Assembly (NCBI RefSeq): GCF_024700885.2 | Contig: NZ_CP117016.1 | DNA: 64,000 nt | Strand: one strand, 5' to 3' | Source: Escherichia coli | Lineage (GTDB): Bacteria > Pseudomonadota > Gammaproteobacteria > Enterobacterales > Enterobacteriaceae | Shown here: positions 1 through 64,000 of the stretch, piece after piece | Layout of the letters: every line of letters starts with the position of its first letter | Numbering within the stretch: position 1 is the stretch's first letter | Program-made: the position numbers and the translations under genes | Notes under the pieces: generated by a model | The model's database searches: none | The model's input: only the letters and a program-made list of their open reading frames with translations | Told to the model about the DNA's origin: nothing

Positions 1-214
1 CTTCGTGCAGTTCCATCTCTCCGGTGGCGAGCATCACAGCAAAATCTGGCGTATAGAACGTGTTGTCAGCTAACCGCAGCTTGATACCCTCGAATCGATA
101 CCAGGCGATTTCCCCTGCACGTTTACGCTGCTCAAGGTGCTGGCAATACGCAGATTCTGTTTTGTTCATCTGGCCTGTTTTGAGTCGACCAAGAGCCTGC
201 ATCTGTTTTCTCAT
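1..214 (-). CDS. Phage protein, 5' part only (runs off window); DUF1064-like PD-(D/E)XK-type fold suspected
   Basis: Reverse-strand ORF starting ATG at 212-214 with GAGGT SD 7 nt upstream; translation MRKQMQALGRLKTGQMNKTESAYCQHLEQRKRAGEIAWYRFEGIKLRLADNTFYTPDF...; sits directly downstream of P-like gene in same orientation. Confidence 0.45.
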   Translation of the reverse strand, partial: MRKQMQALGRLKTGQMNKTESAYCQHLEQRKRAGEIAWYRFEGIKLRLADNTFYTPDFAVMLATGEMELHE

Positions 215-279
215 GATTTACCTCTGAGGTAATTAAAAACCACATAAGACACGAAATCAATAGAGTTTAGAATATTTTA

Positions 280-294
280 TTACCTGATGGGTAA
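280..294. promoter_or_regulatory. Operator-like palindrome TTACCTGATGGGTAA
   Basis: Perfect TTACC-N5-GGTAA dyad in intergenic space between P-like gene and downstream ORF; same motif recurs in the immunity region. Confidence 0.35.
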
Positions 295-331
295 TTATTT
301 GAGCGTAAAAAAATGCGCTATCGCGCTGGTA

Positions 332-1132
332 TTACTTGATAAATCCTGCCGCCTTTCCCCGCCTGTATTCCTCCATCAGCCACTGCGCCGGTGTTATTCC
401 CCCAAGGGTGGCGGCGTTAGGCATGCATCCGAAACTTCGCCCTGGTGGATGGTAAACGTCTCTCCCTGTGTCCGGAGGTGTACTCATGGGCTCTGGCTTT
501 GCCTGTATGCTGATCACCGGATCGGGTATCTGCTGTCCGGAAGCCACCTTTTTCGCCCAATCATCGAGCAGCCTGCGCGCGTGTTTCTCAACCTCAATCT
601 CGCTAAGCTGGCGCTGATACATTGCACGGCGGGTATCACATACGACCCAGTACATAACCGGATGTCGCCACGGGAATCTTTCGGGACCACCAGGATATAA
701 ACTTTTTTCCTTGCTGTACCGGTGAAACTCCGCCATCACATCGTCAATGGTGACGCCAAGAACCATCTTGCTGTCTTTACACCACTTGATGAATTGCCCA
801 GGCGACGGCCAGAACGGAGATTCACTGGCGCGGGCGTGGCGCATACCAGCAGAAACCTGTTCACGGGTTCGGATCCCCCCTTCGGCAAACGCAGCAATCC
901 ACTGCTGTTTTGCAGCTACTTCCTGCCCTGGCGTCTTCAGGTTGGTTACCACTGCCGCCGGAAACAGTTGTTTCAGCTGTTTGAAAAGGGCATCAACAAG
1001 CCTCTCTGCTGACATGTTAACCACATTGTCATTGTTGACGTACTGATGCTCATAACCTGACATGCGAGAAAGGGCTTCTCCGTCACGGTTTTGTATCGCG
1101 GTAAAAACGTTGTTCACAAGAAATCCTCCCAT
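332..1132 (-). CDS. Lambda P-like replication protein (helicase loader)
   Basis: 266 aa ORF; segment PFWPSPGQFIKWCKD and FPAAV region parallel lambda P (PFLPSPGQFVAWCRE) as remembered; overlaps 3' end of O-like gene by 19 nt. Confidence 0.8.
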   Translation of the reverse strand: MGGFLVNNVFTAIQNRDGEALSRMSGYEHQYVNNDNVVNMSAERLVDALFKQLKQLFPAAVVTNLKTPGQEVAAKQQWIAAFAEGGIRTREQVSAGMRHARASESPFWPSPGQFIKWCKDSKMVLGVTIDDVMAEFHRYSKEKSLYPGGPERFPWRHPVMYWVVCDTRRAMYQRQLSEIEVEKHARRLLDDWAKKVASGQQIPDPVISIQAKPEPMSTPPDTGRDVYHPPGRSFGCMPNAATLGGITPAQWLMEEYRRGKAAGFIK

Positions 1133-1929
1133 GCTTCAGGGCTGTTCCAGTGCGGAACGTTGTTATCAGGTAATGTTGATTGCTTCTGTCTGCTAATCTG
1201 CAGCCGCCTTGCCAGCTTCTGCTCCCACTGTGCCTGATGGTATGCCTTACCCTCAGCCATCCAGTAAATTCTGAACTCTGCAAGTTCCTGTGCCGTTGGC
1301 AGACTGTCCAGGTAGATCCCCTGCAATGAGCTTTTCCGAAGAAAGTCATCTGATGGCTGCCATTGTTCATGCATGACAAATTTTCCTAATTGCCCTGGTC
1401 CACCAGGAGGAACAAAGTTATTCATCACGGCGTTGTTTGCTCCGGGGTCATGAGGCACAGAATCCCCGCTTTTTGTCCTGCTCTCCCTCTCTTGGTTAAA
1501 TGACTGGTTATATGACTGGTTCTGGATCCCGTTTTTGGGATCATTCAACATCCCGTTTTTGGGATCATTCAACATCCCGTTTTTGGGTATATTCCCGTTT
1601 TCGGGAACATTACCGTTTTCGGGTTCATTACGTCCTTCTAGGTTGCCTTTAATGTTCCCTTTTTTGGTTATATTAAGAGAGAAAACCCGCACTCTTTTCG
1701 TCGCTCCCTTTCTCTCTCCGGTATCTGAAATAAGCCCCATTTTCATGAGCGATATAAGCCCGGCCTGCACGGTTTTTTTATTCAGGCAAGTGTCTTTAAC
1801 GAGGCGTTCTATGCTGGGGTAGCAGAGGTTATATTCATCGGCTCTGTCAGCCATCGAGAGCAGTATGAGCTTTAATGACGAGCTACCTGGATCTGTCTCC
1901 CAGGCCCAATCTGTTGCATGTCTGCTCAT
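1114..1929 (-). CDS. Lambda O-like replication initiator with internal iterons
   Basis: 271 aa ORF with GGAGA SD; N-terminal HTH-like region; central repetitive linker (NGNVPENGNIPKNGMLNDPKNGMLNDPKNG) encoded by tandem DNA repeats; immediately upstream of P-like gene. Confidence 0.7.
   Translation of the reverse strand: MSRHATDWAWETDPGSSSLKLILLSMADRADEYNLCYPSIERLVKDTCLNKKTVQAGLISLMKMGLISDTGERKGATKRVRVFSLNITKKGNIKGNLEGRNEPENGNVPENGNIPKNGMLNDPKNGMLNDPKNGIQNQSYNQSFNQERESRTKSGDSVPHDPGANNAVMNNFVPPGGPGQLGKFVMHEQWQPSDDFLRKSSLQGIYLDSLPTAQELAEFRIYWMAEGKAYHQAQWEQKLARRLQISRQKQSTLPDNNVPHWNSPEAWEDFL
1526..1630. repeat. Iteron array (putative phage replication origin) inside O-like gene
   Basis: Two exact 24-bp tandem units ATCCCGTTTTTGGGATCATTCAAC (1526-1549, 1550-1573) followed by three degenerate units; core dyad CCCGTTTT(T/C)GGG occurs 5 times at 24/24/18/18 bp spacing; TGACTGGTT x2 at 1501-1522. 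Confidence 0.6.
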
Positions 1930-1944
1930 GATTAATCTCCGCTA

Positions 1945-2145
1945 TCAGCTTGAATGTTGTGGGGAGGAATTAATCATGATCTGCTTAATCTCAGCCCTGA
2001 TGCGACGGTTTGATTCCATGGTGCACTCAACACAGTGTCCGTTGTAAACCCAGCGTTCACTGTCATGTCCGTGCTTACATGGTTTTCCGGTGTAGTAGCG
2101 TTTAAGTCCGCGCTTTGCGGCATCAATACGTGTAATGATTTCCAT
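1945..2145 (-). CDS. Small zinc-ribbon-like phage protein (occupies cII position); start uncertain (ORF open to 2214)
   Basis: ORF with CxxH...CxxC pattern (YTGKPCKHGH...GHCVEC); located between Cro-like gene and O-like gene. Confidence 0.4.
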   Translation of the reverse strand: MEIITRIDAAKRGLKRYYTGKPCKHGHDSERWVYNGHCVECTMESNRRIRAEIKQIMINSSPQHSS

Positions 2146-2249
2146 GGTAAGCCCTGTTATTAGTATTGGGATTACGGTCATTTTGTGCTGACACAAAAAA
2201 AAGATCAACCACATTTGGTTTTTTATTACCCTTAAGGTGCGAATAGATA

Positions 2250-2274
2250 TGAAAAGACCGCCGGATGGCGGTCT
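2250..2274 (-). terminator. Intrinsic terminator downstream of Cro-like gene (tR1-like position)
   Basis: Reverse strand hairpin AGACCGCC-atcc-GGCGGTCT followed by TTTTC. Confidence 0.5.
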
Positions 2275-2295
2275 ACAGAGGGTTGTGGCTGGATA

Positions 2296-2526
2296 TCATG
2301 AGTAGAAGAAGTATGCCAATTCTGCTTTTGAGCGCAGCCATTGTCTTGTTTTACAGGCTTTAAAAAGCCCATTCATCAATACCTTACCTGGCATTTTGCG
2401 CTTACCTGTTAAGTGAGTCTGGATATAGTGACTCGTCGTTCCGGCTTCCTGTGCGAAGGCTTCACGCTCATCCGGAGTAAGTGCAAGCCAGTGCTTTTTG
2501 AAATCGAAATGTCCGTTATCGCTCAT
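2296..2526 (-). CDS. Cro/DicC-like small DNA-binding protein (putative)
   Basis: 76 aa ORF divergent from repressor gene across operator-containing intergenic region; weak SD. Confidence 0.5.
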   Translation of the reverse strand: MSDNGHFDFKKHWLALTPDEREAFAQEAGTTSHYIQTHLTGKRKMPGKVLMNGLFKACKTRQWLRSKAELAYFFYS

Positions 2527-2562
2527 AGCTATTGCCTGATATTTATTTCAGATAATAAATAT

Positions 2563-2625
2563 TCACCCATAAGGTAACAAAAATCAAGGATAGTTACCCA
2601 TGAGGTGCATTTACCTGTTGGGTAA
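2563..2625. promoter_or_regulatory. OR-like operator cluster (three TTACC-N5-GGTAA-type dyads) in divergent repressor/cro intergenic region
   Basis: TCACCCATAAGGTAA (2563-2577), TTACCCATGAGGTGC (2594-2608), TTACCTGTTGGGTAA (2611-2625). Confidence 0.55.
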
Positions 2626-2680
2626 TATTGCTTTAAATTGAATCATCTTCTGATTCATATATGAGGCGATTTTCCAGAAA

Positions 2681-3265
2681 ATGAAAAGTATCCAAGACGT
2701 CCGCAGGCAAAATCTCAACGACTTGATCGACCGTGAATTCAATGGTGTTCAGACGCGGATGGCTGAAAAACTTGGAACTCAGGCAAATCTGGTAAACCGC
2801 TGGGCTCTTGGCAAGAAGGTTATCGGCGACCAGGTTGCGCGAAAAATTGAAGCTGCCGCCAATAAACCACGTAACTGGCTTGATATCGATCGCTCGCTTT
2901 CTCAGGAGGGTTTTCAGCCTGTCGGACCAAGCGACATTGGTCAGCTGGCGGCTCACAACCTGGAACGCTGGATGAGCGAAAGCCGCGACCTTTCAACACA
3001 GGGAAAACTTCACCGCGCATCCGGCGTCGCCCAAGTGACAATCAGCCGCCTGTTAAACAATGAGGTCAGCGTTTCCATTTCCACCCTGGAGAATGTTGCA
3101 TCTGCATTCGGACGTCACGGATATGAACTACTGATTCACCCGCACGACCCTGCAACTATCAACTATGACCGCTCGCGCTACGCATTGTTACCTGAAACCG
3201 AGAAAGCAAAGATCGAAAGTTACATTGAATTTGTCATCAACCAGAACGAAAAAAACAAACAATAA
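2681..3265 (+). CDS. Prophage repressor-like protein with two HTH (XRE-type) domains; no S24 peptidase domain evident
   Basis: 194 aa ORF; two segments with HTH-like pattern (MAEKLGTQANLVNRWALGKK... and ASGVAQVTISRLLNNEVSVSISTLENVASAFG); divergent from Cro-like gene; followed by terminator. Confidence 0.6.
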   Translation: MKSIQDVRRQNLNDLIDREFNGVQTRMAEKLGTQANLVNRWALGKKVIGDQVARKIEAAANKPRNWLDIDRSLSQEGFQPVGPSDIGQLAAHNLERWMSESRDLSTQGKLHRASGVAQVTISRLLNNEVSVSISTLENVASAFGRHGYELLIHPHDPATINYDRSRYALLPETEKAKIESYIEFVINQNEKNKQ

Positions 3266-3285
3266 AATCATATTTTTCAGTAAGT

Positions 3286-3312
3286 AAGCCGCCAAATGGC
3301 GGCTTTTTTATT
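3286..3312 (+). terminator. Intrinsic terminator after repressor gene
   Basis: AAGCCGCC-aaat-GGCGGCTTTTTTATT. Confidence 0.6.
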
Positions 3313-3313
3313 G

Positions 3314-3390
3314 TCTATTTAATTACCTTGCAGGTAATTTTTTCAACTCATACCTATTGACATCAAACCAAATACGCATAATCATTACCT
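3314..3390 (+). promoter_or_regulatory. OL-like operator pair flanking candidate early promoter
   Basis: Perfect dyads TTACCTTGCAGGTAA (3314-3328) and TTACCTCAACGGTAA (3376-3390) bracket TTGACA (3348-3353) and a CATAAT-like -10; directly upstream of rightward early operon. Confidence 0.5.
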
Positions 3391-3418
3391 CAACGGTAAC
3401 AAGCTGAGGTAACAAGTT

Positions 3419-3571
3419 ATGCAGTGGAAAATCATCAACGGTTGGTACTGCGTTACTGCATGCGGATTCATGAGCTGGAAGTTCCGCACCTTACAGGAAG
3501 GCATTAAGTGGGCTTTCGTCAGCAAAGAAGCTCGCGATGTGGCCAACGATAACGAGATATGGGAGGGCTGA
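3419..3571 (+). CDS. Small hypothetical protein (50 aa), first ORF of early rightward operon
   Basis: ATG preceded by GAGGTAA SD; MQWKIINGWYCVTACGFMSWKFRTLQEGIKWAFVSKEARDVANDNEIWEG; not in ORF track (below length cut-off). Confidence 0.35.
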   Translation: MQWKIINGWYCVTACGFMSWKFRTLQEGIKWAFVSKEARDVANDNEIWEG

Positions 3572-3573
3572 TA

Positions 3574-3873
3574 ATGAACGTTAATCAGCAGCAAAATCTT
3601 CAAAAAATCATGCTGGCATTCGACAAGGACTACCGCCTGTCAGAACAGCTATATGACCGACAAGTTGAACTGATCGAAAGCATCCGGCTTCATCAACTAG
3701 CCTCAACTTTCGACGCTGTAACAGGTAAAGGCGTTCGCCAGGAAGTACTGGAGGCCGCTAAAGACAGTCCAGAGTTCGAAGAACTGATGGATTCCTACCG
3801 GCGCGAGGCAATGGCAATTATCGCCCGCTGGGATCTGGCTGATCAGCTTGATGGGCAGAGGGACGCGGCATGA
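3574..3873 (+). CDS. Hypothetical phage protein (99 aa)
   Basis: ATG at 3574 with GGAGGG SD 8 nt upstream (track start 3559 lacks SD); stop overlaps next gene start (ATGA). Confidence 0.55.
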   Translation: MNVNQQQNLQKIMLAFDKDYRLSEQLYDRQVELIESIRLHQLASTFDAVTGKGVRQEVLEAAKDSPEFEELMDSYRREAMAIIARWDLADQLDGQRDAA

Positions 3874-4691
3874 AGCCGGGAATTTATTTCGACATCAGCA
3901 ACGAAGACTACCACGCCGGGGACGGCGTGAGTAAGTCGCAACTGGACATGGTTGCCAAGAATCCGGCGCTTCTTAAATGGGTTCAGGCAGCACCAGAAGA
4001 CGAAGAGAAAAAGTCTGCACTGGATATGGGAACCGCATTGCACTGTCTGCTTCTGGAGCCTGGAGAATTCAACAAACGCTTCATTGTTTCACCGAAATTC
4101 GATCGTCGGACGAAACAAGGTAAAGCTGACGAAGAAGCATTTCTTCGTGATGTAGCGGATATGGGGATTACGGTACTTGATGCCGAGCAGTGGCGGAAAC
4201 TGGAGCTGATGCGTGATAGCGCAATGGCTCACCCGGCGGCACGCTGGATGCTGGAAGCACCTGGTTACTGCGAAGCATCAATGTACTGGAATGATGAAGA
4301 GACTGGTGAGTTGTGCCGCATTCGTCCAGACAAATGGCTGAACGAGCACAACGTGATCGTCGACGTGAAAAAGGTTGCAGATATGGACCGTTTTGCACGC
4401 CACATCGAGGAATTCCGCTACCACGTGCAGGACGCAATGTACCGCGAAGGAGCGATGAGGGTTACTGGTCAGTCGCATGGTTTTTTCTTTCTTGCCGTGA
4501 GCGAAAGCATTGATTGTGGTCGGTATCCGGTACGCGTGTTCGAGCTGGATGCGCCGGATGTCGATGCCGGGCACGCTCTGTTCCGCCGGGATCTGAATAC
4601 CTATCACGAATGCCGCATCAATGATGAATGGGGCGGCGTGGAAATTATTAAACGCCCTGACTGGGCACGTAAACAGGATATGTACGTATGA
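3870..4691 (+). CDS. PD-(D/E)XK-family phage exonuclease-like protein
   Basis: 273 aa; D...IVDVKK-type nuclease motif; translationally coupled to flanking genes. Confidence 0.6.
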   Translation: MKPGIYFDISNEDYHAGDGVSKSQLDMVAKNPALLKWVQAAPEDEEKKSALDMGTALHCLLLEPGEFNKRFIVSPKFDRRTKQGKADEEAFLRDVADMGITVLDAEQWRKLELMRDSAMAHPAARWMLEAPGYCEASMYWNDEETGELCRIRPDKWLNEHNVIVDVKKVADMDRFARHIEEFRYHVQDAMYREGAMRVTGQSHGFFFLAVSESIDCGRYPVRVFELDAPDVDAGHALFRRDLNTYHECRINDEWGGVEIIKRPDWARKQDMYV

Positions 4692-5569
4692 GCAATGATA
4701 TCGCAATCACATCACAACCAGGCGCAACTGTAGGTACTGCTGCGGCAATCTTCAGCCCGGAGGGCATGAATCAACTGGTGCGTTTCGCGGAGTTGATGTC
4801 ACAAAGCAAAGCGACTGTACCGAAACATCTTGAAGGCAAACCTGCCGATTGTCTGGCGGTGACCATGCAGGCGGCACAGTGGGGAATGAACCCTTTCGCC
4901 GTGGCGCAGAAAACGCATGTGGTAAACGGAACGTTAGGCTACGAAGCACAGTTGGTAAACGCGGTCGTATCCTCTTCCAGCCTGCTAGCGACACGCCTGA
5001 ATTATCGCTGGAGCGGTGACTGGTCGAATGTTAACGGCAAAACAGATAAATCACCGAATCTGACGGTAACTGTGTCAGCAGTTCTTAAAGGAGAAGCAGA
5101 ACCCCGTGAGCTTACCATCAGTATGGCGCAAGCCGGAGTGCGTAACTCTCCATTGTGGGAACAGGATCCGCGCCAGCAGCTTGCCTATCTTTGCACGAAA
5201 CGATGGGCTCGCCTGCACGCTCCTGATGTACTTCTCGGTGTTTACACCCCTGACGAATTACAGGAAACGGCACCGCGCGTTGAGCGAGACATTACTCCGC
5301 AAACGACTACTGCTGCGGGAATGAACAGTCTGATCAACGCTAAACCAGTGAAAAAGCCTGATGAGCAAACGCGTAAAGCGGATAGCCGTGATCCAGAAGA
5401 AATGCTGATGGCCTTTACCAGCGCAGCGATGAATTACAGCACTGTCTCCGAACTGGATAAGGCTTACAAATACATTGCACAAAAACTTTCAGATGATGAC
5501 GAACTGCTGGCAAAAGCCACCGACGTTTACAGCGTTCGTCGGGAAGAATTAAACGAAACATCTATGTAA
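4688..5569 (+). CDS. Putative single-strand annealing recombination protein (RecT/Bet-like); family assignment tentative
   Basis: 293 aa ORF start-stop overlapping the exonuclease gene (ATGA), the typical exo/SSAP arrangement. Confidence 0.4.
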   Translation: MSNDIAITSQPGATVGTAAAIFSPEGMNQLVRFAELMSQSKATVPKHLEGKPADCLAVTMQAAQWGMNPFAVAQKTHVVNGTLGYEAQLVNAVVSSSSLLATRLNYRWSGDWSNVNGKTDKSPNLTVTVSAVLKGEAEPRELTISMAQAGVRNSPLWEQDPRQQLAYLCTKRWARLHAPDVLLGVYTPDELQETAPRVERDITPQTTTAAGMNSLINAKPVKKPDEQTRKADSRDPEEMLMAFTSAAMNYSTVSELDKAYKYIAQKLSDDDELLAKATDVYSVRREELNETSM

Positions 5570-5618
5570 CCACCACCGCGGCGCCACGCGCGCCGCACTG
5601 CAACCAAGAGAGGTATTT

Positions 5619-5867
5619 ATGAAAGGTGCATTAGGTAAGAAGGAACTCCTGGCGGTGGTGCCACTGTCATGGAGCACTATCGACCGTATGGAGCGCGCAG
5701 GGGAATTTCCTAAACGCTGGTATATCACCGATAAACGCTGCGCATGGAACCGTGATGAAGTTGAGCGTTGGCTTGATGAACGTCAGGCAGCAAGCCCGGC
5801 AGAGTTCCAGGGTAAAAAACCTCCTGTTCAGCAACGTGTATATCGTCCTGTGAGCAACGCGGCATGA
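5619..5867 (+). CDS. AlpA-family phage transcriptional regulator / excisionase-like protein
   Basis: 82 aa; pattern LSWSTIDRMERAGEFPKRWYI...WNRDEVERWL typical of AlpA-type HTH; AGAGAGG SD. Confidence 0.7.
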   Translation: MKGALGKKELLAVVPLSWSTIDRMERAGEFPKRWYITDKRCAWNRDEVERWLDERQAASPAEFQGKKPPVQQRVYRPVSNAA

Positions 5868-5976
5868 GTGTGCTGCTAAGGCACTGGAGCAAATGGTCAG
5901 GATGGTACTTATTCCTGGCCTCTGTTTCAGCATGGCTTTATCTGCTGGCATTAATTTTCAGAGAGGGTTGGATTAA

Positions 5977-6276
5977 GTGAGAAAGTTAAGCCGACTTGAA
6001 AAATATCACATGAACAAGGTTTCAATGCGCAGCCCTTCAAAGGTTGTTGCCGTTACTCCTGCGGCGATAGAGATCGAAAAACGCGCGATTGAAAGAGAGA
6101 AAAAAGGGCAGTTCCGCATTGCCGCCCACCTTTGGCTTCAGTGTATGGATGTTGCTTCTGGTGATGTTGAACGTGCAAGGATCGCGGTTCGCAGGGACCA
6201 ATGTATCACAAAAGGTAACGGCCTTCGCCGTGGCGACTATAGCGGCATAGGATGTTGTGGGGTGGTTTATGACTAA
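5977..6276 (+). CDS. PerC-like small regulator (putative); GTG start
   Basis: 99 aa; RIAAHLWLQCMDV...DVERARIAVRRDQCI resembles PerC-family pattern; GAGGGT SD before GTG 5977. Confidence 0.4.
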   Translation: MRKLSRLEKYHMNKVSMRSPSKVVAVTPAAIEIEKRAIEREKKGQFRIAAHLWLQCMDVASGDVERARIAVRRDQCITKGNGLRRGDYSGIGCCGVVYD

Positions 6277-6919
6277 GAAATACACACTAATCTATGCAGA
6301 TCCACCCTGGGCATACCGGGACAAAGCCACAGATGGTAATCGCGGTGCCGGTTTTAAATATCCGGTTATGAGTGTGCTGGATATCTGCCGCCTTCCTGTG
6401 TGGGATTTGGCCGGTGAAAACTGTCTGTTGGCCATGTGGTGGGTGCCAACACAACCACTCGAAGCACTAAAAGTTGTTGAAGCCTGGGGATTCCGTCTGA
6501 TGACCATGAAGGGCTTCACGTGGATAAAATGTGGTAGTCGACAACCAGATAAACTGGTTATGGGGATGGGACACATGACTCGCGCCAACAGTGAAGATTG
6601 CCTGTTTGCGGTAAAGGGAAAACTACCTCCGCGCATTAATGCAGGTATCGTTCAGTCATTTACCGCACCGCGGCTTGAGCATTCAAGAAAACCAGATGTC
6701 GTTCGTGAAAAACTTGTGCAATTGTTAGGCGATGTTTCTCGCATTGAACTGTTCGCCCGCCAGTCGTCTCATGGCTTCGATGTTTGGGGTAATCAGTGCG
6801 AAGACCCGGCAGTGCAACTACACCCAGGATACGCGTTGGATATTGCCGGATTAACAAATGCATTCAGCAATGCTCCGCTGTCACCAACAGACAACCAGGG
6901 GCGGGAGCGTGCAGCATGA
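6269..6919 (+). CDS. MT-A70 family DNA N6-adenine methyltransferase
   Basis: DPPW catalytic motif (LIYADPPWAY); ATG 6269 preferred over GTG 6257; stop overlaps next ORF. Confidence 0.75.
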   Translation: MTKKYTLIYADPPWAYRDKATDGNRGAGFKYPVMSVLDICRLPVWDLAGENCLLAMWWVPTQPLEALKVVEAWGFRLMTMKGFTWIKCGSRQPDKLVMGMGHMTRANSEDCLFAVKGKLPPRINAGIVQSFTAPRLEHSRKPDVVREKLVQLLGDVSRIELFARQSSHGFDVWGNQCEDPAVQLHPGYALDIAGLTNAFSNAPLSPTDNQGRERAA

Positions 6920-7110
6920 ACAGGGCATCACCAGCAGATTTAAGGAAATGCCTTGAAACTGCAAACATGCTTGCACACAGCGGGATCAGGTTTGTTCCAA
7001 TTCCCGCTGTCACTGATGCTGAATTTGCAACACTGTCAGCAATATTCACAGATAAAATTGAATCACTGGCAGCAGAAGCCGAGATGGAAGAAAATCAGCA
7101 GAACTATTAA
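6916..7110 (+). CDS. Small hypothetical phage protein (64 aa)
   Basis: ATG overlapping MTase stop (ATGA); MNRASPADLRKCLETANMLAHSGIRFVPIP...; convergent with integrase. Confidence 0.4.
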   Translation: MNRASPADLRKCLETANMLAHSGIRFVPIPAVTDAEFATLSAIFTDKIESLAAEAEMEENQQNY

Positions 7111-7113
7111 ACG

Positions 7114-8364
7114 TTATTCCCCCGCCATCCACTTCTCAAACTTCGACGGGGAGAACGGAATCAGATCCGTATGCTCCCCGTTAATCCAGGAATCAATCAT
7201 ATCGGCCCACTGCTGCAACATGTAGGCGCGCTGTCTGGCGTATTCCGCTTTGTTATATACGGCGCGCACACCTTTCTGCTCATGTGCCAGAGCCTTTTCA
7301 ATCCAGTCTGAAGGATAACCAGCCTCATGCAACAACGTACTGGCTGTACGGCGCATATCGTGTACGGTGAAGTCCTGAATATGCTCACCATCTTCATTTA
7401 TTATTTTCACCGTTCTGTCGATCAGAGAGTTCAGCGCGGCATTAGATAATGGCTTCCGGAAATTGTAACGACCAGGAACCAGATATTCACTTCCACCAGC
7501 GCACATCTGCAACCCGACCAATATATCCTGAACCTGTTTAGGCAGGTAAATAACATGCGCCCGGCTTCCCTTCATGCGGTCTGAAGGAATTGTCCATGTC
7601 CATTTTTTAAAATCTATTTCATCCCACGTTGCATTGGTGAATTCGCCCTTACGAACCATAGTGATAAGCACCAGTTTTAAAGCCATTTTCATAGTGCCCA
7701 TAGCACCAATGGCATCCAACGTGCGGAAGAACAGGCCAATTTCTTCTGGTGTCAGTGTTCGCTCTCGTGGTTTAAATATGGCGATAGACGAAGGTTTAAT
7801 GTCAGCCGCAGGATTAAACAAACCATGACCACGGTCATTGGCGTGACGGTATACGCTGCTGATGATCTCCCTGGCCTGTACTGCTGTTGCCCGACCACCG
7901 CGTTCGACAATCCGGTCACACAAATCACGAACCATCGATGTGGTAATTTCAGCCATCATTTTGTTGCCAAGAACCGGAAGTATGTCACGGTCGATCACCG
8001 CCTGCTTCATTGCGCGGGTACTGTCAGCCAGGATGACGTGTTTCATATAACTGTCGGTATGTACCGCAAACGTCTCGGCACCACGAATTTTTTTGATACC
8101 GTCACGTTTAGCCGCAGCCGGCGACTGGCCTGCTTTAAGCAGCTTCTTTGCAGCAATCAGTTCTTCTCGCGCTTCTGCCAGGCTGATACCGTCACGCCCA
8201 TACTGCCCGATTACCAGTGTTTCGCGGCGACCGTTGATACGGTAGTCATAGCGAAACGAGACCGTGCCTGACGTAAGCACAGCTACATACAGCCCGTCAC
8301 GATCGGAGACCTTGTACAGTTTGTCCTGCGGCTTGAGGTTTTTTAATTTTGTATCGGTAAGCAC
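7114..8364 (-). CDS. int: Tyrosine site-specific integrase (P4-type)
   Basis: 416 aa; N-terminal MLTDTKLKNLKP typical of P4-like integrases; R..H..R..Y catalytic region near C-terminus (HDMRRTASTLL, AHEQKGVRAVYNKAEY). Confidence 0.9.
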   Translation of the reverse strand: MLTDTKLKNLKPQDKLYKVSDRDGLYVAVLTSGTVSFRYDYRINGRRETLVIGQYGRDGISLAEAREELIAAKKLLKAGQSPAAAKRDGIKKIRGAETFAVHTDSYMKHVILADSTRAMKQAVIDRDILPVLGNKMMAEITTSMVRDLCDRIVERGGRATAVQAREIISSVYRHANDRGHGLFNPAADIKPSSIAIFKPRERTLTPEEIGLFFRTLDAIGAMGTMKMALKLVLITMVRKGEFTNATWDEIDFKKWTWTIPSDRMKGSRAHVIYLPKQVQDILVGLQMCAGGSEYLVPGRYNFRKPLSNAALNSLIDRTVKIINEDGEHIQDFTVHDMRRTASTLLHEAGYPSDWIEKALAHEQKGVRAVYNKAEYARQRAYMLQQWADMIDSWINGEHTDLIPFSPSKFEKWMAGE

Positions 8365-8392
8365 AATTCACCCGTATAGAAACCATTTTCAT

Positions 8393-8428
8393 GACGGTAT
8401 GAGAGTATACCTTTAAGGTAATACCGTC
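8393..8428. promoter_or_regulatory. Nested palindrome upstream of integrase start (candidate int operator or att-arm site)
   Basis: GACGGTAT...ATACCGTC outer inverted repeat enclosing TACCTTTAAGGTA, a near-copy of the TTACC-N5-GGTAA motif. Confidence 0.35.
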
Positions 8429-8480
8429 ACCTGTACCGCCGAAAAATATGGTGTAGAGTGAATAGAAATGAATACATAAA

Positions 8481-8510
8481 AACAAAAACCCCCTGCAAAA
8501 ACAGAGGGTT
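8481..8510 (-). terminator. Intrinsic terminator downstream of guaA
   Basis: Reverse strand CCCUCUG-UUUUU-CAGGGGG hairpin followed by UUUUUGUU. Confidence 0.55.
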
Positions 8511-8556
8511 GAGTTGGCATCTGAATAGGAATGATTTGCTATGAGTTAGCTGTTAA

Positions 8557-10134
8557 TCATTCCCACTCAATGGTAGCTGGCGGCTTGCCGCTGATGTCAT
8601 ACACCACGCGGGAAATACCGTTCACTTCATTGATAATGCGGTTGGAAACGCGACCGAGGAAATCGTACGGCAGATGCGCCCAGTGTGCGGTCATAAAGTC
8701 GATGGTTTCGACAGCACGCAGAGAAACAACCCAGTCATACTTACGACCATCGCCCATTACACCAACGGAACGTACCGGCAGGAAGACGGTGAACGCCTGG
8801 CTGACTTTGTCGTACAGGTCCGCTTTACGCAGTTCTTCAATAAAGATGGCGTCAGCACGGCGCAGCAGGTCGCAGTACTCTTTCTTCACTTCGCCCAGTA
8901 CACGAACGCCGAGGCCTGGTCCCGGGAACGGGTGACGGTACAGCATGTCGTACGGCAGGCCCAGCTCCAGACCAATCTTACGCACTTCGTCTTTGAACAG
9001 CTCTTTCAGCGGTTCAACCAGCCCCATCTTCATCTCTTTCGGCAGGCCGCCCACGTTGTGGTGAGATTTGATGACGTGTGCTTTACCGGTTGCAGACGCC
9101 GCAGATTCGATAACGTCAGGGTAGATAGTACCCTGCGCCAGCCACTTCACGTCTTCCAGTTTCAGCGCTTCTTCATCGAATACTTCAACGAAAACGCGCC
9201 CGATGATTTTACGTTTTGCTTCCGGATCGTTTTCGCCGGCCAACGCTGACAGGAAGCGATCTTCTGCCGGAACGTGAACAATGTTCAGACCAAAGTGATC
9301 GCCAAACATATCCAGAACCTGCTCTGCTTCGTTGAGACGCAGCAGGCCGTTGTCGACGAATACGCAAGTCAGGTTTTTACCGATAGCGCGGTGCAGCAGC
9401 ATTGCGGTTACGGAGGAATCCACACCACCAGAGAGGCCGAGGATGACTTTATCGTCGCCTACCTGCTCGCGGATGCGAGCTACAGCATCGTCGATAATTT
9501 TCGCTGGCGTCCACAGGGCTTCACACTGGCAGATATCTCGCACAAAGCGCTCCAGCATGCGCATACCCTGGCGGGTGTGAGTCACTTCCGGGTGGAACTG
9601 TACGCCATAGAAGCGTTTTTCTTCGTTAGCCATAATGGCAAACGGGCAGCTTTCGGTGCTGGCTACGGTGACGAAGTCGGACGGGATAGCGGTAACTTTA
9701 TCGCCGTGGCTCATCCAGACATCGAGCAGAGGTTTACCGTCTGCGGTCAGAGCATCTTCAATACCGCGAACCAGTGCGCTGTCGTTTACGACTTCAACCT
9801 GCGCGTAGCCAAATTCACGTTCGTTAGAGGCTTCAACGTGACCGCCCAACTGCATTGCCATGGTCTGCATGCCATAGCAAACGCCGAATACCGGTACGCC
9901 TGCTTCAAAAACATACTGCGGCGCACGCGGGCTGTTTTCTTCGGTGGTGCTTTCCGGGCCGCCGGAAAGAATAATGCCGCTTGGGTTGAAGTCACGAATT
10001 TGTGCTTCTGTCACATCCCACGCCCACAGTTCGCAGTAAACGCCCAGCTCACGCACGCGGCGCGCAACCAGTTGAGTATACTGGGAACCGAAGTCCAGAA
10101 TGAGGATGCGATGCTTATGAATGTTTTCCGTCAT
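8557..10134 (-). CDS. guaA: GMP synthase (glutamine-hydrolysing)
   Basis: 525 aa; C-terminus ...PPATIEWE; GATase and ATP-PPase motifs (SGGVDSS). Confidence 0.97.
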
Positions 10135-10202
10135 TGACGCTTATTCCGAGGCAAGTGAAACAGATAATATAAATCGCCCGACATGAAGTCGGGCGAAGAG
10201 AA

Positions 10203-11669
10203 TCAGGAGCCCAGACGGTAGTTCGGGGACTCTTTAGTAATGGTCACGTCGTGAACGTGGCTTTCCTGAATGCCCGCACCGCTGATACGTACAAACTCCG
10301 CTTTAGTACGCAGTTCGTCGATAGTACCACAGCCGGTCAGGCCCATACAGGAGCGCAGGCCGCCCATCTGCTGGTGAATGATCTCTTTCAGGCGACCTTT
10401 ATAAGCTACGCGACCTTCGATACCTTCCGGCACCAGTTTGTCGGCAGCGTTATCGCTCTGGAAATAACGGTCAGAAGAACCTTTGGACATCGCGCCCAGG
10501 GAACCCATACCACGGTAAGATTTGTAAGAACGGCCCTGGTAGAGTTCAATTTCTCCCGGAGATTCTTCAGTACCTGCCAGCATGGAACCCACCATTACCG
10601 CGCTTGCGCCAGCGGCGATAGCTTTGGCGATATCGCCTGAGAAACGGATACCACCGTCAGCGATAACCGGAATACCGGTGCCTTCCAGGGCTTCTACTGC
10701 ATCAGCAACGGCGGTGATCTGCGGAACACCTACGCCAGTCACGATACGAGTCGTACAGATAGAGCCAGGGCCGATACCGACTTTAACCGCGCTGCAACCA
10801 GCTTCTGCCAGAGCGCGTGCCCCCGCAGCTGTTGCCACGTTGCCGCCGATGATTTGCAGATCCGGATATTTAGCACGAGTTTCACGGATACGCTGCAGAA
10901 CGCCTTCAGAGTGACCGTGAGAGGAGTCGATCAGCAGAACGTCAACGCCTGCGGCAACCAGCGCATCAACACGTTCTTCGTTACCCGCACCTGCGCCAAC
11001 CGCTGCACCAACACGCAGACGACCTTGTTCGTCTTTACAGGCGTTCGGTTTACGTTCTGCTTTCTGGAAATCTTTCACGGTGATCATGCCGATCAGGTGG
11101 AATTCGTCATCAACCACCAGCGCCTTTTCAACGCGTTTTTCGTGCATTTTTGCCAGCACCACTTCACGGGCTTCGCCTTCACGCACGGTGACCAGACGCT
11201 CTTTCGGCGTCATGTAAACGCTAACCGGTTGATTCAGATCGGTCACAAAACGCACGTCACGACCGGTGATGATGCCGACCAGTTCGTTTTCTTCGGTAAC
11301 GACCGGGTAACCCGCAAAGCCGTTACGTTCAGTCAGTTCTTTCACTTCGCGCAGCGTCGTGGTTGGCAAAACAGTCTGCGGGTCAGTTACCACGCCAGAT
11401 TCGTGTTTTTTCACACGGCGAACTTCTTCTGCCTGGCGTTCAATGGACATGTTTTTGTGGATAAAGCCGATACCGCCTTCCTGAGCCAGAGCAATAGCCA
11501 GGCGCGCTTCCGTTACGGTATCCATTGCTGCGGAAAGCATAGGGATATTCAGACGAATAGTTTTCGTCAGCTGGGTGCTGAGGTCAGCAGTATTCGGCAG
11601 AACGGTAGAATGAGCAGGAACGAGGAGAACGTCGTCAAACGTCAGAGCTTCTTTAGCGATACGTAGCAT
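10203..11669 (-). CDS. guaB: IMP dehydrogenase
   Basis: Start set to [16 protein letters not shown] (track ORF extends 23 codons upstream); CBS and IMPDH catalytic motifs. Confidence 0.96.
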
Positions 11670-11721
11670 GGGCAATATCTCGACCAGAGTGGTTAATAAA
11701 TATTGCCGCGGCATTATACAG

Positions 11722-11738
11722 AGCGTAACCGATTGCAT
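11722..11738. promoter_or_regulatory. PurR-box-like dyad in guaB promoter region
   Basis: AGCGTAACCGATTGCAT resembles the PurR operator consensus from memory; in guaB/xseA divergent intergenic region. Confidence 0.3.
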
Positions 11739-11800
11739 CTACCCCTTTTTGCAAAAAATGCTTGCTATCCCCGGAGGGCGGGTTACTATCGACTGAATAA

Positions 11801-13413
<1,613 letters not shown>

Positions 13414-13482
13414 ATGAATTCCTCCGGTAGCCATTCCCTCTACATTTATAGAGGGAATGGCAGATAAAATACTTACGGATAA

Positions 13483-14955
13483 TTATTTATTTTTCTTGAT
13501 ATGCTTCATCAGGCGCTTACGCTTGCGCATCTGGGTTGGCGTCAGGGTATTACGCTTGTTCGCATACGGGTTTTCCCCTTCTTTGAACTGAATACGAATC
13601 GGCGATCCCATTACGTCCAGCGATTTGCGGAAGTAGTTCATCAGGTAACGCTTGTAGGAATCAGGCAGGTCTTTCACCTGGTTACCGTGAATCACCACAA
13701 TCGGCGGGTTATAACCACCGGCGTGGGCATATTTCAGCTTCACACGACGACCGCGTACCAGCGGCGGTTGGTGATCTTCAACAGCCATCGTCATGATGCG
13801 CGTCAGCATAGAGGTCCCCACACGACGGGTGGAGCTGTCATACGCTTCACGTACTGATTCAAACAGGTTACCAACACCACTGCCGTGCAAGGCTGAGATA
13901 AAATGCACACGAGCAAAATCGATAAAGCCCAGACGGAAGTCCAGCGTTTCTTTCACCTGCTCTTTCACTTCCTGGCTCAGGCCATCCCACTTATTCACCA
14001 CAATGACAAGTGAGCGCCCACTATTGAGAATAAAGCCCAGCAGGGAGAGATCCTGATCGGAAATACCTTCGCGCGCATCAATCACCAACATCACCACGTT
14101 GGCATCTTCAATGGCCTGCAACGTTTTGATTACCGAGAATTTCTCTACAGCATCGGTGATTTTGCCGCGTTTACGTACGCCTGCGGTGTCAATGAGCACA
14201 TACTCACGTCCATCGCGCTCCATTGGAATGTAGATACTGTCACGCGTCGTGCCAGGCATGTCGTAAACAACAACGCGCTCTTCACCAAGAATACGGTTAG
14301 TGAGTGTAGACTTACCTACGTTCGGACGACCCACAATCGCCAGTTTGATCGGCAGACTTTGCGGGTCGAAGTCATCTTCCTCTTCTTCTTCGCCGTTTTC
14401 TTCTGCTTCAAATTGCGCCCAGTATTCAGCATCTTCGTCGACTTCTTCTTGCGGTGCGAGATCTTCCATCCACGGCAGCAGCACGTGCTCCAGCAGACTT
14501 AATACGCCACGACCGTGAGACGCGGCGATCGGGTAGATTTCCCCTAAACCAAGCGAGTAGAAATCAACCACTGCCTGATCGGGATCCAGACCGTCAGTTT
14601 TGTTTGCCACCAGGAAGGTCGGTTTTTCACGGGAGCGCAGATGTTTAGCAATCGCTTCATCCGCCGGCATCAGGCCCGCGCGCGCATCCACCATAAACAG
14701 TACGACGTCCGCTTCTTCAATCGCCAGCAGCGACTGTTCCGCCATGCGGGTTTCTACACCGTCTTCTGTGCCATCAATCCCGCCGGTATCAATGCAGATA
14801 AACTCACGGCCTTCAATTTCTGCACGACCGTACTTACGGTCACGAGTCAGACCCGGGAAATCCGCAACCAGCGCATCTCGGGTGCGAGTTAGACGGTTAA
14901 ATAACGTGGATTTTCCTACGTTAGGGCGCCCGACAAGCGCGACCACAGGTACCAT
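13483..14955 (-). CDS. der: Ribosome-associated GTPase Der (EngA)
   Basis: Start set to [17 protein letters not shown]; two G domains (GRPNVGKS twice). Confidence 0.95.
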
Positions 14956-15072
14956 GTTTAAAGCCTCATTTTTATAAATCATCAGACAACGCACGCTATA
15001 TTCGTGTCGTTGTTAAAAACAGGAAAACGGCCCCTGTCCAGGAGCCGTTTTCAAAGTGAACGACAGAGACGA

Positions 15073-16251
15073 TTAACGTGTAATAGAGTACACGGTTCCG
15101 TCTTTTGCCTGGATCAGCAGTTTGCCGTCAGCGGCAACCGGTTCAGTCTGGAAACCGGAACTATCAACTTTTTGCTGGGCAACGAAACGACCATCTTCGA
15201 CGTTAATCCAGTGCAGATAACCTTCACTGTCACCTACCACCAGGTTGCCATTATACAGCACCGGAGAAGTCAGCAGGCGATGCAACAGATCGCTTTGTGT
15301 CCACAGCGTAACGCCGCCATCAATGGTCAACGCCATCACCCGGTCATTTTGATCGACCAGATAGATGCGATTGCCGTCGACGATGAAATCATTCACCGAA
15401 CCCAGTTCGCGTTTCCACATAATCTGACCACTGCGCAGATCAAGCGCCGTCAGGTTACCATTATAGGCCAGCGCGAAAACAACGCCGTTAACAACGACGG
15501 GAGTCGTGTCAACATCGCTCAGACGGTCAATTTCGGTAGAACCGGTCGCCTGGGAAATACGCTGCTGCCAAATCATCTGGCCCTGTTCCATCAGCACTGC
15601 GCTGACGCGACCATTATCGCCACCCACGACAGCCGCACCAAAAGCCGTTGCCGGCGCAGACTCGCCACGCAAAGAGAGCGAAGGCATATCGAGGTTAACT
15701 GTCCATTTGACAGCGCCGTCAGCTTCGTTCAGCGCTTGTAACTGACCGTTACTGGTGTGGATTAACACCAGACCGTCGCTGACCACCGGGCGAGAAAGAG
15801 CTTCACCCGCGACTTTAGTTTGCCATGCCACAGTACCATCGCTGGTATTCAGCGCGTAAACCTGCGCCTTTTCACTGCCAATGTAGACATGCCCGCCAGA
15901 CACGGTCACGCCGCCAGAAAGTAATGCAGGCTCTTTAGAGAACCAGCCATCTTTCTCGGCCAGGCTGACAGACCAGATTTCTTTGCCATCATCCGCATTC
16001 AGCGCTTTTACTAAACCAGCGCGGTCCGCTGCATAGACAACGTTGTCCGCCAGTGCCGGATGAAGATTGGAATAGAAGTTGCCAATGCCGCTACCAACGG
16101 AAGTACTCCACGCCGTGGTCGGCGTAAACTGGTTTTCAACGGTCGGCAATGGGGACATCTTTACCACATCTTCTTCGCTGTTAAACAGCGAACAGCCGCT
16201 TAAAAGGGTAACGGAAAGCAGTCCTGGCAGCAGTAATTTACGCAATTGCAT
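15073..16251 (-). CDS. bamB: Outer membrane protein assembly factor BamB
   Basis: 392 aa lipoprotein (LLSGCS lipobox), beta-propeller repeats. Confidence 0.95.
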   Translation of the reverse strand: MQLRKLLLPGLLSVTLLSGCSLFNSEEDVVKMSPLPTVENQFTPTTAWSTSVGSGIGNFYSNLHPALADNVVYAADRAGLVKALNADDGKEIWSVSLAEKDGWFSKEPALLSGGVTVSGGHVYIGSEKAQVYALNTSDGTVAWQTKVAGEALSRPVVSDGLVLIHTSNGQLQALNEADGAVKWTVNLDMPSLSLRGESAPATAFGAAVVGGDNGRVSAVLMEQGQMIWQQRISQATGSTEIDRLSDVDTTPVVVNGVVFALAYNGNLTALDLRSGQIMWKRELGSVNDFIVDGNRIYLVDQNDRVMALTIDGGVTLWTQSDLLHRLLTSPVLYNGNLVVGDSEGYLHWINVEDGRFVAQQKVDSSGFQTEPVAADGKLLIQAKDGTVYSITR

Positions 16252-16261
16252 CGGGTCCCTC

Positions 16262-16882
16262 TCAGATGGACAAATTATTAATTTTCATCTGCATCATTTC
16301 GCTCAGTGCCGGGGTAACATCGCTTTTCACGCCTGCTTCCCATGCACTACGCGCACCTTGCTTATCACCTTTGCTCAGCAATGCTTCACCACGCAGGTCG
16401 GCAACAATGGCAGCCCACCCTTCACCTTTGATGGTATCAAGGGTTTTCAGCGCGGCATCAGCCTGCTTGAGCTGAACCTGAACGCGAGCAAGACGCAGAT
16501 TTATCACGGCTTTGAGATTTTCATCGCTCGTGTCTGCCAGCCCCTGTTGTAACTGGGCGGCAGCTTTCTCTAGTTCATTTTTGTCAACAAATTGCTGCGC
16601 AAGTTCCAAAGAAGCCAGCGCACCATAAGTATTTTTATTTTCAGCAGCAAATTTTTCCGCCGCCGGGATGCTATCCGGTTTGCCTTCGCTCACTGCGGTA
16701 ACCGCATTTTGATAGGCAAGAGAAGCGGAGCGTGCAGAATCAACCTGATGGCTGTTCCAGTAGCGCCAGCCAATTAGTGCGCCAACGCCCAAAATCACCC
16801 CAACAGCCAGTGCTTTGCCATTTTCAGCAAAAAAGCGTTTAACCGCTTCTACCTGGTCGTTTTCGTTCTCGTAAATTTCCAC
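16262..16882 (-). CDS. yfgM: Membrane-anchored TPR protein YfgM
   Basis: 206 aa; gene order between hisS and bamB. Confidence 0.9.
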   Translation of the reverse strand: MEIYENENDQVEAVKRFFAENGKALAVGVILGVGALIGWRYWNSHQVDSARSASLAYQNAVTAVSEGKPDSIPAAEKFAAENKNTYGALASLELAQQFVDKNELEKAAAQLQQGLADTSDENLKAVINLRLARVQVQLKQADAALKTLDTIKGEGWAAIVADLRGEALLSKGDKQGARSAWEAGVKSDVTPALSEMMQMKINNLSI

Positions 16883-16899
16883 GCTGTCCTTCTCCTTCC

Positions 16900-18174
16900 T
16901 TAACCCAGTAACGTGCGCAAATGCGCGGCTACGCTATCCTGCGCAACTGCTGTTTGCTCACCAGAGCGCAAATCCTTCACTACTGCTGTGCCGTTAGCCA
17001 CTTCAGACTCACCCAGCACCACAGCAACGCGGGCACCCCATTTATCAGCACGGGCAAACTGTTTCTTAAAGTTGCCGCCGCCGTGGTTGGTCATCAATTT
17101 CACGCCCGGTAATTCATCACGCAGACGCTCAGCTAATGCCATAGCCGCAGATTGTGTATCAGCACCTGAAGCCACCAGGTATATATCGACAACAGGATCG
17201 GCTTTAAATTCCGGATTAACGGCCTGTACTAACAATACAAGACGTTCGAGGCCCATCGCAAAACCGACAGCCGGTGTTGCACGACCGCCCAGTTGTTCCA
17301 CCAGACCGTCATAACGACCGCCTGCACACACGGTGCCCTGGGAGCCGAGACTGTTAGTCACCCACTCGAAAACGGTACGGTTATAGTAATCCAGACCACG
17401 CACCAGACGCTGGTTTACGGTGTAAGCGATCCCCGCGCTCTCCAGCAGTTTGCACAGACCGGCAAAATGCTCACGAGATTCCTCGTCCAGATAATCGCCT
17501 AATGCCGGAGCGTCGTTGAGAAGCGCCTGCACTTCCGGATTTTTTGAATCCAGCACGCGCAGCGGGTTAGTGTACATGCGGCGTTTGCAGTCTTCGTCCA
17601 GCTTTTCTTTATGCTGCTCAAGGAATGCCACCAGCGCATCGCGGTAATTGGCTCGTGCTTCCAGCGAACCGATAGAGTTCAGCTCAAGAGTTACGTGCTC
17701 GGAGATACCCAGCGCGCGCCACCAGCGGGCGGTGAGCATAATCAGTTCAGCGTCGATATCCGGACCTTGCAGACCGAAAACTTCGCAGCCCAACTGATGG
17801 AACTGACGATAACGCCCTTTCTGCGGACGCTCGTGACGGAACATCGGCCCGATATACCACAGACGCTGTTCCTGATTGTACAGAAGACCATGCTCGATGC
17901 CGGCGCGTACACAGCCCGCCGTCCCTTCAGGGCGCAGAGTCAGGCTGTCGCCATTGCGATCCTCAAAGGTGTACATCTCTTTTTCAACCACGTCGGTGAC
18001 TTCACCAATCGCACGTTTGAATAGCGGGGTCTGCTCTACAATCGGCAAGCGGATTTCACTGTAACCGTAGCTGCCGAGCACGTTTTTCAGTGTGCCTTCA
18101 ATGCGCTGCCAGATGGCCGTTTCGCCAGGCAGGTAATCGTTCATGCCGCGAATGGCTTGAATGTTTTTTGCCAC
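16900..18174 (-). CDS. hisS: Histidine--tRNA ligase
   Basis: 424 aa class II aaRS. Confidence 0.97.
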
Positions 18175-18284
18175 GTTTATTCTCTTTCTGAATATAAAAA
18201 TGAACCCTCAACGCTTCCCTCAATGTTTCGGGAGCCATGCGGGTTCAATCATACACGGGAAGCGAGGCGCTTCCCATCACGTTA

Positions 18285-19403
18285 TTATTTTTCAACCTGC
18301 TGAACGTCAATTCGACGCGCTTCGTCCAGCTGACTGGCTTTCGCACGAATGCGCGCTTCCAGCTGGTCGATCATATCGTTGTTGTCCAGACGGTCTTTGC
18401 GCACGCCATCTTCATAGAGGCCGCTTTTCTTGTTACCGCCGGTGACGCCGAGTGTAGAAACCAGCGCCTCACCTGGGCCATTCACCACACAGCCGATAAT
18501 CGAAACGTCCATCGGAGTGATGATATCTTCCAGGCGTTGCTCCAGCGCGTTAACCGTACCGATAACATCAAACTCCTGACGCGAACAGGTTGGACAGGCG
18601 ATGAAGTTGATCCCGCGCGAACGGATACGCAGCGATTTCAAAATATCGAAACCGACTTTGATCTCTTCGACCGGATCAGCCGCCAGCGATACGCGCAGCG
18701 TGTCGCCGATGCCTTCAGACAGCAGCAGACCTAAACCAATGGAGGATTTAACCGCCCCGCTGCGCGCACCACCCGCTTCGGTGATCCCCAGATGCAGCGG
18801 CTGATCGATCTGTTTTGCCAGCAAACGATAAGACTCAACAGCGAGGAATACGTCTGACGCTTTCACGCTGACTTTGAACTGATCGAAGTTCAGGCGATCG
18901 AGATGATCAACATGACGCATGGCGGATTCCAGCAACGCCTGCGGCGTCGGTTCGCCATACTTTTCTTGCAGATCTTTTTCCAGCGATCCGGCGTTAACGC
19001 CAATACGGATCGGAATGTTTTTATCGCGCGCACAGTCAACCACCATGCGAATACGCTCTTCATTACCGATATTGCCAGGGTTAATACGCAGACAATCGAC
19101 GCCGTATTCCGCTACTTTCAGCGCAATGCGATAGTCGAAATGGATGTCAGCCACCAGCGGCACGTTAACCTGCTGTTTGATGAGTTTGAACGCTTCTGCC
19201 GCGTCCATCGTCGGTACTGAGACACGAACGATATCAGCGCCAACGCGTTCCAGCGCCTTGATTTGATTGACCGTTGCTTCGACATCTGTCGTGCGCGTAT
19301 TGGTCATGGACTGTACGGCGATGGGAGCACCATCGCCAATCGGCACATTCCCAACGTAAATACGTGTTGATTTTCTACGTTGAATTGGAGCCTGGTTATG
19401 CAT
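18285..19403 (-). CDS. ispG: 4-hydroxy-3-methylbut-2-enyl diphosphate synthase
   Basis: 372 aa. Confidence 0.96.
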
Positions 19404-19429
19404 GAAAAATCTCCCGCGTTACCCGTCTG

Positions 19430-20443
19430 TTACTGCGCCGGTGATTGTTCGGCATTGAGGGTCAGACGCGCAACCTGGTTAGTTCTGATAAAACGACTCA
19501 GATCGACAGGTTTCCCTTGATACTGGATCTGTACTGCGGCTGGCGCACCAATTTTCAGTTTGTACGGTGCCTGGCCGGTTAAGTTCAAATTACCGTCTTT
19601 ACGTTGCATACCGCTAAACAATTTTTTACCGGTAGCATCAGTGACCTCCAGCCAGCAATCGGCAGTAAAGTTCATCACCAGCGCATTCGGATCAGCCGCC
19701 GGCGTAGTCACGCCTGCCTGATCGGTTGGCAACGGCGCAGCGCCATCTGGCGTTGTTGTTGCCGTTGGTGCCGGGGTCGCGGCGGTATCCACATTTGCCT
19801 GCGAAGGCGAAACAACCGCATTCTGTTGCGGATCAACAGCTGGTGCTGGCGCAGTTACGGCAGGTGTTTGCGTGTTGGTTGCGGTAGTATCCACAGACGC
19901 TGGCGGCGTGGACGTTGTAGCCGGGTCTGTAGTTGTCGACGTATTTAACGGAACACTCTGCCCCTGCTCACTATTACTGCTTAGTTCCGCCGAAGATTGA
20001 TCGGCCATAGTGGTGATCTCTTCCTGCTGAGCCTTGTGGTCTTGCCACCACCAGGCACCGCTCAGGCCAATGACAACAAACAACACCAGCCAGGTGAAGG
20101 TCATCAGCCAGCCGTCGCGTTTTTTGCGGCGTTTACCGAGGGAAAAACTCTGCATCGGCGCAACTTTTGCAGCCCGTAGTGGAGCCTGCTTTTCCAGCCC
20201 TGGCAGCAGTTCTTCTTCTGGAATATGTACCAGACGCGCATAAGAGCGGATATATCCGCGCAGGAATGTTGAAGCAAGATCGGCGGGGGCCTTATCTTCT
20301 TCAATGTCGCGTACCGTGGAAACCTTCAGGCAAAGTCGCTCGGCAACGGCCTGCTGACTAAGTCCTAGTTGTTCGCGAGCATTACGCAGGCGAGCGCCGG
20401 TAGTAAGTGCTTCATTTTGGTCGTGCGTGGCTTCAGTATTCAT
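19430..20443 (-). CDS. rodZ: Cytoskeleton protein RodZ
   Basis: 337 aa; N-terminal HTH, TM segment, Pro/Thr/Ala-rich linker. Confidence 0.9.
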
Positions 20444-20679
20444 TCGCTGCAGGTACGTTTAAATGAGAATTGAGATGCCGGTGAACCATCATGCTCACCC
20501 ACACCGCGAAACATCCGTTAAGTTAACCGTTATCATACAGTATAAGACCGTCTGTGTGCTCGTGACAAAGCCCACATTCACTAAGGCTAACTTACTGTTG
20601 CATCGTTACATACTGCCTTAAAGTCAGCAAAAACGCACCGTTAATATTGACCAGACAATTGCAACTTAATACTTCATTC

Positions 20680-20718
20680 ATAAAAGATTACGCCACGGTA
20701 CATAAAGTAACCGTGGCG
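20680..20718 (-). terminator. Intrinsic terminator downstream of rlmN
   Basis: CGCCACGGT / ACCGTGGCG stem followed by U-rich tract on reverse strand. Confidence 0.45.
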
Positions 20719-20727
20719 TAATGGCTA

Positions 20728-21882
20728 TCAGACCGCTTTAATGTCGATGGCTTCACCCTGCATCCGTTTACGCAGAGTACGTTTCGTACGGTCGATAACA
20801 TCGCCCGCCAACTGTCCACAGGCAGCATCGATATCATCACCACGAGTTTTACGCACAATAGTGGTGAAACCGTAGCTCATCAGCACTTTTGAGAAACGGT
20901 CGATACGGCTGTTCGAACTGCGTCCATACGGCGCGCCAGGGAACGGGTTCCACGGGATCAGGTTGATCTTACACGGCGTATCTTTCAGTAGCTCCGCCAG
21001 TTGGTGCGCGTGTTCAGTGCCGTCGTTAACGTGGTCAAGCATCACGTATTCAATAGTGACTCGGCCCTGATTGGCGTTGGATTTCTCCAGATAACGGCGC
21101 ACCGCAGCAAGGAACGTTTCGATATTGTACTTTTTGTTGATCGGCACAATTTCGTCACGAATTTCATCGTTCGGCGCGTGCAGGGAAATTGCCAGTGCAA
21201 CGTCGATCATATCGCCCAGTTTATCCAGCGCCGGAACTACACCGGAAGTGGAAAGCGTCACGCGACGTTTAGACAGACCAAAGCCAAAGTCATCCAACAT
21301 GATTTCCATCGCCGGAACGACGTTGTTCAGGTTGAGCAGCGGCTCGCCCATGCCCATCATCACTACGTTAGTGATTGGGCGCTGACCGGTGACTTTTGCT
21401 GCGCCGACAATTTTCGCCGCACGCCACACCTGGCCGATAATTTCCGATACCCGCAGGTTGCGGTTAAAGCCCTGCTGGGCGGTGGAACAGAATTTACACT
21501 CCAGCGCACACCCTACCTGCGAAGAGACGCAGAGCGTGGCACGGTCGTCTTCCGGGATATACACCGTTTCAACGCGCTGATCGCCAACGGCGATCGCCCA
21601 TTTAATGGTGCCGTCAGATGAACGCTGTTCTTCAACCACTTCCGGTGCACGGATTTCCGCCACCTCTTTCAGTTTGCCGCGCAACACTTTATTGATGTCG
21701 GTCATCTCATCAAAGTTGTCGCAGCAATAGTGATACATCCACTTCATCACCTGATCGGCGCGGAAGGGTTTTTCACCTAAATCTTTAAAAAACTCCCGCA
21801 TCTGCTGACGGTTGAGATCCAGCAGGTTGATTTTTCCATCTTTCGTGGTGACGTTTTCAGGTGTGACTAATTGTTCAGACAT
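20728..21882 (-). CDS. rlmN: 23S rRNA/tRNA m2A methyltransferase RlmN (radical SAM)
   Basis: 384 aa; CxxxCxxC radical SAM motif (CALECKFC). Confidence 0.95.
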
Positions 21883-22031
21883 ATGCTATTCCGGCCTCGT
21901 TATTACACGTTATGGCCCCTGGAGGGTTGAAAAAAGAAACGCCCCGGTGAGCGGCTGCTCGTCCGGGGGCGCTGCATTGTACAAATTCTGGCGCATGGAT
22001 GCCACGTTTGCACGCGGCATTTACGAAATTA

Positions 22032-22463
22032 TTAACGGGTGCGCGGGCACACTTCGCCTTCGCCGAAGAAATAAGCGATTTCGCGAGCGGCAGATTCGAC
22101 GGAATCAGAACCGTGGGTACCGTTTTCGGTCAGGCTGTCAGCGTAATCAGCGCGCAGAGTACCGGCCAGTGCATTTGCCGGATTGGTCGCGCCCAGCAGA
22201 TCGCGGTGACGCTGAACGGCGTTTTCACCTTCCAGCACGGAAACCACGATCGGGCCAGAGGTCATGAATTCAACCAGACCATCAAAGAACGGTTTTCCAT
22301 CGTGTTCAGCATAAAAGCCACGAGCCTGTTCAACGGTCAGGTGCAGCATTTTGGTGCCGACAATTTTGAACCCTGCAGCTTCAAAGCGCGCAAAGATATT
22401 ACCAATGACGTTTTTTGCTACCGCGTTCGGTTTGATGATGGAAAAAGTACGTTCAATAGCCAT
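22032..22463 (-). CDS. ndk: Nucleoside diphosphate kinase
   Basis: 143 aa; NIIHGSD-type active site region ([12 protein letters not shown]). Confidence 0.97.
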
Positions 22464-22611
22464 TTTTACCTCTGTAAATTGTTCTGTTGTTGTCTGTACC
22501 AGCGTACGAGATGGCGCGGATTATAATGAGCAACAGGGCCGTTGACTATTGATGAAGGTAACATTTTTTTAAAATAAACCTAGTTTAAGCAACAATCAGG
22601 GACAAAACAGA

Positions 22612-24924
22612 CTATTGCATGACAAATTTCACTGTCGCGATTTGCCCCACCTCATCCATCACCAGCAATTGATAATCGCCTTTATCCATCAAATGCAGGG
22701 TCACGTTGCGCCCGCGTTCAGTTAACGGTTCGCCATTCAGAAACCACCAGCGTTCACCTGCCCCTCCACTTGATTGCAACGGCAAAGTCGCTTCCGCTGC
22801 GCCCGGTAAACGTTTAATAATCGCGCCATCGCGAACACCTGTCAGCTGCAGTGGGAGTTGTGCATCGTGACCGTATGGCGGGCAAATTGTCGAGGCCGGT
22901 GGTAAGCGCACAGCGCGGCGTTCTGATGCGGGCAACCAGGGTTCCAGCGGTAGCGGCCAGACATTTATCATTTCTTGTCGCGCTTGCGGGCAATCAGCGG
23001 CAACACGTTTGCCATTTTCATCCAGCCAGATGGGGAAACGAATGCCATTAATGCCTTCCTGCTCCGGCAGTAATAGAGTTGGCGGCTGGCTCCCGTCCAG
23101 CAGCCAGGTTGCCAGGCGGCGGCGACAGTTACCGTCACCTTCCGGCAAAGACTGTCCGCCCGGCCAGCAGATAACACCACGACTTACAGAGTCAGGACGT
23201 GGGTCTTCCGGCAGATTCGCACTGCGCGACAGTAAGATATTATTAACCTGATTCAACAATGGTACGGCGCTGGCAAAGCCAAACTGACCAACAACGGGCG
23301 TGCCGTCCGGTCTGCCAGTCCAGATCCCAATAACATAGCGAGCGTTAACCCCAATCGCCCAGGCGTCACGATAGCCATAGCTGGTGCCCGTTTTCCATGC
23401 CAGTGGGGCGACGCGCGGCAAGGCACTATCCGGCAAGGGTTGCGCTTCATCAGCCATAATCCGGCGGATGATCCACGCAGCCCCCGACGACATTAAAGGC
23501 CGTTCAAGCAGCGGATCGTCAGGCTGTAAGCGCAATTTACCTGCCTTGCCGTGGCGAGCAAACGCGGTATACGCTGCCGCCATATCTTCCAGTTTTGCAC
23601 CAGCGCCGCCGAGAATGAGCGAAAGATTCGGTGCAGCACCGTTGGGCAAATATAGCGGCAATCCAACATTGCGTAACTTTGCCGCAAACCGTTTCGGTCC
23701 ATAGGCTTCCAGCACCTGCACAGCAGGTAAGTTCAGCGAGCGCACCAGCGCCTCACTCATGCTGATCGGGCCATGAAAACCGCTGTCAAAGTTGCCAGGT
23801 CGGTAATCACCGGTGCGCCGGGGTACGTCTTGCAACAGCGATGCCGGGTGGATCAAGCCTTCATCCAGCGCCAGACCATAAACAAACGGTTTGAGCACCG
23901 ATCCTGGCGATCGGATCGCATTGACCATATCAACATGACCAAAGCGTGAATCATCGTTGAGATCAACCGATCCCACCCAGCCGCGAACACGCATATCGGT
24001 ATGATCAACAACGATCATCGCCAGTGAGCTGCGCGGTGGTAATCGTCCTTTCCAGTTTTGCGCCAGTTCTTCCAGACGTCGTTGAAGACCGGCATCCAGC
24101 GTCGTAACGATTTTGTCGCTTTTGCTTTTACCGAGCATCATGCGCGAAAACAGCGGTGCCAGTTGCGGCATTTGTCGGGGTGCCAGCCAGATGGGTTCTT
24201 CCCTTGACTCTTTTACCTGCTCACGGGACCACACACCTTGCACGGCCATCCGTTCGAGCACTTTATTACGCGCGGCTTCGGCACGCTCCGGCCAACGATC
24301 CGGGCGTAGTCGGCTGGGTGCTTGCGGCAAAACCGCCAGCATTGCCGCCTCGGAATAGCTTAAATTCGCAGGCGACTTTCCGAGATAAGCCCAACTTGCC
24401 GCACCGATCCCCTGCAACGTACCGCCAAACGGAGCGCGGTTAAGATACAAGGTCAGAATTTCACGCTTAGGCAGATGCCATTCCAGTTGCAACGCGCGCC
24501 AGAGCTGGCGAATTTTGCCGCCAAATGTTTTGGGGTGAGGATCAAGCAGACGAGCAACCTGCATAGTGAGCGTGCTGCCACCGGAAATAACCCGTCCCGA
24601 AGTGAGATCTTGCCATGCTGCGCGCGCCACCGAGAATGGATTCACCCCCGGATGCTTCCAGAACCAGCGATCTTCATAATTGATCAGCGCTTCAAGGTAA
24701 CGTGGAGAAACATCTTCGATTGTTACCGGATAACGCCAGATGCCGTCAGCATCGGCGAAGCGCCAGAGCGGCGTCCCATCCTGAGCCACAACCACTCGTG
24801 CGGGATTGACTTCATGCAGCGGTAGAGGCCAGAGTTTATCTGCTCCCCACGCTGCAAGAAAAAGGAGAAAGGGCGCGGCTGCCAGCGTTATCCAGCAGCC
24901 GCGTTTGGTTAACAGGCGAGGCAT
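22612..24924 (-). CDS. pbpC: Penicillin-binding protein 1C
   Basis: 770 aa; start directly abuts yfhM stop. Confidence 0.95.
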   Translation of the reverse strand: MPRLLTKRGCWITLAAAPFLLFLAAWGADKLWPLPLHEVNPARVVVAQDGTPLWRFADADGIWRYPVTIEDVSPRYLEALINYEDRWFWKHPGVNPFSVARAAWQDLTSGRVISGGSTLTMQVARLLDPHPKTFGGKIRQLWRALQLEWHLPKREILTLYLNRAPFGGTLQGIGAASWAYLGKSPANLSYSEAAMLAVLPQAPSRLRPDRWPERAEAARNKVLERMAVQGVWSREQVKESREEPIWLAPRQMPQLAPLFSRMMLGKSKSDKIVTTLDAGLQRRLEELAQNWKGRLPPRSSLAMIVVDHTDMRVRGWVGSVDLNDDSRFGHVDMVNAIRSPGSVLKPFVYGLALDEGLIHPASLLQDVPRRTGDYRPGNFDSGFHGPISMSEALVRSLNLPAVQVLEAYGPKRFAAKLRNVGLPLYLPNGAAPNLSLILGGAGAKLEDMAAAYTAFARHGKAGKLRLQPDDPLLERPLMSSGAAWIIRRIMADEAQPLPDSALPRVAPLAWKTGTSYGYRDAWAIGVNARYVIGIWTGRPDGTPVVGQFGFASAVPLLNQVNNILLSRSANLPEDPRPDSVSRGVICWPGGQSLPEGDGNCRRRLATWLLDGSQPPTLLLPEQEGINGIRFPIWLDENGKRVAADCPQARQEMINVWPLPLEPWLPASERRAVRLPPASTICPPYGHDAQLPLQLTGVRDGAIIKRLPGAAEATLPLQSSGGAGERWWFLNGEPLTERGRNVTLHLMDKGDYQLLVMDEVGQIATVKFVMQ

Positions 24925-27900
24925 TTACGGTCTGACAATCAGCAAATCTTCAGCCGCGCCGGTCGCCCGCCATTGGGGAACATACATTGATTCCACCATC
25001 GGTTGCGGTACCTGATACGTTCCCGGCGTCACCGCCCGCGCCAGATACACCAGCGTTACCGGTTGGTATTCATCAACGGCAACCGCCGCCACAAAGCGAT
25101 CGTCACGGAACTCAATGTGCTTAATGCTCGCCTGCTGCATCTGGTTCAGTAAGTTTTGCACTTCGCCACCACTTTGCTCCAGGCTGGCGCTACCGTTCGC
25201 CAGATTCTGGTTTTCCAGTTCCAGACCCGCAGGCAGCAGATCCACGACTAACGCATCCGGCACGCTGTTACTGGCTTTAACCTGCAACCAGACCAGCACC
25301 AGATCGCCGCTACGTAACGAGTCCAGCGATTTGCTCTTACCATCAGTACCAAGAATATGACGCTCGATTTGCAGCACATTGTTCGCCGGTAAAGGTGCGG
25401 ATTGCGGATAACCGTTGGCATCCACACGCAGCCATAACGGCTGATCGCCACTGTTGGTCACCTGCAAGGTGGCAAGTTGATCGCTATTCAGATTGCTGTT
25501 TTGCGCTTTCTCGCCTGTCAGCGGCTCAGCTGAGAAAGAGGTTTGCGCCTGCCATTTACCCGGTAAATCCTGGATCGTACGGGCAGCCATGAACAACGCG
25601 TTGCTTTCCTGCGTCGATAGCCAGCGTTCACCAAACGCCTGCTGCGAAAGCGTGTTCAGCAAAGTGTTTTGCTCATCGGGTAGCAGTTTATTTTCTTCCA
25701 GCAAGGAGAGCATTAACGCGTTGTCGCGCAGTGGGCTACCGTAATCACCCAGCCATTTCCGCTCATCATTACGCGGCGTTTTCAGCGCCAGCGCAATCGC
25801 TTCTTCACTACGCGTCGCATCCCCCATGGTTTTCAGCGCAACGCCAAGTTGCAGCAGCGGTAATCCAGACGCAGCATCTGCACGATGCTCCCAGATTTCA
25901 CGCAGCGCACCCAGTGGTGCTTTTTGCTGACGGGCCAGCACCAGCGCAGCGTAAGACTGTACGGCGAATTTACTGGCTTTGAGATTATCCGCGTACGGGA
26001 TCGACATCATGCCCGGATCTTGTAAATAGCGCAGCAGACGCTCATTTCCCCGGTTAATGACGTCTGTCGGCACGCTGTAACCCTGCTCACCTGCGCGGAC
26101 CAGGAAATCCATCACGTAAGCCGTCAGCCAGTACTCTTCGTCACCGTTTTTATCCCACAGCGCAAAGCCGCCGTTATCACGTTGCATTTGCAGCAAACGG
26201 GAAATGCCGATATCGACCGATGCACGGCGCTTCTCATCACTGTCGCCTTTGATGCCCAACGCCTGCAGTTGGGCTGCGTTGGTATAAAGTGACGGGAACA
26301 GGCCGCTGGCGGTTTGCTCAAGACAGCCGTACGGATACGCTTTTAACTCTTTGATATAACGTGCGATGTTCAGCGGTGGTTTGCCGCTCAACAACAATTG
26401 CCCTTCCAGTGTAACAGGCGAGAAGTTTTGCAATCCATCCGCCGGAATCGCCCATGTCTCACCAGGCTGCAACGCCGTACCGTAATTAACCGTTTGTGCC
26501 GGGAACGCCGGACGGACGCCGATTTTCCACTGCTTATGCTGATCGGCAACGGTTTCACCCGGTAACGCTAACCCGCTAATGGTGGCCTGAATTTCTCCAT
26601 CGCCATAACCCGGCAATGCTCGCACCGGGATAAACAGCGTAGTACGCACACCTGGCGCTAATTCAACGGCTGCGGGTGAAACGCTGACCAGTTCAAGCAA
26701 ACCACTGGCGGTCAGGGCAACGTTCAGTTTTTGCGGTTTATCGGTAAGATTAGTGATATCCAGCGTCAGACGCGAGGTATCGCCACTCGCCATAAAGCGC
26801 GGCATGTTCAGTTCAGCAATCACCGGTGCGGCAACTATCACTTTGCTTTCGTTGCTACCGAAGTCATCTGCCGTCCAGGCTTGCGCCATGACGCGTAGTT
26901 CACCGTTAAAATCGCCAATCGGCAGTGTAACCGAGCCTTCGCCCTGTTCGTTGAGCGTTACCGGCAGCGCCTGCTGCGCGACAATATTGACGTGATTGAC
27001 CGGCGGTTTACCACCACGTTTCAGCTCATCACCATCGCCACCAAAACGCAGAGCTGCCAGACGCCCCTGACCTTCAATGACCTGACCGTAAATATCGTAA
27101 ATGTCTGCACCATAGCGTTTCTGACCAAAGAACGCCTGCCACGGATCGGGGGTAACGTAATCAGTAATATTCAGCACACCGCTATCAACGGCAGACACCA
27201 GCACATTCACCTGTTTTGGCATCTCACCATTTTTATTGCTGGCTTTAATTTTCACGGTTAATGGCTGATTGGGGCGCATTTTGGTGGGGGTTTCCAGCGC
27301 CAGATCGAGACGACGGTTTTCATCGCCAAGCGGCAGATGCAACACCCCAACTGCGCGTTTTGGCGTCGCAGAGCGAGATTTATCGCCAGGACGTACCACC
27401 AGCGTACTTAAATACAAATCATGACGATTCCAGGTTTTATCGACCGGAATCGTCAGATCCAGCCCTTGAGCCGGAACATCAATCTCTTGCCACCACAGCG
27501 GCCCTTCACTGGACTCGACCATCGCATAACCTTTACCCGCCGTTGGCGCGGCGATATGCAACTTAATGGTGTCGCCAGGGCGATAACTGGCTTTATCCAG
27601 TTTCAGCGTGACACGGTCCGGACGCACTGCGCCGCTCCCGTCGCTGTTGTCCTGCCAGCTATAGCCAGCCCAGAAACGCACACTACTGACCGCTTCATTC
27701 GGCGCTTTGACTTCCAGACGATAAGCGCCCCACTCTACCGGGAAACTGACCTTGCCGGTTTCGTCCGCTTTCAGATCCAGAGTTTGTTCATTTTCAATCA
27801 GATCTTTTTGATCAAACTGTGATTGCCAGCCTTCATCTTCTGACCAGTTCCAGTAGTAATCGCGGCGTTCGCGAATCAGGCGCACCTGCAAGCCCGACAC

Positions 27901-29883
27901 GGCTTTTTTCACGCCTTGCGCATCGCTATAAACGATGTCAAAAGCGGCGTTACTGCCTTCATCAACAATGGGCTGTTTCACCGTGCTGTCAGTGCGATAA
28001 TCGTAAACCGATTTCGAGGCGAACTGCGGACGGATCCCCGGCAATGCATCGGCAGGCCAGATAGCCTGCTCAGCGCGGCGCGTCACCGGGCGACCGCCCG
28101 ATTCCAACAAACTACCCTGGAAAATAACCTGTAATGGGGAATGCGTTTCCTTCCACTGGCTTTCTGTAGAAACTTCGCCACGCCCTTTATCATCCAGCGT
28201 CAACTGAACTTCATCCAGCGTGCGGGAAAGATTTTCGGCAGCTATATCGCCGAATTCGAAACCAGGTAAGGCTGACACAGCTTCACGCAGTGGGCGCAGG
28301 AAAAGTTGCCCTTGCAAAGTATTACCATTAGCAGGCGCACCATACAGGTAGTACCCCACCACGGAAAATCTCACTTCATCTTTCGGCGTTAGCGGGGTTT
28401 TCTCACCAGTCAGATTCAGCGCCATGCGCTCTGGCATAAAATCTTCGACGTGGAAATCCCACATCCGGTACTGGTTATCGCCCGTGTTAGCGCGAATATG
28501 CCACATACCGGTTGCCGCATTGCTATCGAGTGGCCAGGTAAAGTGGTAGAGGCCATTCTCCGGCTGACTAACGACGCTCCTGAGTACCTGCCCGTCGGGT
28601 TTAATCACGTCTAACTTGATGGGTTGATCGGGCAATGCTTTACCATCTGCATCACGCAATAAACCATTGAGGATAACTGTTTCACCAGGGCGATAAAGAT
28701 CGCGCGGGCCAAACATGAAAAACTGTTTGCTATAGCCTGGCGCGCCAGCAATGATAAATTCTGCTAAGTCCAGCGCCGGAAGTTTTAAATCGAGTAGCGT
28801 TGTCTGACCGTCTTTACGCGCCAGCAGTAATGCCGCGTTTTTATCATTTTCCAGCTGCACATGCCCCTGAGCATCACTGGTTGCCTGAGTCAGAGTCTGC
28901 CCTTTCTCATTTAATAAAGAGACTTCTATTCCTTGCTGGGCCGCGCCGTTTTCCAGACTTTGGGTAAAGATATCCAGACGATTGTGATAACGGTGAGCTG
29001 AAACGCCGATATCACTTAACGTAAACAGCGTCGCGGGATTACTGTAATCGTAACGTCCAGCCTGATTCATCACAGCCAGGTACACGCCTGCCTGCTGAAG
29101 CGGTTTGATATCGCCCAACGGCAGCAATAATTTTTCACGGGTGTTACGCGCAGGATTGAGATCAAACCGTCCGGTGTAGACCAGATCCGCCATCTGCAGC
29201 AGTTTGTCAGACTGCCAGTTCGCCAGCGAATTGCGGTATTCCCATTGGCTAATGAATGCTGGCAGAGATTCTGGCTTAACACGGAAGAAGTTAACATCGA
29301 CATTATTAACATTGAGCGCCATTACCGGCAGCCCTTCAATAACTTTACCAGGTAACAACGAGCCACGGCTGGCAAAACCGACGCTGGGTTGGATATCGCG
29401 GGTAGTTATAGTTTTTTCGTAATCTTTACTGAAGGTTGCGTTGTTGAGTGCTTTGACCTCCTTGCCAATAGTGACGATCAAATCACGTTTCGGTTCGAGG
29501 TGGCGTAAACGCAACTCTTTAAGATTATCTGACAGCTCCCAGGCACCATCCACTTTGCCGCTTTTCTTATCGACGACATGGATAACGCGTGAGAAATCCT
29601 GATCCGGGTCGAGAGGGATGGAGAACGTCAGCACCAGCGTGGCTGCGCCATCAAGTTGAACTTCAGAGAGATCCAGCAATGTCAGCGCCTTACCGGCACT
29701 CTGTTGTGCCAGTTTTTGTCGCTCCGGCACGGAGAGTTTTGCTGAACTCGCGTTTTCTGAAGAGACCGCTTTAGTAACTTCAGAAGGCGCATCTTTTTTC
29801 ACCGCTGTTGGCGCGTTATCGTTGTTGTCGCACCCTGCCAGCGCCAGCATTAGCATGCAGGCGGCTACGCGTAACTTTTTCAT
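24925..29883 (-). CDS. yfhM: Alpha-2-macroglobulin family lipoprotein YfhM
   Basis: 1652 aa; signal peptide with LAGC lipobox. Confidence 0.95.
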   Translation of the reverse strand: MKKLRVAACMLMLALAGCDNNDNAPTAVKKDAPSEVTKAVSSENASSAKLSVPERQKLAQQSAGKALTLLDLSEVQLDGAATLVLTFSIPLDPDQDFSRVIHVVDKKSGKVDGAWELSDNLKELRLRHLEPKRDLIVTIGKEVKALNNATFSKDYEKTITTRDIQPSVGFASRGSLLPGKVIEGLPVMALNVNNVDVNFFRVKPESLPAFISQWEYRNSLANWQSDKLLQMADLVYTGRFDLNPARNTREKLLLPLGDIKPLQQAGVYLAVMNQAGRYDYSNPATLFTLSDIGVSAHRYHNRLDIFTQSLENGAAQQGIEVSLLNEKGQTLTQATSDAQGHVQLENDKNAALLLARKDGQTTLLDLKLPALDLAEFIIAGAPGYSKQFFMFGPRDLYRPGETVILNGLLRDADGKALPDQPIKLDVIKPDGQVLRSVVSQPENGLYHFTWPLDSNAATGMWHIRANTGDNQYRMWDFHVEDFMPERMALNLTGEKTPLTPKDEVRFSVVGYYLYGAPANGNTLQGQLFLRPLREAVSALPGFEFGDIAAENLSRTLDEVQLTLDDKGRGEVSTESQWKETHSPLQVIFQGSLLESGGRPVTRRAEQAIWPADALPGIRPQFASKSVYDYRTDSTVKQPIVDEGSNAAFDIVYSDAQGVKKAVSGLQVRLIRERRDYYWNWSEDEGWQSQFDQKDLIENEQTLDLKADETGKVSFPVEWGAYRLEVKAPNEAVSSVRFWAGYSWQDNSDGSGAVRPDRVTLKLDKASYRPGDTIKLHIAAPTAGKGYAMVESSEGPLWWQEIDVPAQGLDLTIPVDKTWNRHDLYLSTLVVRPGDKSRSATPKRAVGVLHLPLGDENRRLDLALETPTKMRPNQPLTVKIKASNKNGEMPKQVNVLVSAVDSGVLNITDYVTPDPWQAFFGQKRYGADIYDIYGQVIEGQGRLAALRFGGDGDELKRGGKPPVNHVNIVAQQALPVTLNEQGEGSVTLPIGDFNGELRVMAQAWTADDFGSNESKVIVAAPVIAELNMPRFMASGDTSRLTLDITNLTDKPQKLNVALTASGLLELVSVSPAAVELAPGVRTTLFIPVRALPGYGDGEIQATISGLALPGETVADQHKQWKIGVRPAFPAQTVNYGTALQPGETWAIPADGLQNFSPVTLEGQLLLSGKPPLNIARYIKELKAYPYGCLEQTASGLFPSLYTNAAQLQALGIKGDSDEKRRASVDIGISRLLQMQRDNGGFALWDKNGDEEYWLTAYVMDFLVRAGEQGYSVPTDVINRGNERLLRYLQDPGMMSIPYADNLKASKFAVQSYAALVLARQQKAPLGALREIWEHRADAASGLPLLQLGVALKTMGDATRSEEAIALALKTPRNDERKWLGDYGSPLRDNALMLSLLEENKLLPDEQNTLLNTLSQQAFGERWLSTQESNALFMAARTIQDLPGKWQAQTSFSAEPLTGEKAQNSNLNSDQLATLQVTNSGDQPLWLRVDANGYPQSAPLPANNVLQIERHILGTDGKSKSLDSLRSGDLVLVWLQVKASNSVPDALVVDLLPAGLELENQNLANGSASLEQSGGEVQNLLNQMQQASIKHIEFRDDRFVAAVAVDEYQPVTLVYLARAVTPGTYQVPQPMVESMYVPQWRATGAAEDLLIVRP

Positions 29884-30089
29884 TTTTCATCCCTGCCACA
29901 ATGGCCCGTTAGCAACGTCGAATAATTATTATGCGTGAGAATTTACGTTATGTAATTCAGTATCACGCCCATACAATCCGAATTTTAGTGAGAATTGTGG
30001 CTCAGACAGCCAAATCAGCCTCTTTTGCTTGTCGCTTTTCACTAAACATCCGACAATTTAGCCTAACCCCGGCAAAAATGGAGATGCCT

Positions 30090-30935
30090 ATGTCCACGAC
30101 ATGGTTTGTAGGAGCCGACTGGCTCGCCGAACATATTGATGACCCGGAAATTCAGATTATCGATGCCCGCATGGCGTCGCCTGGACAGGAAGATCGTAAC
30201 GTTGCTCAGGAGTATCTGAATGGACATATTCCCGGCGCAGTGTTTTTTGATATAGAAGCGCTTTCTGATCACACTTCCCCGCTTCCGCACATGCTGCCGC
30301 GCCCGGAAACGTTCGCCGTGGCGATGCGTGAATTAGGCGTTAACCAGGACAAGCACCTGATTGTCTATGACGAAGGTAATCTTTTCTCAGCCCCACGAGC
30401 ATGGTGGATGCTGCGCACCTTTGGTGTAGAGAAAGTGTCGATTCTGGGTGGTGGACTTGCAGGCTGGCAGCGCGATGATCTGCTGTTAGAAGAAGGTGCA
30501 GTAGAGCTGCCGGAAGGAGAGTTTAACGCCACGTTTAATCCTGAAGCCGTGGTGAAAGTCACCGATGTGTTATTGGCAAGCCATGAAAATACGGCGCAAA
30601 TTATTGATGCCCGCCCGGCTGCACGTTTTAACGCAGAAGTTGATGAACCTCGCCCAGGTTTACGTCGCGGACATATTCCCGGTGCATTGAACGTTCCGTG
30701 GACGGAACTGGTGCGCGAAGGCGAACTAAAAACGACCGATGAACTGGATGCTATATTTTTTGGTCGCGGCGTCAGCTATGACAAACCGATTATCGTCAGC
30801 TGCGGCTCTGGTGTAACGGCAGCCGTGGTTTTGTTGGCACTCGCGACGCTGGATGTGCCAAACGTGAAAATGTACGACGGCGCATGGAGTGAATGGGGCG
30901 CACGGGCAGATTTACCGGTTGAGCCAGTGAAATAA
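30090..30935 (+). CDS. sseA: 3-mercaptopyruvate sulfurtransferase
   Basis: Start set to MSTTWFVGADWL (track ORF begins 53 codons upstream); tandem rhodanese domains. Confidence 0.93.
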   Translation: MSTTWFVGADWLAEHIDDPEIQIIDARMASPGQEDRNVAQEYLNGHIPGAVFFDIEALSDHTSPLPHMLPRPETFAVAMRELGVNQDKHLIVYDEGNLFSAPRAWWMLRTFGVEKVSILGGGLAGWQRDDLLLEEGAVELPEGEFNATFNPEAVVKVTDVLLASHENTAQIIDARPAARFNAEVDEPRPGLRRGHIPGALNVPWTELVREGELKTTDELDAIFFGRGVSYDKPIIVSCGSGVTAAVVLLALATLDVPNVKMYDGAWSEWGARADLPVEPVK

Positions 30936-30951
30936 GCTTTTTACAGGCAAT

Positions 30952-30982
30952 AAAAAACCGCCGAATTTGGCGGTTTTTTATT
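30952..30982 (+). terminator. Intrinsic terminator after sseA
   Basis: AAAAAACCGCC-gaattt-GGCGGTTTTTTATT. Confidence 0.6.
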
Positions 30983-30985
30983 GTG

Positions 30986-31690
30986 CACAGAAAACCCCCA
31001 GCTAGGCTGGGGGTTCCGGAAAGCTTTCAGCTTTGAGCCAGTTATTAAAACCCCTTTTGATTTGTTAAAACACCTTGCGGTCTGGCAACTGCAAGTGTCA
31101 AACAAGAAATCAAAAGGGGGTCCCAATGGGGGACGAAAAGAGCTTAGCGTACACCCGCTGGAACTGTAAATATCACATAGTTTTTGCGCCGAAATACCGA
31201 AGACTGGCGTTTTACGGAGAGAAGCGTAGGGCGATAGGCAGTATTTTGAGAAAGCTGTGTGAGTGGAAAAGCGTACGGATTCTGGAAGCAGAGTGCTGCG
31301 CAGATCATATCCATATGCTTGTGGAAATCCCACCCAAAATGAGCGTATCCGGCGTTATGGGATATCTGAAAGGGAAAAGCAGTCTGATGCTTTACGAGCA
31401 GTTTGGGGATTTGAAATTCAAATACAGAAACAGGGAGTTCTGGTGCCGAGGGTACTATGTCGATACGGTGGGTAAGAACACGGCGAAGATACAGGACTAC
31501 ATAAAGCACCAGCTTGAAGAGGATAAAATGGGGGAGCAGTTATCGATTCCATATCCGGGCAGCCCGTTTACGGGCCGTAAGTAACGAAGTTGAATGCAAA
31601 TGTCAGATCGTATGCGCCTGTTAGGGCGCGGCTGGTAACAGAGCCTTACAGGCGCATTTGAAAAACCTCCGGCTATGCCGGAGGATATTT
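30986..31690 (+). mobile_element. IS200-like insertion sequence (IS200/IS605 family); ends approximate
   Basis: Y1 transposase gene plus upstream hairpins: CCCCCAGCTAGGCTGGGGG (left-end terminator-like) and CCCCTTTTGATTT...AAATCAAAAGGGG pairing that would sequester the tnpA SD. Confidence 0.6.
31126..31584 (+). CDS. tnpA: IS200 transposase TnpA (HUH/Y1)
   Basis: 152 aa from MGDEKSLAYTRWNCKYHIVFAPKYRR; HUH motif (HIHML) and catalytic Tyr region (GYYVDTVG). Confidence 0.9.
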   Translation: MGDEKSLAYTRWNCKYHIVFAPKYRRLAFYGEKRRAIGSILRKLCEWKSVRILEAECCADHIHMLVEIPPKMSVSGVMGYLKGKSSLMLYEQFGDLKFKYRNREFWCRGYYVDTVGKNTAKIQDYIKHQLEEDKMGEQLSIPYPGSPFTGRK

Positions 31691-31692
31691 AT

Positions 31693-31960
31693 TTGCTGGT
31701 CTGGTTCGCGGCCTTTCCAGCAGGTTGTATTACTGCAAGTGTATCTCGTCTACTCAATACTCGCTTTATGCATCAACGATGTCAAGTAGATAAAAAAGGA
31801 TAGATTTTGAATTCATTTGGCTTATCAGTCCGAATTCAGACAAATATAAACAAATCCCGCTTAATATTAAAATATACTAACTGGTAAAAGATATTACTTA
31901 AACGTGTAATTTCACTTTCTTTAAACAACAAAAAACCGCCAAAATCAGGCGGTTTTTTGT
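31693..31960 (+). ncRNA. Candidate sRNA-like element, copy 1 (RyfA-family position between sseA and sseB)
   Basis: Starts with conserved block TTGCTGGTCTGGTTCGCGGCCTTTCCAGCAGGTT shared with copy 2; ends at intrinsic terminator 31931-31960; no convincing ORF. Confidence 0.3.
31931..31960 (+). terminator. Intrinsic terminator
   Basis: AAAAACCGCC-aaaatca-GGCGGTTTTTTG. Confidence 0.55.
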
Positions 31961-32408
31961 TGCTGGTTTGGTTCGCGGCCTTTCCAGCAGGTTCACTTGT
32001 GTTGCATGAACAACGCAGGTGCCTCACAGCAAAAGAATACTCGCTGTTAAGAAATTTTGTGTCAAGTAAAAAACGAGTAATTATTTTTCGGTTAGCGTAT
32101 TATCGACACCGGCCCTTTCCGCCGTCTCGCAAACGGGCGCTGGCTTTAGGAAAGGATGTTCCTTGGCCGTAAATGCAAGTGTATCTCGTCGCTTGCTATC
32201 GCGGCAATATCGCCAGTGGTGATGTCGTGATGCGGTCTTCGCATGGACCGCACAATGAAGATACGGTGCTTTTGTATCGTACTTATTGTTTCTGGTGCGC
32301 TGTTAACCGAGGTAAATAATAACCGGAGTCTCTCCGGCAACAATTTATTGGTGGTTAACAACCTTCAGAACAGCAGGTAAACCCGAATGCCGCCCTTTGG
32401 GGCGGCAT
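31961..32408 (+). ncRNA. Candidate sRNA-like element, copy 2
   Basis: Repeat of the conserved 5' block plus shared AATACTCGCT and TGCAAGTGTATCTCGTC segments; ends at hairpin 32387-32408. Confidence 0.25.
32387..32408. terminator. Hairpin between copy-2 element and sseB 3' end (possible bidirectional terminator)
   Basis: ATGCCGCCC-tttg-GGGCGGCAT with T-rich flank. Confidence 0.45.
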
Positions 32409-32411
32409 ATT

Positions 32412-33188
32412 TTAGATTATCCGGTTCTGTTTAAAGTCACGCAAAAAACCACCCCAGCGACGTTCATAGAATGGCACAATATGTTCGGTAATAAAGTGGC
32501 TAATTCCTTTTTCCCCTTTTTTCACCTGACAAATATCGATGGGTTCATCGCCAGGTAATGTATCGGTCGCTACACTTCCCGCCGCCTGAATAATTTCTTC
32601 GATATCACCATCGGCTTCAATGCCAATAAGTAAATTAGGCTGTGCCTCTTCGTTCTCTTTAATTGAACAAATAAAAGCACGCTTCACCGGCTTAATAGTT
32701 TTAAATAAGGTGGTGAGTGAATCAATCATTTGTGCTGGTGGCTCTGCGACTTCCGATAATATCAGCGATTCACCGCCCTCCAGTACTTCCTGGCTGCTCA
32801 GCGGATTTCCTTCTTCACCAATCAACAAACTGATTTCACGCGGCATAAATTCTTTACCGGTTGGCAGTTTGGCATTAAGGAAGAGCGTTTCGCCAAGGGT
32901 CATCTCAAACAATGTGCGAACGGGCATTACGACAAATGCCTGTTCGTCTTCAACCGCCTGTTGAAGTGCTTCTAACGAGGTGAAAAAAGGAATGACGCTG
33001 GTGCCGTCTTCTTTTTCCCAGTGCTGTAAATCAAGCGCGCTATCTTCAACCACAGCCTCGCCCTGCGCCGCCGTACCAGGCACCCAGACGATGGATTCCA
33101 GTAGAGTACGGAAAAAGGCCGGGCGGTGCGCCGGTTCGGTTGCTGCTTTTTCCAGCAGGTCTTCAAGTTCATTTTTTGTTTCGGACAT
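32412..33188 (-). CDS. sseB: Protein SseB
   Basis: Start set to MSETKNELEDLL (track ORF 3 codons longer). Confidence 0.9.
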   Translation of the reverse strand: MSETKNELEDLLEKAATEPAHRPAFFRTLLESIVWVPGTAAQGEAVVEDSALDLQHWEKEDGTSVIPFFTSLEALQQAVEDEQAFVVMPVRTLFEMTLGETLFLNAKLPTGKEFMPREISLLIGEEGNPLSSQEVLEGGESLILSEVAEPPAQMIDSLTTLFKTIKPVKRAFICSIKENEEAQPNLLIGIEADGDIEEIIQAAGSVATDTLPGDEPIDICQVKKGEKGISHFITEHIVPFYERRWGGFLRDFKQNRII

Positions 33189-33224
33189 AAGAACCACAAT
33201 TCATTCAACGTTCGGGGCACAAGT

Positions 33225-33324
33225 GCCTGATGCGCCATACTTATCAGGCCTACAAGGGATTCACAATTTGTTGAATTTGCAATACTTTGTAGGCCGGATA
33301 TGGCGTTTACGCCGCATCCGGCAT
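33225..33324. repeat. REP/BIME palindromic repeat cluster
   Basis: GCCTGATGCG...TTATCAGGCCTACA and TGTAGGCCGGATA...GCGTTTACGCCGCATCCGGCA units. Confidence 0.6.
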
Positions 33325-33330
33325 ATTAGT

Positions 33331-34614
33331 TTACGCCGTTAACAGATTAGCAATCGTGCGCACACCAAGTCCCGTAGCACCCGCAGACCACTGTTCAACC
33401 GGCGCTTTACGGTAAGTCGCCGAGCAGTCGATATGCAGCCAGCCTTGCTGATAGTTCTCAACAAAGTGCGACAGGAAGCCCGCCGCCGTGCTCGCGCCTG
33501 CCGGGTACGCCGCGCTTCCGGTATTGTTCAGTTCGGCAAAGTTAGACGGCAGCTGGCTGCGGTGGAACTCCGCCAGCGGCAGACGCCAGAACGGTTCATT
33601 CTCCTGCGCGGCACTCGCCAGCAAGCGACCGGCAAGCGCATCGTCAAAACTGAACAGCGCGTGATAATCATTACCCAGCGCAGTTTTCGCCGCCCCGGTG
33701 AGGGTCGCCGCATCAATGATCAGTTCCGGTTTCTGCGCACTGGCATCAATCAGGCCATCGGCCAGCACCAGACGCCCTTCCGCATCAGTGTTCATCACTT
33801 CAACTTTTTTACCGTTGCGATAGGTAATAATATCGCCCAGTTTGAACGCGTTGCCGCTGATCAGGTTATCCGCACAGCAGAGGAACAGCTTCACGCGCTT
33901 GTTCAGTCCGCGCGTAATGGCAAACGCCAGCGCCCCGGTAACCGTTGCCGCGCCGCCCATGTCCGACTTCATCGAGTCCATAAATGCGGTCTGTTTGATA
34001 CTGTAGCCGCCGGAATCAAAGGTGATGCCTTTACCAACCAGGCACGCGTACACTGGCGCTTCTTTATCGCCAGTCGGGTTGTAATCCAGCGCCAGCAATA
34101 CCGGAGAACGTTCTGAACCGCGCCCGACCGTGTGCAGCCCCATATAACCTTGCTCACGCAGATCTTCGCCTTTGGTGATCCGATAAGTCACACGATCGCC
34201 CGCGACGTTGCTGATCAGATCAACAGCACGCTGTGCCAGTTGCGATGGCCCCAGCTCTTCCGCCGGTGCGTTAATGGTGTCACGCACCCAGTCGATGATC
34301 ATCAGGCGGTTATCCAGTTCCTGGCGCTGGGCATCGTCCAGATCCGGCCACTCCACTTTACGTGTGCCTTTCGGGGCTTTGTAACCTTGCCAGAATGCCC
34401 AGCAGCGATCCGCATCCCAGTCTTCACCGCTTAACTGAACATGCTTGATGCCCAGACCGTCAATCTTGCGCGCCGCACGCTGGATCAGCCCCAGATCGTC
34501 TGTCCCGTTCAAATGCAGGGTAATGCCATCATTATTAATGCTGTAAGTCGCTTTTTCTCCCCAGCGCGCGTCGGCAGGTTGGGTAGAGAGGGTAATCTTC
34601 ATCGCTTCTGTCAT
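33331..34614 (-). CDS. pepB: Peptidase B (M17 aminopeptidase)
   Basis: Start set to [22 protein letters not shown] (427 aa); NTDAEGRL motif. Confidence 0.95.
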
Positions 34615-34858
34615 TTTAGTTATCCTTCTTTGTAAAAGGGCCGCCAGTTGGCAGCCCCAGGATTTTTCCGCTAAATGATTCGCGTTGCAGGACAAAACGC
34701 ATTGCGTTTTGAACAGCGCTTGCGCTGGCCCCGGAGGGGTGAGGCCAAAAGGCCGAATCACGCGGCAAGTGAGTGAAGCCCCAGGAGCATAGATAACTAT
34801 GTGACTGGGGTGAACGAGCGCAGCCAACGCATCTGCGGCGTGAAGCATGACGCGGAAA

Positions 34859-35059
34859 TTATTCGGCTTCGTCCAGCCAGACTAACAAAATCGCTTCGAG
34901 GATTTTCTCGTTGGATGCCTGCGGGTCGTCGTCGAAATCTTCCAGATCGCAAATCCACTGATGCATATCGGTGAATCGAACCGTTTTCGGATCAAGATCG
35001 GGATACGCATCGTACAGTGCTTCGCCAATTTCGCGGCTATCGGTCCACTTAAGTCCCAT
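34859..35059 (-). CDS. iscX: Fe-S assembly protein IscX
   Basis: 66 aa. Confidence 0.9.
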
Positions 35060-35070
35060 ACTAACCTCTG

Positions 35071-35406
35071 TTAATGCTCACGCGCATGGTTGATAGTGTA
35101 ACGCGGGATTTCGACCACTAAATCTTCGTCGGTAACGCGCGCCTGGCAGCTTAAACGGCTTTCCGGCTCCAGTCCCCAGGCTTTGTCCAGCATGTCGTCT
35201 TCCTGCTCTGAGCTTTCCGGCAGCGAGTCAAAACCTTCGCGAACGATGCAGTGGCAGGTGGTGCAAGCACAGGATTTTTCACAGGCGTGTTCAATCTCGA
35301 TACCGTTACGCAGCGCAACGTCGAGAATGGTTTCACCACTATTCGCTTCCAGAACAGCGCCATCAGGGCAGAGATCCTGATGAGGCAAAATAACAATCTT
35401 TGGCAT
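35071..35406 (-). CDS. fdx: [2Fe-2S] ferredoxin
   Basis: 111 aa, Cys ligands. Confidence 0.95.
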
Positions 35407-35407
35407 A

Positions 35408-37258
35408 TTAAACCTCGTCCACGGAATGGCCTTTCAGCGCACGACGAACCGACTGGTCCATGCGGCGAGCGGCGAAATCCTGGGTTTGTTTGTCTACGTT
35501 TTTAATCGCTTGTTCGATAGCGTCAACATCATCGCCCTGCGCCACTTCACTCAGGTGAGCGGCAGCATCGTCAATGACCTGACGCTCTGCGGTGCTTAAC
35601 AGCGCGGCATCAGCAGCCAGCGCGCCGTGCAGACTTTCCAGCACACGCGCCGCTTCTACTTTTTGTTCTGCCAACATACGGGCTTTTACGTCCTGCTCGG
35701 CATAGCTCATTGAGTCTTTGATCATCGAAGCGATTTCGCTATCGGTCAGACCGTAAGACGGTTTGACCTGAATAGACGCCTCAACGCCGGTGGATTTCTC
35801 CATCGCCGTCACGCTCAAAAGACCGTCGGCATCGACCTGGAACGTTACGCGAATATGCGCGCCGCCAGCCGGTAGCGCCGGGATACCACGCAGTGCAAAA
35901 CGCGCCAGCGAGCGGCAGTCCTGCACCAGTTCACGTTCACCCTGCATCACATGGATAGACATTGCCGTCTGACCATCTTTAAAGGTGGTGAAATCCTGGG
36001 CGCGGGCCACCGGAATCGTGGTATTACGCGGGATCACTTTCTCCACCAGGCCGCCCATGGTCTCGAGGCCCAGCGACAGCGGGATCACATCCAGCAACAG
36101 CATTTCGCTGTCCGGCTTGTTACCCACCAGAATATCCGCCTGAATCGCCGCGCCAATAGCGACGACTTTATCCGGGTCGATAGAAGTCAGCGGTGGACGA
36201 CCGAAAAATTCGCCTACTCGTTCACGCACCAGCGGCACGCGAGTAGAACCGCCAACCATCACCACTTCCAGCACATCATCAGCTTCTACGCCAGCGTCTT
36301 TCAGCGCACGACGACAAGCCAGTAAGGTTCGTTTTACCAGTGGCGCGATCAGTTCGTTGAATTGTTCACGGCTGATTTCGCCCTGCCAGCCCGCAACGTT
36401 AACGGTCACGGAGTCCGCATCGCTCAGCGCGATTTTGGCCGCAATGGCGGCATCCAGCAGTTCACGCTGAACGCGGTTATCGCTACGATCAGGAATGCCC
36501 GCCTGCTCGCGAATGTAATCCGCCAGCAGATGGTCGAAATCATCGCCGCCGAGCGCGGAATCACCGCCGGTCGCCAGCACTTCAAACACGCCGCGACTTA
36601 AGCGCAGAATGGAAATATCAAACGTCCCGCCGCCGAGGTCATAAACAGCGATCACGCCTTCCTGACCGGAATCCAGCCCGTAGGCGATAGCCGCAGCGGT
36701 CGGTTCGTTAAGTAAGCGCAGAACATGCAACCCCGCCAGACGCGCCGCGTCTTTGGTGCCCTGACGCTGGGCATCGTCAAAGTACGCCGGAACGGTGATA
36801 ACGACACCATCCAGCTCGCCTGCCAGGGCTTCAGTTGCCCGCGCCGCCAGTGCTTTGAGGATGTCCGCAGAAACGCGCACCGGGTTCAGCAGCCCCGCCG
36901 CCGTTTCAATCATCGGCAGGCCGTTTTCGCTGGCCTGGAATTGATAAGGCAGATGCGGATAGCGTTGCTGGATATCAGCCAGCGAGCGCCCCATCAGGCG
37001 TTTAACAGAACTAATGGTGTTGGTGGTGTCAAGCGCTGCGTTAGTACGCGCGTCATAACCCACCGAATGCCCTTGCTGTTGATAGTGAACAACAGACGGC
37101 AGCAGGTGACGGCCTTCATGGTCGGCTAACGTTTCGGCCTGACCGCTGCGCACTGTCGCCACCAGCGAGTTGGTTGTGCCCAGGTCAATACCGGCCGCCA
37201 GACGACGCTGATGCGGCGCAGCACTCAAACCAGGTTCACTAATTTGTAATAAGGCCAT
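35408..37258 (-). CDS. hscA: Hsp70-type chaperone HscA
   Basis: Start set to [10 protein letters not shown] (616 aa). Confidence 0.95.
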
Positions 37259-37274
37259 GTTTAGCTTCCAGAAA

Positions 37275-37790
37275 TTAAAAATCGAGCAGTTTTTCTTCGA
37301 GTTGTTCGGCACTGCTTCGCAGTTTATCGAGAAAACGCAGCTTACGCACGGTATCCGCCGCCGCGTCCCACGTCTCGTTGTCTAACTGTTCAACCATCAA
37401 CTGATGGCGGGTATCAAACATCTTTTTCACACGTTTGATAAAGCTTTCCAGCCGCGCTTCATCTTTCGCCTGTTCGATCTCGTCCAGTTCTTCGCGCAGC
37501 TCCAGCTGTTCCATCAGGAACGCGGTGTCGCGCACAGTATGCTGCTCGCTGGCGAGATCAAAACCGTGCAAAGAAAGCAAATATTCCGCGCGCATTAACG
37601 GATGACGCAGCGTTTGCCAGGCCTGGTTAATGGTTGCAGATTGCTGTACGGCGGCGAGTTGTTCCGCCTGGCTTCCGCTGGCGAATTTATCAGGATGATA
37701 CTGACGTTGTAGATCCTGAAAACGCAGGCTCAGCGCCTGGGTATCGAGTTGATAACGGGCAGGCAAGCCAAAGAGGGTGAAGTAATCCAT
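37275..37790 (-). CDS. hscB: J-type co-chaperone HscB
   Basis: 171 aa; HPD motif. Confidence 0.95.
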
Positions 37791-37885
37791 AACATTCTCA
37801 GGGCTGCGATCCGCCGCGATAACGGCGAATCAGGTAAAACAAACCCCACGCGCAGGCGACCACGGTGGGGTTATCGGTATGCGCA

Positions 37886-38209
37886 TCAAACGTGGAAGCT
37901 TTCGCCGCAACCACACTCATCTTTAACGTTCGGGTTGGTGAATTTAAACCCTTCGTTCAGGCCTTCTTTTACGAAGTCCAGCTGCGTACCGTCCAGAAAT
38001 TGCAGGCTTTTGCCATCGACCACGACTTTCACGCCTTTGTCTTCAAACACGATGTCTTCCGGCGTCGGTTCGTCAACAAATTCCAGTACATAAGCCATAC
38101 CTGAACATCCGGAGGTTCTCACGCCCAGACGCAGGCCAAACCCTTTGCCACGGTTAGCCAGAAAGGTATTTACTCGCGCTGCTGCACTGTCGCTCAGTGT
38201 AATCGACAT
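37886..38209 (-). CDS. iscA: Fe-S cluster assembly protein IscA
   Basis: Start set to [13 protein letters not shown] (107 aa). Confidence 0.95.
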
Positions 38210-38225
38210 AACCAAACCTCAACTC

Positions 38226-38612
38226 TTATTTTGCTTCACGTTTGCTTTTATAGTCCGCAATGGCGGCTTTGATCGCGTCTTCTGCCAGAATAGAACAGTG
38301 AATTTTCACCGGAGGCAGTTCAAGTTCTTCAGCAATATCGGTGTTTTTGATCGCCTGCGCTTCGTCGAGAGACTTCCCTTTCACCCATTCGGTGACCAGG
38401 GAGCTGGAAGCGATAGCAGAACCGCAGCCGTAAGTTTTAAAACGCGCGTCTTCAATGATACCTTCATCGTTGACTTTAATCTGCAACTTCATCACGTCGC
38501 CACAGGCCGGTGCACCCACCATGCCGCTGCCGACGTTCTCGTCGTTGTTGTCAAAGGAACCCACGTTACGCGGATTCTCGTAATGGTCGATAACTTTTTC
38601 GCTGTAAGCCAT
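38226..38612 (-). CDS. iscU: Fe-S cluster scaffold IscU
   Basis: 128 aa. Confidence 0.97.
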   Translation of the reverse strand: MAYSEKVIDHYENPRNVGSFDNNDENVGSGMVGAPACGDVMKLQIKVNDEGIIEDARFKTYGCGSAIASSSLVTEWVKGKSLDEAQAIKNTDIAEELELPPVKIHCSILAEDAIKAAIADYKSKREAK

Positions 38613-38639
38613 TATAAATTCTCCTGATTCCGATACCGA

Positions 38640-39854
38640 TTAATGATGAGCCCATTCGATGCTGTTCAGATCCACGCCCTGCTTGTACATTTCCCACAGC
38701 GGAGAAAGGTCACGCAGACGACCGATGGATTTACGAACTAACTCGATGGTGTAGTCGATCTCTTCTTCAGTAGTAAAACGACCTAAAGAGAAACGGATAG
38801 AGCTATGTGCCAGCTCGTCGTTCAGCCCCAGCGCGCGCAGCACGTAGGACGGTTCGAGGCTTGCTGACGTACAGGCGGAACCGGAAGAAACCGCGAGGTC
38901 TTTCAGCGCCATAATCAGCGACTCACCTTCAACGTAGTTGAAGCTGACGTTAAGAATGTTCGGCGCACCGTGTTCGAGGTCACCGTTCAGGTAAACTTCT
39001 TCGATATCTTTGATGCCGTTCCACAGACGGTTACGCAGGCCGCGCAGACGTTCCATCTCGGTCGCCATCTCTTCTTTTGCGATGCGATAGGCTTCGCCCA
39101 TACCGACGATCTGGTGGACAGGCAGGGTGCCGGAACGCATACCGCGCTCGTGACCGCCGCCGTGCATTTGCGCTTCGATGCGTACGCGCGGTTTACGACG
39201 TACATATAGCGCACCGATACCTTTCGGGCCATAGATTTTGTGACCGGAGAAAGACATCAGGTCAACTTTCAACTGGCTCAGGTCGATAGGCAGTTTGCCC
39301 ACGCTCTGGGTTGCATCAACGTGATAGATAATGCCTCGAGCACGGCACATTTCGCCGATAGCCGCGATATCCTGCACCACGCCGATTTCGTTATTTACGT
39401 GCATTATGGAAACGAGGATGGTGTCGTCACGCATCGCTGCTTCCAGTTCTTTCAGGTCGATAATGCCATTACGCTGCGGTGCCAGATAGGTGACTTCGAA
39501 ACCTTCGCGCTCCAGCTGACGGCAGGTATCCAGTACCGCTTTGTGTTCGGTTTTGCTGGTGATGATGTGCTTGCCTTTTTTCTGATAAAAGTTGGCTGCA
39601 CCTTTGATCGCCAGGTTGTCAGATTCGGTTGCACCAGAGGTAAAGACGATTTCACGCGGGTCAGCGCCGACCAGATCTGCAATCTGATTACGGGCGATAT
39701 CAACCGCTTCTTCAGCCTGCCAGCCGAAACGGTGAGAACGGGAGGCCGGGTTACCAAAGGTTCCGTCCATCGTCATAAACTGCATCATTTTCTCGGCAAC
39801 ACGCGGGTCCACCGGCGTGGTTGCGGAGTAGTCGAGATAAATCGGTAATTTCAT
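38640..39854 (-). CDS. iscS: Cysteine desulfurase IscS
   Basis: Start set to [16 protein letters not shown] (404 aa); SSGSACTS active-site region. Confidence 0.97.
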
Positions 39855-39965
39855 TGCTCTATAAACTCCGTACATCACTCAATGCAAGGAACCAGGCTAC
39901 CGGCTGGATGTACGACCGTGTTTACGGAGTGTTAAACACTCCGGCCTGATTCTGAATACTTTTTA

Positions 39966-40454
39966 TTAAGCGCGTAACTTAACGTCGATCGCGTCTTGTG
40001 TGCGGGTGCGTGGCGCGTCGTGAGTATGCTGACGACCAGACACATCCAGCACTTCCTGGTTATTAACCAGTTCGCCTAAAGTAATGTTGTTGAGAAAACC
40101 GGTGAGACGGTCGCTCAAATCACGCCACAGCGCGTGGGTCAGGCATTTATCGCCGCCCTGGCAGCCGCCTTTACCCTGACAACGGGTGGCATCTACAGAT
40201 TCGTCAACGGCGCTAATCACTTCGCCAACGGCGATGCTGCTGGCATCTTTGCCTAACAGATAACCACCGCCTGGTCCACGTACGCTGGAAACCAGACCAT
40301 TTTTACGCAGACGGGAAAACAGTTGTTCCAGATAAGAAAGGGAAATTCCCTGACGTTCGGAAATATCAGCCAACGGTACCGGGCCCGCTTCAGAGTTGAG
40401 CGCAACGTCAAGCATTGCGGTCACGGCATAGCGCCCTTTAGATGTCAGTCTCAT
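39966..40454 (-). CDS. iscR: Fe-S cluster regulator IscR (Rrf2 family)
   Basis: 162 aa. Confidence 0.95.
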
Positions 40455-40563
40455 GTCTTACTTCACCTCAAACTCGCCCCTGCCCGGGGTTTTTTATTGT
40501 AAAAGTGGGGGTATTGCATAGCAGGGTCAAGTCTGACATTCCCGAGTAAATTGGTCAACTATT

Positions 40564-40587
40564 TACTTGACTGATTTAGTCGGGTAT
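40564..40587. promoter_or_regulatory. IscR type-1 binding site-like sequence in iscR promoter
   Basis: Reverse complement ATACCCGACTAAATCAGTCAAGTA fits the remembered type-1 consensus ATASYYGACTRwwwYAGTCRRSTAT. Confidence 0.45.
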
Positions 40588-40630
40588 TTAACCTTCAGTG
40601 CCATTTTTTTATCGTGGCGTTTGTACCTGT

Positions 40631-40716
40631 TGTCGGATGCGGTGTGAACACCTTATCCGACCTACGGTTCTGTACATTGTAGGCCTGATAAGACGCATTA
40701 AGCGTCGCATCAGGCA
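40631..40716. repeat. REP palindromic repeats
   Basis: GTCGGATGCGGTGTGAACACCTTATCCGACCTAC... and TGTAGGCCTGATAAGACGC...GCGTCGCATCAGGC. Confidence 0.5.
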
Positions 40717-40723
40717 ACCACTG

Positions 40724-41464
40724 TTATTCGGCCTTATTACCTTTATTCTGCTGCTCTATAGAAGCCAGAATCCCGCGCAGGATATTCAATTCCTGGCTTT
40801 CCGGGCGCGCACGGGTAAACAGACGGCGCAATTTATTCATCACCTGCCCCGGATGGTTTTCACGAATAAAACCGGTTGCCAGCAGCGTTTGTTCCAGATG
40901 ACCATAAAAACGCTCCAGATCATCGACCAGCGGATACGGCGTCTCTTCATGCTCGACTTGTTCGCCATTTTCCTGAGTTGCCAGCCAGGCCATGCGCACT
41001 TCATAGGCAATAACCTGAACCGCCATCGCCAGGTTCAGCGAACTGTATTCCGGGTTCGCAGCAATCGCGACATGATAATGGCATTTCTGCAACTCTTCAT
41101 TGGTCAAGCCAACACGCTCACGACCAAAAACCAGCGCCACCGGGGTATTTGCCGCTTCAGCGACGCTTTTCAGACCGCATTCGCGCGGGTCGAGCATCGG
41201 CCACGGCAGCGTGCGGGAGCGTGCGCTGGTGCCCACCACCAGGCTACAACCGGCTAACGCTTCGTCGAGCGTATCGACGATGTGAGCATTACCAATCACA
41301 TCGCTGGCCCCTGCTGCCAGGGCAATCGCCTGGGAGTCAGGTTTCACCAGTGGATTAACCAGCCACAGATTGGTTAATCCCATTGTTTTCATGGCACGGG
41401 CAACAGAACCCATATTGCCGGTGTGTGACGTCTCCACCAGCACAATTCGAATATTTTGCAGCAT
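40724..41464 (-). CDS. trmJ: tRNA (cytidine/uridine-2'-O)-methyltransferase TrmJ
   Basis: 246 aa SpoU-class MTase. Confidence 0.93.
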
Positions 41465-41582
41465 TGTCTTTCTTCGTCTAAAGATTATTCGCGCATCTTA
41501 TCATAAAACGAAGACAGATGCCGATCTCGCTGCTATACTCTGCGCCGTTTTCCCGTTCTTTAACATCCAGTGAGAGAGACCG

Positions 41583-42386
41583 ATGCATCCGATGCTGAAC
41601 ATCGCCGTGCGCGCAGCGCGCAAGGCGGGTAATTTAATTGCCAAAAACTATGAAACCCCGGACGCTGTAGAAGCGAGCCAGAAAGGCAGTAACGACTTCG
41701 TGACCAACGTAGATAAAGCTGCCGAAGCGGTGATTATCGACACGATTCGTAAATCTTACCCACAGCACACCATCATCACCGAAGAAAGCGGTGAACTTGA
41801 AGGTACTGATCAGGATGTTCAATGGGTTATCGATCCACTGGATGGCACTACCAACTTTATCAAACGTCTGCCGCACTTCGCGGTATCTATCGCCGTTCGT
41901 ATCAAAGGCCGCACTGAAGTTGCTGTGGTTTACGATCCTATGCGTAACGAACTGTTCACCGCCACTCGCGGTCAGGGCGCACAGCTGAACGGCTACCGTC
42001 TGCGCGGCAGCACCGCTCGCGATCTCGACGGTACTATTCTGGCGACCGGCTTCCCGTTCAAAGCAAAACAGTACGCCACCACCTACATCAACATCGTCGG
42101 CAAACTGTTCAACGAATGCGCTGACTTCCGTCGTACCGGTTCTGCGGCGCTGGATCTGGCTTACGTTGCTGCGGGTCGCGTTGACGGTTTCTTTGAAATC
42201 GGTCTGCGTCCGTGGGATTTCGCCGCAGGCGAGCTGCTGGTTCGTGAAGCGGGCGGCATCGTCAGCGACTTCACCGGTGGTCATAACTACATGCTGACCG
42301 GTAACATCGTTGCTGGTAACCCGCGCGTTGTTAAAGCCATGCTGGCGAATATGCGTGACGAGTTAAGCGACGCCCTGAAGCGTTAA
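41583..42386 (+). CDS. suhB: Inositol monophosphatase family protein SuhB
   Basis: 267 aa; WVIDPLDGT motif. Confidence 0.95.
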   Translation: MHPMLNIAVRAARKAGNLIAKNYETPDAVEASQKGSNDFVTNVDKAAEAVIIDTIRKSYPQHTIITEESGELEGTDQDVQWVIDPLDGTTNFIKRLPHFAVSIAVRIKGRTEVAVVYDPMRNELFTATRGQGAQLNGYRLRGSTARDLDGTILATGFPFKAKQYATTYINIVGKLFNECADFRRTGSAALDLAYVAAGRVDGFFEIGLRPWDFAAGELLVREAGGIVSDFTGGHNYMLTGNIVAGNPRVVKAMLANMRDELSDALKR

Positions 42387-42530
42387 TGACTCTGGCGGGT
42401 GATGTCACTCACCCGCCCTCGCCTTTCAGGCGCTATTCCGAAATACTTCCTCACCGCTTTACTTTCTTTCGCCACTCTCCCACCATCTTTCCCCGATTAA
42501 TGGATGATAAAGAAGTCGCAAGGAAAGGTT

Positions 42531-43385
42531 ATGGCGCTGCCAGTGAACAAACGCGTTCTCAAAATTCTGTTTATTCTCTTTGTTGTTGCCTTCTGCATTT
42601 ATTTAATACCGCGCATCGCCATCAATTTCTTCTATTATCCTGACGACAAAATTTACGGTCCCGAACCCTGGTCGGCGGAATCCGTCGAATTTACGGCTAA
42701 GGACGGTACTCATCTGCAAGGCTGGTTTATCCCTTCTTCGACGGGCCCTGCTGATAACGCCATTGCTACCATTATTCATGCTCACGGCAATGCCGGAAAT
42801 ATGTCCGCCCACTGGCCGCTGGTCAGTTGGTTACCCGAACGTAATTTCAATGTTTTTATGTTTGATTATCGTGGATTCGGTAAATCAAAAGGAAAACCTT
42901 CTCAGGCAGGGTTATTAGACGATACGCAAAGCGCCATCAATGTGGTGCGCCATCGCAGTGATGTAAACCCACAACGGCTGGTGCTGTTCGGGCAGAGTAT
43001 TGGCGGGGCGAATATTCTTGATGTTATTGGTCAGGGTGATCGTGAAGGCATACGTGCGGTGATCCTCGACTCCACATTTGCCTCTTATGCGACCATCGCC
43101 AACCAGATGATTCCCGGCAGTGGCTACTTACTTGATGAGAGTTACAGCGGCGAAAATTACATCGCCAGCGTCAGCCCGATCCCGCTTTTACTCATTCACG
43201 GTAAAGCTGATCACGTTATCCCATGGCAGCACAGCGAAAAGTTGTATAGCCTGGCAAAAGAGCCAAAACGGTTGATCCTAATCCCGGATGGCGAACACAT
43301 TGATGCTTTTTCTGATCGTCACGGCGATGTTTATCGCGAACAGATGGTGGATTTTATCCTTAGCGCGTTGAATCCGCAGAACTAA
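42531..43385 (+). CDS. yfhR: Alpha/beta hydrolase YfhR
   Basis: Start set to MALPVNKR with AAGGAAAGG SD; GQSIGG nucleophile elbow. Confidence 0.85.
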   Translation: MALPVNKRVLKILFILFVVAFCIYLIPRIAINFFYYPDDKIYGPEPWSAESVEFTAKDGTHLQGWFIPSSTGPADNAIATIIHAHGNAGNMSAHWPLVSWLPERNFNVFMFDYRGFGKSKGKPSQAGLLDDTQSAINVVRHRSDVNPQRLVLFGQSIGGANILDVIGQGDREGIRAVILDSTFASYATIANQMIPGSGYLLDESYSGENYIASVSPIPLLLIHGKADHVIPWQHSEKLYSLAKEPKRLILIPDGEHIDAFSDRHGDVYREQMVDFILSALNPQN

Positions 43386-43575
43386 CCCATGATCGCTAGC
43401 ACGATAATCATTCACAAAACCACCTTAAGACATGCTAATCCACTGGTCAGAACAGTTTAAGATGAGAAAAATTCTGTGACGCTTGCCAACATTTCTGATG
43501 ATTAGCATTCCCTTCGCCATTTCCCTGAGCAAACTTTAGCTATTCTTATCAATTATGCTTATGGGAGATCTACAG

Positions 43576-44856
43576 ATGATGCCTACGCTTGCTCCACCAT
43601 CTGTCCTTTCGGCTCCCCAGCGCCGCTGCCAGATCTTGCTGACACTCTTTCAGCCGGGGTTGACCGCCACCACGGCAACTTTCAGCGAGCTTAATGGTGT
43701 GGATGATGATATTGCCAGTCTTGATATCAGCGAAACAGGACGTGAGATCCTGCGCTATCATCAACTCACACTGACTACTGGTTATGACGGTAGCTACCGG
43801 GTTGAAGGTACAGTGCTTAACCAACGTTTGTGTTTATTTCACTGGCTACGACGTGGTTTCCGTCTGTGTCCGTCATTTATTACCAGCCATTTCACCCCCG
43901 CCCTGAAGAGTGAACTGAAGCGGCGCGGAATTGCGCGTAACTTTTACGACGATACCAATCTACAAGCGTTAGTGAATCTCTGCTCCCGACGGCTGCAAAA
44001 ACGCTTTGAAACGCGCGATATTCATTTCCTGTGTCTGTATCTGCAATATTGTTTGCTGCAACACCACGCTGGAATTACGCCTCAGTTTAATCCGCTCCAA
44101 CGTCGCTGGGCGGAATCCTGCCTTGAATTTCAGGTAGCGCAGGAAATTGGACGCCACTGGCAGCGTCGGGCGCTCCAGCCTGTACCGCCTGATGAGCCAC
44201 TGTTTATGGCATTACTTTTTTCCATGTTGCGGGTTCCCGATCCACTGCGGGATGCGCATCAGCGGGACAGACAACTGCGTCAGTCTATCAAACGTCTGGT
44301 AAACCATTTTCGTGAGCTGGGAAATGTTCGTTTTTATGATGAACAGGGGTTATGCGATCAGCTTTATACCCACCTCGCCCAGGCGTTAAATCGCAGTTTG
44401 TTTGCCATCGGTATTGATAACACCCTGCCGGAAGAGTTCGCCCGCCTGTATCCACGCCTGGTGCGCACCACCCGCGCGGCGCTGGCCGGATTTGAAAGTG
44501 AATACGGCGTCCATCTTTCTGATGAGGAAAGCGGTCTGGTCGCGGTGATTTTCGGTGCCTGGCTAATGCAGGAAAACGACCTGCATGAGAAACAGATTAT
44601 TCTACTGACCGGGAATGATAGCGAGCGAGAAGCGCAGATTGAGCAGCAGCTACGCGAACTAACGTTACTGCCGCTCAACATTAAACATATGTCGGTAAAG
44701 GTATTTTTGCAGACAGGCGCTCCGCGTGGCGCGGCACTGATTATTGCTCCTTATACCATGCCGTTACCGCTCTTTTCACCACCGCTGATCTATACGGACC
44801 TGACACTGACAACACATCAACAGGAGCAGATCCGCAAAATGCTCGAATCAGCATGA
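43576..44856 (+). CDS. csiE: Stationary-phase inducible protein CsiE
   Basis: Start set to MMPTLAPPSV; PRD-like domains. Confidence 0.88.
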   Translation: MMPTLAPPSVLSAPQRRCQILLTLFQPGLTATTATFSELNGVDDDIASLDISETGREILRYHQLTLTTGYDGSYRVEGTVLNQRLCLFHWLRRGFRLCPSFITSHFTPALKSELKRRGIARNFYDDTNLQALVNLCSRRLQKRFETRDIHFLCLYLQYCLLQHHAGITPQFNPLQRRWAESCLEFQVAQEIGRHWQRRALQPVPPDEPLFMALLFSMLRVPDPLRDAHQRDRQLRQSIKRLVNHFRELGNVRFYDEQGLCDQLYTHLAQALNRSLFAIGIDNTLPEEFARLYPRLVRTTRAALAGFESEYGVHLSDEESGLVAVIFGAWLMQENDLHEKQIILLTGNDSEREAQIEQQLRELTLLPLNIKHMSVKVFLQTGAPRGAALIIAPYTMPLPLFSPPLIYTDLTLTTHQQEQIRKMLESA

Positions 44857-45987
44857 GGGAACAACTTTCGGGCGCAAAAACATTGCCGGAAGCGCCACCA
44901 GCGCCATCACCCAGAACACGCCGTGGCCCAGATATTGATACAGGAAACCGGCGAAAACGGTCATGATCGCAATACTGCCGCCCATCGCGACGGCAGAGTA
45001 AACCGCCTGTAAACGGATGACTTCGCTACCCTGGCGAGCGGCAATATAGCGCATGGCGGCCAGGTGGCAGACCGTGAAGGTGCCGCAATGCAGAATTTGC
45101 ACCACTATCAACCACGGCAACGCCGTAGTTGCTCCCATAATGCCCCAGCGCACTACGCCGCAAATCGCCGAGATCAACAGCATATCGCGTGCACTACAAC
45201 GGCGGAAAAGTTTATTACTCAGCGCAAAGATAATGACTTCCGCCACCACGCCCAGCGACCACAAATAGCCCACCGCCGAGGCCGAGTAGCCAGCAGCCTG
45301 CCAGTAAATGGCGCTAAAACCGTAATAGGCCGCATGCGCCCCCTGCAATAAACAAACGCAGGCCAGAAAGCGCCAGTTCTGGCGAACCAGCGCCAACCAC
45401 GCAGACCAACCGGTGCTCTCCTGCTGGCGGCTTGCCCCTTGTGGCTGAATCGTCGGACGGATGAGAAAGCCGAGCAGCATGGATGCCACGCCCAACGTCA
45501 ACAGCGCGAGGATCACCCGATAATCAAACATAGTGACCAGTTTACCCGTCAACGCCGAGCCAATGACAAACGCCACCGAGCCCCACAATCGCACTTTGCC
45601 GTAATCAAGCGGGAACTGCTTTTGCCACGTATTCGCCAGTGCATCGGTCAACGGTACCAGCGGTGAGAAAAAGAGGTTAAAGCCAATCATCACCAGCATC
45701 AGCCACGCTACGTGCGCCCCCGCCCAGAAGGCGACAGCAAAGAGAAGTGTCAGCAGTGCCAGCACGCGCAAGGCGGAAATCAGGCGAGAAGGATCGCTGA
45801 CGCGGGGCGCGATGAGCAAACTCCCGAGAAAACGGGCAACCAGACCTGCCCCCAATAACAGGCCGATGGTTTCTGGCGTTAAACCAATCCCTTTAAGCCA
45901 GACGCTCCAGAAAGGTAGAAAAATGCCGTAACTAAAAAAGTATGTGAAATAGCCGAGCGCCAACCAGCGCGTGGATTGCAAAACCAT
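44848..45987 (-). CDS. hcaT: MFS transporter HcaT
   Basis: 379 aa multi-TM protein. Confidence 0.9.
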   Translation of the reverse strand: MVLQSTRWLALGYFTYFFSYGIFLPFWSVWLKGIGLTPETIGLLLGAGLVARFLGSLLIAPRVSDPSRLISALRVLALLTLLFAVAFWAGAHVAWLMLVMIGFNLFFSPLVPLTDALANTWQKQFPLDYGKVRLWGSVAFVIGSALTGKLVTMFDYRVILALLTLGVASMLLGFLIRPTIQPQGASRQQESTGWSAWLALVRQNWRFLACVCLLQGAHAAYYGFSAIYWQAAGYSASAVGYLWSLGVVAEVIIFALSNKLFRRCSARDMLLISAICGVVRWGIMGATTALPWLIVVQILHCGTFTVCHLAAMRYIAARQGSEVIRLQAVYSAVAMGGSIAIMTVFAGFLYQYLGHGVFWVMALVALPAMFLRPKVVPSC

Positions 45988-46146
45988 GAGTCCCTCCCGT
46001 CAGGAGGCGTTAGTCTGGAGTTAATCGAATGTTGGTGCAAGTTGAAAAATAAGAATATTCGAGCCTGCTTCCCGATGTCTGTAACGCCAGTTCACAAGCA
46101 CTCAAAAACTGCGATCCGTGACGCATGTTGCAAAGATAATGCGTAA

Positions 46147-47037
46147 TTATGCCGTTACGCTTGCCAAACGTTCCTGCACAATGGCGATGAAATCGCGTAA
46201 TGCCGGCTTCATCTCCCCTTTCTTCCACGCCATCAGTAAAGCAATGGAAGGCACATTTCCGGCAATGGGTCGAAATACCACCTGGCCGGTATTAAAATTA
46301 TTCATATAACCGGGTATCAAAGTGACGCCCAGCCCCATCCCCACCAGATTCATGGTCACCAGAATATTCGTTGCCACCTGGACGATATTTGGCTGGCTGT
46401 TTTCTTGCGCAAACCACGCTTTAACGATCGGCGCAAGCGAACCGGAATACGCCGGATCGGTACTGACGAAATTCACGCCATCCAGTTGCGCGGCGGTGAT
46501 CTCTTTTTCATGTGCTAAAGGGTGATCAACCGGTAACACCACCACTAATGGTTCGTCAAAAAGCTCCAGATAATCAATCTCCGGGCTATAAACAGGATGG
46601 CGCATTAAGCCGACGTCGAGTTCACCACGGCGAATTTTTTCTTCCTGTTCCGTGGTGATTAAACTCACCAGCTCAATTAAGGTGTCTGGCTGTCTGAGAC
46701 GAAACATCGGTAATACTTTTGGCAGTAAATTCACTTCCGCCGATGGCACAAAGCCAATGGTTAATTGTCTGTCTTCCTGAACAATTTTCCGCGCCCGTAA
46801 TTTGGCATTTTCCGCTTGTTCGAGGATTGCCAGCGCGTCCTGGAGAAAACATTCTCCCGCCGCCGTCAACGCGACTTTGCGCTTATCCCTCACCAGCAAC
46901 GGAACACCGACACAGTTTTCAAGATCGCGGATCTGGCTGCTTAACGAAGGCTGTGAGGTATGCAGTTTTTCCGCCGCACGGGTAAAGTTCAGTGCCTGCG
47001 CCACTGCGACGAAATAGCGTAAATGTCGTAGTTCCAT
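46147..47037 (-). CDS. hcaR: LysR-type regulator HcaR
   Basis: Start set to MELRHLRYFVAV (296 aa); divergent from hcaE. Confidence 0.9.
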   Translation of the reverse strand: MELRHLRYFVAVAQALNFTRAAEKLHTSQPSLSSQIRDLENCVGVPLLVRDKRKVALTAAGECFLQDALAILEQAENAKLRARKIVQEDRQLTIGFVPSAEVNLLPKVLPMFRLRQPDTLIELVSLITTEQEEKIRRGELDVGLMRHPVYSPEIDYLELFDEPLVVVLPVDHPLAHEKEITAAQLDGVNFVSTDPAYSGSLAPIVKAWFAQENSQPNIVQVATNILVTMNLVGMGLGVTLIPGYMNNFNTGQVVFRPIAGNVPSIALLMAWKKGEMKPALRDFIAIVQERLASVTA

Positions 47038-47136
47038 CACCTTCCCCTTGTTATCGAAAAAACGTCTCAGCTGGTAGAAATTAACTATTTCACATATTAG
47101 CAACCAACCAGCAACATCCTTATGGCACAAAAATAG

Positions 47137-49048
<1,912 letters not shown>

Positions 49049-49049
<1 letters not shown>

Positions 49050-49369
49050 TGAATCGAATTTATGCGTGTCCCGTTGCGGATGTGCCGGAGGGTGAGGCTC
49101 TCCGGATCGATACCTCGCCCGTCATCGCCCTGTTCAACGTAGGCGGCGAGTTTTATGCCATTAACGATCGTTGCAGCCATGGTAATGCGTCGATGTCAGA
49201 AGGGTATCTGGAAGATGACGCCACGGTGGAGTGCCCGCTGCACGCCGCCAGTTTTTGCCTGAAAACGGGGAAAGCGTTATGCCTGCCCGCCACCGATCCG
49301 CTCACCACTTATCCAGTACACGTTGAAGGTGGTGACATCTTCATCGACTTACCGGAGGCGCAGCCATGA
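49049..49369 (+). CDS. hcaC: Dioxygenase ferredoxin (Rieske) subunit
   Basis: 106 aa; CSHG...CPLH. Confidence 0.93.
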
Positions 49370-50178
49370 GCGATCTGCATAACGAGTCCATCTTTATTAC
49401 CGGCGGCGGATCGGGGTTAGGCCTGGCGCTGGTCGAGCGATTTATCGAAGAAGGCGCGCAGGTTGCCACGCTGGAACTGTCGGCGGCAAAAGTCGCCAGT
49501 CTGCGTCAGCGATTTGGCGAACATATTCTGGCGGTGGAAGGCAACGTGACCTGTTATGCCGATTATCAACGCGCGATCGATCAGATCCTGACTCGTTCCG
49601 GCAAGCTGGATTGTTTTATCGGCAATGCGGGCATCTGGGATCACAATGCCTCACTGGTTAATACTCCCGCAGAGACGCTCGAAACCGGCTTCCACGAGCT
49701 GTTTAATGTCAACGTACTCGGTTACCTGCTGGGCGCAAAAGCCTGCGCTCCGGCGTTAATCGCCAGTGAAGGCAGCATGATTTTCACACTGTCAAACGCC
49801 GCCTGGTATCCCGGCGGCGGTGGCCCGCTGTACACCGCCAGTAAACATGCCGCAACCGGACTTATTCGCCAACTGGCTTATGAACTGGCACCGAAAGTGC
49901 GGGTGAATGGCGTCGGCCCGTGTGGTATGGCTAGCGACCTGCGCGGCCCACAGGCGCTCGGGCAAAGTGAAACCTCGATAATGCAGTCTCTGACGCCGGA
50001 GAAAATTGCCGCCATATTACCGCTGCAATTTTTCCCGCAACCGGCGGATTTTACGGGTCCGTATGTGATGTTGGCATCGCGGCGCAATAATCGCGCATTA
50101 AGCGGTGTGATGATCAACGCTGATGCGGGTTTAGCGATTCGCGGCATTCGCCACGTAGCGGCTGGGCTGGATCTTTAA
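49366..50178 (+). CDS. hcaB: cis-dihydrodiol dehydrogenase (SDR)
   Basis: 270 aa; [11 protein letters not shown]-binding motif. Confidence 0.93.
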
Positions 50179-51390
<1,212 letters not shown>

Positions 51391-51486
51391 CCAGGATAAT
51401 TAGCGAATATCTCAACGCCTGGGGCGTGGCGAGGTACCAGAGTGTGTATTACGTTTAAATCACATTATCTTGCAAAGGGATTGGTT

Positions 51487-51909
51487 ATGAACTCACTACG
51501 TTATTTTGATTTTGGTGCTGCACGCCCCGTTTTGTTATTAATTGCCCGTATCGCCGTGGTCTTAATTTTCATTATTTTTGGTTTTCCCAAAATGATGGGT
51601 TTTGACGGTACGGTCCAATATATGGCCTCGCTGGGCGCGCCAATGCCGATGCTGGCAGCGATTATTGCGGTAGTTATGGAAGTGCCCGCCGCGATATTAA
51701 TCGTGCTTGGCTTTTTCACCCGTCCGCTGGCGGTGCTGTTTATTTTCTACACGCTGGGTACGGCGGTAATTGGTCACCATTACTGGGATATGACCGGCGA
51801 TGCGGTTGGGCCATATATGATTAATTTCTGGAAGAATGTCAGTATCGCTGGCGCATTCCTGCTGTTGGCAATTACCGGGCCGGGGGCAATTTCTCTCGAT
51901 CGGCGTTAG
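51487..51909 (+). CDS. yphA: DoxX-family inner membrane protein YphA
   Basis: Start set to [14 protein letters not shown] (140 aa). Confidence 0.85.
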
Positions 51910-51931
51910 GAAAGATGCCGGATGCGGCGTG

Positions 51932-52687
<756 letters not shown>

Positions 52688-52791
52688 ATCAGCATACTTG
52701 TCCTTAGCCTTCTGCAGTGACAGCTGGTAGTACAGCGTGCTTCTGGCCAGCCCTGCAGCCTTTAACAGGTCAGGCTGGCAGTGTCCGCACC

Positions 52792-53313
52792 TCAGGCTCC
52801 GGATGACTTTCGTTTTTTCTCCAGCTCCTGGCGCTTTTTTTCCAGGAGATGCTCCTGCATGGCTTTCAGATATGCATTTTCTGCGCGAAGATAACGCAGC
52901 TCATTCTTCATCTCTTCCGGCGTCATGTTTGCCTCGTTTTCATGGGTATCATCAGAACGGGTCATGCTTTTCTCCTTCCTGCGCCTGATAAAGGCCTCAT
53001 TACCAGATTTGCGGTAGCCTTTTATCCAGTTTTTAACCGTGTTGTGGCTGGGAATGTTAAACCGGGCAGCTACCCGGGGTAGAGACTCAGAATGCCCGAG
53101 AGCATAAAGAACCACGCAAAGTTTATCTTCAGGAGAATAGCTACGCTTGTGTCTGCAATCCAGTGCCCGAGGACCGTGAAGAAGAAAAAGATTAATCCAG
53201 TGTGAGAGGCTGGTGTGAGAAAGTTGAAAGAGTTTTGCCGTAGAAATGATGCCTGCATGACCAGCCAGGTAATGATTTACAGCGGCAAGTTTTACTTCAA
53301 ATGAATGTTTCAT
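52792..53313 (-). CDS. IS3-family transposase OrfA (HTH), InsJ-like
   Basis: 173 aa from MKHSFEVKLAAVNHYLAGHAG; leucine-zipper-like C-terminus. Confidence 0.9.
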   Translation of the reverse strand: MKHSFEVKLAAVNHYLAGHAGIISTAKLFQLSHTSLSHWINLFLLHGPRALDCRHKRSYSPEDKLCVVLYALGHSESLPRVAARFNIPSHNTVKNWIKGYRKSGNEAFIRRRKEKSMTRSDDTHENEANMTPEEMKNELRYLRAENAYLKAMQEHLLEKKRQELEKKRKSSGA

Positions 53314-53392
53314 AAACTGCACCTTCAGATGTCAGATTATGTCCAACATTTGGGGTGCAGTTCAGTGAACGCCTTATCCGGCATTTTATAAA

Positions 53393-54265
53393 TTACAGTA
53401 ACGCAACCCGCAACGACATCTCTGAAGTTGTTGATTCCCCTGGTGCAAGCGCAATGAGATCCCCCCCTTCCGGGCGATGATGGTCATCCGGCGCATGGCT
53501 CATCGGTTCCAGACAGAAGAAATCAAACGCATATCCTTTATCAAACGCCGGGTCGGAAACAAAGATGAAATAACATGGTGCAGGTGGCGTCGTTTCCATG
53601 ATGATGGCATAACCCTCCTGCGGCTGCTCGATGCGGGCCTGACCATTCCATCCGGCAAAGCCATTGTTCACCCACTGGTGCGGCAACGGCGCGAGCTGGT
53701 TGAAATCCAGCTCCTGCGGTAGCTGCTCGCAAAACTCACCCGCCAGCCACTGCTCCCGCTCCAGCCAATAACCGCTCGCCTGCGCCTGAATCCGCGTTTG
53801 TGGTGACAACGGAAAATAAGGATGCAAGCCGGTACCAAATGGCAGCGTCTCTGCCCCTTGATTGGTGACAGAGAGCGTCACCGTCAGCGTATCTGCCGTT
53901 AAATGAAACGCCTGACTTACCCGATAGTGATAAACACCGCTGCGATGTTCATACACCAGACACAAGCTATCTTCGCTGCGCGAGACACATTGCCACTGCC
54001 CCAGCCAGCCGTCGCCGTGCAGATAGTGCGCATCCCACTCAACATTCGGTTGCAGTTGATACTCACGCCCCTGCCAGACAAAACGATTGCCGCTCACCCG
54101 GTTTGCAAACGGCACCAGCGGAAAACAAGAGGCATCGGTTGCCACACCGCTTTTTTTACCGGGACGTAAGAGCGGCGTCGCGTCACGCCAGAAGCCCTCG
54201 ATGACGCCGCCCCGGTCAGAAACGTCCAGCTTTAGCGGCCCGTGAGATAAGGTATAGATGGTCAT
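53393..54265 (-). CDS. yphB: Aldose 1-epimerase family protein YphB
   Basis: 290 aa. Confidence 0.9.
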   Translation of the reverse strand: MTIYTLSHGPLKLDVSDRGGVIEGFWRDATPLLRPGKKSGVATDASCFPLVPFANRVSGNRFVWQGREYQLQPNVEWDAHYLHGDGWLGQWQCVSRSEDSLCLVYEHRSGVYHYRVSQAFHLTADTLTVTLSVTNQGAETLPFGTGLHPYFPLSPQTRIQAQASGYWLEREQWLAGEFCEQLPQELDFNQLAPLPHQWVNNGFAGWNGQARIEQPQEGYAIIMETTPPAPCYFIFVSDPAFDKGYAFDFFCLEPMSHAPDDHHRPEGGDLIALAPGESTTSEMSLRVALL

Positions 54266-54276
54266 CCGCTGACTCC

Positions 54277-55338
54277 TTAATCCGGGAAGTTAATCACAAC
54301 TTTCCCGCATTTACCGCTCGCCATCAGCGCATAGGCATCTCCTGCCTGTTCCAGTGAGAAGCGATGGGTAATGGCATTACGCGGCCACAGTTTCCAGTCC
54401 GTTAAATCGTGGGCGCATTTTTCCATATGGAATAGACTGGTCACCCAGGAGCCAATAATCCGCCGTTGATGATGCATCAGATCAGCGCTAACCTCGAACT
54501 CCACTTTTCCGGTTTCCCCGATGTAAACCACCCGTCCCCAGTCATCAGTGGATTGCAACGCCAGTAAGCGACCTGCGGCATTACCGGAACAATCGAGCGC
54601 AACATCCGCGCCACCGTGGGTGAGTTCGGCGATAATCTGCGGCAGACCTTCGGTGGTTGCTAAATAGCCGTGATCCATCACCCCTAACTGTTTCGCCATC
54701 GCCAGACGTTCCGGCAGCATATCAACGCCGATGATCCTTTTTGCACCGCGACCTTTCGCCAGCATCATCGCCATCATGCCGACCGGCCCCAGACCGACCA
54801 CCAGCACGTTATCACTGCCGGAAACTTCGCCGCGCAAAATCCCTTCATACGCTGTACCAACGCCGCAACTGATAAACGCACCATCTTCATAGCTCAGCGC
54901 GTCCGGGAGCAGGATCAGATCTTTTTCTTCCGCCAGCAGGTATTCAGCATGGCCGCCGTCACGCTGCCAGCCGTAAGCCGCTTTTCCTTCGCCAGTACAA
55001 GAGATAGGAAAACCACGACGGCAGTTCGGGCAAAAACCACAGCCAGAAATATGATACACCAGCACGCGGTCGCCCTCTTTAAAATGGCGGCAGCCTTGCC
55101 CCATCGCCACAATTTGCCCGCACGGTTCATGACCGTTGATAAATCCCTGGTATAACGGTTTATCGGGTGCCGCCGCCGTAGCGCGGTGCTGGTGGTAGAT
55201 ATAGTGGACATCGCTTCCGCAAATTCCGGAGGATTTCATTTTGATCAGTACCTGGTTAATACCCGGCGTCGGCACCGCAACTTCCCGCAGATCGACGGTC
55301 GAATTTCCTGGTAAATAAGCTGCCAGCATCGTTTTCAT
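54277..55338 (-). CDS. yphC: Zn-dependent alcohol dehydrogenase family protein YphC
   Basis: Start set to MKTMLAAYLPGN (353 aa); GHE...CG zinc motifs. Confidence 0.88.
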   Translation of the reverse strand: MKTMLAAYLPGNSTVDLREVAVPTPGINQVLIKMKSSGICGSDVHYIYHQHRATAAAPDKPLYQGFINGHEPCGQIVAMGQGCRHFKEGDRVLVYHISGCGFCPNCRRGFPISCTGEGKAAYGWQRDGGHAEYLLAEEKDLILLPDALSYEDGAFISCGVGTAYEGILRGEVSGSDNVLVVGLGPVGMMAMMLAKGRGAKRIIGVDMLPERLAMAKQLGVMDHGYLATTEGLPQIIAELTHGGADVALDCSGNAAGRLLALQSTDDWGRVVYIGETGKVEFEVSADLMHHQRRIIGSWVTSLFHMEKCAHDLTDWKLWPRNAITHRFSLEQAGDAYALMASGKCGKVVINFPD

Positions 55339-55403
55339 AAATCCCTCATTAACAATACGATTAATTTTCATCCCTGCCGCACCCGCGCCAGGGGCGTTAA
55401 GGT

Positions 55404-56402
55404 TTAGCGTTTCGCTTTACTGCTACGCTGGGTCAGCAAGATATTCGCCAGCACCGCCACCACGATGATGACGCCGCGCACCACCTGCTGGAAAAAGGAG
55501 TTAATCCCTAGCAGCACCAGACCGTTACCGATTAGCGTAATCACCAACACACCAAGCAATGTACCAAACAGGGAACCGCGACCGCCGGAAAGTGCCGTAC
55601 CACCGACCACGACCGCGGCGATGACGTCAAACTCCAGACCGTTTGCGGCACCTGCGTTACCGGAACCGAGGCGCGCCGCCAACAAAATGCCGGTCACCGC
55701 CGCTAATAATCCCGAAAGGGTAAAGATAAGAATGCGCACCCGACGAACGTTAATACCGCACAACTGTGCTGCAGTGGCATTACCGCCAACAGCAAAAACC
55801 GAGCGCCCGAAGGCGGTTTTGCGGCTGATGAACACAAACAGCGCAAACAACACCATCATGATCAGCGCGGATACCGGCACACCGAGAAATTGTCCCCCCA
55901 GCCAGTCCAGCACTTCGTTTTCGTCAATCGGCACTGGCAAGGCGTTCGTCATAAACAGCCCCATTCCGCGCAGGGCGCTCCATAAACCCAGCGTGGCAAC
56001 AAAACTTGGCACGTTAAACACGCCGCGCAGCACCCCGGCGAGCGTTCCCATCAGCGCGCCTAACAGCAACACCAGCAGACAAGCTATCGCCAGCGGAACT
56101 TCAAATTGCAGCAAAAATGCCAGGCACACCGAGACAAAAGCCACCATCGGCCCAACGCTGACATCAATTTCTCCGGAGATAATAATCAGCGTCATCGCCC
56201 AGGCGGCAATCCCAATGGTGGCGGCATCGCGCAGCACGTTCATCTGGTTATTCAATGAGATAAAACCCGGCGCGTTCAGAGAGAAGACCAGATAAAGAAT
56301 GGCGATCACCACCAGCAAACCGATCTCATTAATATGGCGACTGACAAATTGTTTGAGCGAGACGCTCTTGCCCTGCGGCAATGGTAATGACGAAGCAGAC
56401 AT
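55404..56402 (-). CDS. yphD: ABC transporter permease YphD
   Basis: 332 aa multi-TM. Confidence 0.9.
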   Translation of the reverse strand: MSASSLPLPQGKSVSLKQFVSRHINEIGLLVVIAILYLVFSLNAPGFISLNNQMNVLRDAATIGIAAWAMTLIIISGEIDVSVGPMVAFVSVCLAFLLQFEVPLAIACLLVLLLGALMGTLAGVLRGVFNVPSFVATLGLWSALRGMGLFMTNALPVPIDENEVLDWLGGQFLGVPVSALIMMVLFALFVFISRKTAFGRSVFAVGGNATAAQLCGINVRRVRILIFTLSGLLAAVTGILLAARLGSGNAGAANGLEFDVIAAVVVGGTALSGGRGSLFGTLLGVLVITLIGNGLVLLGINSFFQQVVRGVIIVVAVLANILLTQRSSKAKR

Positions 56403-56426
56403 CTTCAGGTTCCTCGGTAAAATTCA

Positions 56427-57938
56427 TCAGTGCACAGACAGAATGGCGGACATCAGCTCATCCACATTGACCGGCGAGTGAAACTCCTGCGAGAACGTAC
56501 CGTGCTGTAATAACAGGATGCGGTCACACACCAGCGGCAACTCCTCCACTTCACTGGAGATAAACACCACGCTTTTTCCTTCGGCAGCCAGCTCGCGGAC
56601 AATACGGTAAATCTGCTGTTTGGCTTCGATATCGACGCCACGCGTTGGCTCGTCGAGCAACAAAATCTGGCTGGCGGCATAGACCCAACGACCGATCACC
56701 ACTTTTTGCTGATTGCCGCCAGAAAGCGTGCCGATGGGCGTTTCGCTACTGGCAGCCTTGACCGTCATCCGCTGCATCACCTCTTCGGTCAGGCGGCGGA
56801 TGGTGGACCATTGCAGCACACCGTTGGCGCTGATTTTTTGCCGATTGGTCAGCACTGTATTTTCGTCAACGCCCAGCCAGGGAATGATCCCCGCTTCTTT
56901 GCGGTTTTCTGGCGTATAGCCAATGCCGCGTTTCAGCATGTCGCCGTAATCGGGGCGCGTGATTTTCTCGCCGTTGATAACAATTTCGCCCTGTTCATAC
57001 GTCTCCAGCCCAACTATGGCTTTCAACAATTCACTGCGCCCTGCCCCCAGCAGGCCAGCAATGCCGAGTACTTCGCCACGACGGAGCGTAAAGCTGATAT
57101 CCTCCAGCTTGGGCTTATGGCGTAACGCACGGACTTCCAGCACGGCCTGATCGACAATTTCCTGAGGGGAAACCGGCGCAATATCAACGTGATCGCGCCC
57201 GAGCATTAGCGACACAATATGATGCGTGGAGGTGTTTTCGAGCATCACATCGCCCGCCACCTGACCATCGCGCATAACGGTGGCACAGGAGGCAATGCGG
57301 CGAATTTCTTCCATCCGGTGGCTGACATAAATCACCGCCACGCCCAGTGCCGACATCTTTTTAACCGCGCTGATCACCAGTTCAACTTCCGCACTGGCAA
57401 GCGAACTGGTAGGTTCATCAAGAATGACCACGCGCGGCTCGCCTTTCATCACCCGCGCAATTTCCACCAGCTGCTTTTGCGCCGGGCTTAGTGTTGAAAC
57501 AAGTTGTTCAGGACTAACGTCAACGCCCAGCGCCAGTAAGCAACGTTGGGCATCCTGCGCCATTTGCGGGTAATCAATCATGCCGTTGCGGCGGGGCCAC
57601 TGACCGAGGCAGAGGTTTTCCGCCACAGTCAGTCCCTCCACCAGACTTAACTCCTGATAAACCGCACGAACCCCCAGTTCAGCGGCACGGCGAGTCAACG
57701 TAGCTTCGTCACCTTCCAGTCGCGTCTCGCCAATCCAGATATCACCGCTATCCGGACGTTCACTGCCGGTAAGCATTCGAATGAGGGTCGATTTGCCCGC
57801 GCCGTTTTTGCCTAACAGCGCACGAACTTCGCCTTTATTGAGCGTGAAGTTAACGTTATCCAACGCAACGACGCCGGGATAACGCTTATTTCCTGCCACC
57901 ACTTTTGCTACCGGGACTGCCTCTGTTGCCGTGAACAT
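56427..57938 (-). CDS. yphE: ABC transporter ATP-binding protein YphE (two ATPase domains)
   Basis: 503 aa; Walker A GKNGAGKST and LSGGNQQK signature. Confidence 0.92.
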   Translation of the reverse strand: MFTATEAVPVAKVVAGNKRYPGVVALDNVNFTLNKGEVRALLGKNGAGKSTLIRMLTGSERPDSGDIWIGETRLEGDEATLTRRAAELGVRAVYQELSLVEGLTVAENLCLGQWPRRNGMIDYPQMAQDAQRCLLALGVDVSPEQLVSTLSPAQKQLVEIARVMKGEPRVVILDEPTSSLASAEVELVISAVKKMSALGVAVIYVSHRMEEIRRIASCATVMRDGQVAGDVMLENTSTHHIVSLMLGRDHVDIAPVSPQEIVDQAVLEVRALRHKPKLEDISFTLRRGEVLGIAGLLGAGRSELLKAIVGLETYEQGEIVINGEKITRPDYGDMLKRGIGYTPENRKEAGIIPWLGVDENTVLTNRQKISANGVLQWSTIRRLTEEVMQRMTVKAASSETPIGTLSGGNQQKVVIGRWVYAASQILLLDEPTRGVDIEAKQQIYRIVRELAAEGKSVVFISSEVEELPLVCDRILLLQHGTFSQEFHSPVNVDELMSAILSVH

Positions 57939-57960
57939 AGGGACCTCTGCGAATCAGCGA

Positions 57961-58944
57961 TTAGGGCAGACCATCAACGTGCGTTGCCAGCCACTGTTTA
58001 CCGTCTTCCGTTTTGGTATAGAGATCGATAGGCACCTGAATCACTTTTTCACCGTCGGCTTGTTTATTGATAACCTTCAATGTTTGCGCGAAAACAGCAT
58101 TGCCCATTTTCTTACCGGAAATATCCACTACCGCTTTCAGCACCTGGTTGTTTTCCAGCTCCTGAGCAATTTCAGTGGTCATATCCGAACCGAAAACGGC
58201 AATTTTTCCTGCCTGATTTTGATTACGTACCGCTTTTACCGCGCCGAGTGTCGCACCGCCCGATTCGCCCATAATGGCGTTGAGATCCGGCGTGGAGATA
58301 ATTAGTTTTTCACCAACGGAAATCGCTTTATCTAAAACAGTCCCTTCCTGATTAGCGACAATTTGCGCGCCGGGAACGCGGGCTTTTAATACTTCTTCAA
58401 ACCCTTTACGTCGTTGCACACAAACTTCAAAGGCTTCGCAATTGATGACGGCAATTTTCGGCTGGTCAATTTTGTTGGCAATAAAATAATCGGCGGCAGC
58501 GTTACCCAATTTTTTACCAAATTCTAGCGGATCGCCGACCAGATACGCCGAGACATATTTATCGACACCCTTTTGATTAATACAGGTGTTGTAGCAAATC
58601 ACCGGAATACCCGCTTCACTGGCGCGACGAACGGTACGGCTACTGCCATTTTCAGACACTGCCGATAAAATAATGGCATCGACATTACGCGCCACGAGGG
58701 TATCAACAAAGGTACTTTCTTTCGAAATATCACCCTGGGCGTTAGTTTCAATTAACTGTACCTGTACTGAAGAATCTTTTGCCGCATCCTGAACGCCCTG
58801 ACGCACGCCAGCGTAATATCCCTGAGTATCAAGGTATATTGCGCCAATGGTCATTTCTTTTTCCGCAGCCCTGGCAAATAAAGCGCTACCTAATAGCGTA
58901 GCCATTAATAATAGATTACGGGTTGTTCTCATTTTTTTAGGCAT
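57961..58944 (-). CDS. yphF: Periplasmic sugar-binding protein YphF
   Basis: 327 aa with signal peptide. Confidence 0.9.
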   Translation of the reverse strand: MPKKMRTTRNLLLMATLLGSALFARAAEKEMTIGAIYLDTQGYYAGVRQGVQDAAKDSSVQVQLIETNAQGDISKESTFVDTLVARNVDAIILSAVSENGSSRTVRRASEAGIPVICYNTCINQKGVDKYVSAYLVGDPLEFGKKLGNAAADYFIANKIDQPKIAVINCEAFEVCVQRRKGFEEVLKARVPGAQIVANQEGTVLDKAISVGEKLIISTPDLNAIMGESGGATLGAVKAVRNQNQAGKIAVFGSDMTTEIAQELENNQVLKAVVDISGKKMGNAVFAQTLKVINKQADGEKVIQVPIDLYTKTEDGKQWLATHVDGLP

Positions 58945-59040
58945 AGAGCCTCCTGTAGGGTTTTTATTAACAACGGCTTATTCTAATTATTTTGTGATGA
59001 GCGGCAGCGCGTGCCGCTCAAATATTACAGTTAATAGGGT

Positions 59041-62000
59041 TTAGTGAACGTAGTTAAAAATAAAAGGCATCACAGTGGTGAATAATGCCGCTTTCGGCCA
59101 GGCCGGATTAATCGCCGTCAATTCAGCGCGAGCAGACTCATATTGCGCAACCTCCCCGAGTCCCGCGGACGCCAGCATCGCCACCATCAGGCATTTTTCT
59201 TTATGCTGCTGTTGTAAATCGCCATACAGCGACAACAGGTCAGGTTGTGAAACAGCAAAGAAATCCGCCTCAATACTGGTTTTCGCCATCTCTTGCGCCC
59301 ACTGTTTCATTTCACTAAACAGTTGCTGTGCAGTTTGCTGTTCACCCAGCAGTCGCAGCGCCATTCCTTGCCAGAAGAGATAATCAACCGGCTGATCATT
59401 GTAATAACTGTGAATGTTAATGGTGCGATCGCCAGTCGCCGCCAGACGTAAACAACGCATCGCTTCAGTTTGATCGCCCTGCGCGTTGGCGCATATCGCC
59501 TGCCAGAACCAGATGTCGTTATCAGTTTGCCCCGGTAAACGGCCTTCGCTTAAATTCTCCGGATAATGCAGCGCGGCATGAAGCAGTTCGCTGGCCTGCT
59601 GCGGCTCTCTGGCATCAAGATGCTGCCAGGCGCGTAATAACTGGTTGAGGATAAACTGACTGGTGATCTTCCCTTCCCCGCCTTCCCACGGGTGGAATTT
59701 GCGCGTGGCGAGAATGTCCGCCGCTTTGTCTGCGTGACCCGTGAGATGCCACAAATTGAGCAGTTCTGCGGTCATGTCGTCGCGTTTCAGCGCAATTTCC
59801 AGATTATTTTCCAGACGCGCCAGTCGTTTCTCCGGTGTGGCTCCACTTAACTTATCAAGCAAATCCCGTTCGAAAAGCAGACGTGCATCCTGCGGCGCAA
59901 GCTGATAAGCATTATCAAGATAACGCGCGGCCAGCTCATAATCGTGCTGCTTATTCCACGCATGGATCGCCAACCCGCGCCAGCCGTCGGCAAACTCCGG
60001 CGACATCTCTACGCAACGCTGCCATAAGGCAATGGCTTTGCCGTAGCTACGCTTGTTGTAGTAGAAGCAGGCCAGTAAATGCCGGGCAAACCAGCACTCT
60101 TCAATACTCTCCAGCGCCGCCACTTCTTCCAGCGTATTCGGGAAACGGACAAACTGTGGGAAGACATCAATGGCTTTTGTGACCAGTTCGCCGCGTTCGG
60201 CTTTCGGCATCAAGCTGGCTTGCAAGTAAAGCGGCAGCGTGCGCTGGCAGTCCAGTGCGTTCAGCATCTCTGACGCCAGGGTGGGCATTCCCCAGTTAAT
60301 CAGTTGCCCGGCGGTCATCAGGGCGTTAACGTCGCGTCCCTGACACAGACCGCGCCACTGCGCGAGGGCTGATTCGCTACGACCATCGAACCAGTTCAGC
60401 CACCACAGAGTGGCGTTCAGCGGATAATCACGCAGCAGTTTCTCGCGCTGCAAACGCGCGTTGTCCTGACGACCACTTAACACCAGCAGCAGGTTATGCA
60501 GGCAAAGCACTTCCTGGTTGGTTGGGCAGGCGCGAAGACTTTGTTGGCAAAAATCCAGACCAGCATCGAAGTGACCATTACGCGCCGCCAGGCGTGCCAG
60601 ACCATAATAGCCACCCGCTTTGCTGTTCCCGCTCCAGACCGCACGCCAGAAATCCTCTTCGGCTTGTTGATATTGTCCCTGACGTTCGTAAGCACTGGCG
60701 CGAATCAAACTGGCCTGTCCACACTGCGGGTTTTTGTTCAGCGCATGTGCGCGTTTCAGCGCCTGACTGGCATACACCACCGCTTGCGGGAAATCTGCGC
60801 GGTTATATTCCAGCATCGCCAGCGCCAGCGCCAGGTTACAGCGATAATCCAGCGGGTCCAGCGCCACACCGCGCAGGTAGTAATCGAACGGTGAACGACT
60901 GGCGTGATGATATTGCTCCAGATGCTGACCGATAAACCAGGCTTCATCTGTACTTGCAATGTCTTGTGCTGCCAGTGGCGCTTTGGCGACGTCCGGCAAC
61001 GGCAACTCCTGCGGCTGATGTTCCTGATAACTCAGTACAATATTGCCGTCGGCATCGGAGAGTTCAATGGTCAGTCTGTCAGGATTGATACCGTGCAACA
61101 CGCCCTGGATGGCGGTCGCTGGTGTCAGGGCCACGGCATCATCGAGTAACGCGTTGCATTTGCCGATTTCGCGGATCGCCAGACGGTATCCTTTCAACGG
61201 AGAGATGGCATACAGCCCCCACTCAATCCCCCGCTCACTACGCTGGAGTTTTATCACCGCATCGCGGGAGGCATTTTGCACCATGCCCAGAGAATGATAA
61301 GGCAGGAAATACTGCTCGAAACGCTTCTCTTCGTACGCATCAAGCCAGGTAAAATCAGGCTGGTTATCGGCAAAAATACCGGTCATCAGTTCGATATACG
61401 GGCCGTTATTGTCGGTCAGACTCTTATCCCACGCCTGGCCAAATTCACTGTGTCCCCAACTCCACTGTTTTTTACCTGGCGCAATATGGTGGTTGGCAAC
61501 GTGCAGCAAACCGCCATCTTCATCGTGACACCACGCGCCAACAAAATCGTACTGTGATTTTTCAGCCATATATGAGGTTGGAACGGGCACATTTTTATAG
61601 CGAGAAATGTCCACTCCGGCGGAGTAGTCCACTTTGTAGTAAGTGCCGGTGGCGATGGGGAAAGCGGAGACGGCCCGTTTGCCGTGATCAAACACCGCCG
61701 TTACATCCGGCGGGAAGACGCTCTGATGCCCTTCACCCCCTTTCACTGCCGGGTTGGCCCACCACAAGAAATGACGCGGCGTGGCGTTGCCGTTATAGAC
61801 GCGGCTGGCGATTTCCAGCGCCGCCCGGTCAGAACGCAAGGTGAAACCAGTCATCACCTGTAAACCGTGCATCGGCTCCGTTTCGCCGACCCACACGGTT
61901 TGTGCGCCGTCTTCATGGGCTTCGAGGGTGAAATCAACGGGCATAAAGGTGGTCGGGCGATGGTGTTGCGGCCAGTTAAACTCAATCCCGCCGGAGATCC

Positions 62001-62328
62001 ACGGCCCCAGCAGCCCCACCAGCGCCGGTTTAATGACTTCATTATGATAGACAAAATCGCGCTGTTTCACTTTATCCCACGCGCGATGCACCCGACCACC
62101 CAGCTCCGGCAGGATCATCACTTTGATGTAGTCGTTTTCCAGCCACACCGCCTGCCAGGATTTCAGGGTTTTCTGCTCGCTCAGCGTATCGGTCACGCCG
62201 TAGGGATAAACCGCGCCGGACGATCCCTGATAAACGCGATTTTCCAGGAACATAGGATGTATATCCTGCGGCCCGGTTTCATAGGTCGGGATCTCAACGC
62301 GCTCTTGCCACACTTTTACTGGAGTCAT
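59041..62328 (-). CDS. yphG: Large TPR-containing protein YphG
   Basis: Start set to MTPVKVWQ with GAGGG SD (track ORF extends 31 codons upstream). Confidence 0.85.
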   Translation of the reverse strand: MTPVKVWQERVEIPTYETGPQDIHPMFLENRVYQGSSGAVYPYGVTDTLSEQKTLKSWQAVWLENDYIKVMILPELGGRVHRAWDKVKQRDFVYHNEVIKPALVGLLGPWISGGIEFNWPQHHRPTTFMPVDFTLEAHEDGAQTVWVGETEPMHGLQVMTGFTLRSDRAALEIASRVYNGNATPRHFLWWANPAVKGGEGHQSVFPPDVTAVFDHGKRAVSAFPIATGTYYKVDYSAGVDISRYKNVPVPTSYMAEKSQYDFVGAWCHDEDGGLLHVANHHIAPGKKQWSWGHSEFGQAWDKSLTDNNGPYIELMTGIFADNQPDFTWLDAYEEKRFEQYFLPYHSLGMVQNASRDAVIKLQRSERGIEWGLYAISPLKGYRLAIREIGKCNALLDDAVALTPATAIQGVLHGINPDRLTIELSDADGNIVLSYQEHQPQELPLPDVAKAPLAAQDIASTDEAWFIGQHLEQYHHASRSPFDYYLRGVALDPLDYRCNLALALAMLEYNRADFPQAVVYASQALKRAHALNKNPQCGQASLIRASAYERQGQYQQAEEDFWRAVWSGNSKAGGYYGLARLAARNGHFDAGLDFCQQSLRACPTNQEVLCLHNLLLVLSGRQDNARLQREKLLRDYPLNATLWWLNWFDGRSESALAQWRGLCQGRDVNALMTAGQLINWGMPTLASEMLNALDCQRTLPLYLQASLMPKAERGELVTKAIDVFPQFVRFPNTLEEVAALESIEECWFARHLLACFYYNKRSYGKAIALWQRCVEMSPEFADGWRGLAIHAWNKQHDYELAARYLDNAYQLAPQDARLLFERDLLDKLSGATPEKRLARLENNLEIALKRDDMTAELLNLWHLTGHADKAADILATRKFHPWEGGEGKITSQFILNQLLRAWQHLDAREPQQASELLHAALHYPENLSEGRLPGQTDNDIWFWQAICANAQGDQTEAMRCLRLAATGDRTINIHSYYNDQPVDYLFWQGMALRLLGEQQTAQQLFSEMKQWAQEMAKTSIEADFFAVSQPDLLSLYGDLQQQHKEKCLMVAMLASAGLGEVAQYESARAELTAINPAWPKAALFTTVMPFIFNYVH

Positions 62329-62445
62329 GGTGCCCTCAATATTAACAAGACATACTGAATTAAAAGATTTGTGGCAGTGTATTGAACAATCTGGCAATGT
62401 TTTCGCGGAATAATCACGCAATTAACTAAACAAGGTTTAGTGAAG

Positions 62446-63639
62446 ATGAGAGCCTGCATTAACAATCAACAGATTCGCCACCATAACAAATGCGTGATTC
62501 TGGAACTGCTGTACCGGCAAAAGCGCGCCAATAAATCAACCCTGGCCCGGCTGGCGCAAATTTCGATTCCGGCGGTCAGTAATATTTTGCAGGAACTGGA
62601 AAGCGAAAAACGGGTGGTGAATATCGACGATGAAAGCCATACGCGCGGGCATAGTAGCGGTACATGGCTGATTGCGCCGGAAGGTGACTGGACGCTGTGC
62701 CTGAACGTGACGCCCACCAGTATTGAGTGTCAGGTTGCTAATGCTTGTTTAAGTCCGAAAGGTGAATTTGAGTATTTACAGATTGATGCACCGACGCCGC
62801 AGGCGCTGCTGTCCGAAATCGAAAAATGCTGGCATCGCCACCGTAAATTGTGGCCGGACCGTACCATCAACCTGGCGCTGGCAATCCACGGTCAGGTTGA
62901 TCCGGTGACTGGCGTGTCGCAAACCATGCCGCAAGCGCCGTGGACAACGCCGGTTGAGGTAAAGTATCTGCTGGAAGAGAAGCTCGGCATTCGGGTGATG
63001 GTCGATAATGACTGCGTGATGCTGGCGCTGGCGGAGAAATGGCAAAATAATTCGCAGGAACGGGATTTCTGCGTGATCAACGTTGATTACGGCATTGGCT
63101 CGTCGTTCGTGATTAACGAGCAAATTTATCGCGGCAGTTTGTATGGTAGCGGACAGATTGGTCACACCATCGTTAATCCGGATGGCGTCGTCTGCGACTG
63201 CGGGCGTTACGGCTGCCTGGAAACCGTCGCCTCGTTAAGCGCATTAAAAAAACAGGCGCGGGTATGGCTAAAATCACAACCGGTTAATACTCAGCTTGAT
63301 CCTGAAAAACTGACTACCGCGCAGTTAATCGCTGCCTGGCAGAGTGGAGAACCGTGGATCACCAGTTGGGTTGATCGCTCTGCCAACGCCATTGGTTTGA
63401 GTCTGTATAACTTCCTCAACATCCTCAATATTAATCAGATTTGGTTGTACGGTCGCAGTTGTGCCTTTGGTGAGCACTGGCTTAATACCATTATTCGCCA
63501 GACGGGATTTAACCCGTTCGACCGCGACGAAGGACCGAGCGTGAAAGCGACAAAAATTGGCTTTGGGCAATTAAGCCGCGCACAACAGGTGCTGGGGATT
63601 GGCTATTTGTATGTTGAGGCGCAGTTACGGCAGATTTGA
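62446..63639 (+). CDS. yphH: ROK-family transcriptional regulator YphH
   Basis: ATG 62446 preferred over GTG 62440; N-terminal HTH, ROK motifs. Confidence 0.88.
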   Translation: MRACINNQQIRHHNKCVILELLYRQKRANKSTLARLAQISIPAVSNILQELESEKRVVNIDDESHTRGHSSGTWLIAPEGDWTLCLNVTPTSIECQVANACLSPKGEFEYLQIDAPTPQALLSEIEKCWHRHRKLWPDRTINLALAIHGQVDPVTGVSQTMPQAPWTTPVEVKYLLEEKLGIRVMVDNDCVMLALAEKWQNNSQERDFCVINVDYGIGSSFVINEQIYRGSLYGSGQIGHTIVNPDGVVCDCGRYGCLETVASLSALKKQARVWLKSQPVNTQLDPEKLTTAQLIAAWQSGEPWITSWVDRSANAIGLSLYNFLNILNINQIWLYGRSCAFGEHWLNTIIRQTGFNPFDRDEGPSVKATKIGFGQLSRAQQVLGIGYLYVEAQLRQI

Positions 63640-63699
63640 TGGCGCAATAACGTAGAAAGGCTTCCCGAAGGAAGCCTTGATGATCACAAACCTAAGATT

Positions 63700-63800
63700 G
63701 CCTGATGCACTACGTTTATCAGGCCTACACGGATATTGCAATATATTGAATTTGCAAAGTTTTGTAGGCCGGATAAGGCGTTCACGCCGCTTCCGGCATG
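63700..63800. repeat. REP/BIME palindromic repeat cluster
   Basis: GCCTGATGCACTACGTTTATCAGGCCTACA...TGTAGGCCGGATAAGGCGTTCACGCCGCTTCCGGCA. Confidence 0.55.
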
Positions 63801-63836
63801 AACAACGAGCACATTGTCAGCAAATCACCGTTTCGC

Positions 63837-64000
63837 TTATGCGTAAACCGGGTAACGTGCGCAGATGTCGAGAACTTTACCTTTGATGCGCTCAATAACC
63901 GCTTCATCATTGATGCTGTCCAGCACGTCACACATCCAGCCAGCCAGTTCTTTCGCTTCGGCTTCTTTAAAGCCACGACGGGTAATCGCCGGAGTACCCA
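63837..64000 (-). CDS. glyA: Serine hydroxymethyltransferase, 3' end only (runs off window)
   Basis: Reverse strand translation ends ...[11 protein letters not shown]; track ORF 63782..63976 is a different frame and judged spurious. Confidence 0.9.

Follow-up and report, generated by a model that had tools for sequence, protein, structure and literature searches.

Genes at the locus

The analyzed window, a 64-kb stretch of Escherichia coli DNA, includes the GMP synthase gene guaA on the minus strand (8557-10134, 525 amino acids), with its TGA stop codon at 8557-8559. The gene was taken from the ORF list, and its product is RefSeq WP_000138282.1 in the lysogen as well as in a strain with an empty site; the insertion of the neighboring element leaves guaA intact. 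Beyond the guaA stop codon lies a gene on the minus strand for a tyrosine integrase of 416 amino acids with a GTG start codon (7114-8364; PHROG family phrog_1), in which the Pfam domains Arm-DNA-bind_3 (8.4e-20), Phage_int_M (1.6e-11) and Phage_integrase (3.2e-19) are recognized. The distance from the integrase start to the guaA stop, given as 193 bp in a preliminary description of this DNA, measures 192 nt. [quoted passage not shown]

The earlier label of a P4-type integrase holds in the broad sense, given the Arm-DNA-bind_3 and Phage_integrase domains and 27.9% identity to the P4 protein (the identity to the integrase of phage vB_EcoP_ZX5 is 99.5%). It does not extend to the narrow sense of a cluster that integrates at tRNA 3' ends: ARAGORN detected no tRNA or tmRNA gene in the 64-kb window, as the preliminary description had noted of tRNA genes, and the target is guaA. 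A tRNA gene as the integration target was ruled out by the same ARAGORN result. The epsilon15 cluster of integrases, within the IntSXT subgroup, is likewise kept apart from the P4 cluster in the literature (PMC8138268). On the plus strand at 5619-5867, an AlpA-type small helix-turn-helix protein is a candidate excisionase (directionality factor), matching phrog_66 ("excisionase and transcriptional regulator", E = 2e-16); its homolog in phiV10 is annotated as Phage_AlpA, and it may be the counterpart of the AlpA/Vis-type excisionase of P4.

The attachment core

The attachment core was defined as the segment common to an empty site, both ends of the prophage, and attP of the free phages phiV10 and epsilon15. 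Its integrase-proximal copy is the 17-bp sequence AATCATTCCCACTCAAT (8555-8571), which lies 190 nt from the integrase start and overlaps the guaA stop codon, encoding the last four residues of GuaA (I-E-W-E) and the TGA stop (translation ...ATIEWE*). The same 17 bp are common to the window, the empty site of strain EC21Z-097 (L002) and both free-phage attP sites, and when reverse-complemented they are identical to attgagtgggaatgatt, the attP/attB core published for phiV10, epsilon15 and vB_EcoP_ZX5. In EC21Z-097, the gap between yfgI and guaA is 94 bp long, and only AATCATTCCCACTCAAT and the guaA side are shared with the window. Across prophage-free E. coli genomes, the match to the window ends at 8555/8556, mostly starting at query base 1556, which corresponds to window position 8555.

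The distal copy of the core was located in E. coli MLI114, a strain with 0 mismatches to window positions 1-8954 over the 8,954 bases compared. There, AATCACTCCCACTCAAT (L001 39958-39974) forms a direct repeat with one mismatch, 39,024 bp from the guaA-side copy, a position that corresponds to approximately 30.5 kb upstream of window position 1. Each end of the prophage thus carries the core, the two copies forming a direct repeat, against one copy at the empty site.

These comparisons bear out the proposal of the preliminary description that a prophage junction lies at the guaA 3' end and that this end may be the attachment site. The alignment with prophage-free guaA-downstream DNA that it recommended places the junction and core at 8555-8571, a junction elsewhere was looked for in the empty-site comparison and not found, and the matching distal repeat exists in MLI114; a check for lysogens without the second core copy likewise gave none. 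The description was also right that the direct repeat cannot be defined from the window, since the second copy lies beyond the left edge.

The site agrees with published work. For vB_EcoP_ZX5, a 2022 paper reported the core attgagtgggaatgatt, which in attP lies 190 bp 5' of the integrase gene and in attB is found at the guaA 3' end, and verified it by amplifying attB, attL and attR by PCR and sequencing them by the Sanger method; the same sequence is stated there to be the demonstrated attP of phiV10 and epsilon15 (PMC9782041). Phage TL-2011b has been located in guaA (PMC3293862), and the epsilon15 integrase cluster is described as targeting guaA (PMC8138268). The phage attP brings in a 17-bp copy of the guaA end, AATCATTCCCACTCAAT, and recombination with the identical attB keeps guaA whole while duplicating the core at both ends of the prophage.

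Identity, extent and distribution of the prophage

The region 8365-8571 is almost certainly the integrase-proximal attachment junction of an intact prophage of the phiV10/epsilon15 type (Uetakevirus). Positions 1-8554 are the integrase and early-gene end of a phiV10-like prophage of 39,024 bp, with the remaining ~30.5 kb and the second att copy to the left of the window edge. In MLI114, according to its annotation, guaA and yfgI flank a complete podovirus-type prophage with genes for replication, recombination, terminase, portal, capsid, core, tail-fiber, acyltransferase, lysis and early functions, and the Uetakevirus structural gene set is present in it, both by annotation and by a 24-kb query. 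At the DNA level, the integrase region and the att arm share 98-99% identity with phiV10, vB_EcoP_ZX5, TL-2011b, phiv142-3 and the O157 typing phages 9 and 10, and approximately 81% with epsilon15, SPN1S and Tyrion. The structural genes, compared by the 24-kb query from the MLI114 prophage, are 97.7% identical to those of phiV10, phiv142-3 and others, over 81-85% of the query length.

Only 8.5 kb of the element are visible in the window, and other islands, too, are inserted at the guaA hot spot, which would suit a decayed remnant or a non-phage genomic island whose repeats are functionless relics. Such an origin is nevertheless very improbable. In the identical strain MLI114, the prophage is present at its full length of 39,024 bp, having both att copies as well as genes for terminase, portal, capsid, tail, lysis and early functions, so the remnant lacking a second copy that the preliminary description had considered is not what is found; moreover, the structural genes are 97.7% identical to those of plaque-forming phages, integration and spontaneous induction are documented for phage ZX5, which is nearly identical (PMC9782041), and the att-arm motifs are kept across genera. 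CPZ-55 and other cryptic prophages of K-12 were ruled out as well, the neighbors being guaA and yfgI and the element being phiV10-like.

Integration at this site is common. With a 2-kb query (window 7000-9000), guaA was matched in 5,425 of 5,426 complete E. coli genomes, and the integrase was also covered in 562 of the 5,426 (~10%). An uninterrupted yfgI-guaA region with a single core copy was found in 4463 of the 5426 genomes, and approximately 18% of complete E. coli genomes have some insertion at guaA. A scan of IMG/VR with the integrase returned 80 loci at 98-100% identity, most of which begin exactly at the integrase gene and therefore add no new diversity of the att arm; these loci were left unused. 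Junctions of the same type adjacent to guaA occur in Citrobacter, Klebsiella, Pseudocitrobacter and Superficieibacter. In a prophage of Pseudocitrobacter faecalis (contig QNRL01000004.1), the guaA-side core reads CACTCGAT.

Side of strand exchange

The two core copies of the lysogen differ at one base. The guaA-side copy has T at 8560, derived from the phage, where the host lineage originally had C, changing the last sense codon of guaA synonymously from GAG to GAA; the distal copy has C at the equivalent position. The presumed ancestral attB, a 317-bp sequence rebuilt by joining the distal host flank to the C-bearing core and this in turn to the guaA side, is 100% identical to the empty sites of at least 19 genomes. 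A 45-mer across the yfgI-side junction with C has full or nearly full matches in five lysogens, and also matches the 19 empty sites as far as the core extends; the 45-mer across the guaA-side junction with C was found in 0 of 5426 genomes. With T8560 coming from the phage and C being the host sequence, the polymorphism places strand exchange, as far as crossover can be read from the junction sequences, to the right of base 8560. The side of the crossover, given by the natural T/C variation of attB, goes slightly beyond the published papers examined, as do the host-like terminator and the inverted copy of the core described below.

Within that interval, symmetry suggests a 7-bp overlap, CCCACTC (8562-8568), with GTTAATCATT and AATTATTTAC on its two sides in attP as putative core-type half-sites in imperfect inverted orientation. 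These half-sites were chosen by eye, and are identical in inverted orientation at 8 of 10 positions in phiV10 and 9 of 10 in epsilon15. Exchange inside this putative overlap, between inverted half-sites, fits the polymorphism result.

Arm-type repeats and a candidate integrase promoter

Upstream of the integrase gene is a palindrome with perfect 9-bp arms, TGACGGTAT (8392-8400) and ATACCGTCA (8421-8429), separated by a 20-nt spacer that holds an inner palindrome, ACCTT-T-AAGGT (8409-8419). It corresponds, to within one or two bases, to the nested palindrome previously placed at 8393-8428. When 8365-8563 was shuffled 2000 times with dinucleotide composition preserved, only 1.45% of the shuffled sequences had even a single inverted repeat whose arms measure 9 bp and whose loop is at most 40 nt; the real sequence has two, the second being the repeat across the guaA stop codon described below, and both are kept in relatives at only ~80% DNA identity.

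The palindrome (8391-8430) can be written as two inverted copies of an arm-type repeat, ATACCGTCAC, of which the minus-strand copy (8391-8400) agrees at 9 of 10 bases and the plus-strand copy (8421-8430) at 10 of 10. There is also a degenerate third copy, GTACCGCCG, at 8433-8441, and two further exact copies of ATACCGTCAC lie on the plus strand in the 5' part of the integrase coding sequence (8096-8105 and 8186-8195). With one mismatch allowed, ATACCGTCAC has 12 matches in the window versus 2.6 expected, and all five exact or near-exact clustered copies are in 7843-8430. Another exact copy is found in the far att arm (L001 39877-39886). By sequence pattern, arm-type repeats distinct from the core are thus present on both sides of it. 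The GenBank record of epsilon15 labels the same 10-mer, including the equivalents inside the integrase gene, as integrase binding sites.

Conservation was assessed in an alignment of 12 sequences, comprising six phages or prophages and six genomic sequences of Citrobacter, Klebsiella, Pseudocitrobacter and Superficieibacter retrieved by a pattern scan, all six of which adjoin guaA. The right arm of the palindrome is invariant in the 12 sequences, which partly reflects the search pattern; the left arm has substitutions in Tyrion, Superficieibacter and Pseudocitrobacter that are not compensated in the right arm. As RNA, the palindrome folds in an ordinary way (z = -1.5, with 15 of 200 shuffled sequences folding equally well). 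The uncompensated left-arm changes and the ordinary fold favor protein sites over a hairpin, and most likely the palindrome at 8392-8429 represents paired arm-type sites for binding of the integrase.

The epsilon15 record labels the equivalent 39-nt palindrome "RNaseIII, mRNA processing", and the sequence is able to fold, as would befit an RNA hairpin in the integrase mRNA leader, processed by RNase III, instead of DNA bound by the integrase. This is improbable on account of the substitutions and folding statistics just given; furthermore, a hairpin leaves unexplained why the arm 10-mer also occurs unpaired inside the integrase gene and in the other att arm, and, if the candidate promoter described next is real, most of the palindrome is upstream of the transcript start.

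That candidate integrase promoter was read by eye on the minus strand at 8404-8430, inside the palindrome, with a -35 hexamer GTGACG (8430-8425), a 15-nt spacer and a -10 hexamer TATACT (8409-8404), the latter being TATAAT in epsilon15 and TATATT in Superficieibacter. A sigma-70 promoter scan of 8000-8800 that required a spacer of 16-18 nt found none. With arm-type sites on both sides of the core and the palindromic pair overlapping this weak candidate promoter, integrase bound at the palindrome would take part in building the intasome there while also repressing its own gene, and the overlap leads us to infer autoregulation of the integrase gene.

Terminator and inverted copy of the core

Between guaA and the integrase gene, downstream of the former and upstream of the latter, the terminator scan identified an intrinsic terminator on the minus strand (8487-8510), consisting of AACCCTCTGTTTTTGCAGGGGGTT followed by TTTGTTTTTA and supplied by the phage. 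It is annotated in the phiV10 and epsilon15 records, and is kept in all 12 aligned sequences. Its stem and flanks resemble the native terminator between yfgI and guaA, with a local alignment score of 21 versus 9.7 ± 1.7 for shuffled sequences, and a hand count on the aligned sequences gives 25 of 27 bases identical between the phiV10 and native terminators. The phage thus supplies the end of the gene together with a look-alike of its terminator.

The second inverted repeat spans the guaA stop codon. Its arms, GGAATGATT (8528-8536) and AATCATTCC (8555-8563), pair over 9 perfect bases, one more than the 8-bp repeat first noted at 8528-8563, and extend to 15 nt at 87% complementarity (8522-8536 with 8555-8569). 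The right arm is the att core itself, and the left arm, TGAATAGGAATGATT (8522-8536, in the integrase-side arm), is an inverted near-copy of the core that matches its reverse complement at 13 of 15 positions. The repeat thus appears to be the core paired with a conserved inverted near-copy in the phage arm. Two blocks of the near-copy, TGAATAG and TGATT, are kept in 12 of 12 sequences from six genera; the center varies. A second copy of TGAATAG(A/G)AATGA on the plus strand (8459-8471), 63 bp from the one at 8522, lies within a 12-mer, TAGAGTGAATAG, that is the same in 11 of the 12 sequences, and is possibly a binding site for an accessory protein.

As RNA, 8470-8600 folds into a 15-bp stem followed by the terminator (z = -5.7), with the two mismatches of the near-copy forming G.U pairs in the minus-strand (sense) transcript. 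The native guaA 3' region has the terminator only, without a hairpin spanning the stop codon, and an Rfam scan of 8000-9000 at E ≤ 1 returned no family. In several lineages of the 12-sequence alignment, transversions in the center of the near-copy break the pairing, indicating that full-length pairing is not strictly maintained. Since the core arm is fixed by guaA coding and by the match to attB, covariation is limited to counts of wobbles versus mismatches.

The near-copy may instead act as DNA, being an extra core-type site for the integrase or a site for an accessory protein that would build or orient the intasome, with the RNA hairpin incidental. This is a plausible though tentative interpretation, favored by the match of the minus strand of 8522-8536, GCAAATCATTCC, to the proposed core-type half-sites GT(T/A)AATCATT and GTAAATAATT, by the two conserved blocks around a variable center, such as two short protein contacts would leave, by the recurrence of TGAATAG 63 bp away at 8459, and by a mirror-image partial copy, ATTGAGTG, in the far arm at 21 bp from the core. 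The 18-20 bp spacing from the core, however, misfits the canonical C-O-C' arrangement, and at positions 4, 6 and 8, where the near-copy departs from the core, every change is from G to A and preserves G.U pairing in RNA of the sense strand. IHF sites are not claimed, as a consensus scan of the reconstructed attP gave only two sites with one mismatch each, ACTCAATTATTTA, which overlies the core, and ACTCAATTGGTTA, which belongs to the far arm, and both are too weak.

Together with the phage terminator, the repeat across the stop codon would end guaA transcripts, or late transcripts of the phage, before the integrase gene. That 8522-8536 and the terminator constitute a selected RNA device, in a phage arm that may derive from a captured host terminator downstream of guaA, is unlikely. 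If true, the guaA mRNA of the lysogen would end differently at its 3' side, in a 15-bp hairpin that takes in the stop codon, and its stability or translation termination could change, or the device could insulate the integrase gene from upstream transcription in an RNase III-dependent manner, like sib of lambda.

Comparison with other integration systems

The closest systems are those of phiV10, vB_EcoP_ZX5, TL-2011b and phiv142-3 (Uetakevirus), which are found at guaA with the same core at the same position, ~190 bp upstream of the integrase gene. The phages of this group have the same genome size and structural genes as the present prophage, and the terminator is at the same place in phiV10, but the tail-fiber/acyltransferase end and parts of the early region differ, which limits coverage of the structural query to 81-85%, and the distal core copy of this lysogen differs in its host-derived C.

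The attP of epsilon15, as given in its GenBank record (AY150271) and in later papers citing its description, has the same layout, running from the integrase gene through the arm-repeat palindrome, terminator, inverted core copy, core and far arm with ATACCGTCAC to Rz. Its record contains the same core, annotates the ATACCGTCAC repeats as integrase sites, and also annotates the palindrome, the terminator and IHF sites. In contrast to the present prophage, epsilon15 has Salmonella as its host and TATAAT rather than TATACT as its -10-like hexamer, at a DNA identity of ~81%.

The heterobivalent integrases of the lambda and P4 types are similar in their N-terminal arm-binding and catalytic domains, and their systems also share the short repeats clustered to either side of the core, what may be an imperfect inverted repeat about a center of ~7 bp, and a phage copy of the 3' end of the target that restores the gene. 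Unlike in those systems, the target here is the end of a protein-coding gene rather than a tRNA gene, and the binding sites are putative ones, read from sequence pattern.

Other elements that target guaA include CMGI-3 and its relatives (PMC8138268). The ET245 island is inserted at the guaA 3' end with an integrase 53% identical to that of the prophage and the same core, TAAATCATTCCCACTCAAT; the EC42405 island, also a guaA 3'-end insertion, rewrites more of the end of the gene (TAG stop, CTACTCCCACTCAATAGTCGC). The CMGI-3, ET245 and EC42405 elements carry different cargo and are not Uetakevirus.

Significance

This system is already published, consisting of a known phage group at a known attachment site, and only modest refinements are added here, namely the side on which crossover occurs, a terminator resembling that of the host, and the inverted copy of the core. 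The junction delimits a common E. coli prophage on one side, with guaA confirmed as attB, and has little significance beyond annotation, where its use is in drawing prophage boundaries and in recognizing guaA as an integration hot spot.

Early genes and integrase

The early-left genes of the prophage (2681-7110, plus strand) comprise those for a repressor-like helix-turn-helix (HTH) protein, a pair consisting of RecT and a PD-(D/E)XK nuclease, an AlpA-like protein, PerC, an MT-A70 methylase and a DUF1382 protein. Because these genes run towards the integrase gene int (7114-8364, minus strand), leaving 3 bp between their end and the int stop codon, int transcription is convergent with them and starts from the attachment (att) arm. 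Within the coding sequence of int, the 10-mer ATACCGTCAC occurs three times without mismatch (7843-7852, 8096-8105 and 8186-8195). The two nearest the int start (8096-8105 and 8186-8195) correspond to Int sites annotated in epsilon15; the copy at 7843, located 520 bp into int on the opposite strand, carries no annotation there.

Attachment arms

The int-side arm includes a direct repeat, TGAATAG(A/G)AATGA, with copies 63 bp apart (8459-8471 and 8522-8534), which may be a site for an accessory protein. The 12-mer TAGAGTGAATAG, which holds the 8459 copy, is unchanged in 11 of the 12 aligned sequences, which represent six genera, the exception being that of Superficieibacter. The far arm (L001 39915-39957) lies outside the window and was examined in E. 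coli MLI114 (L001). There ATTGAGTG, found 21 bp from the core, repeats the right half of the att core in inverted orientation and overlaps an IHF-like site with one mismatch; its conservation is only partial in epsilon15 and SPN1S. This arrangement mirrors the inverted copy of the left half of the core in the int-side arm.

The prophage also possesses a tRNA-Arg gene outside the window (L001 15859-15935, between the terminase and portal genes), which has no relation to the attachment site. A megablast search with the structural region (L001 12983-37000) matched 64 Synechococcus phage records, presumably through one short conserved stretch such as this tRNA gene.

Occupancy of the guaA site and the adjoining terminator

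The yfgI-guaA region is uninterrupted in only 4463 of the 5426 complete E. coli genomes searched. Other elements also take the guaA site: strain ET245 has an element (L006 9-1520) with the same core as the window and an integrase of 396 amino acids (53% identical to that of the window), strain EC25 (L007) has a Klebsiella-like prophage (int 80% identical to that of the window), and strain EC42405 has an island (L005 1-1520) that has rewritten the end of guaA, with TAG as its stop codon (CTACTCCCACTCAATAGTCGC).

At the empty site of strain EC21Z-097 (L002), the native terminator between yfgI and guaA (L002 4945-4977) is nearly identical to the one that the phage places between guaA and int (8487-8510). 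Alignment of the window terminator with that of the host gave a score of 21 (9.7 ± 1.7 for shuffled sequences), and the phiV10 terminator matches the native one at 25 of 27 bases, counted by hand on the aligned sequences. This likeness suggests either an ancient capture of the host DNA adjoining attB or convergence.

Follow-up and report, generated by a model that had tools for sequence, protein, structure and literature searches.

A probable weak PurR operator in the core promoter of the Escherichia coli guaBA operon

A 16-bp box located at positions 11723-11738 (minus strand) of the window, the whole 64,000-nt stretch of E. coli DNA analysed here, is very probably a weak PurR operator of the guaBA promoter (PguaB), repressing by promoter occlusion. 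Its assignment as the PUR box of PguaB is based on identity with a published motif, on its rank as the best matrix match in the window and on its conservation in Enterobacterales. That the sequence is identical to the published site was observed directly, as were the geometry of the promoter and the PurR-like pattern of conservation; in vivo occupancy and purR-dependent repression are taken from the literature, and occlusion would be steric. The guaB PurR operator is already known, both from published work and from regulon compilations.

Genomic setting and identity of the box

The 17-mer at window positions 11722-11738, read from the sequence as AGCGTAACCGATTGCAT, is the same as that reported in the original prediction, where it was described as a PurR-box-like dyad in the guaB/xseA divergent promoter region. 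The core of the box, 16 bp on the minus strand (11723-11738), reads GCGTAACCGATTGCAT, and the published motif does not include the A at 11722; the 17-base element thus contains the published site, extended by one additional 5' base. The window belongs to an E. coli chromosome: the 501 bp around the box match many E. coli chromosomes with 100% identity, and 5425 of the 5426 complete genomes of the species contain them; an identical copy of the 76-bp core promoter of guaB is carried by 5391 of 5423 genomes of E. coli. According to the RefSeq annotation of an E. coli region with 100% identity and the list of open reading frames, the guaB CDS (IMP dehydrogenase, 488 codons) occupies 10203..11669 on the minus strand and starts with the ATG at 11669. 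The RefSeq annotation and the list of open reading frames also give guaA (GMP synthase, 8557-10134), which constitutes the rest of the regulated operon, and the divergent neighbour xseA (exonuclease VII large subunit, 11831..13201, plus strand), starting with the ATG at 11831. The box is situated inside the 161-bp gap between guaB and xseA; control of xseA by it is not expected. The mechanical list of open reading frames starts guaB at an in-frame ATG at 11738, within the box (511 amino acids, 10203-11738). This start was rejected as an ORF-calling artefact in favour of the annotated one at 11669, because the ATG, at -32, lies upstream of the guaB transcription start.

The same 16 bases constitute the motif assigned to the guaB-guaA region in a PurR ChIP-chip study (Cho et al., 2011; PMC3159470 Table 1), where they are placed at MG1655 2,632,146-2,632,161, within a 440-bp region (2,632,091-2,632,533); the identity with window positions 11723-11738 extends over 16 of 16 bases. 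The published guaB motif maps to the flagged bases and not elsewhere, and the predicted location of a PurR box in the divergent guaBA control region is thereby borne out. In that study the guaB-guaA region was bound only when exogenous adenine was supplied, with a log2 enrichment of 0.84, the lowest of the 35 regions (PMC3159470). Husnain and Thomas (2008; PMC2885671) likewise noted that a putative PurR site overlaps the core promoter of PguaB, and they cite Meng et al. (1990) and Davies and Drabble (1996) for the lowering of guaB expression by PurR. A 2024 review mentions PUR boxes upstream of guaBA, and a 2025 paper on UPEC names Fis, DnaA, PurR and CRP as regulators of PguaB. The literature consulted terms the guaB PurR site "putative", and no in vitro PurR footprint on the guaB operator was found in it, the primary papers of Meng (1990) and He (1990) lying outside its coverage.

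The description of the element as a dyad holds in part: it is a near-palindrome around a central CpG at positions 8-9 (GCGTAAC-CG-ATTGCAT), but an imperfect one, with four of the eight pairs read from the sequence (3/14, 5/12, 6/11 and the central C8-G9) being self-complementary. Each half-site fits the half-site consensus at about six of eight positions, and several accepted PurR sites are equally asymmetric. The departures of the guaB operator from the consensus fall at the symmetry-related positions 2, 7, 10, and 16. The central CpG step is the site of hinge-helix intercalation in PurR-DNA crystal structures, and among the 59 Enterobacterales orthologs described below C8 is kept in 52 and G9 in 54.

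Matrix scores and chance expectation

A PurR weight matrix was built from the 27 ChIP-supported motifs other than guaBA listed in PMC3159470 Table 1 (leave-one-out). With this matrix the guaB box scored 14.85 bits, the top match on either strand of the 64 kb, the runner-up reaching 10.54 bits. When each ChIP-supported PurR site was scored leave-one-out, the box ranked 22nd of 28 (range 7.4-25.2 bits); its score, falling within the ChIP-supported range, is not a poor one. A symmetrised PurR matrix gave 12.9 bits, above six accepted sites. The guaB box is thus recognised as a PUR box by a matrix derived from independent sites (PurR motif ACGNAAACGTTTGCNT). The glyA PurR box had been expected as a positive control; no second strong match was present in the 64-kb window, which therefore evidently ends before the glyA box.

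Taken as proof in itself, the score was rejected, since matches of this quality are at chance level across the window. Matches scoring at least as high as the box are expected 0.41 times per 64 kb with an iid background and 0.94 times with dinucleotide shuffles, and 179 of 300 dinucleotide shuffles of the window attained the box score. Likewise, the relaxed consensus ANGCAANCGNTTNCNT with at most one mismatch had a single match in the window, the guaB box itself, vs 1.9 expected. Within the guaB-xseA intergenic region, an a priori target, the chance expectation scaled from the 64-kb figures drops to about 0.001-0.002, and the box is the sole position there scoring above zero on the PurR matrix. 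The case for the box is consequently carried by location, conservation and published binding data, not by score. As a separate observation, PurR-matrix matches of at least 10 bits numbered three in the real window vs a mean of 8.5 in dinucleotide shuffles, possibly reflecting a depletion of near-sites in coding sequence.

Comparison with established operators of the regulon is in line with a weak site. The PUR boxes of purB (AGGTAACCGATTGCGT), glyA, purF, and purMN have in common with the guaB box a 16-bp near-palindrome, a central CpG and the core GNAANCGNTTNC, and the purB operator is a near-exact match to the right-hand 13 bases of the guaB box (GTAACCGATTGC..). The guaB box is, however, weaker than those of the pur genes (14.85 vs typically 19-22 bits), carrying G instead of A at position 1 and CA instead of CG at positions 14-15 (orientation of Cho et al.). 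Its last place in ChIP enrichment and its adenine-only binding also set it apart from the pur operators.

Architecture of the guaB promoter

The geometry of PguaB was fixed from the published numbering and not from a generic sigma-70 scan, which missed PguaB owing to a -35 hexamer that agrees with the consensus at only three of six positions, and returned a plus-strand candidate instead. A putative CRP site is placed at -117.5 of PguaB in PMC2885671, which cites Hutchings and Drabble (2000) for it. The sole CRP-like core, TTTGA-N6-TCACA at 11816-11831, has its centre at 11823.5, and this fits -117.5 only if +1 in the literature numbering is the G at 11706 (minus strand), which was therefore adopted as the probable transcription start; the last base of the putative CRP core is the A of the xseA ATG, an overlap of one base. 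With +1 at 11706, the published PguaB fragments, which end at +36, terminate 2 nt before the guaB ATG. The -10 hexamer, TATAAT, occupies 11713..11718 (minus strand) and hardly varies among 59 Enterobacterales loci, where its mean column information is 1.92 bits. The probable -35 hexamer, TAGATG (11736..11741, minus strand; 3/6 vs TTGACA), was positioned by spacing, with a 17-bp spacer, and its columns are kept as T(A/G)GA.. in the same 59 loci. Further upstream, the A/T-rich UP element region GCAAGCATTTTTTGCAAAAAGG covers -59 to -38 (11744..11765, minus strand), as deduced from the sequence and from published deletions ending at -59 and -37, on either side of the element (PMC2885671).

In this numbering the PurR box spans -32 to -17, that is, the 3' half of the -35 hexamer, whose last three bases fall within the box, and most of the spacer. 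It thus overlaps the core promoter of guaBA, an operon of purine nucleotide metabolism. Such a position is not peculiar to guaB, as the motif was located between the -35 and -10 elements in 14 of 32 PurR-regulated promoter regions (Cho et al.; PMC3159470). The guaB box resembles operators of the pur regulon both in lying between these elements and in its reported corepressor-dependent occupancy (adenine to hypoxanthine), but differs from them in being set in a growth-rate-controlled, UP-element-driven promoter.

On the opposite strand, a promoter-like pair, TCGACT-16-TAGAAT (11789-11816, plus strand), ends 15 nt before the xseA ATG and is a candidate promoter for xseA, whose leader would then be very short.

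A further side observation concerns the guaB leader, in which GCAAUAUU at +1..+8 (11699-11706) is predicted to pair with GAUAUUGC at +28..+35 (11672-11679), both on the minus strand. The second arm lies just before the guaB AUG, and the predicted 5'-terminal hairpin (-10.5 kcal/mol, z = -2.4) encloses the Shine-Dalgarno region. Among 43 distinct Enterobacterales leaders the arms are almost invariant, with a between-arm length of 18 to 32 nt. The innermost two pairs of the stem alone vary, each in two of the 43 leaders and with pairing kept (U-A to U-G, U-G to U-A); the arms hardly vary, and no compensatory change was detected in these 43 leaders. The arms persist where the PurR box has been lost and in reduced symbionts. 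An Rfam scan of 11500-11950 gave no match, and a literature search found no paper on a guaB leader hairpin. Published FIS sites 2 and 3, at +8 and +29 of guaB, coincide with the two arms, so that their conservation may possibly also be read at the DNA level, through FIS binding.

Conservation of the box in Enterobacterales and beyond

One genome per species was scanned with the first 150 residues of GuaB, yielding 80 guaB loci, of which 59 belong to Enterobacterales and the remainder to Aeromonas, Vibrionaceae, Pasteurellaceae and further taxa. The top-scoring match to the matrix within 300 bp upstream occupied the orthologous position, 66-81 nt ahead of the guaB ATG, in about 50 of these 59 loci, with scores of 12-20 bits. 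Across the 59 loci, G3, C4, A5, A6, C8, G9, T11, T12, and C14 of the box are nearly invariant, and substitutions concentrate at positions 2, 7, 10, 13, and 16, where the PurR motif carries little information. Conservation per column correlated with the information content of the motif (Spearman 0.75, p = 8e-4, a generous p value, as the species are related; Pearson 0.80). A degenerate box was found in Erwinia endophytica and in two symbionts. In two loci each of Rahnella, Budvicia, and Rosenbergiella, the -35 and -10 elements, the discriminator and the leader are kept, while the spacer is unrelated; since these lineages have replaced it, the spacer sequence is not needed for promoter function as such. 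In Rosenbergiella, an 11-bit PurR-like match was observed instead at -224 of guaB.

Outside Enterobacterales, strong PurR-type boxes were detected upstream of guaB in seven loci of Vibrionaceae, and another such strong box in one member of Pasteurellaceae, Rodentibacter. They score about 13-18.5 bits and are located at non-orthologous distances of -80 to -168. The matrix scan revealed no PurR-type box upstream of guaB in the six Aeromonas loci.

These data bear on the possibility that the resemblance to PurR sites is due to chance and that the box is conserved solely because it forms the spacer in a promoter that is strong and tightly tuned. Besides the window-wide match frequencies given above, this explanation draws on the high conservation of the whole promoter, in which the flanking elements show no less conservation than the box. 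It is nonetheless hardly credible in view of the very low intergenic expectation, the confinement of ortholog variation to positions that are degenerate in PurR sites, the retention of the rest of the promoter in the lineages with a replaced spacer, the independent PurR boxes upstream of guaB in Vibrionaceae and Pasteurellaceae, and the published ChIP-chip peak covering the site. A PurR operator proper remains the preferred interpretation of the conserved bases.

Relationship to GalR operators

Operators of GalR and GalS (GTGNAANCGNTTNCAC) have the LacI-family architecture that is common to the guaB box, and the 16-mer of guaB (b2508), ATGCAATCGGTTACGC, appears among sequence-predicted GalR sites (Qian et al., 2016; PMC5110547 Table 4). 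This raises the question of whether the box serves GalR/GalS or another LacI-family regulator, which would tie guaBA to a non-purine signal. With symmetrised 14-bp matrices the E. coli box obtained 11.4 bits for GalR vs 12.4 for PurR, each value in the low tail of the true sites of that repressor, and its left half starts with ATG, as GalR sites do. In the clade of Escherichia, Citrobacter, and Enterobacter, position 2 of the box has changed from the widespread G (AGGCAA..) to T (ATGCAA..), making the left half GalR-like and the PurR and GalR matrix scores nearly equal. Most orthologs, by contrast, carry the PurR-like AGG at the left end and not ATG. In all 50 of the 50 box-bearing orthologs the PurR score exceeded the GalR score, with means of 13.9 vs 9.4 bits. 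Furthermore, 11.4 bits falls in the bottom tail of GalR sites (leave-one-out 9-20 bits), and GalR sites end in CAC, which the right end of the guaB box lacks. Finally, guaB is absent from the 15 GalR ChIP-chip regions (PMC5110547 Table 3), whereas PurR ChIP-chip detects it. PurR and GalR can barely be separated in E. coli by sequence alone, but PurR is favoured by the orthologs as well as by the ChIP data. GalR binding as the main function of the box was rejected on the matrices and orthologs, and an operator of GalR/GalS or of another family member in place of a PurR site is highly improbable. Equally improbable is the possibility, raised by the near-equal matrix scores, that the E. coli operator could be a dual PurR/GalR (or GalS) site, to which GalR might bind weakly or under particular conditions; if it were, it would couple GMP synthesis to sugar status.

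Discussion

The box at 11723-11738 is thus best understood as a weak PurR operator of guaBA. According to the mechanism proposed here, PurR, a LacI-family dimer with hypoxanthine or guanine as corepressor, would bind in its corepressor-bearing form to the imperfect 16-bp palindrome around the central CpG. Bound PurR and RNA polymerase would then be rivals for the -35 region and the spacer, and steric occlusion would lower guaBA transcription when purines are plentiful. Both occupancy and repression would be modest, because the operator departs from the consensus at positions 2, 7, 10, and 16. This effect would be layered on those of the UP element, of control by growth rate and the stringent response, and of FIS, DnaA, and CRP.

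The multiplicity of inputs invites the view that PurR binds the box but to negligible effect, purine control of guaBA running chiefly through other pathways, for example guanine-nucleotide-specific control, ppGpp and growth rate, DnaA, FIS, or CRP. The ChIP enrichment, lowest of the 35 regions and obtained with adenine only, the weak matrix score and the many other documented inputs to the promoter are all compatible with it. A purR-dependent downregulation of guaB has, however, been reported (as cited in PMC2885671), and the PurR-specific constraints under which Enterobacterales have retained the box speak for selection on binding. An inconsequential site is accordingly unlikely, and modest repression by PurR remains the better account of the box.

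The site could not have been established from the matrix score alone, and the original prediction, made with low confidence, proved exact. For E. coli, the importance of the box beyond correct annotation is small; as a PurR operator it would explain the purine-responsive part of guaBA regulation. Across Enterobacterales, the pattern of conservation indicates that a weak guaB operator has been maintained with PurR-type constraints.

Follow-up and report, generated by a model that had tools for sequence, protein, structure and literature searches.

The yfhM-pbpC gene pair and its junction

The reverse strand of this Escherichia coli window (the whole 64,000-nt stretch analysed) carries two adjacent genes, yfhM and pbpC, with no nucleotide between them. 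The locus raises the question of whether this abutment is just compact packing or whether synthesis of PbpC depends on translation of yfhM. The features that define the pair are:

24925..29883, minus strand: yfhM (ECAM) CDS, 1652 aa plus TAA, from the ORF list, Pfam, motifs and RefSeq yfhM in the identical strain 1190
24925..24927, minus strand: yfhM stop TAA, read in the sequence and invariant in the Escherichia and Citrobacter examined
24922..24924, minus strand: pbpC start ATG, from the sequence, the ORF list, profile NF008414 (from residue 1) and the RefSeq start
22612..24924, minus strand: pbpC CDS, 770 aa plus stop, from the ORF list, NCBIfam, Pfam and motifs

We identified YfhM as a bacterial alpha-2-macroglobulin (A2M) by Pfam and NCBIfam. 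Its Pfam matches (bMG1, A2M_bMG2, bMG3, MG2, bMG5, bMG6, A2M_BRD, A2M, TED_complement, CUB_A2MG and bMG10) all exceed their cut-offs, and the architecture is that of a type-I A2M: multiple MG domains, a bait region, a thioester domain, CUB and a C-terminal MG. A motif search of the N-terminus (MKKLRVAACMLMLALAGC-D) identified a signal peptide and a lipobox (LAGC) with Asp at +2, marking YfhM as a lipoprotein, and the thioester motif CLEQ, of the CxEQ type, lies at residue 1187. PbpC, the class A penicillin-binding protein PBP1C, matches the NCBIfam equivalog NF008414 (1565 bits versus a cut-off of 1121), with residues 1-770 aligned to profile positions 1-774. It contains Transgly (GT51) and Transpeptidase domains, BiPBP_C at the C-terminus, and the expected motifs of a glycosyltransferase (EDRWFWKHPG, 84) and a transpeptidase (SVLK 342, SLN 396, KTG 511). 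The N-terminus of PBP1C is a basic tail followed by a transmembrane (TM) anchor.

Read directly, the minus strand from 24930 to 24919 is ccg TAA ATG cct, and slightly further upstream AGA CCG TAA ATG CCT. In the ORF list the yfhM stop (24927..24925) and the pbpC ATG (24924..24922) have a spacer of 0 nt and share a frame, so a single TAA separates the two genes. The claim of an earlier note that the yfhM stop directly abuts the pbpC start is borne out by both the sequence and the ORF list; the interval that it gave, 24921-24928, takes in the six bases TAAATG.

Such spacing is common. Distances of -8 to +6 nt occur in 707/2987 co-directional E. coli gene pairs (Huber et al. 2023, PMC10666635), and a stop-to-start distance of 0 places yfhM-pbpC inside this class as defined in that study. 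In the surrounding 50 kb, 6 of the 33 same-strand pairs are spaced by +4 nt or less. The tight spacing alone is thus not statistically remarkable. Moreover, every reference E. coli genome carries the pair in its annotation and the A2M-PBP1C neighbourhood has figured in the literature since 2004, so confirming the pair brings nothing new: this is an ordinary, already annotated operon junction. Its only unusual traits are that pbpC has no ribosome-binding site and that the predicted RNA fold is very tight.

Conservation of the pair

In RefSeq the abutting pair is annotated alike in K-12 and six other E. coli strains, and the yfhM end plus one equals the pbpC start in strain 1190 (100% identical to the window), K-12 MG1655, clone D i2, NQ3, Esc7 and CFSAN004176. 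Comparison with reference genomes, which the earlier note had proposed, thus recovered the same TAAATG abutment in K-12 and others. A 96-nt query across the junction gave one unbroken alignment in 5424 of 5426 complete E. coli genomes, and TAAATG is unchanged in 6 Escherichia and 2 Citrobacter sequences despite substitutions nearby. As judged from these alignments, the trait of the junction that goes beyond chance is this stability of TAAATG across relatives.

The arrangement extends well beyond Escherichia. PbpC representatives for the synteny comparison came from a 50% cluster library; a first protein search had given almost only Citrobacter. In about 65 of 79 species loci, and in most of the Proteobacteria sampled, the gene immediately 5' of pbpC on its strand encodes an A2M. 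The two are often -4 to +11 nt apart: Escherichia and Citrobacter have a spacing of 0, other Enterobacteriaceae have +1 to +11, and about 10 alphaproteobacteria show -4 (ATGA). The window matches the K-12 ECAM/PBP1C locus in genes, order, strand and TAAATG junction, with the lipobox, CLEQ thioester and PBP1C domains and motifs intact. Only allelic differences were identified (YfhM of 1652 versus 1653 aa, and a junction region about 97% identical).

The type-I A2M/pbpC pair is a recognized one in the literature (Budd et al. 2004; Doan & Gettins 2008; Fyfe et al. 2015, PMC4498604; Robert-Genthon et al. 2013, PMC3735191), and a partnership of protease defence and wall repair between A2M and PBP1C has been proposed (Budd 2004, as relayed in PMC4498604 and PMC3735191). 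The "known functional pairing" of the earlier note therefore stands as a conserved neighbourhood and a proposed defence-and-repair partnership, but not as a demonstrated interaction.

Ribosome binding and RNA structure at the pbpC start

pbpC lacks a Shine-Dalgarno (SD) sequence. Within the 30 nt preceding its ATG, anti-SD pairing reaches at best -1.0 kcal/mol; yfhM has -6.0, ndk -7.1 and rlmN -5.9. In the -20..-1 interval the pbpC value is 0, jointly the weakest, with two others, among 33 neighbouring pairs. None of 10 Enterobacteriaceae relatives has a well-placed SD before pbpC. The gene thus appears unable to recruit ribosomes alone.

The start codon is also predicted to be buried in RNA structure. 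Two hairpins were predicted:

24910..24972, minus strand: hairpin 1 (predicted), -29.3 kcal/mol
24874..24903, minus strand: hairpin 2 (predicted), pbpC nt +22..+51, 12 bp with a 6-nt loop, -22.3 kcal/mol

Hairpin 1 spans the last 15 codons of yfhM, the TAA, the ATG and pbpC codons 2-5, with the G of the AUG and pbpC codons 2-4 predicted to pair with the W-R-A codons of yfhM. It is kept in 6 Escherichia sequences, with helices 100% and 96% paired; covariation of the hairpins within Escherichia is not significant (matched or exceeded by 92/500 shuffles). Over 121 nt the junction has a predicted fold of -53.5 kcal/mol (z = -3.5), in the top 0.26% of all tiles of the window.

With no ribosome-binding site and the AUG held in a hairpin, the start codon would be accessible only via a ribosome translating yfhM, and reinitiation is the most plausible route to PbpC. 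We infer that yfhM and pbpC form one bicistronic unit in which PbpC is made, sub-stoichiometrically, by reinitiation after yfhM, and we regard this reading as a likely one. The minus-strand transcript would probably be driven from the yfhM-sseA divergent region, its pbpC AUG locked in a stable hairpin to which the yfhM coding sequence contributes. On translating the last part of yfhM, a ribosome would melt this hairpin and terminate at the UAA immediately 5' of the AUG, and a fraction of the terminating ribosomes would reinitiate there. PbpC synthesis would then depend on, and be lower than, YfhM synthesis.

This scheme resembles that of previously studied coupled pairs (Huber et al. 2019, PMC6728339; Huber et al. 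2023, PMC10666635) in co-directionality, in a spacing within the efficient-reinitiation class of -8 to +6 nt, and, as far as sequence can suggest, in an apparent dependence of the downstream gene on upstream translation. It differs from them in having a spacing of 0 rather than the dominant -4 or -1 and no SD motif within the 3' end of yfhM, and in that YfhM and PbpC are not known as subunits of a stoichiometric complex.

Translation without a strong SD is common to many E. coli genes. The stretch just 5' of the pbpC AUG also contains A/U (GACCGUAAAUG), so ribosomes might start pbpC de novo on a shared transcript, with the abutment reflecting packing without coupling. We consider this improbable, given that free binding of the 30S subunit is disfavoured both by an anti-SD score of essentially zero and by a -29 kcal/mol hairpin in which the AUG and codons 2-4 are paired, the junction ranking within the most structured 0.3% of the window.

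Transcription of the pair

We identified two features that bear on the boundaries of a shared yfhM-pbpC transcript:

29928..29956, minus strand: candidate sigma-70-like promoter of the yfhM-pbpC unit, ATTACA-17-CATAAT, 9/12 matches, a pattern match only
22464..22611, minus strand: pbpC-ndk spacer, 148 nt, the downstream boundary of the pair, from RefSeq and the promoter/terminator scan

The candidate promoter lies about 45 nt 5' of the yfhM ATG. A pattern scan of the minus strand identified no sigma-70-like promoter in 24925..29883, the whole of yfhM, and no terminator-like site at the junction; totals of promoter- and terminator-like sites in the scan equal the shuffle expectation. The Term-seq tables of Adams et al. 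(2021) contain no minus-strand 3' ends between K-12 positions 2644588 and 2653354, where low expression could hide one, and neither gene is mentioned in the accessible parts of the supplements to the SMRT-Cappable-seq (Yan 2018, PMC6131387) and Term-seq (Adams 2021, PMC7815308) studies. A separate promoter and terminator between the genes, which would have spoken against an operon, were thus found neither in the 0-nt spacer nor in the scan and the K-12 Term-seq tables. Downstream, the pbpC-ndk spacer contains the region's best promoter-like match (TAGTCA-17-TATAAT, 22548..22520) and no terminator-like site by the scan; the K-12 Term-seq tables list no 3' end right after pbpC, the next one being inside or after ndk. 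Taken from sequence, these features support co-transcription of yfhM and pbpC as a bicistronic unit.

Internal promoters are common in E. coli operons. One inside yfhM could be the main source of pbpC transcripts, so that the pair would not be a simple operon, and genomic SELEX placed a binding peak of RpoE holoenzyme inside yfhM (PMC5493296). Depending on the genome version of the coordinate, that peak may fall near the 5' end of yfhM. A sigma-E promoter was sought with the loose pattern AACT-N15-19-TCNAA and rejected: matches occur at chance level only (5 observed in the window, fewer than the 8.5 expected), with a single such match in the 5' part of yfhM. Given also the absence of minus-strand sigma-70-like sites within yfhM in the scan, a main promoter there seems unlikely; even so, the SD-less, occluded pbpC AUG would need upstream translation.

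Hairpin 2 and structure past the yfhM stop

Stable RNA structure just past a stop codon inhibits reinitiation, as reported by Chemla et al. (2020, PMC7518266). In the same study such ribosome termination structures (RTSs) are over-represented when at least 25 nt separate the stop from the next gene, and depleted in closer E. coli pairs. Hairpin 2 sits where an RTS would. The minimum 40-nt fold directly past the yfhM stop, at -23.4 kcal/mol, lies far below the -6 kcal/mol limit set for an RTS and is far stronger than the -5 to -15 of the 12 remaining pairs less than 25 nt apart; it is as strong as that of nearby terminator-bearing gene ends. An RTS should also be more stable than its surroundings, and the junction ranks in the top 0.26% of window tiles. 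The yfhM-pbpC junction is like an RTS in having a stable predicted structure directly 3' of the stop; it differs in that this structure lies at a 0-nt junction, within the downstream coding sequence.

Hairpin 2 shows one compensatory change, U-A to G-C, in E. albertii. Analogous hairpins occur at the same position in 12/12 Enterobacteriaceae, each more stable than its codon-shuffled controls; the shuffles already reach -15 to -22 kcal/mol, so much of the stability is owed to the amino-acid sequence. RNAalifold on a MAFFT alignment of Enterobacteriaceae gave no consensus structure (-6.8 kcal/mol), codon indels disturbing the alignment, while single-sequence folds place the hairpins in different registers. 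A covariance model of hairpin 2 built from Escherichia retrieved only Escherichia and, weakly, C. werkmanii (E = 0.13), and is therefore too sequence-specific for a homology test. An Rfam scan of 22000-32000 (E<=1) gave no match near 24850-24990. The recurrent hairpin 2 is a new detail, and by its predicted folds the junction carries more structure than is usual between such closely spaced genes.

Hairpin 2 may limit yfhM-pbpC coupling. Since post-stop structure is reported to be inhibitory and depleted in close pairs (PMC7518266), the junction could be poorly coupled; under the RTS model (PMC7518266) a structured junction would lower reinitiation, so coupling is probably obligatory but inefficient.

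A pyrimidine-rich stretch follows the hairpin:

24856..24873, minus strand: pyrimidine/U-rich tail CCCTTTCTCCTTTTTCTT after hairpin 2, from the sequence and scan

About 50-65 nt into pbpC, hairpin 2 and this tail might together cause partial intrinsic termination or attenuation. The majority of transcripts would in that case stop past yfhM, with pbpC transcribed only if a reinitiated ribosome disrupted the hairpin. Like an intrinsic terminator or attenuator, the site has a GC-rich 12-bp stem-loop (-22.3 kcal/mol) followed by a pyrimidine/U-rich stretch (CCCUUUCUCCUUUUUCUU). The -23.4 kcal/mol post-stop fold rivals nearby terminator-bearing ends and exceeds the other 12 close pairs, hairpins recur at the same position in the 12 Enterobacteriaceae, and the equivalent hairpin in Enterobacter sp. 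BIGb0383 is the sole terminator-like site flagged in 2 kb. Unlike such elements, the hairpin lies inside a gene, and its tail (CCCUUUCU) fails the U-tract requirement of the scan (at least 5 T in 8 bases, 0-2 nt from the stem), leaving it unflagged because three C residues part the stem from the first U. The T run is broken in B2 strains, and the tail encodes P-F-L-L-F-L of the PbpC TM helix, whose Phe/Leu/Ile codons account for its U-richness, as the amino-acid sequence accounts for much of the stem's stability. The K-12 tables of Adams et al. (2021) have no RNA 3' end at the U tract, where low expression could hide one. On balance we view attenuation here as doubtful, more so than de novo initiation or an internal promoter.

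A broader reading, to which we also give little weight, is that the junction goes beyond compact packing and forms a conserved three-part RNA device gating PbpC output. Its parts may be the stop-abutting, SD-less AUG, the hairpin that hides this AUG until a ribosome comes through yfhM, and the GC-rich hairpin, conserved in position, with its U-rich tail 22 nt into pbpC. Such a device may either insulate pbpC by capping reinitiation or attenuate it in a translation-sensitive way, ending transcription whenever reinitiation fails.

Start-codon assignment

The genes would not abut at all if the true pbpC start were at codon 13 or 14, as chosen by some automatic gene callers (cluster representative P0001, 758 aa and 10805 members, begins MLAAAPF, and P0086 begins MAAAPF; codon 13 is ATG in B2 strains and codon 14 is TTG in K-12), but this is very improbable: in the window these codons are ACG and CTG, not start codons, and the annotated ATG is the only ATG/GTG/TTG 5' of the membrane anchor; the basic tail (K7, R8) before the TM helix would be lost; an ATG or GTG 0 to +1 nt past the A2M stop is kept in Escherichia, Citrobacter, Enterobacter and Superficieibacter; and the NCBIfam equivalog alignment begins at residue 1.

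Readthrough of the UAA into a YfhM-PbpC fusion was considered, the genes being in frame, and rejected. Both release factors recognize UAA, and with the type-II anchor of PbpC placed after periplasmic YfhM, the catalytic domains would end up on the wrong face of the membrane. The 903-aa P0086 is likewise not a fusion but a C-terminal frameshift variant.

Implications for PBP1C

Tightly spaced pairs are reported to be depleted of RNA structure past the stop; the junction, as folded here, is an exception. Polar effects on pbpC are to be expected when yfhM is deleted or tagged. If the three-part RNA device were real, PbpC would be fixed at a small fraction of YfhM. Failure of pbpC to recruit ribosomes itself would make the poorly understood PBP1C strictly dependent on expression of the periplasmic protease trap YfhM, and such dependence fits the proposed partnership of defence and repair.

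Gene identity and junction geometry

In the window, the minus strand at the junction reads ATT GTC AGA CCG TAA ATG CCT CGC CTG, and the two genes share a reading frame across a 0-nt spacer. The earlier note placed the yfhM stop directly against the pbpC start with no intergenic space, and its coordinates are right: the TAA adjoins the ATG. The elements, from the ORF list (genes) and the sequence (codons), are:

24925..29883, minus strand, yfhM ORF, 1652 aa
22612..24924, minus strand, pbpC ORF, 770 aa
24927..24925, minus strand, yfhM stop codon TAA
24924..24922, minus strand, pbpC start codon ATG

YfhM has the complete bacterial alpha-2-macroglobulin (A2M) domain set by domain search, a lipobox (LAGC, then Asp) and the thioester motif CLEQ at residue 1187. 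PbpC (PBP1C) matches its equivalog model end to end (residues 1-770 on profile 1-774) at 1565 bits, versus a cut-off of 1121, and contains Transgly, Transpeptidase and BiPBP_C domains with intact catalytic motifs. The window belongs to E. coli; a 1051-nt query over the junction matches strain 1190 at 100% identity.

Conservation of the junction

The abutment, compared with reference genomes, is annotated alike in six strains: RefSeq places the end of yfhM 1 base ahead of the pbpC start in strain 1190, K-12 MG1655, clone D i2 (group B2), NQ3, Esc7 and CFSAN004176. TAAATG is unchanged across an alignment of six Escherichia sequences, E. albertii among them, although flanking positions vary. The junction query matched 5425 of 5426 complete genomes. 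Only one of these, NCTC9100, showed partial query cover (73%), and it is the only genome without the downstream half, pbpC and ndk having been cleanly deleted. The NCTC9100 deletion (locus L003, 6052..6085) runs precisely from pbpC codon 6 to the last ndk codons at an ACC microhomology; an 8-codon remnant ORF, MPRLLTTR*, still adjoins the yfhM stop.

More broadly, an alignment of diverse PbpC representatives was used to fetch 79 species loci, about 65 of which have an A2M gene immediately 5' of pbpC on the same strand. Escherichia and Citrobacter have 0 nt between the A2M stop and the pbpC start. Other Enterobacteriaceae have spacers of +1 to +11 nt, Yersinia and Photorhabdus have about 50-60 nt, and about 10 alphaproteobacteria and a few others have a -4 nt distance (an ATGA overlap). 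In Pseudomonas spp. (L013-L018, L059) about 400-740 nt separate the A2M end from the likely pbpC start, and the genes are not tightly joined. Given this spread, the sequence comparison indicates that the neighborhood is ancient, that tight junctions recur in differing forms, and that a distance of exactly 0 nt is peculiar to the Escherichia-Citrobacter lineage.

The pbpC start codon

Some automatic callers choose a pbpC start 12-13 codons later, as in the PbpC cluster entries P0001 and P0086. This is possible because codon 13 is ATG in B2 strains and codon 14 is TTG in K-12; P0001, a 758-aa representative of 10805 members, starts from the in-frame ATG at codon 13. In the window, codons 13 and 14 are ACG and CTG, and the abutting ATG is therefore the sole start codon before the membrane anchor. 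This start retains the basic tail MPRLLTKRG. Citrobacter likewise has ATG at distance 0, and Enterobacter and Superficieibacter have ATG or GTG at +1.

In the B2-type alleles (L083, clone D i2; L084, NQ3), Thr13Met creates the in-frame ATG that misleads gene callers, and within codons 20-30 the anchor changes from FLLFL to FIIIL. Clone D i2 also has a 9-nt duplication (AAWAAWA), giving a PbpC of 773 aa. P0086, a 903-aa ENA metagenome protein, is 95% identical to PbpC across 93% of its length; a frameshift then replaces the BiPBP_C domain with an unrelated 130-aa tail. Either a pseudogene or an assembly error is the probable explanation.

Transcription signals

A consensus scan for promoters and terminators covered window positions 21800-31000, with shuffled sequence as the expectation; overall, site counts equaled that expectation. 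Inside yfhM the minus strand contained no sigma-70-like match, and the junction contained no terminator-like one. With a 0-nt spacer, there is no separate promoter and terminator between the genes, consistent with the co-transcription proposed earlier. Two regions flank the pair:

29956..29928, minus strand, candidate promoter just upstream of yfhM (consensus match)
22464..22611, minus strand, pbpC-ndk spacer with the region's best promoter match, TAGTCA-17-TATAAT (strong promoter-like)

The pbpC-ndk spacer contains neither a terminator-like site in the scan nor a published Term-seq 3' end. In the K-12 Term-seq data tabulated by Adams et al. 2021, consecutive minus-strand 3' ends lie at 2644336, 2644588 (ndk) and then 2653354, with none within pbpC or yfhM. 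Transcripts of yfhM-pbpC may extend as far as the ndk terminator (window 21953..21940). In a genomic SELEX study, an RpoE-holoenzyme peak is listed within yfhM (PMC5493296); our pattern search found no convincing sigma-E-like motif in that gene.

Elsewhere in the window, an IS200/IS605 tnpA (~31126..31584, plus strand) lies just past sseA and is annotated likewise in strain 1190. The Hfq-binding RNA STnc490 (Rfam RF01405, 146 bits; 30993..31116, plus strand) is 5' of tnpA, and one of the window's most stable folds begins beside it at 31606 (plus strand). The IS128/RyfA RNA (Rfam RF00125, 165 bits) occupies 31794..31972 (plus strand), and timP, encoding a small toxic inner-membrane protein, lies downstream of the IS200 copy at ~32255..32380 (plus strand) and is annotated in the identical strain.

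Predicted structure at the junction

The 121-nt junction (24865..24985, minus strand) has a predicted two-hairpin fold of -53.5 kcal/mol (z = -3.5), in the top 0.26% of all 121-nt tiles on both strands of the 64-kb window, or 0.7% after GC correction. Start regions are usually unstructured, the reverse of what is predicted here. The hairpins are:

24972..24910, minus strand, predicted hairpin 1, -29.3 kcal/mol
24903..24874, minus strand, predicted hairpin 2, -22.3 kcal/mol, 12 bp, pbpC nt +22..+51

In predicted hairpin 1, yfhM codons pair with pbpC codons 2-4 and with the G of the AUG; hairpin 2 is followed by CCCTTTCTCCTTTTTCTT. Within Escherichia 98% of pair cells remain paired, and the variable pairs comprise 10 one-sided compatible changes, 1 compensatory double substitution and 3 broken pairs; this conservation is not significant versus a shuffle control. 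No Rfam family matched the junction.

In single-sequence folds, a GC-rich hairpin resembling hairpin 2 occurs at pbpC nt ~+20..+55 in all 12 Enterobacteriaceae sequences examined (window 24874..24903, minus strand, and equivalents in loci L004-L009, L024, L050, L083 and L084). Stem sequences vary by genus, and a covariance model built from the Escherichia hairpin fails to generalize. Some substitutions in the arms change the encoded residues on both sides yet leave the pairing intact. Against 200 codon shuffles that left protein and codon pool unchanged, the native hairpin was more stable in 12/12 (z -0.7 to -5.65), and for five its stability was reached by <=5/200 shuffles. The shuffled regions already fold at -15 to -22 kcal/mol, and most of the stability therefore comes from the amino-acid sequence. 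Outside Enterobacteriaceae, 5 of 15 pbpC 5' ends showed excess hairpin stability. In Enterobacter sp. BIGb0383 (L008, 2938..2967) the hairpin is the sole terminator-like site flagged in 2 kb; the same scan left the window's hairpin 2 unflagged. Hairpin 2 might act as an attenuator, though this is a speculative reading.

Translational coupling

Within 30 nt ahead of the pbpC ATG, the best anti-Shine-Dalgarno (anti-SD) pairing is -1.0 kcal/mol, versus -6 to -7 at the starts of yfhM, ndk and rlmN. Only yfhM-pbpC, of 33 same-strand gene pairs across 50 kb of surrounding sequence, is spaced at 0 nt; it scores zero for SD and has the most stable -60..+60 fold (-53.5 kcal/mol; next, -46.2). None of 10 Enterobacteriaceae relatives has a well-placed SD for pbpC; several alphaproteobacterial ATGA junctions do.

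Reporter work has shown that E. coli reinitiation requires overlaps or very short spacers and drops steeply with distance (PMC10666635). Taken together, the 0-nt junction, absent SD and sequestered AUG make obligatory termination-reinitiation the simplest reading: ribosomes would terminate at the yfhM TAA and then reinitiate at the pbpC AUG. According to other published work (PMC7518266), reinitiation is inhibited by stable structure just 3' of a stop codon, and such structure is depleted where genes lie <25 nt apart; this 0-nt junction, strongly structured by prediction, is an exception to the depletion. In our reading, coupling is probably obligatory but inefficient, which would yield little PbpC relative to YfhM.

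The earlier note also invoked a known functional pairing. That the two genes occur as a pair, in this order and with operon-like linkage, is indeed established (PMC4498604, PMC3735191), but the proposed partnership itself is a hypothesis credited to Budd et al. 2004, and no PBP1C-linked phenotype was published before 2018 (PMC6131605). Overall, the abutting junction is real and its interpretation correct and already known; the minor additions here are the absent SD and an unusually structured, position-conserved hairpin.

Follow-up and report, generated by a model that had tools for sequence, protein, structure and literature searches.

An IS200 insertion behind the sseA terminator of Escherichia coli lies within a predicted timR antitoxin sRNA gene

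Introduction

The regulation of IS200 has been described in Salmonella. The element is weakly transcribed, its tnpA promoter being intrinsically weak, and its left end is bounded by a bidirectional terminator (PMC4513863). This terminator is a hairpin at nt 12–34 of the element, and it is followed at nt 69–138 by a stem-loop that sequesters the SD sequence of tnpA. A small RNA, art200/STnc490, has been described antisense to the tnpA 5′UTR, and the Y125F form of the transposase is listed as catalytically dead (PMC4513863). Members of the IS200/IS605 family integrate as a single strand, 3′ of a short specific target and without duplicating it (PMC5027513). A 2025-26 preprint reports a strong excess of terminator-like sequences immediately upstream of elements of the IS200/IS605 family (bioRxiv 10.1101/2025.07.22.666184).

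The second system that bears on the present locus is TimR/TimP (RyfB/RyfA), a type I toxin-antitoxin-like module of enterobacteria. The 5′ end of TimR pairs with the 5′UTR of timP, and this pairing region is followed by an intrinsic terminator (PMC7667032). Repression of TimP translation has been demonstrated only for the TimR of Salmonella, in which a timR deletion is viable and results in higher levels of TimP (PMC7667032).

The window, i.e., the whole stretch of DNA that was analysed, comprises 64,000 nucleotides of Escherichia coli (NCBI RefSeq assembly GCF_024700885.2, contig NZ_CP117016.1). The order in the segment of interest is yfhM, sseA, an intergenic region, sseB and pepB, with an IS200 element between sseA and ryfA/timP. 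The corresponding locus of strain 1190 (NZ_CP023386), which RefSeq has annotated, is 100% identical. An earlier note, made from the letters alone, had placed the element upstream of a set of sRNA-like repeats. The analysis presented here corrects that context to an insertion within what is predicted to be timR, the gene of a type I antitoxin sRNA. A literature search, limited to the searchable library, yielded no earlier account in which IS200 had inserted into timR/ryfA. The link between IS200 and timR is a strain-level polymorphism and not a new kind of system.

The IS200 Element

The features of the element are as follows.

30983–31694, plus strand: IS200 (IS200C-like variant), a 712-bp insert, placed by empty-site comparisons and end-to-end alignment of independent copies.
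30993–31015, plus strand: IS200 left-end hairpin with a perfect 10-bp stem (fold, inverted-repeat search and Rfam STnc490 alignment).
31051–31119, plus strand: stem-loop of the tnpA 5′UTR, sequestering the SD sequence AAAGGGGGU at 31112–31120 (RNA fold and inverted repeat).
31126–31584, plus strand: tnpA, encoding a 152-aa Y1 HUH transposase with HUH at residues 61–63 and Tyr at 125 (RefSeq protein WP_000502128.1).
31612–31657, no strand assigned: right-end subterminal imperfect hairpin with 14-nt arms, 93% complementary.
31666–31684, no strand assigned: right-end terminal hairpin, CCTCCGG-loop-CCGGAGG (terminator scan on both strands; folds, ΔG −15.5 kcal/mol).

The element is an IS200 of the IS200/IS605 family with the expected regulatory hairpins. 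The product of tnpA matches Pfam Y1_Tnp (PF01797) at 1.2e-36 and NCBIfam transpos_IS200 (NF033573) with 140.8 bits (cutoff 55), and solved IS200/IS608/ISDra2 transposases (PDB 2ec2, 2a6m, 2xm3) match it at 1e-22 to 4e-15. Its HUH motif reads H61-I-H63, with the single tyrosine of the Y1 type at Y125. At 459 nt, tnpA is the sole ORF of the insert with a match to the family; there is no tnpB, as in the IS200 group of elements of about 0.7 kb. These protein matches, together with the Rfam match given below, bear out the earlier note, which had recognised an IS200-like element with a Y1/HUH transposase at this place downstream of sseA.

The same note had described a terminator-like hairpin and an SD-sequestering stem-loop ahead of the transposase gene, and both were found. 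The Rfam model STnc490, which represents the IS200 5′ region, matches 30993–31116 with 146 bits compared to a gathering score of 56. In the tnpA 5′UTR fold the SD sequence base-pairs with 31051–31059; the z-score of this fold is −4.2, and none of 200 shuffled sequences gave an equally good one. The published positions, nt 12–34 and nt 69–138, map exactly onto the two hairpins of the window if nt 1 is set at 30982. The STnc490 match is on the plus strand, sense to tnpA, whereas art200 is antisense; the orientation of the model or the palindromic content of the region may explain the difference.

As in IS200 of Salmonella and IS200C of E. coli, there is a lone tnpA for a 152-aa Y1 HUH transposase with Tyr 125, and both terminal inverted repeats and a target duplication are absent. 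An inverted-repeat search of the element revealed no pair joining the two termini, only the local hairpins at 30993–31015, 31612–31657 and 31666–31684. The element is 712 bp long, as against a length of 707 bp given for IS200 of Salmonella (PMC4513863), and has about 96% DNA identity to copies labelled IS200C by RefSeq, a divergence of about 4%. It is 100% identical to other copies that carry RefSeq annotation. Thus, it is an already known IS200 variant, annotated by RefSeq at the very same site, and in itself nothing new.

Insertion Site and Distribution

The start of the element can be placed at 30981–30984 and its end at 31692–31695. This ambiguity of up to 3 nt arises because T-rich bases are common to the target and to the right end of the IS, which finishes in TTATT(T). 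One way of writing the insert is 30983–31694, GTGCACAG...ATATTTATTT. The earlier coordinates, 30986–31690, gave the location correctly, but not the ends, which fall 2–5 nt short on each side when compared with empty sites. A second IS copy that might define the ends was sought within the window and none was found; the left-end hairpin occurs there once.

Relatives with 99.2–99.3% identity have the empty site, which reads ...GGCGGTTTTTTATTGCTGGTCTGG... in strains LR-28 (NZ_AP027512, of the same haplotype) and MS 21-1. With 30983–31694 deleted, the window is colinear with LR-28 and aligns without a gap (1038 nt in each, 12 substitutions). The insertion was therefore precise and produced no target duplication. 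Six matches in which homology starts at the IS right junction (H58, H61–65) were considered as possible other insertions at the same site; they proved to be ordinary empty sites with BLAST pieces left unjoined.

Among 5,426 complete E. coli genomes, 30 have the IS at the sseA locus. Comparison with strains without the insertion, as the earlier note had advised, thus reveals a precise empty site in near-identical relatives and an IS in very few genomes, and the element is not native here. The haplotype of the window to the right of the IS (at least 99% identity) was found in 38 genomes, 30 of which carry it. The insertion is lineage-specific as well as precise. The 30 genomes are almost identical to each other at the locus, i.e., near-clonal, and the isolates came from humans, poultry, dogs and water. 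DNA matching the element is far more widespread: it was found in 2,641 of the 5,426 genomes, at 10,272 places in all and at up to 35 places in a single genome. One copy, at fumA/fumC in a strain with 13 such places, is identical to the element of the window.

timR and timP Next to the Insertion

The IS starts 48 nt past the sseA stop codon (30935), directly behind the sseA terminator. The features around it are as follows.

30090–30935, plus strand: sseA (3-mercaptopyruvate sulfurtransferase) CDS (RefSeq annotation of the identical strain 1190 locus).
30952–30979, no strand assigned: T1, bidirectional Rho-independent terminator, A6-CCGCC-loop-GGCGG-T6 (sequence; 3′ end of K-12 timR b4811; minus-strand ΔG −18.3 kcal/mol).
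31695–31750, minus strand: body of timR copy 1, with the 5′ seed (31734–31750) followed by the conserved middle hairpin (homology to and position relative to K-12 timR b4811; fold).
31757–31785, minus strand: predicted promoter of timR copy 1, TTGACA, 17-nt spacer, GAGTAT (motif conservation).
31794–31972, plus strand: region of the Rfam candidate sRNA IS128 (165.5 bits), ending in T2 (31931–31958).
31928–32030, minus strand: timR copy 2, with a K-12-type seed and promoter motifs at 32037–32065.
32109–32413, plus strand: ryfA RNA, the timP mRNA (Rfam RF00126, 313 bits).
32174–32190, plus strand: predicted TimR1 target in the timP 5′UTR, identical to 31734–31750 (17/17).
32255–32380, plus strand: timP, encoding a small toxic protein of the inner membrane, 41 aa in length (RefSeq WP_004974226.1 in the identical locus).

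In K-12, timR (b4811) is annotated on the minus strand right behind sseA, with its 3′ end in the U-tract of the sseA terminator. T1 is common to sseA on the plus strand and, in IS-free strains, to timR copy 1 on the minus strand. The repeat units occur twice, as T1 (30952–30983) with 31688–31726 and as T2 (31931–31962) with 31955–31993, and a unit is made up of a bidirectional terminator and the 3′ part of timR, which is the conserved hairpin region. Judged by homology to the K-12 gene, the sRNA-like repeats of the earlier note are minus-strand timR (RyfB-like) genes for putative antitoxin sRNAs, and the IS, which was said to lie upstream of them, lies inside the first unit. The sseA terminator and T2 were missed by the terminator scan and were judged from sequence and folding; most likely the T-tail for which the scan looks is taken up by the A/T extensions of their stems. 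The IS128 candidate sRNA fills the gap between the timR copies and ends in the bidirectional T2, which also serves timR copy 2. Farther along, in the sseB-pepB intergenic region, there is a REP-like hairpin at 33292–33336 (Rfam naRNA4, 37.8 bits, sub-threshold).

It is very improbable that the element acts as first read, i.e., from upstream of plus-strand sRNA-like repeats, altering their transcription, with an ATG at its right end (31675) translated into the first repeat. An ORF does exist at 31675–31803, the IS does adjoin the repeats, and the IS128 candidate sRNA is on the plus strand. The ATG is located in a hairpin, as had been noted, and opens a 42-codon ORF into the flank, but no gene signal goes with it: it occupies the 3-nt loop of the 8-bp GC-rich right-end hairpin and has no SD sequence upstream. 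At eight independent IS200 loci this ATG is followed by MPEDIY and then by arbitrary, unrelated tails, giving products of 6–56 aa in all. Since the tails differ at every locus and an SD sequence is lacking, a coding role was rejected and the ORF considered an artefact. In other strains stops break the plus-strand frame through the repeat (in K-12 copy 1 the frame lasts 11 codons), and a coding role for its product LLVWFAAFPAG was likewise rejected, the conservation being explained by the middle hairpin of TimR on the other strand. Assignment of the repeats to minus-strand timR genes and their terminators also speaks against this reading. Finally, the terminator scan found the right-end hairpin with AUAUUUAUUU to be terminator-like on the plus strand too, so that the IS is closed in this direction. 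Because of this hairpin and the weak tnpA promoter (PMC4513863), transcription leaving the IS on the plus strand is unlikely to be of consequence.

On the minus strand, TTGACA and GAGTAT with a 17-nt spacer were found in every timR copy examined (the window, K-12, and the locus sequences L002 and L004), and presumably form the promoter. The transcription start of TimR1 was set by analogy with K-12, 7 nt downstream of the −10 element, which puts the start of copy 1 at 31750. With this start, the first 17 nt of TimR1 are a perfect complement to 32174–32190, located 65–81 nt upstream of the timP start codon. Copy 2 has no perfect match of at least 6 nt to the timP 5′UTR of the window strain. Duplex energies were −47.8 kcal/mol for copy 1 vs. 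−32.1 kcal/mol for copy 2 (RNAduplex); these energies are noisy where long interior loops are involved, and contiguous perfect complementarity was relied on instead. By this measure copy 1, the only copy with a 5′ match, is the predicted cognate repressor of the timP mRNA of the window strain.

Three seed/target alleles covary across K-12, L002, L004 and the window, which argues that the pairing is under selection. Strains have from one to three timR copies at variable positions, and the cognate copy is sseA-proximal in some strains and ryfA-proximal in others. Seeds and targets are contained in 653–752 and 978–1074 of the K-12 sequence (L001), in 652–739 and 918–1015 of L002, and in 31734–31750 and 32174–32190 of the window. 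Many strains have an extra “orphan” timR with a seed that fits the timP of another strain, and the seed of L002 copy 1 matches the UTR of the window strain at 17 of 17 positions. This suggests that the TimR seed alleles are specificity variants shuffled by recombination. In strain E7-1N7 (NZ_CP134805), positions 1460–2300 of the extracted locus (L022) contain a tandem duplication of timR-timP-sseB′, with two timP and three timR core motifs.

The locus resembles TimR/TimP as described in that timP lies inside the ryfA RNA (313 bits in Rfam) and an upstream sRNA on the minus strand would pair by its 5′ end with the timP 5′UTR (PMC7667032). It differs in having two timR copies with different seeds, and in the loss to IS200 of the intrinsic terminator that belonged to the cognate copy, which would now need a hairpin derived from the IS.

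The covariation of seed and target also bears on the possibility that the IS is a neutral hitch-hiker, no more than a marker of the clone, either because the sseA-proximal timR is not the operative repressor or because mRNA structure alone controls TimP. According to two reports, intrinsic structure of the timP mRNA does also limit translation (PMC11228461, PMC13000454). The near-clonality of the IS-bearing genomes at the locus and the strain-to-strain variation in timR copy number and position agree with a neutral insertion. Against it stand the three covarying alleles and the complementarity of copy 1 alone, 17/17 from nt 1, to the timP 5′UTR of this strain, and we consider it quite unlikely.

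The 3′ End of TimR1

The insertion point is inside the unit of timR copy 1, about 31 nt from where the native transcript would end and between the RNA body and T1, which is now 712 bp away from that body. The expected effect of the IS is therefore on 3′-end formation of the minus-strand sRNA and not on promoter activity on the plus strand. Reading on the minus strand from timR1 into the right end of the IS gives AAAUAAAUAU-CCUCCGGCAUAGCCGGAGG-UUUUUC, and the terminator scan of this strand identified the hairpin at 31684–31666 followed by TTTTTC. The IS hairpin has a ΔG of −15.5 kcal/mol vs. −18.3 kcal/mol for T1. Transcription ending there would yield one further feature.

31661–31750, minus strand: predicted chimeric TimR1 transcript of about 90 nt, with a native 5′ part and an IS200-derived terminator.

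The predicted chimeric RNA is 90 nt long, compared to 88 nt for the native form modelled from the empty-site strain Iso00041 (L002), and its predicted fold retains the native seed and middle hairpin.

We propose that the 712-bp IS200 moved into TTATT at the end of the sseA terminator by the single-strand “peel-and-paste” route of Y1 HUH transposases. This terminator is taken to be bidirectional and, without the IS, would also end the convergent TimR copy 1, an antisense RNA that would repress TimP, the type I toxin encoded by ryfA. The promoter and seed of timR1 would still work. Transcription from timR1 would enter the right end of the IS and be stopped by the hairpin CCUCCGGCAUAGCCGGAGG with UUUUU, and the product, a chimeric TimR of about 90 nt, would still repress timP. 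Termination of sseA should be unaffected, because its hairpin and T6 tract are intact, and IS200 itself would be kept silent by its own terminator and by the stem-loop that sequesters the SD sequence. The account as a whole, in which IS200 occupies TTATT of the shared terminator, is probably correct. Of the possible outcomes for TimR1, we regard a chimera that functions as the likeliest, with a probability that we put a little below even. Somewhat more tentatively, we would propose that the right-end hairpin of IS200, as a terminator facing inward, rescues TimR at its 3′ end, giving a natural chimera of host and transposon sRNA.

Partial or complete loss of TimR1 is a serious rival to a functional chimera. 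The cognate antitoxin would then be inactivated, TimR1 either reading through antisense to tnpA or being unstable, and TimP would be partly derepressed in this lineage. The native terminator has been moved 712 bp from timR1, and the substitute hairpin has a shorter U-tract, of 5 U followed by C, and none of the native A-tract/U-tract extension of the stem, so that termination or RNA stability could be poorer. In a sister lineage with the same haplotype, an independent IS1 lies between the −10 and −35 elements of the same timR copy. Loss of TimR1 therefore seems to be tolerated, or even favoured, and in Salmonella the timR deletion mutant, with its raised TimP, is viable (PMC7667032). On the other side, the IS right-end hairpin has the features by which a minus-strand terminator is recognised, and the resulting RNA is nearly native in length and predicted fold. 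Moreover, timP is intact and its protein identical to that of IS-free strains (WP_004974226.1), with no sign of compensatory decay. On balance, inactivation of TimR1 appears rather unlikely, and less so than a neutral insertion.

The IS1 is present in three genomes, SCU-172 (NZ_CP054353; 989–1756 of the extracted locus, L021), MSB1_4I and OZ547117, with a 9-bp duplication, AACGATGTC. Its position is equivalent to about 31776–31784 of the window, and it is the second independent IS in timR copy 1.

Salmonella tolerates the deletion of timR (PMC7667032), and so the fact that 30 genomes have kept the insertion is no proof of a working TimR1. The near-identity of these genomes at the locus means that no evolutionary time has passed in which selection, in either direction, could have become visible. 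The 30 isolates do provide a natural allele with which two questions can be asked: does TimR need its own terminator, and can the end of an IS substitute for it? A natural antitoxin sRNA that is a chimera of host and IS would be only a mildly novel possibility.

Target Preference

Independent copies of the element were inspected at eight loci: sseA, cof, gnd, spf, hrpA, plaP, fumA and one hypothetical gene. At all eight, a GC-rich hairpin with a T-run, i.e., a Rho-independent terminator, immediately precedes the left end. The empty sites of K-12 at cof, spf and hrpA have TTTTT or TTATT directly 5′ of GTGCACAG, and the target is thus TT(A/T)TT. Insertion after TT(A/T)TT without duplication fits the single-strand integration mechanism of the family (PMC5027513). 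This IS variant habitually inserts right behind terminators.

The eight loci agree with the terminator-adjacent niche of the preprint (10.1101/2025.07.22.666184), in that every one examined has it. At sseA the terminator is bidirectional, so that a convergent sRNA gene has been truncated, a case absent from the discussion in the preprint. The sseA insertion is an illustration of how IS200, by occupying this niche, can come into conflict with convergent sRNA genes. If the proposed mechanism is true, terminator-seeking IS200 would reshape convergent sRNA genes at their 3′ ends where these have bidirectional terminators in common with their neighbours. In NZ_CP048310 (80–150 of the extracted locus, L010), an IS200C copy lies directly behind the T-tract that terminates the Spot 42 (spf) sRNA gene; copies that seek terminators thus also settle beside sRNA 3′ ends.

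With respect to orientation, the IS is directed as the upstream gene is at the independent loci examined. Over 1–64000 of the window, the plus-strand GC skew is −0.044 and the minus strand carries most of the long genes, from which the plus strand is taken to be the leading-strand template. The top strand of the window IS200 would therefore be in the orientation disfavoured by the family. By K-12 map position, the copies at cof, hrpA, spf, fumA, gnd and plaP are co-oriented with replication. The orientation of IS200 seems to follow the terminator and the upstream gene.

Follow-up and report, generated by a model that had tools for sequence, protein, structure and literature searches.

A timPR (ryfA/ryfB) locus of Escherichia coli with two antitoxin genes and one toxin gene, in which the distal antitoxin is the predicted partner of the toxin

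In Salmonella Typhimurium, the TimP/TimR system (Andresen et al. 2020, PMC7667032; PMC11228461; PMC13000454) comprises a single timR gene adjoining a single timP gene, and the TimR RNA binds stem-loop 2 of the timP transcript (PMC7667032, PMC11228461). Toxicity of TimP upon overexpression and its Sec-dependent localization to the inner membrane have been demonstrated in Salmonella only (PMC7667032). Deletion of timR in that organism causes no growth defect (PMC7667032), so that there may be little selection to keep a cognate TimR. Overexpression of the E. coli timP mRNA, RyfA, slows growth (PMC4606813). Shigella dysenteriae carries a tandem duplication of the same unit, RyfB1-RyfA1 and RyfB2-RyfA2, in which RyfB is divergent from RyfA and specificity lies in a short RyfA region overlapping the pairing site (Fris et al. 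2017, PMC5333039); RyfB1 distinguishes RyfA1 from RyfA2 through this 5-nt "variable region" (PMC5333039). Divergent, non-overlapping pairs with short complementarity in the toxin 5′UTR, as well as duplicated copies with copy-specific antitoxins, are also found in the group of zorO-orzO, tisB-istR and shoB-ohsC, although their sequences are unrelated to the DNA analyzed here (PMC7667032, PMC5333039). Recent work in UPEC and APEC has taken TimR to be a single gene adjoining ryfA.

Here, we describe the corresponding region of an E. coli genome within a 64-kb stretch of DNA (64,000 nt, hereafter the window). We judge, with a probability of about 85%, that the region is a timPR (ryfA/ryfB) type I toxin-antitoxin locus with two antitoxin genes and one toxin gene, that the distal antitoxin gene, timR-1, is the cognate one and that the locus is interrupted by IS200. 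This reading draws on observed homology, promoters, complementarity, insertion boundaries and population distribution. The window resembles the Salmonella system in its locus, in its homologous toxin and mRNA, and in the promoter hexamers, conserved block, terminator and 5′-seed to stem-loop 2 geometry of its small RNAs. In contrast to Salmonella, however, it has two timR genes, and the matching one lies 360 nt farther from timP behind a relic spacer, its terminator replaced by an IS200 end. Whereas S. dysenteriae retains both toxin mRNAs, each beside its own RyfB, the upstream toxin gene of the window is gone and the predicted partner of the surviving toxin is an antitoxin from the other unit. 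The toxin and its antisense RNA are an established system, and the locus is accordingly no new kind of element, the addition being a modestly new detail of wiring. In the literature that could be searched, we found no description of a toxin whose adjacent antitoxin is mismatched while a cognate one lies farther off, and no mention of orphan TimR RNAs, of E. coli having a second timR or of IS128 being connected with TimR.

The timP mRNA (RyfA) occupies 32111 to 32413 on the plus strand, as supported by a full-length match to Rfam ryfA (RF00126; 32109-32413, 313.3 bits, threshold 80), a match to NCBIfam toxic_TimP (NF040796; 84.2 bits, cut-off 45) and the RefSeq annotation of timP. The initial annotation had placed ryfA-family sRNAs between sseA and sseB, and the Rfam match together with the flanking sseA and sseB genes agrees with this placement. 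Its suggestion of a type I toxin or sRNA-like locus was also right in outline, with the toxin being the 41-aa TimP coding sequence at 32255-32380, which would specify an inner-membrane protein, and not the small frame it had singled out. A −10 element, TATTAT, is present at 32098-32103. Start sites in the window are placed only by analogy with Salmonella, which puts the timP +1 at 32111 (oligos EHO-1224/1421) and the putative TimR-binding site, stem-loop 2, at 32175-32196. The terminator of the gene lies at 32387-32408 on the plus strand.

The region also holds a repeated 34-nt block. As originally reported, this block is present in two tandem, nearly identical copies (31693-31726 and 31960-31993 in plus-strand coordinates), which lie 267 nt apart and differ at one position (33/34 nt). 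No further copy occurs elsewhere in the 64-kb window, and none arose in 100 dinucleotide shuffles, so that none is expected by chance. The additional similarity claimed between the two units is likewise real and consists of AATACTCGC at ~31756 and ~32036 and TGTCAAGTA at 31780 and 32060. Read on the minus strand, these segments are the −10 (GAGTAT) and −35 (TTGACA) hexamers of two promoters. The block belongs to the strand opposite to the one assumed at first: it does not open plus-strand sRNA or peptide units, and each copy forms the conserved 3′ body of RyfB (TimR), which is the antisense antitoxin RNA at the timP/ryfA locus. The "units" are also unequal, with the second containing the full ryfA/timP and the first, by Rfam search, only an IS128 relic. 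Each unit does end at a terminator, as had been proposed, the first at 31926-31962 and the second at that of timP.

Under the original proposal, the region would instead hold two sRNA-like units on the plus strand, and the first of these would encode a toxic, lipoprotein-like peptide of 42 aa from the ATG at 31675. The frame does exist (31675..31803, plus strand), the single difference between the block copies is synonymous in it (GTC/GTT), and a GGAGG motif stands 8 nt ahead of an in-frame TTG at 31693. We nevertheless judge the frame to be spurious and the proposal very improbable. IS200 supplies both the ATG and the GGAGG, which lie within the right-end hairpin of the element (31666-31684), the ATG in its loop, and both are missing from alleles with an empty insertion site. 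The products of the frame range from 11 to more than 100 aa across alleles and genera with no conserved start or stop: unit 1 of K-12 yields 11 aa, several Yersinia lack a start, and in Salmonella the block carries a 1-nt indel that shifts the frame. Unit 2 has Ser in place of the lipobox-like Cys, the peptide begins with an acidic n-region (MPEDIY), and it has neither an NCBIfam match nor a RefSeq CDS. A promoter search found no plus-strand promoter for such units, and the opposite strand holds a complete, conserved sRNA gene.

That both minus-strand genes are homologs of the experimentally defined TimR is apparent in sequence and structure. Rfam has no TimR family, so that of the two families proposed as a check only RyfA could be found there. 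We rebuilt the Salmonella TimR sequence from published template oligos (EHO-1419/1420) and found the block in it in reverse-complement form, and the Salmonella timR promoter (oligo EHO-1349) has hexamers and spacing identical to those of both window promoters, TTGACA-17-GAGTAT. A covariance model, R1, whose source sequences came from Salmonella, Citrobacter, Yersinia, Rahnella, Pantoea and Superficieibacter and included none from Escherichia, gave exactly two strong matches over the 64 kb, both on the minus strand, at 32030-31929 (timR-2; 77.7 bits, E 6e-17) and 31750-31661 (timR-1; 44.3 bits, E 7e-9), with all remaining matches at 26 bits or less. In the other genera, the TimR core is present once, on the opposite strand and mostly ~240-260 nt upstream of timP stem-loop 3.

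Both copies follow a common plan of promoter, variable 5′ seed, block hairpin and terminator. The distal gene, timR-1 (31661..31751, minus strand), is recognized by the covariance model, a seed match and its predicted fold. Its seed, of class A, spans 31750-31734 and the hairpin of the conserved block spans 31726-31693; its 3′ end would now be formed by the IS200 right-end hairpin at 31684-31666 followed by UUUUU. Its promoter (31757..31785, minus strand) has a −35 TTGACA at 31785-31780, a 17-nt spacer and a −10 GAGTAT at 31762-31757, with a predicted +1 at ~31751. The second paralog, timR-2 (31929..32031, minus strand), is recognized by the covariance model and by alignment to Salmonella TimR; it carries a class B seed and lies directly upstream of timP, from which it diverges. 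Its promoter (32037..32065, minus strand) has a −35 TTGACA at 32065-32060, again a 17-nt spacer, and a −10 GAGTAT at 32042-32037. Both RNAs are presumably made.

The two antitoxin genes differ in the match of their seeds to the resident toxin. Nucleotides 2-18 of timR-1 form 17 of 17 Watson-Crick pairs with timP nt 64-80 (32174-32190), and the predicted energy of this seed duplex is −31.0 kcal/mol compared with −10.5 ± 2.5 for shuffled sequences, none of 500 being as good. The timR-2 seed forms a longest helix of only 6-7 bp with the same stem-loop (−17.0 kcal/mol compared with −13.8 ± 2.9, 63 of 500 shuffles as good), but it pairs over 19 bp with the class B timP allele of K-12. More generally, the seeds of classes A-D pair with their own class of stem-loop 2 by 12-20 bp and with other classes by 11 bp or fewer. 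By sequence, the resident stem-loop 2 is matched only by the distal timR-1. Although homologous to TimR, timR-2 has a seed from another allele class and is not predicted to be the cognate antitoxin of this timP. As in Salmonella, the 5′ end of TimR would pair with stem-loop 2 in the timP 5′UTR and block translation; here the partner would be timR-1, which from its complementarity is expected to repress timP, and timR-2 would be an orphan in this genome. As a usual rule an antitoxin gene adjoins its toxin, and in the window it is the mismatched copy that is adjacent.

One alternative is that the adjacent timR-2 acts as the antitoxin even with a mismatched seed, through imperfect pairing or through the conserved block, and that timR-1 is a leftover. 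In single-unit loci the antitoxin adjoins its toxin as a rule, timR-2 scores higher than timR-1 with the covariance model and keeps its native terminator, and timR-1 has been struck by IS elements in most genomes of the lineage (see below). Against this, the duplex energy of timR-2 is indistinguishable from that of shuffled sequences whereas timR-1 pairs at every seed position, a similarly small difference abolishes cross-regulation in S. dysenteriae (PMC5333039), and a toxin wired to its distal antitoxin is seen again in the K-12 type. We therefore regard a working timR-2 as improbable and favor timR-1 as the partner of timP.

The comparisons above use seed-only duplexes, longest-helix counts and shuffle controls because duplexes of the whole TimR with the whole 5′UTR were uninformative, giving long, loop-ridden structures of similar energy for all pairs. 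Pairing of the TimR block with the timP 5′ end (GGAAAGGCC with GGCC(C)UUUCC) showed no clean covariation across genera and was rejected, as was a second contact at stem-loop 3, where a 9-bp match including G-U pairs was no better than several chance helices.

The initial annotation had further proposed that the locus was reshaped by duplication and IS insertion, and this is borne out. The insertion is IS200 (30984..31695, plus strand; 712 bp), with boundaries that are known, apart from a 3-nt ambiguity (TTG) at the junction, from empty-site genomes of the same lineage, which includes the empty-site isolate LR-28, in which the span measures 839 bp instead of 1551 bp. The element is a member of the IS200/IS605 family: it has a Y1 transposase gene, tnpA (31126-31584; NCBIfam transpos_IS200, NF033573, 140.8 bits; RefSeq annotation), left-end hairpins at 30993-31116 (Rfam STnc490, 146 bits), a length of ~0.7 kb and a polymorphic presence. 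It inserted, presumably later than the duplication, exactly between the timR-1 body and its native terminator, which was displaced by 712 bp. That native terminator is the bidirectional intrinsic terminator after sseA (30948..30983, inverted repeat I3), which doubles as the timR-1 terminator in alleles without IS200, where the minus strand runs ...CCAGCAATAAAAAACCGCCAAATTCGGCGGTTTTTT (L003, L052). A diverged copy of it, a bidirectional terminator with a 15-bp perfect inverted repeat (I4; 31926..31962, 75% identity to 30952-30983), ends timR-2 on the minus strand. For timR-1, a minus-strand terminator-like site at 31684-31666 coincides with the predicted 3′ fold of the RNA, and the IS200 right-end hairpin and its U-run, of five U residues only, most likely now terminate TimR-1 as an RNA of ~91 nt. 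The working antitoxin of this lineage would then rely on an IS200 end for termination, an example of an insertion sequence replacing the terminator of a regulatory RNA. Among the 38 genomes with the allele combination of the window, 30 have IS200 and 8 do not; an IS lies in or at timR-1 in 33 of the 38, three of these with a disrupted −35. This IS load could mean that timR-1 is dispensable.

Between the two timR genes lies the IS128 spacer (31794..31925, plus strand), part of an above-threshold match to Rfam IS128 (RF00125; 31794-31972, 165.5 bits), an RNA predicted in K-12 between sseA and sseB. The K-12 copy is full length and opens with a timP-type −10, TATTAT, and a 21-nt timP stub, followed by a fragment derived from sseB. 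The window allele lacks 30 of 33 model positions in the 5′ segment, which in K-12 holds the −10, the +1 and the stub, and a promoter search found no plus-strand promoter-like site at the spacer. From the K-12 structure, IS128 RNA is the transcript of a gutted timP paralog, which explains this sRNA family as what is left of a deleted gene. Only the first few bases of the IS128 body (TTCGGTAATAAA...GGCTTATT, in K-12 and in the intact tandem locus L043) derive from the 3′ end of sseB, and the rest has no significant similarity to any sequence compared, including timP, sseA and sseB. The stretch is a relic left between the units after deletion of the upstream timP copy, as would follow from an ancestral tandem duplication and subsequent loss of the toxin gene of the upstream unit.

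Alternatively, timR-1 and timP may be the sole working pair, the old tandem duplication having left timR-2 and the IS128 stretch behind as remnants that now have no function. The promoterless spacer of the window fits such a view, and orphan timR genes are common in the whole collection (394 genomes with timR-A compared with 38 with timP-A), as passive retention after toxin loss would predict. However, the promoter hexamers, block and native terminator of timR-2 are all intact, and TimR has regulatory effects in APEC without RyfA (PMC13188913), suggesting targets other than timP. We consider this reduced view possible but somewhat doubtful.

Across E. coli, the IS128 spacer, which marks two-timR arrays, is present in 1,711 of 5,426 complete genomes, including K-12, and the allele combination of the window in 38 of 5,426. 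For class B, 2,032 genomes carry timR-B and 1,975 timP-B. The distal-cognate wiring also appears in the K-12 type (1,073 genomes), in which the distal timR is of class B and the proximal one of class C. We tentatively propose, while thinking it less than probable, that timPR is a polymorphic lock-and-key array with at least four classes (A-D) of seed and stem-loop 2. Recombination in the first ~60 nt of timP, which are conserved, would shuffle these classes, and orphan TimR genes left behind by toxin deletion would license the arrival of a matching toxin allele at a non-adjacent position. The working antitoxin would then not adjoin its toxin in about one-fifth of complete genomes (the K-12 type and the 38 of the window type). 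Many E. coli, including K-12, have two timR genes of differing specificity of which the matching one can be distal, and this bears on the design and reading of timR deletion experiments in E. coli. The conserved block eases the annotation of these genes, for which Rfam offers no model. In the sampled E. coli loci (18 other strains and the window), every promoter-bearing timP is accompanied by at least one cognate timR, and in one strain, MSB1_4I, the −35 of the cognate timR is disrupted by IS1.

The gene order across the region is yfhM, sseA (ending at 30935), a bidirectional terminator 3′ of sseA (30948-30983), IS200, the repeat region, sseB (minus strand, 32412-33197) and pepB, and the 1,551 bases around the repeats are 100% identical to E. 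coli strain 1190. The initial annotation described two tandem units that carry a near-identical 34-nt block, share further segments and end at a terminator or hairpin, and this is confirmed in the sequence. The block copies, at 31693-31726 and 31960-31993, differ at one position; a third copy is absent across the 64-kb window, and none arose in 100 shuffles. Both units also carry AATACTCGC and TGTCAAGTA at equal spacing 3′ of the block, and each is closed by a hairpin and T-run (31926-31962 and 32387-32408). The proposal that this is a type I toxin or sRNA locus reshaped by duplication and IS insertion holds for the kind of locus and its history; the strand, RNA and ORF it had assigned do not stand. 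Every component of the locus comes from a known family.

The toxin gene is on the plus strand. An Rfam search for RyfA returned full-length ryfA at 32109-32413 (plus strand, 313 bits, threshold 80), along with IS128 at 31794-31972 (plus strand, 165 bits) and the IS200 leader STnc490 at 30993-31116 (plus strand). RefSeq annotates timP at 32255-32380, and NCBIfam toxic_TimP (cut-off 45) matches the 41-aa product at 84.2 bits; unit 2, the downstream repeat, therefore holds the timPR toxin gene. In Salmonella, RyfA is the timP mRNA, and the TimR sRNA is encoded on the opposite strand, divergently and upstream of timP, its 5′ end pairing with the timP 5′UTR to block translation (Andresen et al., PMC7667032).

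The repeated block corresponds to the body of TimR. We rebuilt the whole Salmonella TimR from the published template oligos EHO-1419 and EHO-1420 (PMC7667032), and the 34-nt block is the reverse complement of its 3′ half, ...GCCTGCTGGAAAGGCCGCGAAACCGGACCAGCAC followed by a terminator. The Salmonella timR promoter, read from deletion oligo EHO-1349, consists of TTGACA, 17 nt, GAGTAT and 5 nt to +1; the two window units repeat this layout exactly on the minus strand, with TTGACA-17-GAGTAT leading into ~30-40 variable nt, then the block, then a terminator. RNAalifold predicts that the block forms a conserved hairpin, flanked by a small 5′ hairpin on one side and the terminator on the other. A covariance model drawn only from Salmonella, Citrobacter, Yersinia, Rahnella, Pantoea and Superficieibacter, searched against the whole window, strongly matched the minus strand at 32030-31929 (77.7 bits, E = 6e-17) and 31750-31661 (44.3 bits, E = 7e-9), and its remaining matches, at 26 bits or less, were to the terminator part alone. 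Because of this minus-strand layout and the covariance matches, we read the shared segments as promoter boxes (-10 and -35) belonging to two timR genes, timR-1 (~31751 to 31661, distal to timP) and timR-2 (~32031 to 31929, adjoining timP). Other genera carry a single TimR core, on the strand opposite timP and in most cases ~240-260 nt 5′ of timP stem-loop 3. Within the TimR block, the invariant GGAAAGGCC (31706-31714) has complementarity to GGCC(C)UUUCC at the timP 5′ end (32111-32120), and AAGGCCGCG to the stem-loop 3 5′ arm (32231-32239; 9 bp including G-U); across genera, neither contact covaries cleanly, and neither helix exceeds chance ones in length.

TimR binds stem-loop 2 (SL2) of the timP 5′UTR (PMC11228461), and the TimR that matches the resident SL2 is the distal one. 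TimR-1 nt 2-18 pair with timP nt 64-80 (32174-32190) in a best helix of 17 bp, which covers the SL2 5′ arm and loop; the best helix of TimR-2 spans 6-7 bp. The predicted seed duplex of TimR-1 is -31.0 kcal/mol compared with -10.5 ± 2.5 for shuffled seeds (0/500 as good), and that of TimR-2 is -17.0 compared with -13.8 ± 2.9 (63/500 as good). The K-12 timP allele pairs with the TimR-2 seed over 19 bp. The mismatches between TimR-2 and the resident SL2 should matter, since in S. dysenteriae a 5-nt "variable region" at the TimR pairing site discriminates RyfA1 from RyfA2, such that RyfB1 lowers RyfA1 and not RyfA2 (Fris et al., PMC5333039).

Reading the locus in 20 other E. coli strains and the window gave four seed/SL2 classes, A to D, with helices of 12-20 bp for cognate and at most 11 bp for non-cognate pairs. 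Single units were always cognate: C/C in EC32, N56, AR_0118 and ETEC-2264, D/D in O157 EC4115 and two others, and B/B in CS5L. An orphan A precedes cognate C/C in 755, MZ1211 and N3 and cognate B/B in Rb-50, and an orphan B precedes C/C in CH4793. The order is crossed in K-12 and HKUOPY1 (distal B, proximal C, timP-B) and in the window and LR-28 (distal A, proximal B, timP-A). Every sampled locus with a promoter-bearing timP has at least one cognate timR, that of MSB1_4I having an IS1-disrupted -35. Over 5,426 complete E. coli genomes, the IS128 spacer, which marks two-timR arrays, occurs in 1,711, and the K-12-type junction of a class-C timR adjoining a class-B timP (at least 99% identity) in 1,073. 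Class A is found in 394 genomes for timR and 38 for timP SL2, and class B in 2,032 and 1,975, so that in each class counted antitoxin genomes are never fewer than toxin genomes; the window's timR-2 variant is also in 38, presumably the same genomes, the lists not having been compared. Wiring to a distal cognate is common and not special to the window. A crossover at one point within the conserved first ~60 nt of timP, joining an allele of two units with an allele of one, would generate it, and its tolerance would depend solely on a chance match by the upstream orphan TimR.

An intact tandem of two complete timR-timP units is present in 2018-05-2CC (L043, 100-1300), D/D first and B/B second, with ~100 nt of the sseB 3′ end between them; it resembles the ryfA1/ryfA2 arrangement of S. 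dysenteriae and is likely the ancestor type of IS128 arrays. There, the sseB fragment is followed by IS128 sequence and then a terminator copy. The K-12 IS128 (1712-1760 of the BW25113 locus, L002) comprises a timP-type TATTAT -10, 21 nt of timP and then TTCGGTAATAAA from sseB; at the 3′ end it overlaps both the terminator and the first 13 nt antisense to the next timR. From this composition and the tandem, we take IS128 to be the remnant of the upstream unit after deletion of its toxin gene, and the Rfam family to be a chimeric relic, not an independent sRNA gene. The window allele has a larger deletion, in which the promoter and timP stub are gone too. The searchable literature yielded no account of two timR genes of different specificity being common in E. 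coli, of the distal copy as the matching TimR or of IS128 as a gutted timP paralog, all three of which we infer from sequence.

Insertion sequences sit in or at timR-1 in 33/38 genomes of the window's lineage. The 712-bp IS200 (30984-31695; 30/38) lies between ...CCAGCAA and the sseA terminator. Five of the 38 retain the empty site ...GGCGGTTTTTTATTGCTGGTCTGG..., so that the sseA terminator closes timR-1 there. The right end of IS200 has the minus-strand sequence CCUCCGGCAUAGCCGGAGG UUUUUC, is flagged by a terminator scan and folds as an 8-bp hairpin, leaving the timR-1 seed and block hairpin undisturbed in the predicted fold; the chimeric TimR-1 is predicted at ~91 nt, equal to the predicted 91-nt native RNA. 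In the other three (MSB1_4I, L053 ~275-1045; SCU-172; OZ547117), where timR-1 is cognate, IS1A lies inside the -35 TTGACA with a 9-bp target duplication, AACGATGTC. IS3-like ISEcB1 stands immediately upstream of the array, at the usual place of sseA, in HKUOPY1 (L042, 1-467) and 06-00048 (L051, 1-632); the sseA-timR boundary seems to draw in such elements. Other E. coli IS200 copies align 7-13 nt past the empty-site left junction (T-run and ATTG; 30971-30983), which suggests a preference for landing just 3′ of terminator-like T-tracts.

The 42-codon frame noted in unit 1 is open from 31675, and we reject it as a gene. The IS200 hairpin supplies both its ATG, as the loop, and the nearby GGAGG, as one arm; empty-site alleles keep only a TTG. 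The equivalent frame is 11 aa in K-12 unit 1, lacks a start codon in several Yersinia, exceeds 100 aa in others and is shifted by a 1-nt indel within the block in Salmonella. The peptide has no NCBIfam match or RefSeq CDS, and no plus-strand promoter was found for the frame. Unit 2 has Ser in place of the lipobox-like Cys, and the frame has an acidic n-region; the block difference is synonymous as claimed, a single site that carries no weight.

Four genomes of three genera have the timR seed joined directly to timP SL2, with both promoters deleted: O103 ML775 (L005, 389-470), 06-00048, Citrobacter amalonaticus (L019, ~8073-8190) and Yersinia aleksiciae (L034, ~5279-5400). Recombination between the seed and its target, which form direct repeats of 17-20 nt, would be expected to yield such fusions, and they are a recurrent route to silencing a timPR locus. 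The RefSeq 40-aa "hypothetical protein" over the O103 ML775 remnant (376-498, minus strand) is probably a false annotation of non-coding RNA sequence. Between sseB and pepB, REP-like palindromes (33232-33345) give sub-threshold Rfam matches to naRNA4 (37.8 bits, threshold 59.5) and ES036.

Follow-up and report, generated by a model that had tools for sequence, protein, structure and literature searches.

Our data leave little doubt that the 24-mer ATACCCGACTAAATCAGTCAAGTA, which lies exactly at 40587..40564 on the minus strand (as read from the minus strand of 40000-41200), represents the promoter-distal member of an abutting pair of 25-bp type-1 IscR operators, and this pair would repress iscRSUA-hscBA-fdx by negative feedback. 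All positions refer to the 64-kb stretch of Escherichia coli DNA analysed here, hereafter the window. The match to the consensus, its rarity, its location, the identity to K-12, the conservation and the phasing were all observed directly in the present analysis. The distal operator is referred to as site A and its proximal partner as site B (Table 1).

Table 1. Features of the iscR promoter region and further RNA family matches in the window; positions count from the first base of the window.
Feature	Position	Strand	Basis or remark
IscR type-1 site A (distal), ATACCCGACTAAATCAGTCAAGTAA	40563..40587	-	24/25 to consensus; -133..-109 from iscR ATG
IscR type-1 site B (proximal), ATAGTTGACCAATTTACTCGGGAAT	40538..40562	-	22/25 to consensus; covers -35 hexamer and spacer
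Putative -35 hexamer TTGACC of PiscR, inside site B	40553..40558	-	Read from sequence; TTGAC invariant in Enterobacterales alignment
Putative -10 hexamer CAGACT	40530..40535	-	17 bp after -35
Putative transcription start G	40522	-	From -10 position and published numbering of sites A and B; 68-nt leader
iscR 5' leader with CCCC-GGGCA-GGGG hairpin (40476-40490)	40455..40521	-	Sequence; FnrS/OxyS target according to PMC11572966
iscR CDS, 162 aa, first gene of iscRSUA-hscBA-fdx-iscX	39966..40454	-	ORF list and RefSeq annotation
sroE	18194-18285	-	sRNA family match, Rfam gathering level
STnc490	30993-31116	+	sRNA family match, Rfam gathering level
IS128	31794-31972	+	sRNA family match, Rfam gathering level
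ryfA	32109-32413	+	sRNA family match, Rfam gathering level
AaHKsRNA22	34685-34757	+	sRNA family match, Rfam, weak

The initial annotation had read the reverse complement of 40564-40587 as a type-1 IscR-like site, consistent with autoregulation of the isc operon. Compared with the published 25-bp consensus ATASYYGACTRWWWYAGTCRRSTAT (as quoted in PMC6599224 and PMC3899308), this fit is confirmed at 24 of 25 positions, in either orientation of the consensus, once base 40563 is included. The interval proposed earlier is thus real, but the full site measures 25 bp and not 24; base 40563 was missing from it, and the A at this position, where the consensus has T, is the sole mismatch. On the minus strand the 24-mer is embedded in ...ggttaaATACCCGACTAAATCAGTCAAGTAaatagttgacc..., and over a longer stretch the context reads ...GGTTAAATACCCGACTAAATCAGTCAAGTAAATAGTTGACCAATTTACTCGGGAATGTCAGACTTGACC... 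Site A combines what characterises a type-1 operator, i.e. the match to the consensus, AT-rich ends and GACT/AGTC half-sites, and 16 of its 25 positions are self-complementary.

The motif scan which had been proposed as a check was run with the published consensus over the whole 64-kb window, on both strands and with up to three mismatches allowed. Exactly two 25-mers were recovered, one at 40563-40587 (1 mismatch) and one at 40538-40562 (3 mismatches), and these abut with a gap of zero; 100 dinucleotide-preserving shuffles gave an expectation of 0.01 matches per window. Counted over all 25-mers of the window, 1 and 3 mismatches are each represented by a single sequence, no sequence falls in the range of 4-6, and nine have 7. 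Given a degenerate consensus, a functionless look-alike arising by chance has to be weighed. With 0.01 matches expected, the next-best 25-mers at 7 mismatches, a second site directly abutting, invariance in 98.8% of E. coli genomes and a position that is conserved across the Enterobacterales and more widely, the probability of such a coincidence is vanishingly small. A third consensus-like site was not seen close to the pair, where the best other 25-mer has 10 mismatches. According to the literature, the regulatory region of E. coli iscR contains sites A and B together with a site C that is minor and not conserved (PMC6599224; PMC3899308), and the absence of a visible site C agrees with this description.

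The locus corresponds to E. coli trmJ followed by iscR-iscS-iscU-iscA-hscB-hscA-fdx-iscX, all co-directional according to the RefSeq annotation of a record that is 100% identical. From the position of the iscR ORF and the annotated gene context, site A is placed in the trmJ-iscR intergenic region, 109-133 bp 5' of the iscR start codon (40454). The location upstream of iscR, as claimed in the initial annotation, is therefore correct: the ORF lies on the same strand (39966..40454), and RefSeq-annotated E. coli records match the region at 100% identity. The type-1 sites overlap or adjoin core promoter elements, since site A abuts site B and site B contains the putative -35 hexamer TTGACC.

A simple sigma-70 promoter scan of 40350-40800 called no promoter, which we attribute to a -10 hexamer (CAGACT) too weak for the threshold; orthologues among 15 Enterobacterales carry CAGAAT or CACAAT at this position, both of which are better hexamers. 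Because no promoter was called by the scan, we infer the transcription start. Counted from a start at 40522, site A would span -65..-41 and site B -40..-16, with the -35 element at -36..-31 and the -10 element at -13..-8. These values would coincide with the numbering reported by Giel et al. (-65 to -41 for site A); the numbering of site A used here accordingly depends on the putative start. Indirect support for the placement is provided by the mapping of the iscRB oligonucleotide and by the footprint layout of PAO1, both described below.

Identification of the distal operator as site A follows from its neighbor. The published iscRB type-1 binding oligonucleotide (PMC12594620) is a 30-mer, AAATAGTTGACCATTTTACTCGGGAATGTC, which maps to window positions 40565..40536 on the minus strand with 29 of 30 bases identical. 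The published site B starts where the flagged sequence ends, which makes the latter site A. In the initial annotation site B is absent, although it is the standard type-1 probe of the literature; the assignment as a type-1 operator is supported, but the site is the distal half of a tandem pair whose partner, overlapping the -35 element, had gone unmentioned. The single discrepancy concerns the oligonucleotide, which reads ...GACCATTTTAC..., as compared with ...GACCAATTTAC... in the window, in MG1655 and in 5357 E. coli genomes, and it is either a typographical error or a deliberate variant. CCATTTT occurs naturally in some Enterobacter species.

Within E. coli the arrangement is practically fixed. 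By megablast, the stretch 40380-40800 was recovered from 5425 of 5426 complete E. coli genomes, and a 71-bp block comprising both sites and the -10 region (40525-40595) shows 100% identity in 5357 out of 5424 complete genomes (98.8%). By comparison, a 98-bp non-coding segment at 40625-40722, taken as an internal control, is at least 99% identical in only 50 genomes and detectable in 2061 of 5426. REP-type palindromes (inverted repeats I1-I3) occupy 40625-40724, between trmJ and the iscR promoter, and are highly polymorphic. The comparison with the E. coli iscR promoter that had been suggested as a further check turned out unambiguous: the 71-bp block is identical to MG1655 (NC_000913.3, 2662202-2662272), with site A at 2662240-2662264 and site B at 2662215-2662239. 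Over 2001 ungapped positions the window differs from MG1655 at 106 (REP DNA and coding sequence), none of them between 40218 and 40643; the cluster of differences from 40643 on is explained by the REP stretch. The type-1 site A of the K-12 PiscR was reportedly described by Giel et al. in 2006 and 2013. Sequence, gene context and adjacency to the published iscRB site are all the same in K-12 and in the window, and no difference from the K-12 site A was detectable in this non-K-12 E. coli strain.

Conservation beyond the species was assessed by scanning species-representative genomes for sequences coding for the IscR N-terminus (degenerate pattern KGRYAVTAM, which is independent of the operator). 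At least 120 loci matched, 110 of which had at least 250 bp 5' of the start codon and, together with the E. coli window, gave 111 upstream regions. Among the matches listed, a type-1 site with five or fewer mismatches is found in 96 of these 111 gammaproteobacterial iscR upstream regions; a shuffled 25-mer reaches this score with a probability of about 1e-5. A second site of the same quality lies exactly 25 bp away in 33 of the 96 (among the matches listed), and other offsets are empty or nearly so, with none at 20-24, 28, 29, 31 and 35 bp and 2, 1 and 1 at 26, 27 and 30 bp, again among the matches listed. At 15 of the 111 IscR-like genes, among the matches listed, no type-1 site better than 6 mismatches occurs within 250 bp upstream; possible reasons are that another gene comes before iscR in these cases or that the motif has diverged. 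The site-less loci include two from Halomonas, one from an uncultured member of the Pseudomonadales and one further locus (L065). Several genomes gave two loci, e.g. Thiobaca, which suggests paralogues.

Other layouts were also encountered. The iscR regions of Pseudoalteromonas and Colwellia hold two or three good type-1 sites off the usual abutting -90/-65 layout: in Pseudoalteromonas (three loci) the sites lie at about -60, -136/-147 and -175/-186, and in Colwellia (two loci) they are found far upstream, near -230 and -175. For the Alteromonadales, an operator layout of a different kind is thus suggested.

An alignment of 15 Enterobacterales upstream regions, built without reference to the motif, is unalignable 5' of site A and conserved from its opening AATA (the A preceding site A plus the first three bases of site A) through site B to the -10 region. 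The stretch ATGTCAGACTT is conserved in this alignment and ATAGTTGAC in site B is invariant. Close relatives, namely E. albertii, Citrobacter, Enterobacter and Superficieibacter, keep ATACCYGACTAAWWYAGTCAASTAA. In Yersinia, Photorhabdus and Arsenophonus the sequence retained is ATAsTTGAGTrAwTTACTAGGTTAA, with a joint change of the two half-sites from GACT/AGTC to GAGT/ACTA.

This pattern bears on a scenario in which the -65..-41 block is kept mainly as an UP-element-like contact for alpha-CTD, or because a different regulator binds there, with IscR acting via site B only. The block is placed where UP elements lie, directly 5' of the -35 element, it is moderately A/T-rich, and in P. aeruginosa site A adds little to repression (PMC6599224). 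What is conserved, however, is the type-1 dyad (ATA..GAcT...AGTc..TAA, or the GAGT/ACTA variants on both half-sites) and not A-tracts; the phasing with site B is exactly 25 bp in 33 loci, among the matches listed; and the literature calls the E. coli site A an independent IscR site (PMC6599224; PMC3899308; bioRxiv 10.1101/2025.10.16.682990). We consider the scenario very unlikely.

IscR recognises two motif classes, both present in the E. coli regulon, which raises the question of a type-2 site. Such a site is bound by apo- as well as holo-IscR and would for this reason act under high Fe-S demand, not in feedback repression. Type-2 sites (e.g. at the sufA and hyaA promoters) are recognised by the same protein and are of similar length (26 bp versus 25 bp), but the motif is a different one, and site A does not match it. 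The best match to the type-2 consensus AWARCCCYTSnGTTTGMnGKKKTKWA in 40475-40620 has 8 mismatches and lies at 40612..40587, 5' of the flagged sequence with which it shares only the first base; this is a background score, reached by 154 sites in the window. In site A, a type-2 skeleton motif fails at 6 of 9 specified positions. We rejected the type-2 assignment on account of this background-level score and give it practically no probability.

The type-1 operator pair has a close counterpart in the iscR promoter of P. aeruginosa PAO1, which likewise has two abutting 25-bp type-1 sites and holo-IscR-dependent repression; the footprinted layout is -67..-43 for site A and -42..-18 for site B, the latter overlapping the -35/-10 interval (PMC6599224). 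With 68% agreement with the consensus, site A of PAO1 matches poorly, ranks behind site B and is minor in repression (PMC6599224). By contrast, in E. coli it is site A that fits the consensus better (24/25, as against 22/25 for site B). One may speculate that the strict end-to-end phasing of 25 bp, which among the matches listed is seen in many gammaproteobacterial orders, reflects a defined higher-order repression complex of two IscR dimers (a dimer of dimers), with the geometry under selection and the E. coli site A being nucleating rather than accessory. For the E. coli sites, independent binding of IscR has been reported (PMC6599224; PMC3899308), and a dimer-of-dimers complex, if true, would go beyond this model; we regard it as a rather improbable extension.

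A full-text literature search did not find the literal site sequences. Chowdhury 2021 (PMC8561392) makes no mention of PiscR, PMC9459809 does not give site positions, and PMC11572966 is silent on both the transcription start and the length of the leader. According to the latter study, the iscR 5'-UTR is a pairing target of both FnrS and OxyS, and the ribosome-binding site is partly hidden by a stem-loop predicted for the 5' part of the mRNA. When we folded the leader, no structure scored better than those of shuffled sequence (z = +1.5), and we propose none apart from the short GC hairpin. The iscR leader is about 40 nt longer in Escherichia, Citrobacter, Enterobacter and Klebsiella than in Yersinia, Photorhabdus and Arsenophonus, and the extra part in the former group includes the CCCC-GGGCA-GGGG hairpin. 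Owing to the longer leader, the sites are found at -133/-108 relative to the ATG and not at about -92/-67.

Elsewhere in the transcript, the Rfam iscRS "iscR stability element" (RF01517) was detected at full length in the iscR-iscS spacer (39856-39965, minus strand, 131.7 bits). This element is linked to the RyhB-dependent differential decay of isc mRNA.

The regulatory mechanism is drawn from the literature and not from the present sequence analysis, which holds for holo-specific binding at PiscR as well as for repression. Binding at the type-1 sites of PiscR is stated to depend on [2Fe-2S]-IscR, and holo-IscR is reported to repress the isc operon via two tandem type-1 motifs (PMC12594620; bioRxiv 10.1101/2025.10.16.682990). 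According to this model, a [2Fe-2S]-IscR dimer would bind each imperfect palindrome; occupancy of site B would occlude the -35 hexamer and the spacer, and occupancy of site A would cover the DNA directly upstream, from about -65 to -41. The occupied pair would thereby exclude RNA polymerase from PiscR, and iscRSUA-hscBA-fdx would be repressed. A rising demand for Fe-S clusters, or oxidation or loss of the cluster, would weaken binding at the type-1 sites and derepress the operon. Since the Isc machinery that supplies IscR with its cluster is encoded by the very operon that IscR represses, the circuit would form a homeostatic negative feedback loop (PMC12594620). The autoregulatory role put forward in the initial annotation is supported, as a prediction from sequence, by the consensus fit, the adjacency to iscRB, the conservation and the literature on repression by holo-IscR.

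Site A is a genuine and conserved element that the literature already describes, and its biology is known. It is in this sense an ordinary feature, just as the initial annotation had expected. What has been achieved is the recovery of a textbook autoregulatory operator from raw sequence, with its exact extent and its partner site now fixed. The feedback loop it belongs to is established biology and couples the supply of Fe-S clusters to the expression of the Isc machinery. The added value of our analysis is modest and lies in the cross-species tally, according to which the abutting 25-bp tandem arrangement, and not the motif alone, is widely conserved 5' of iscR.
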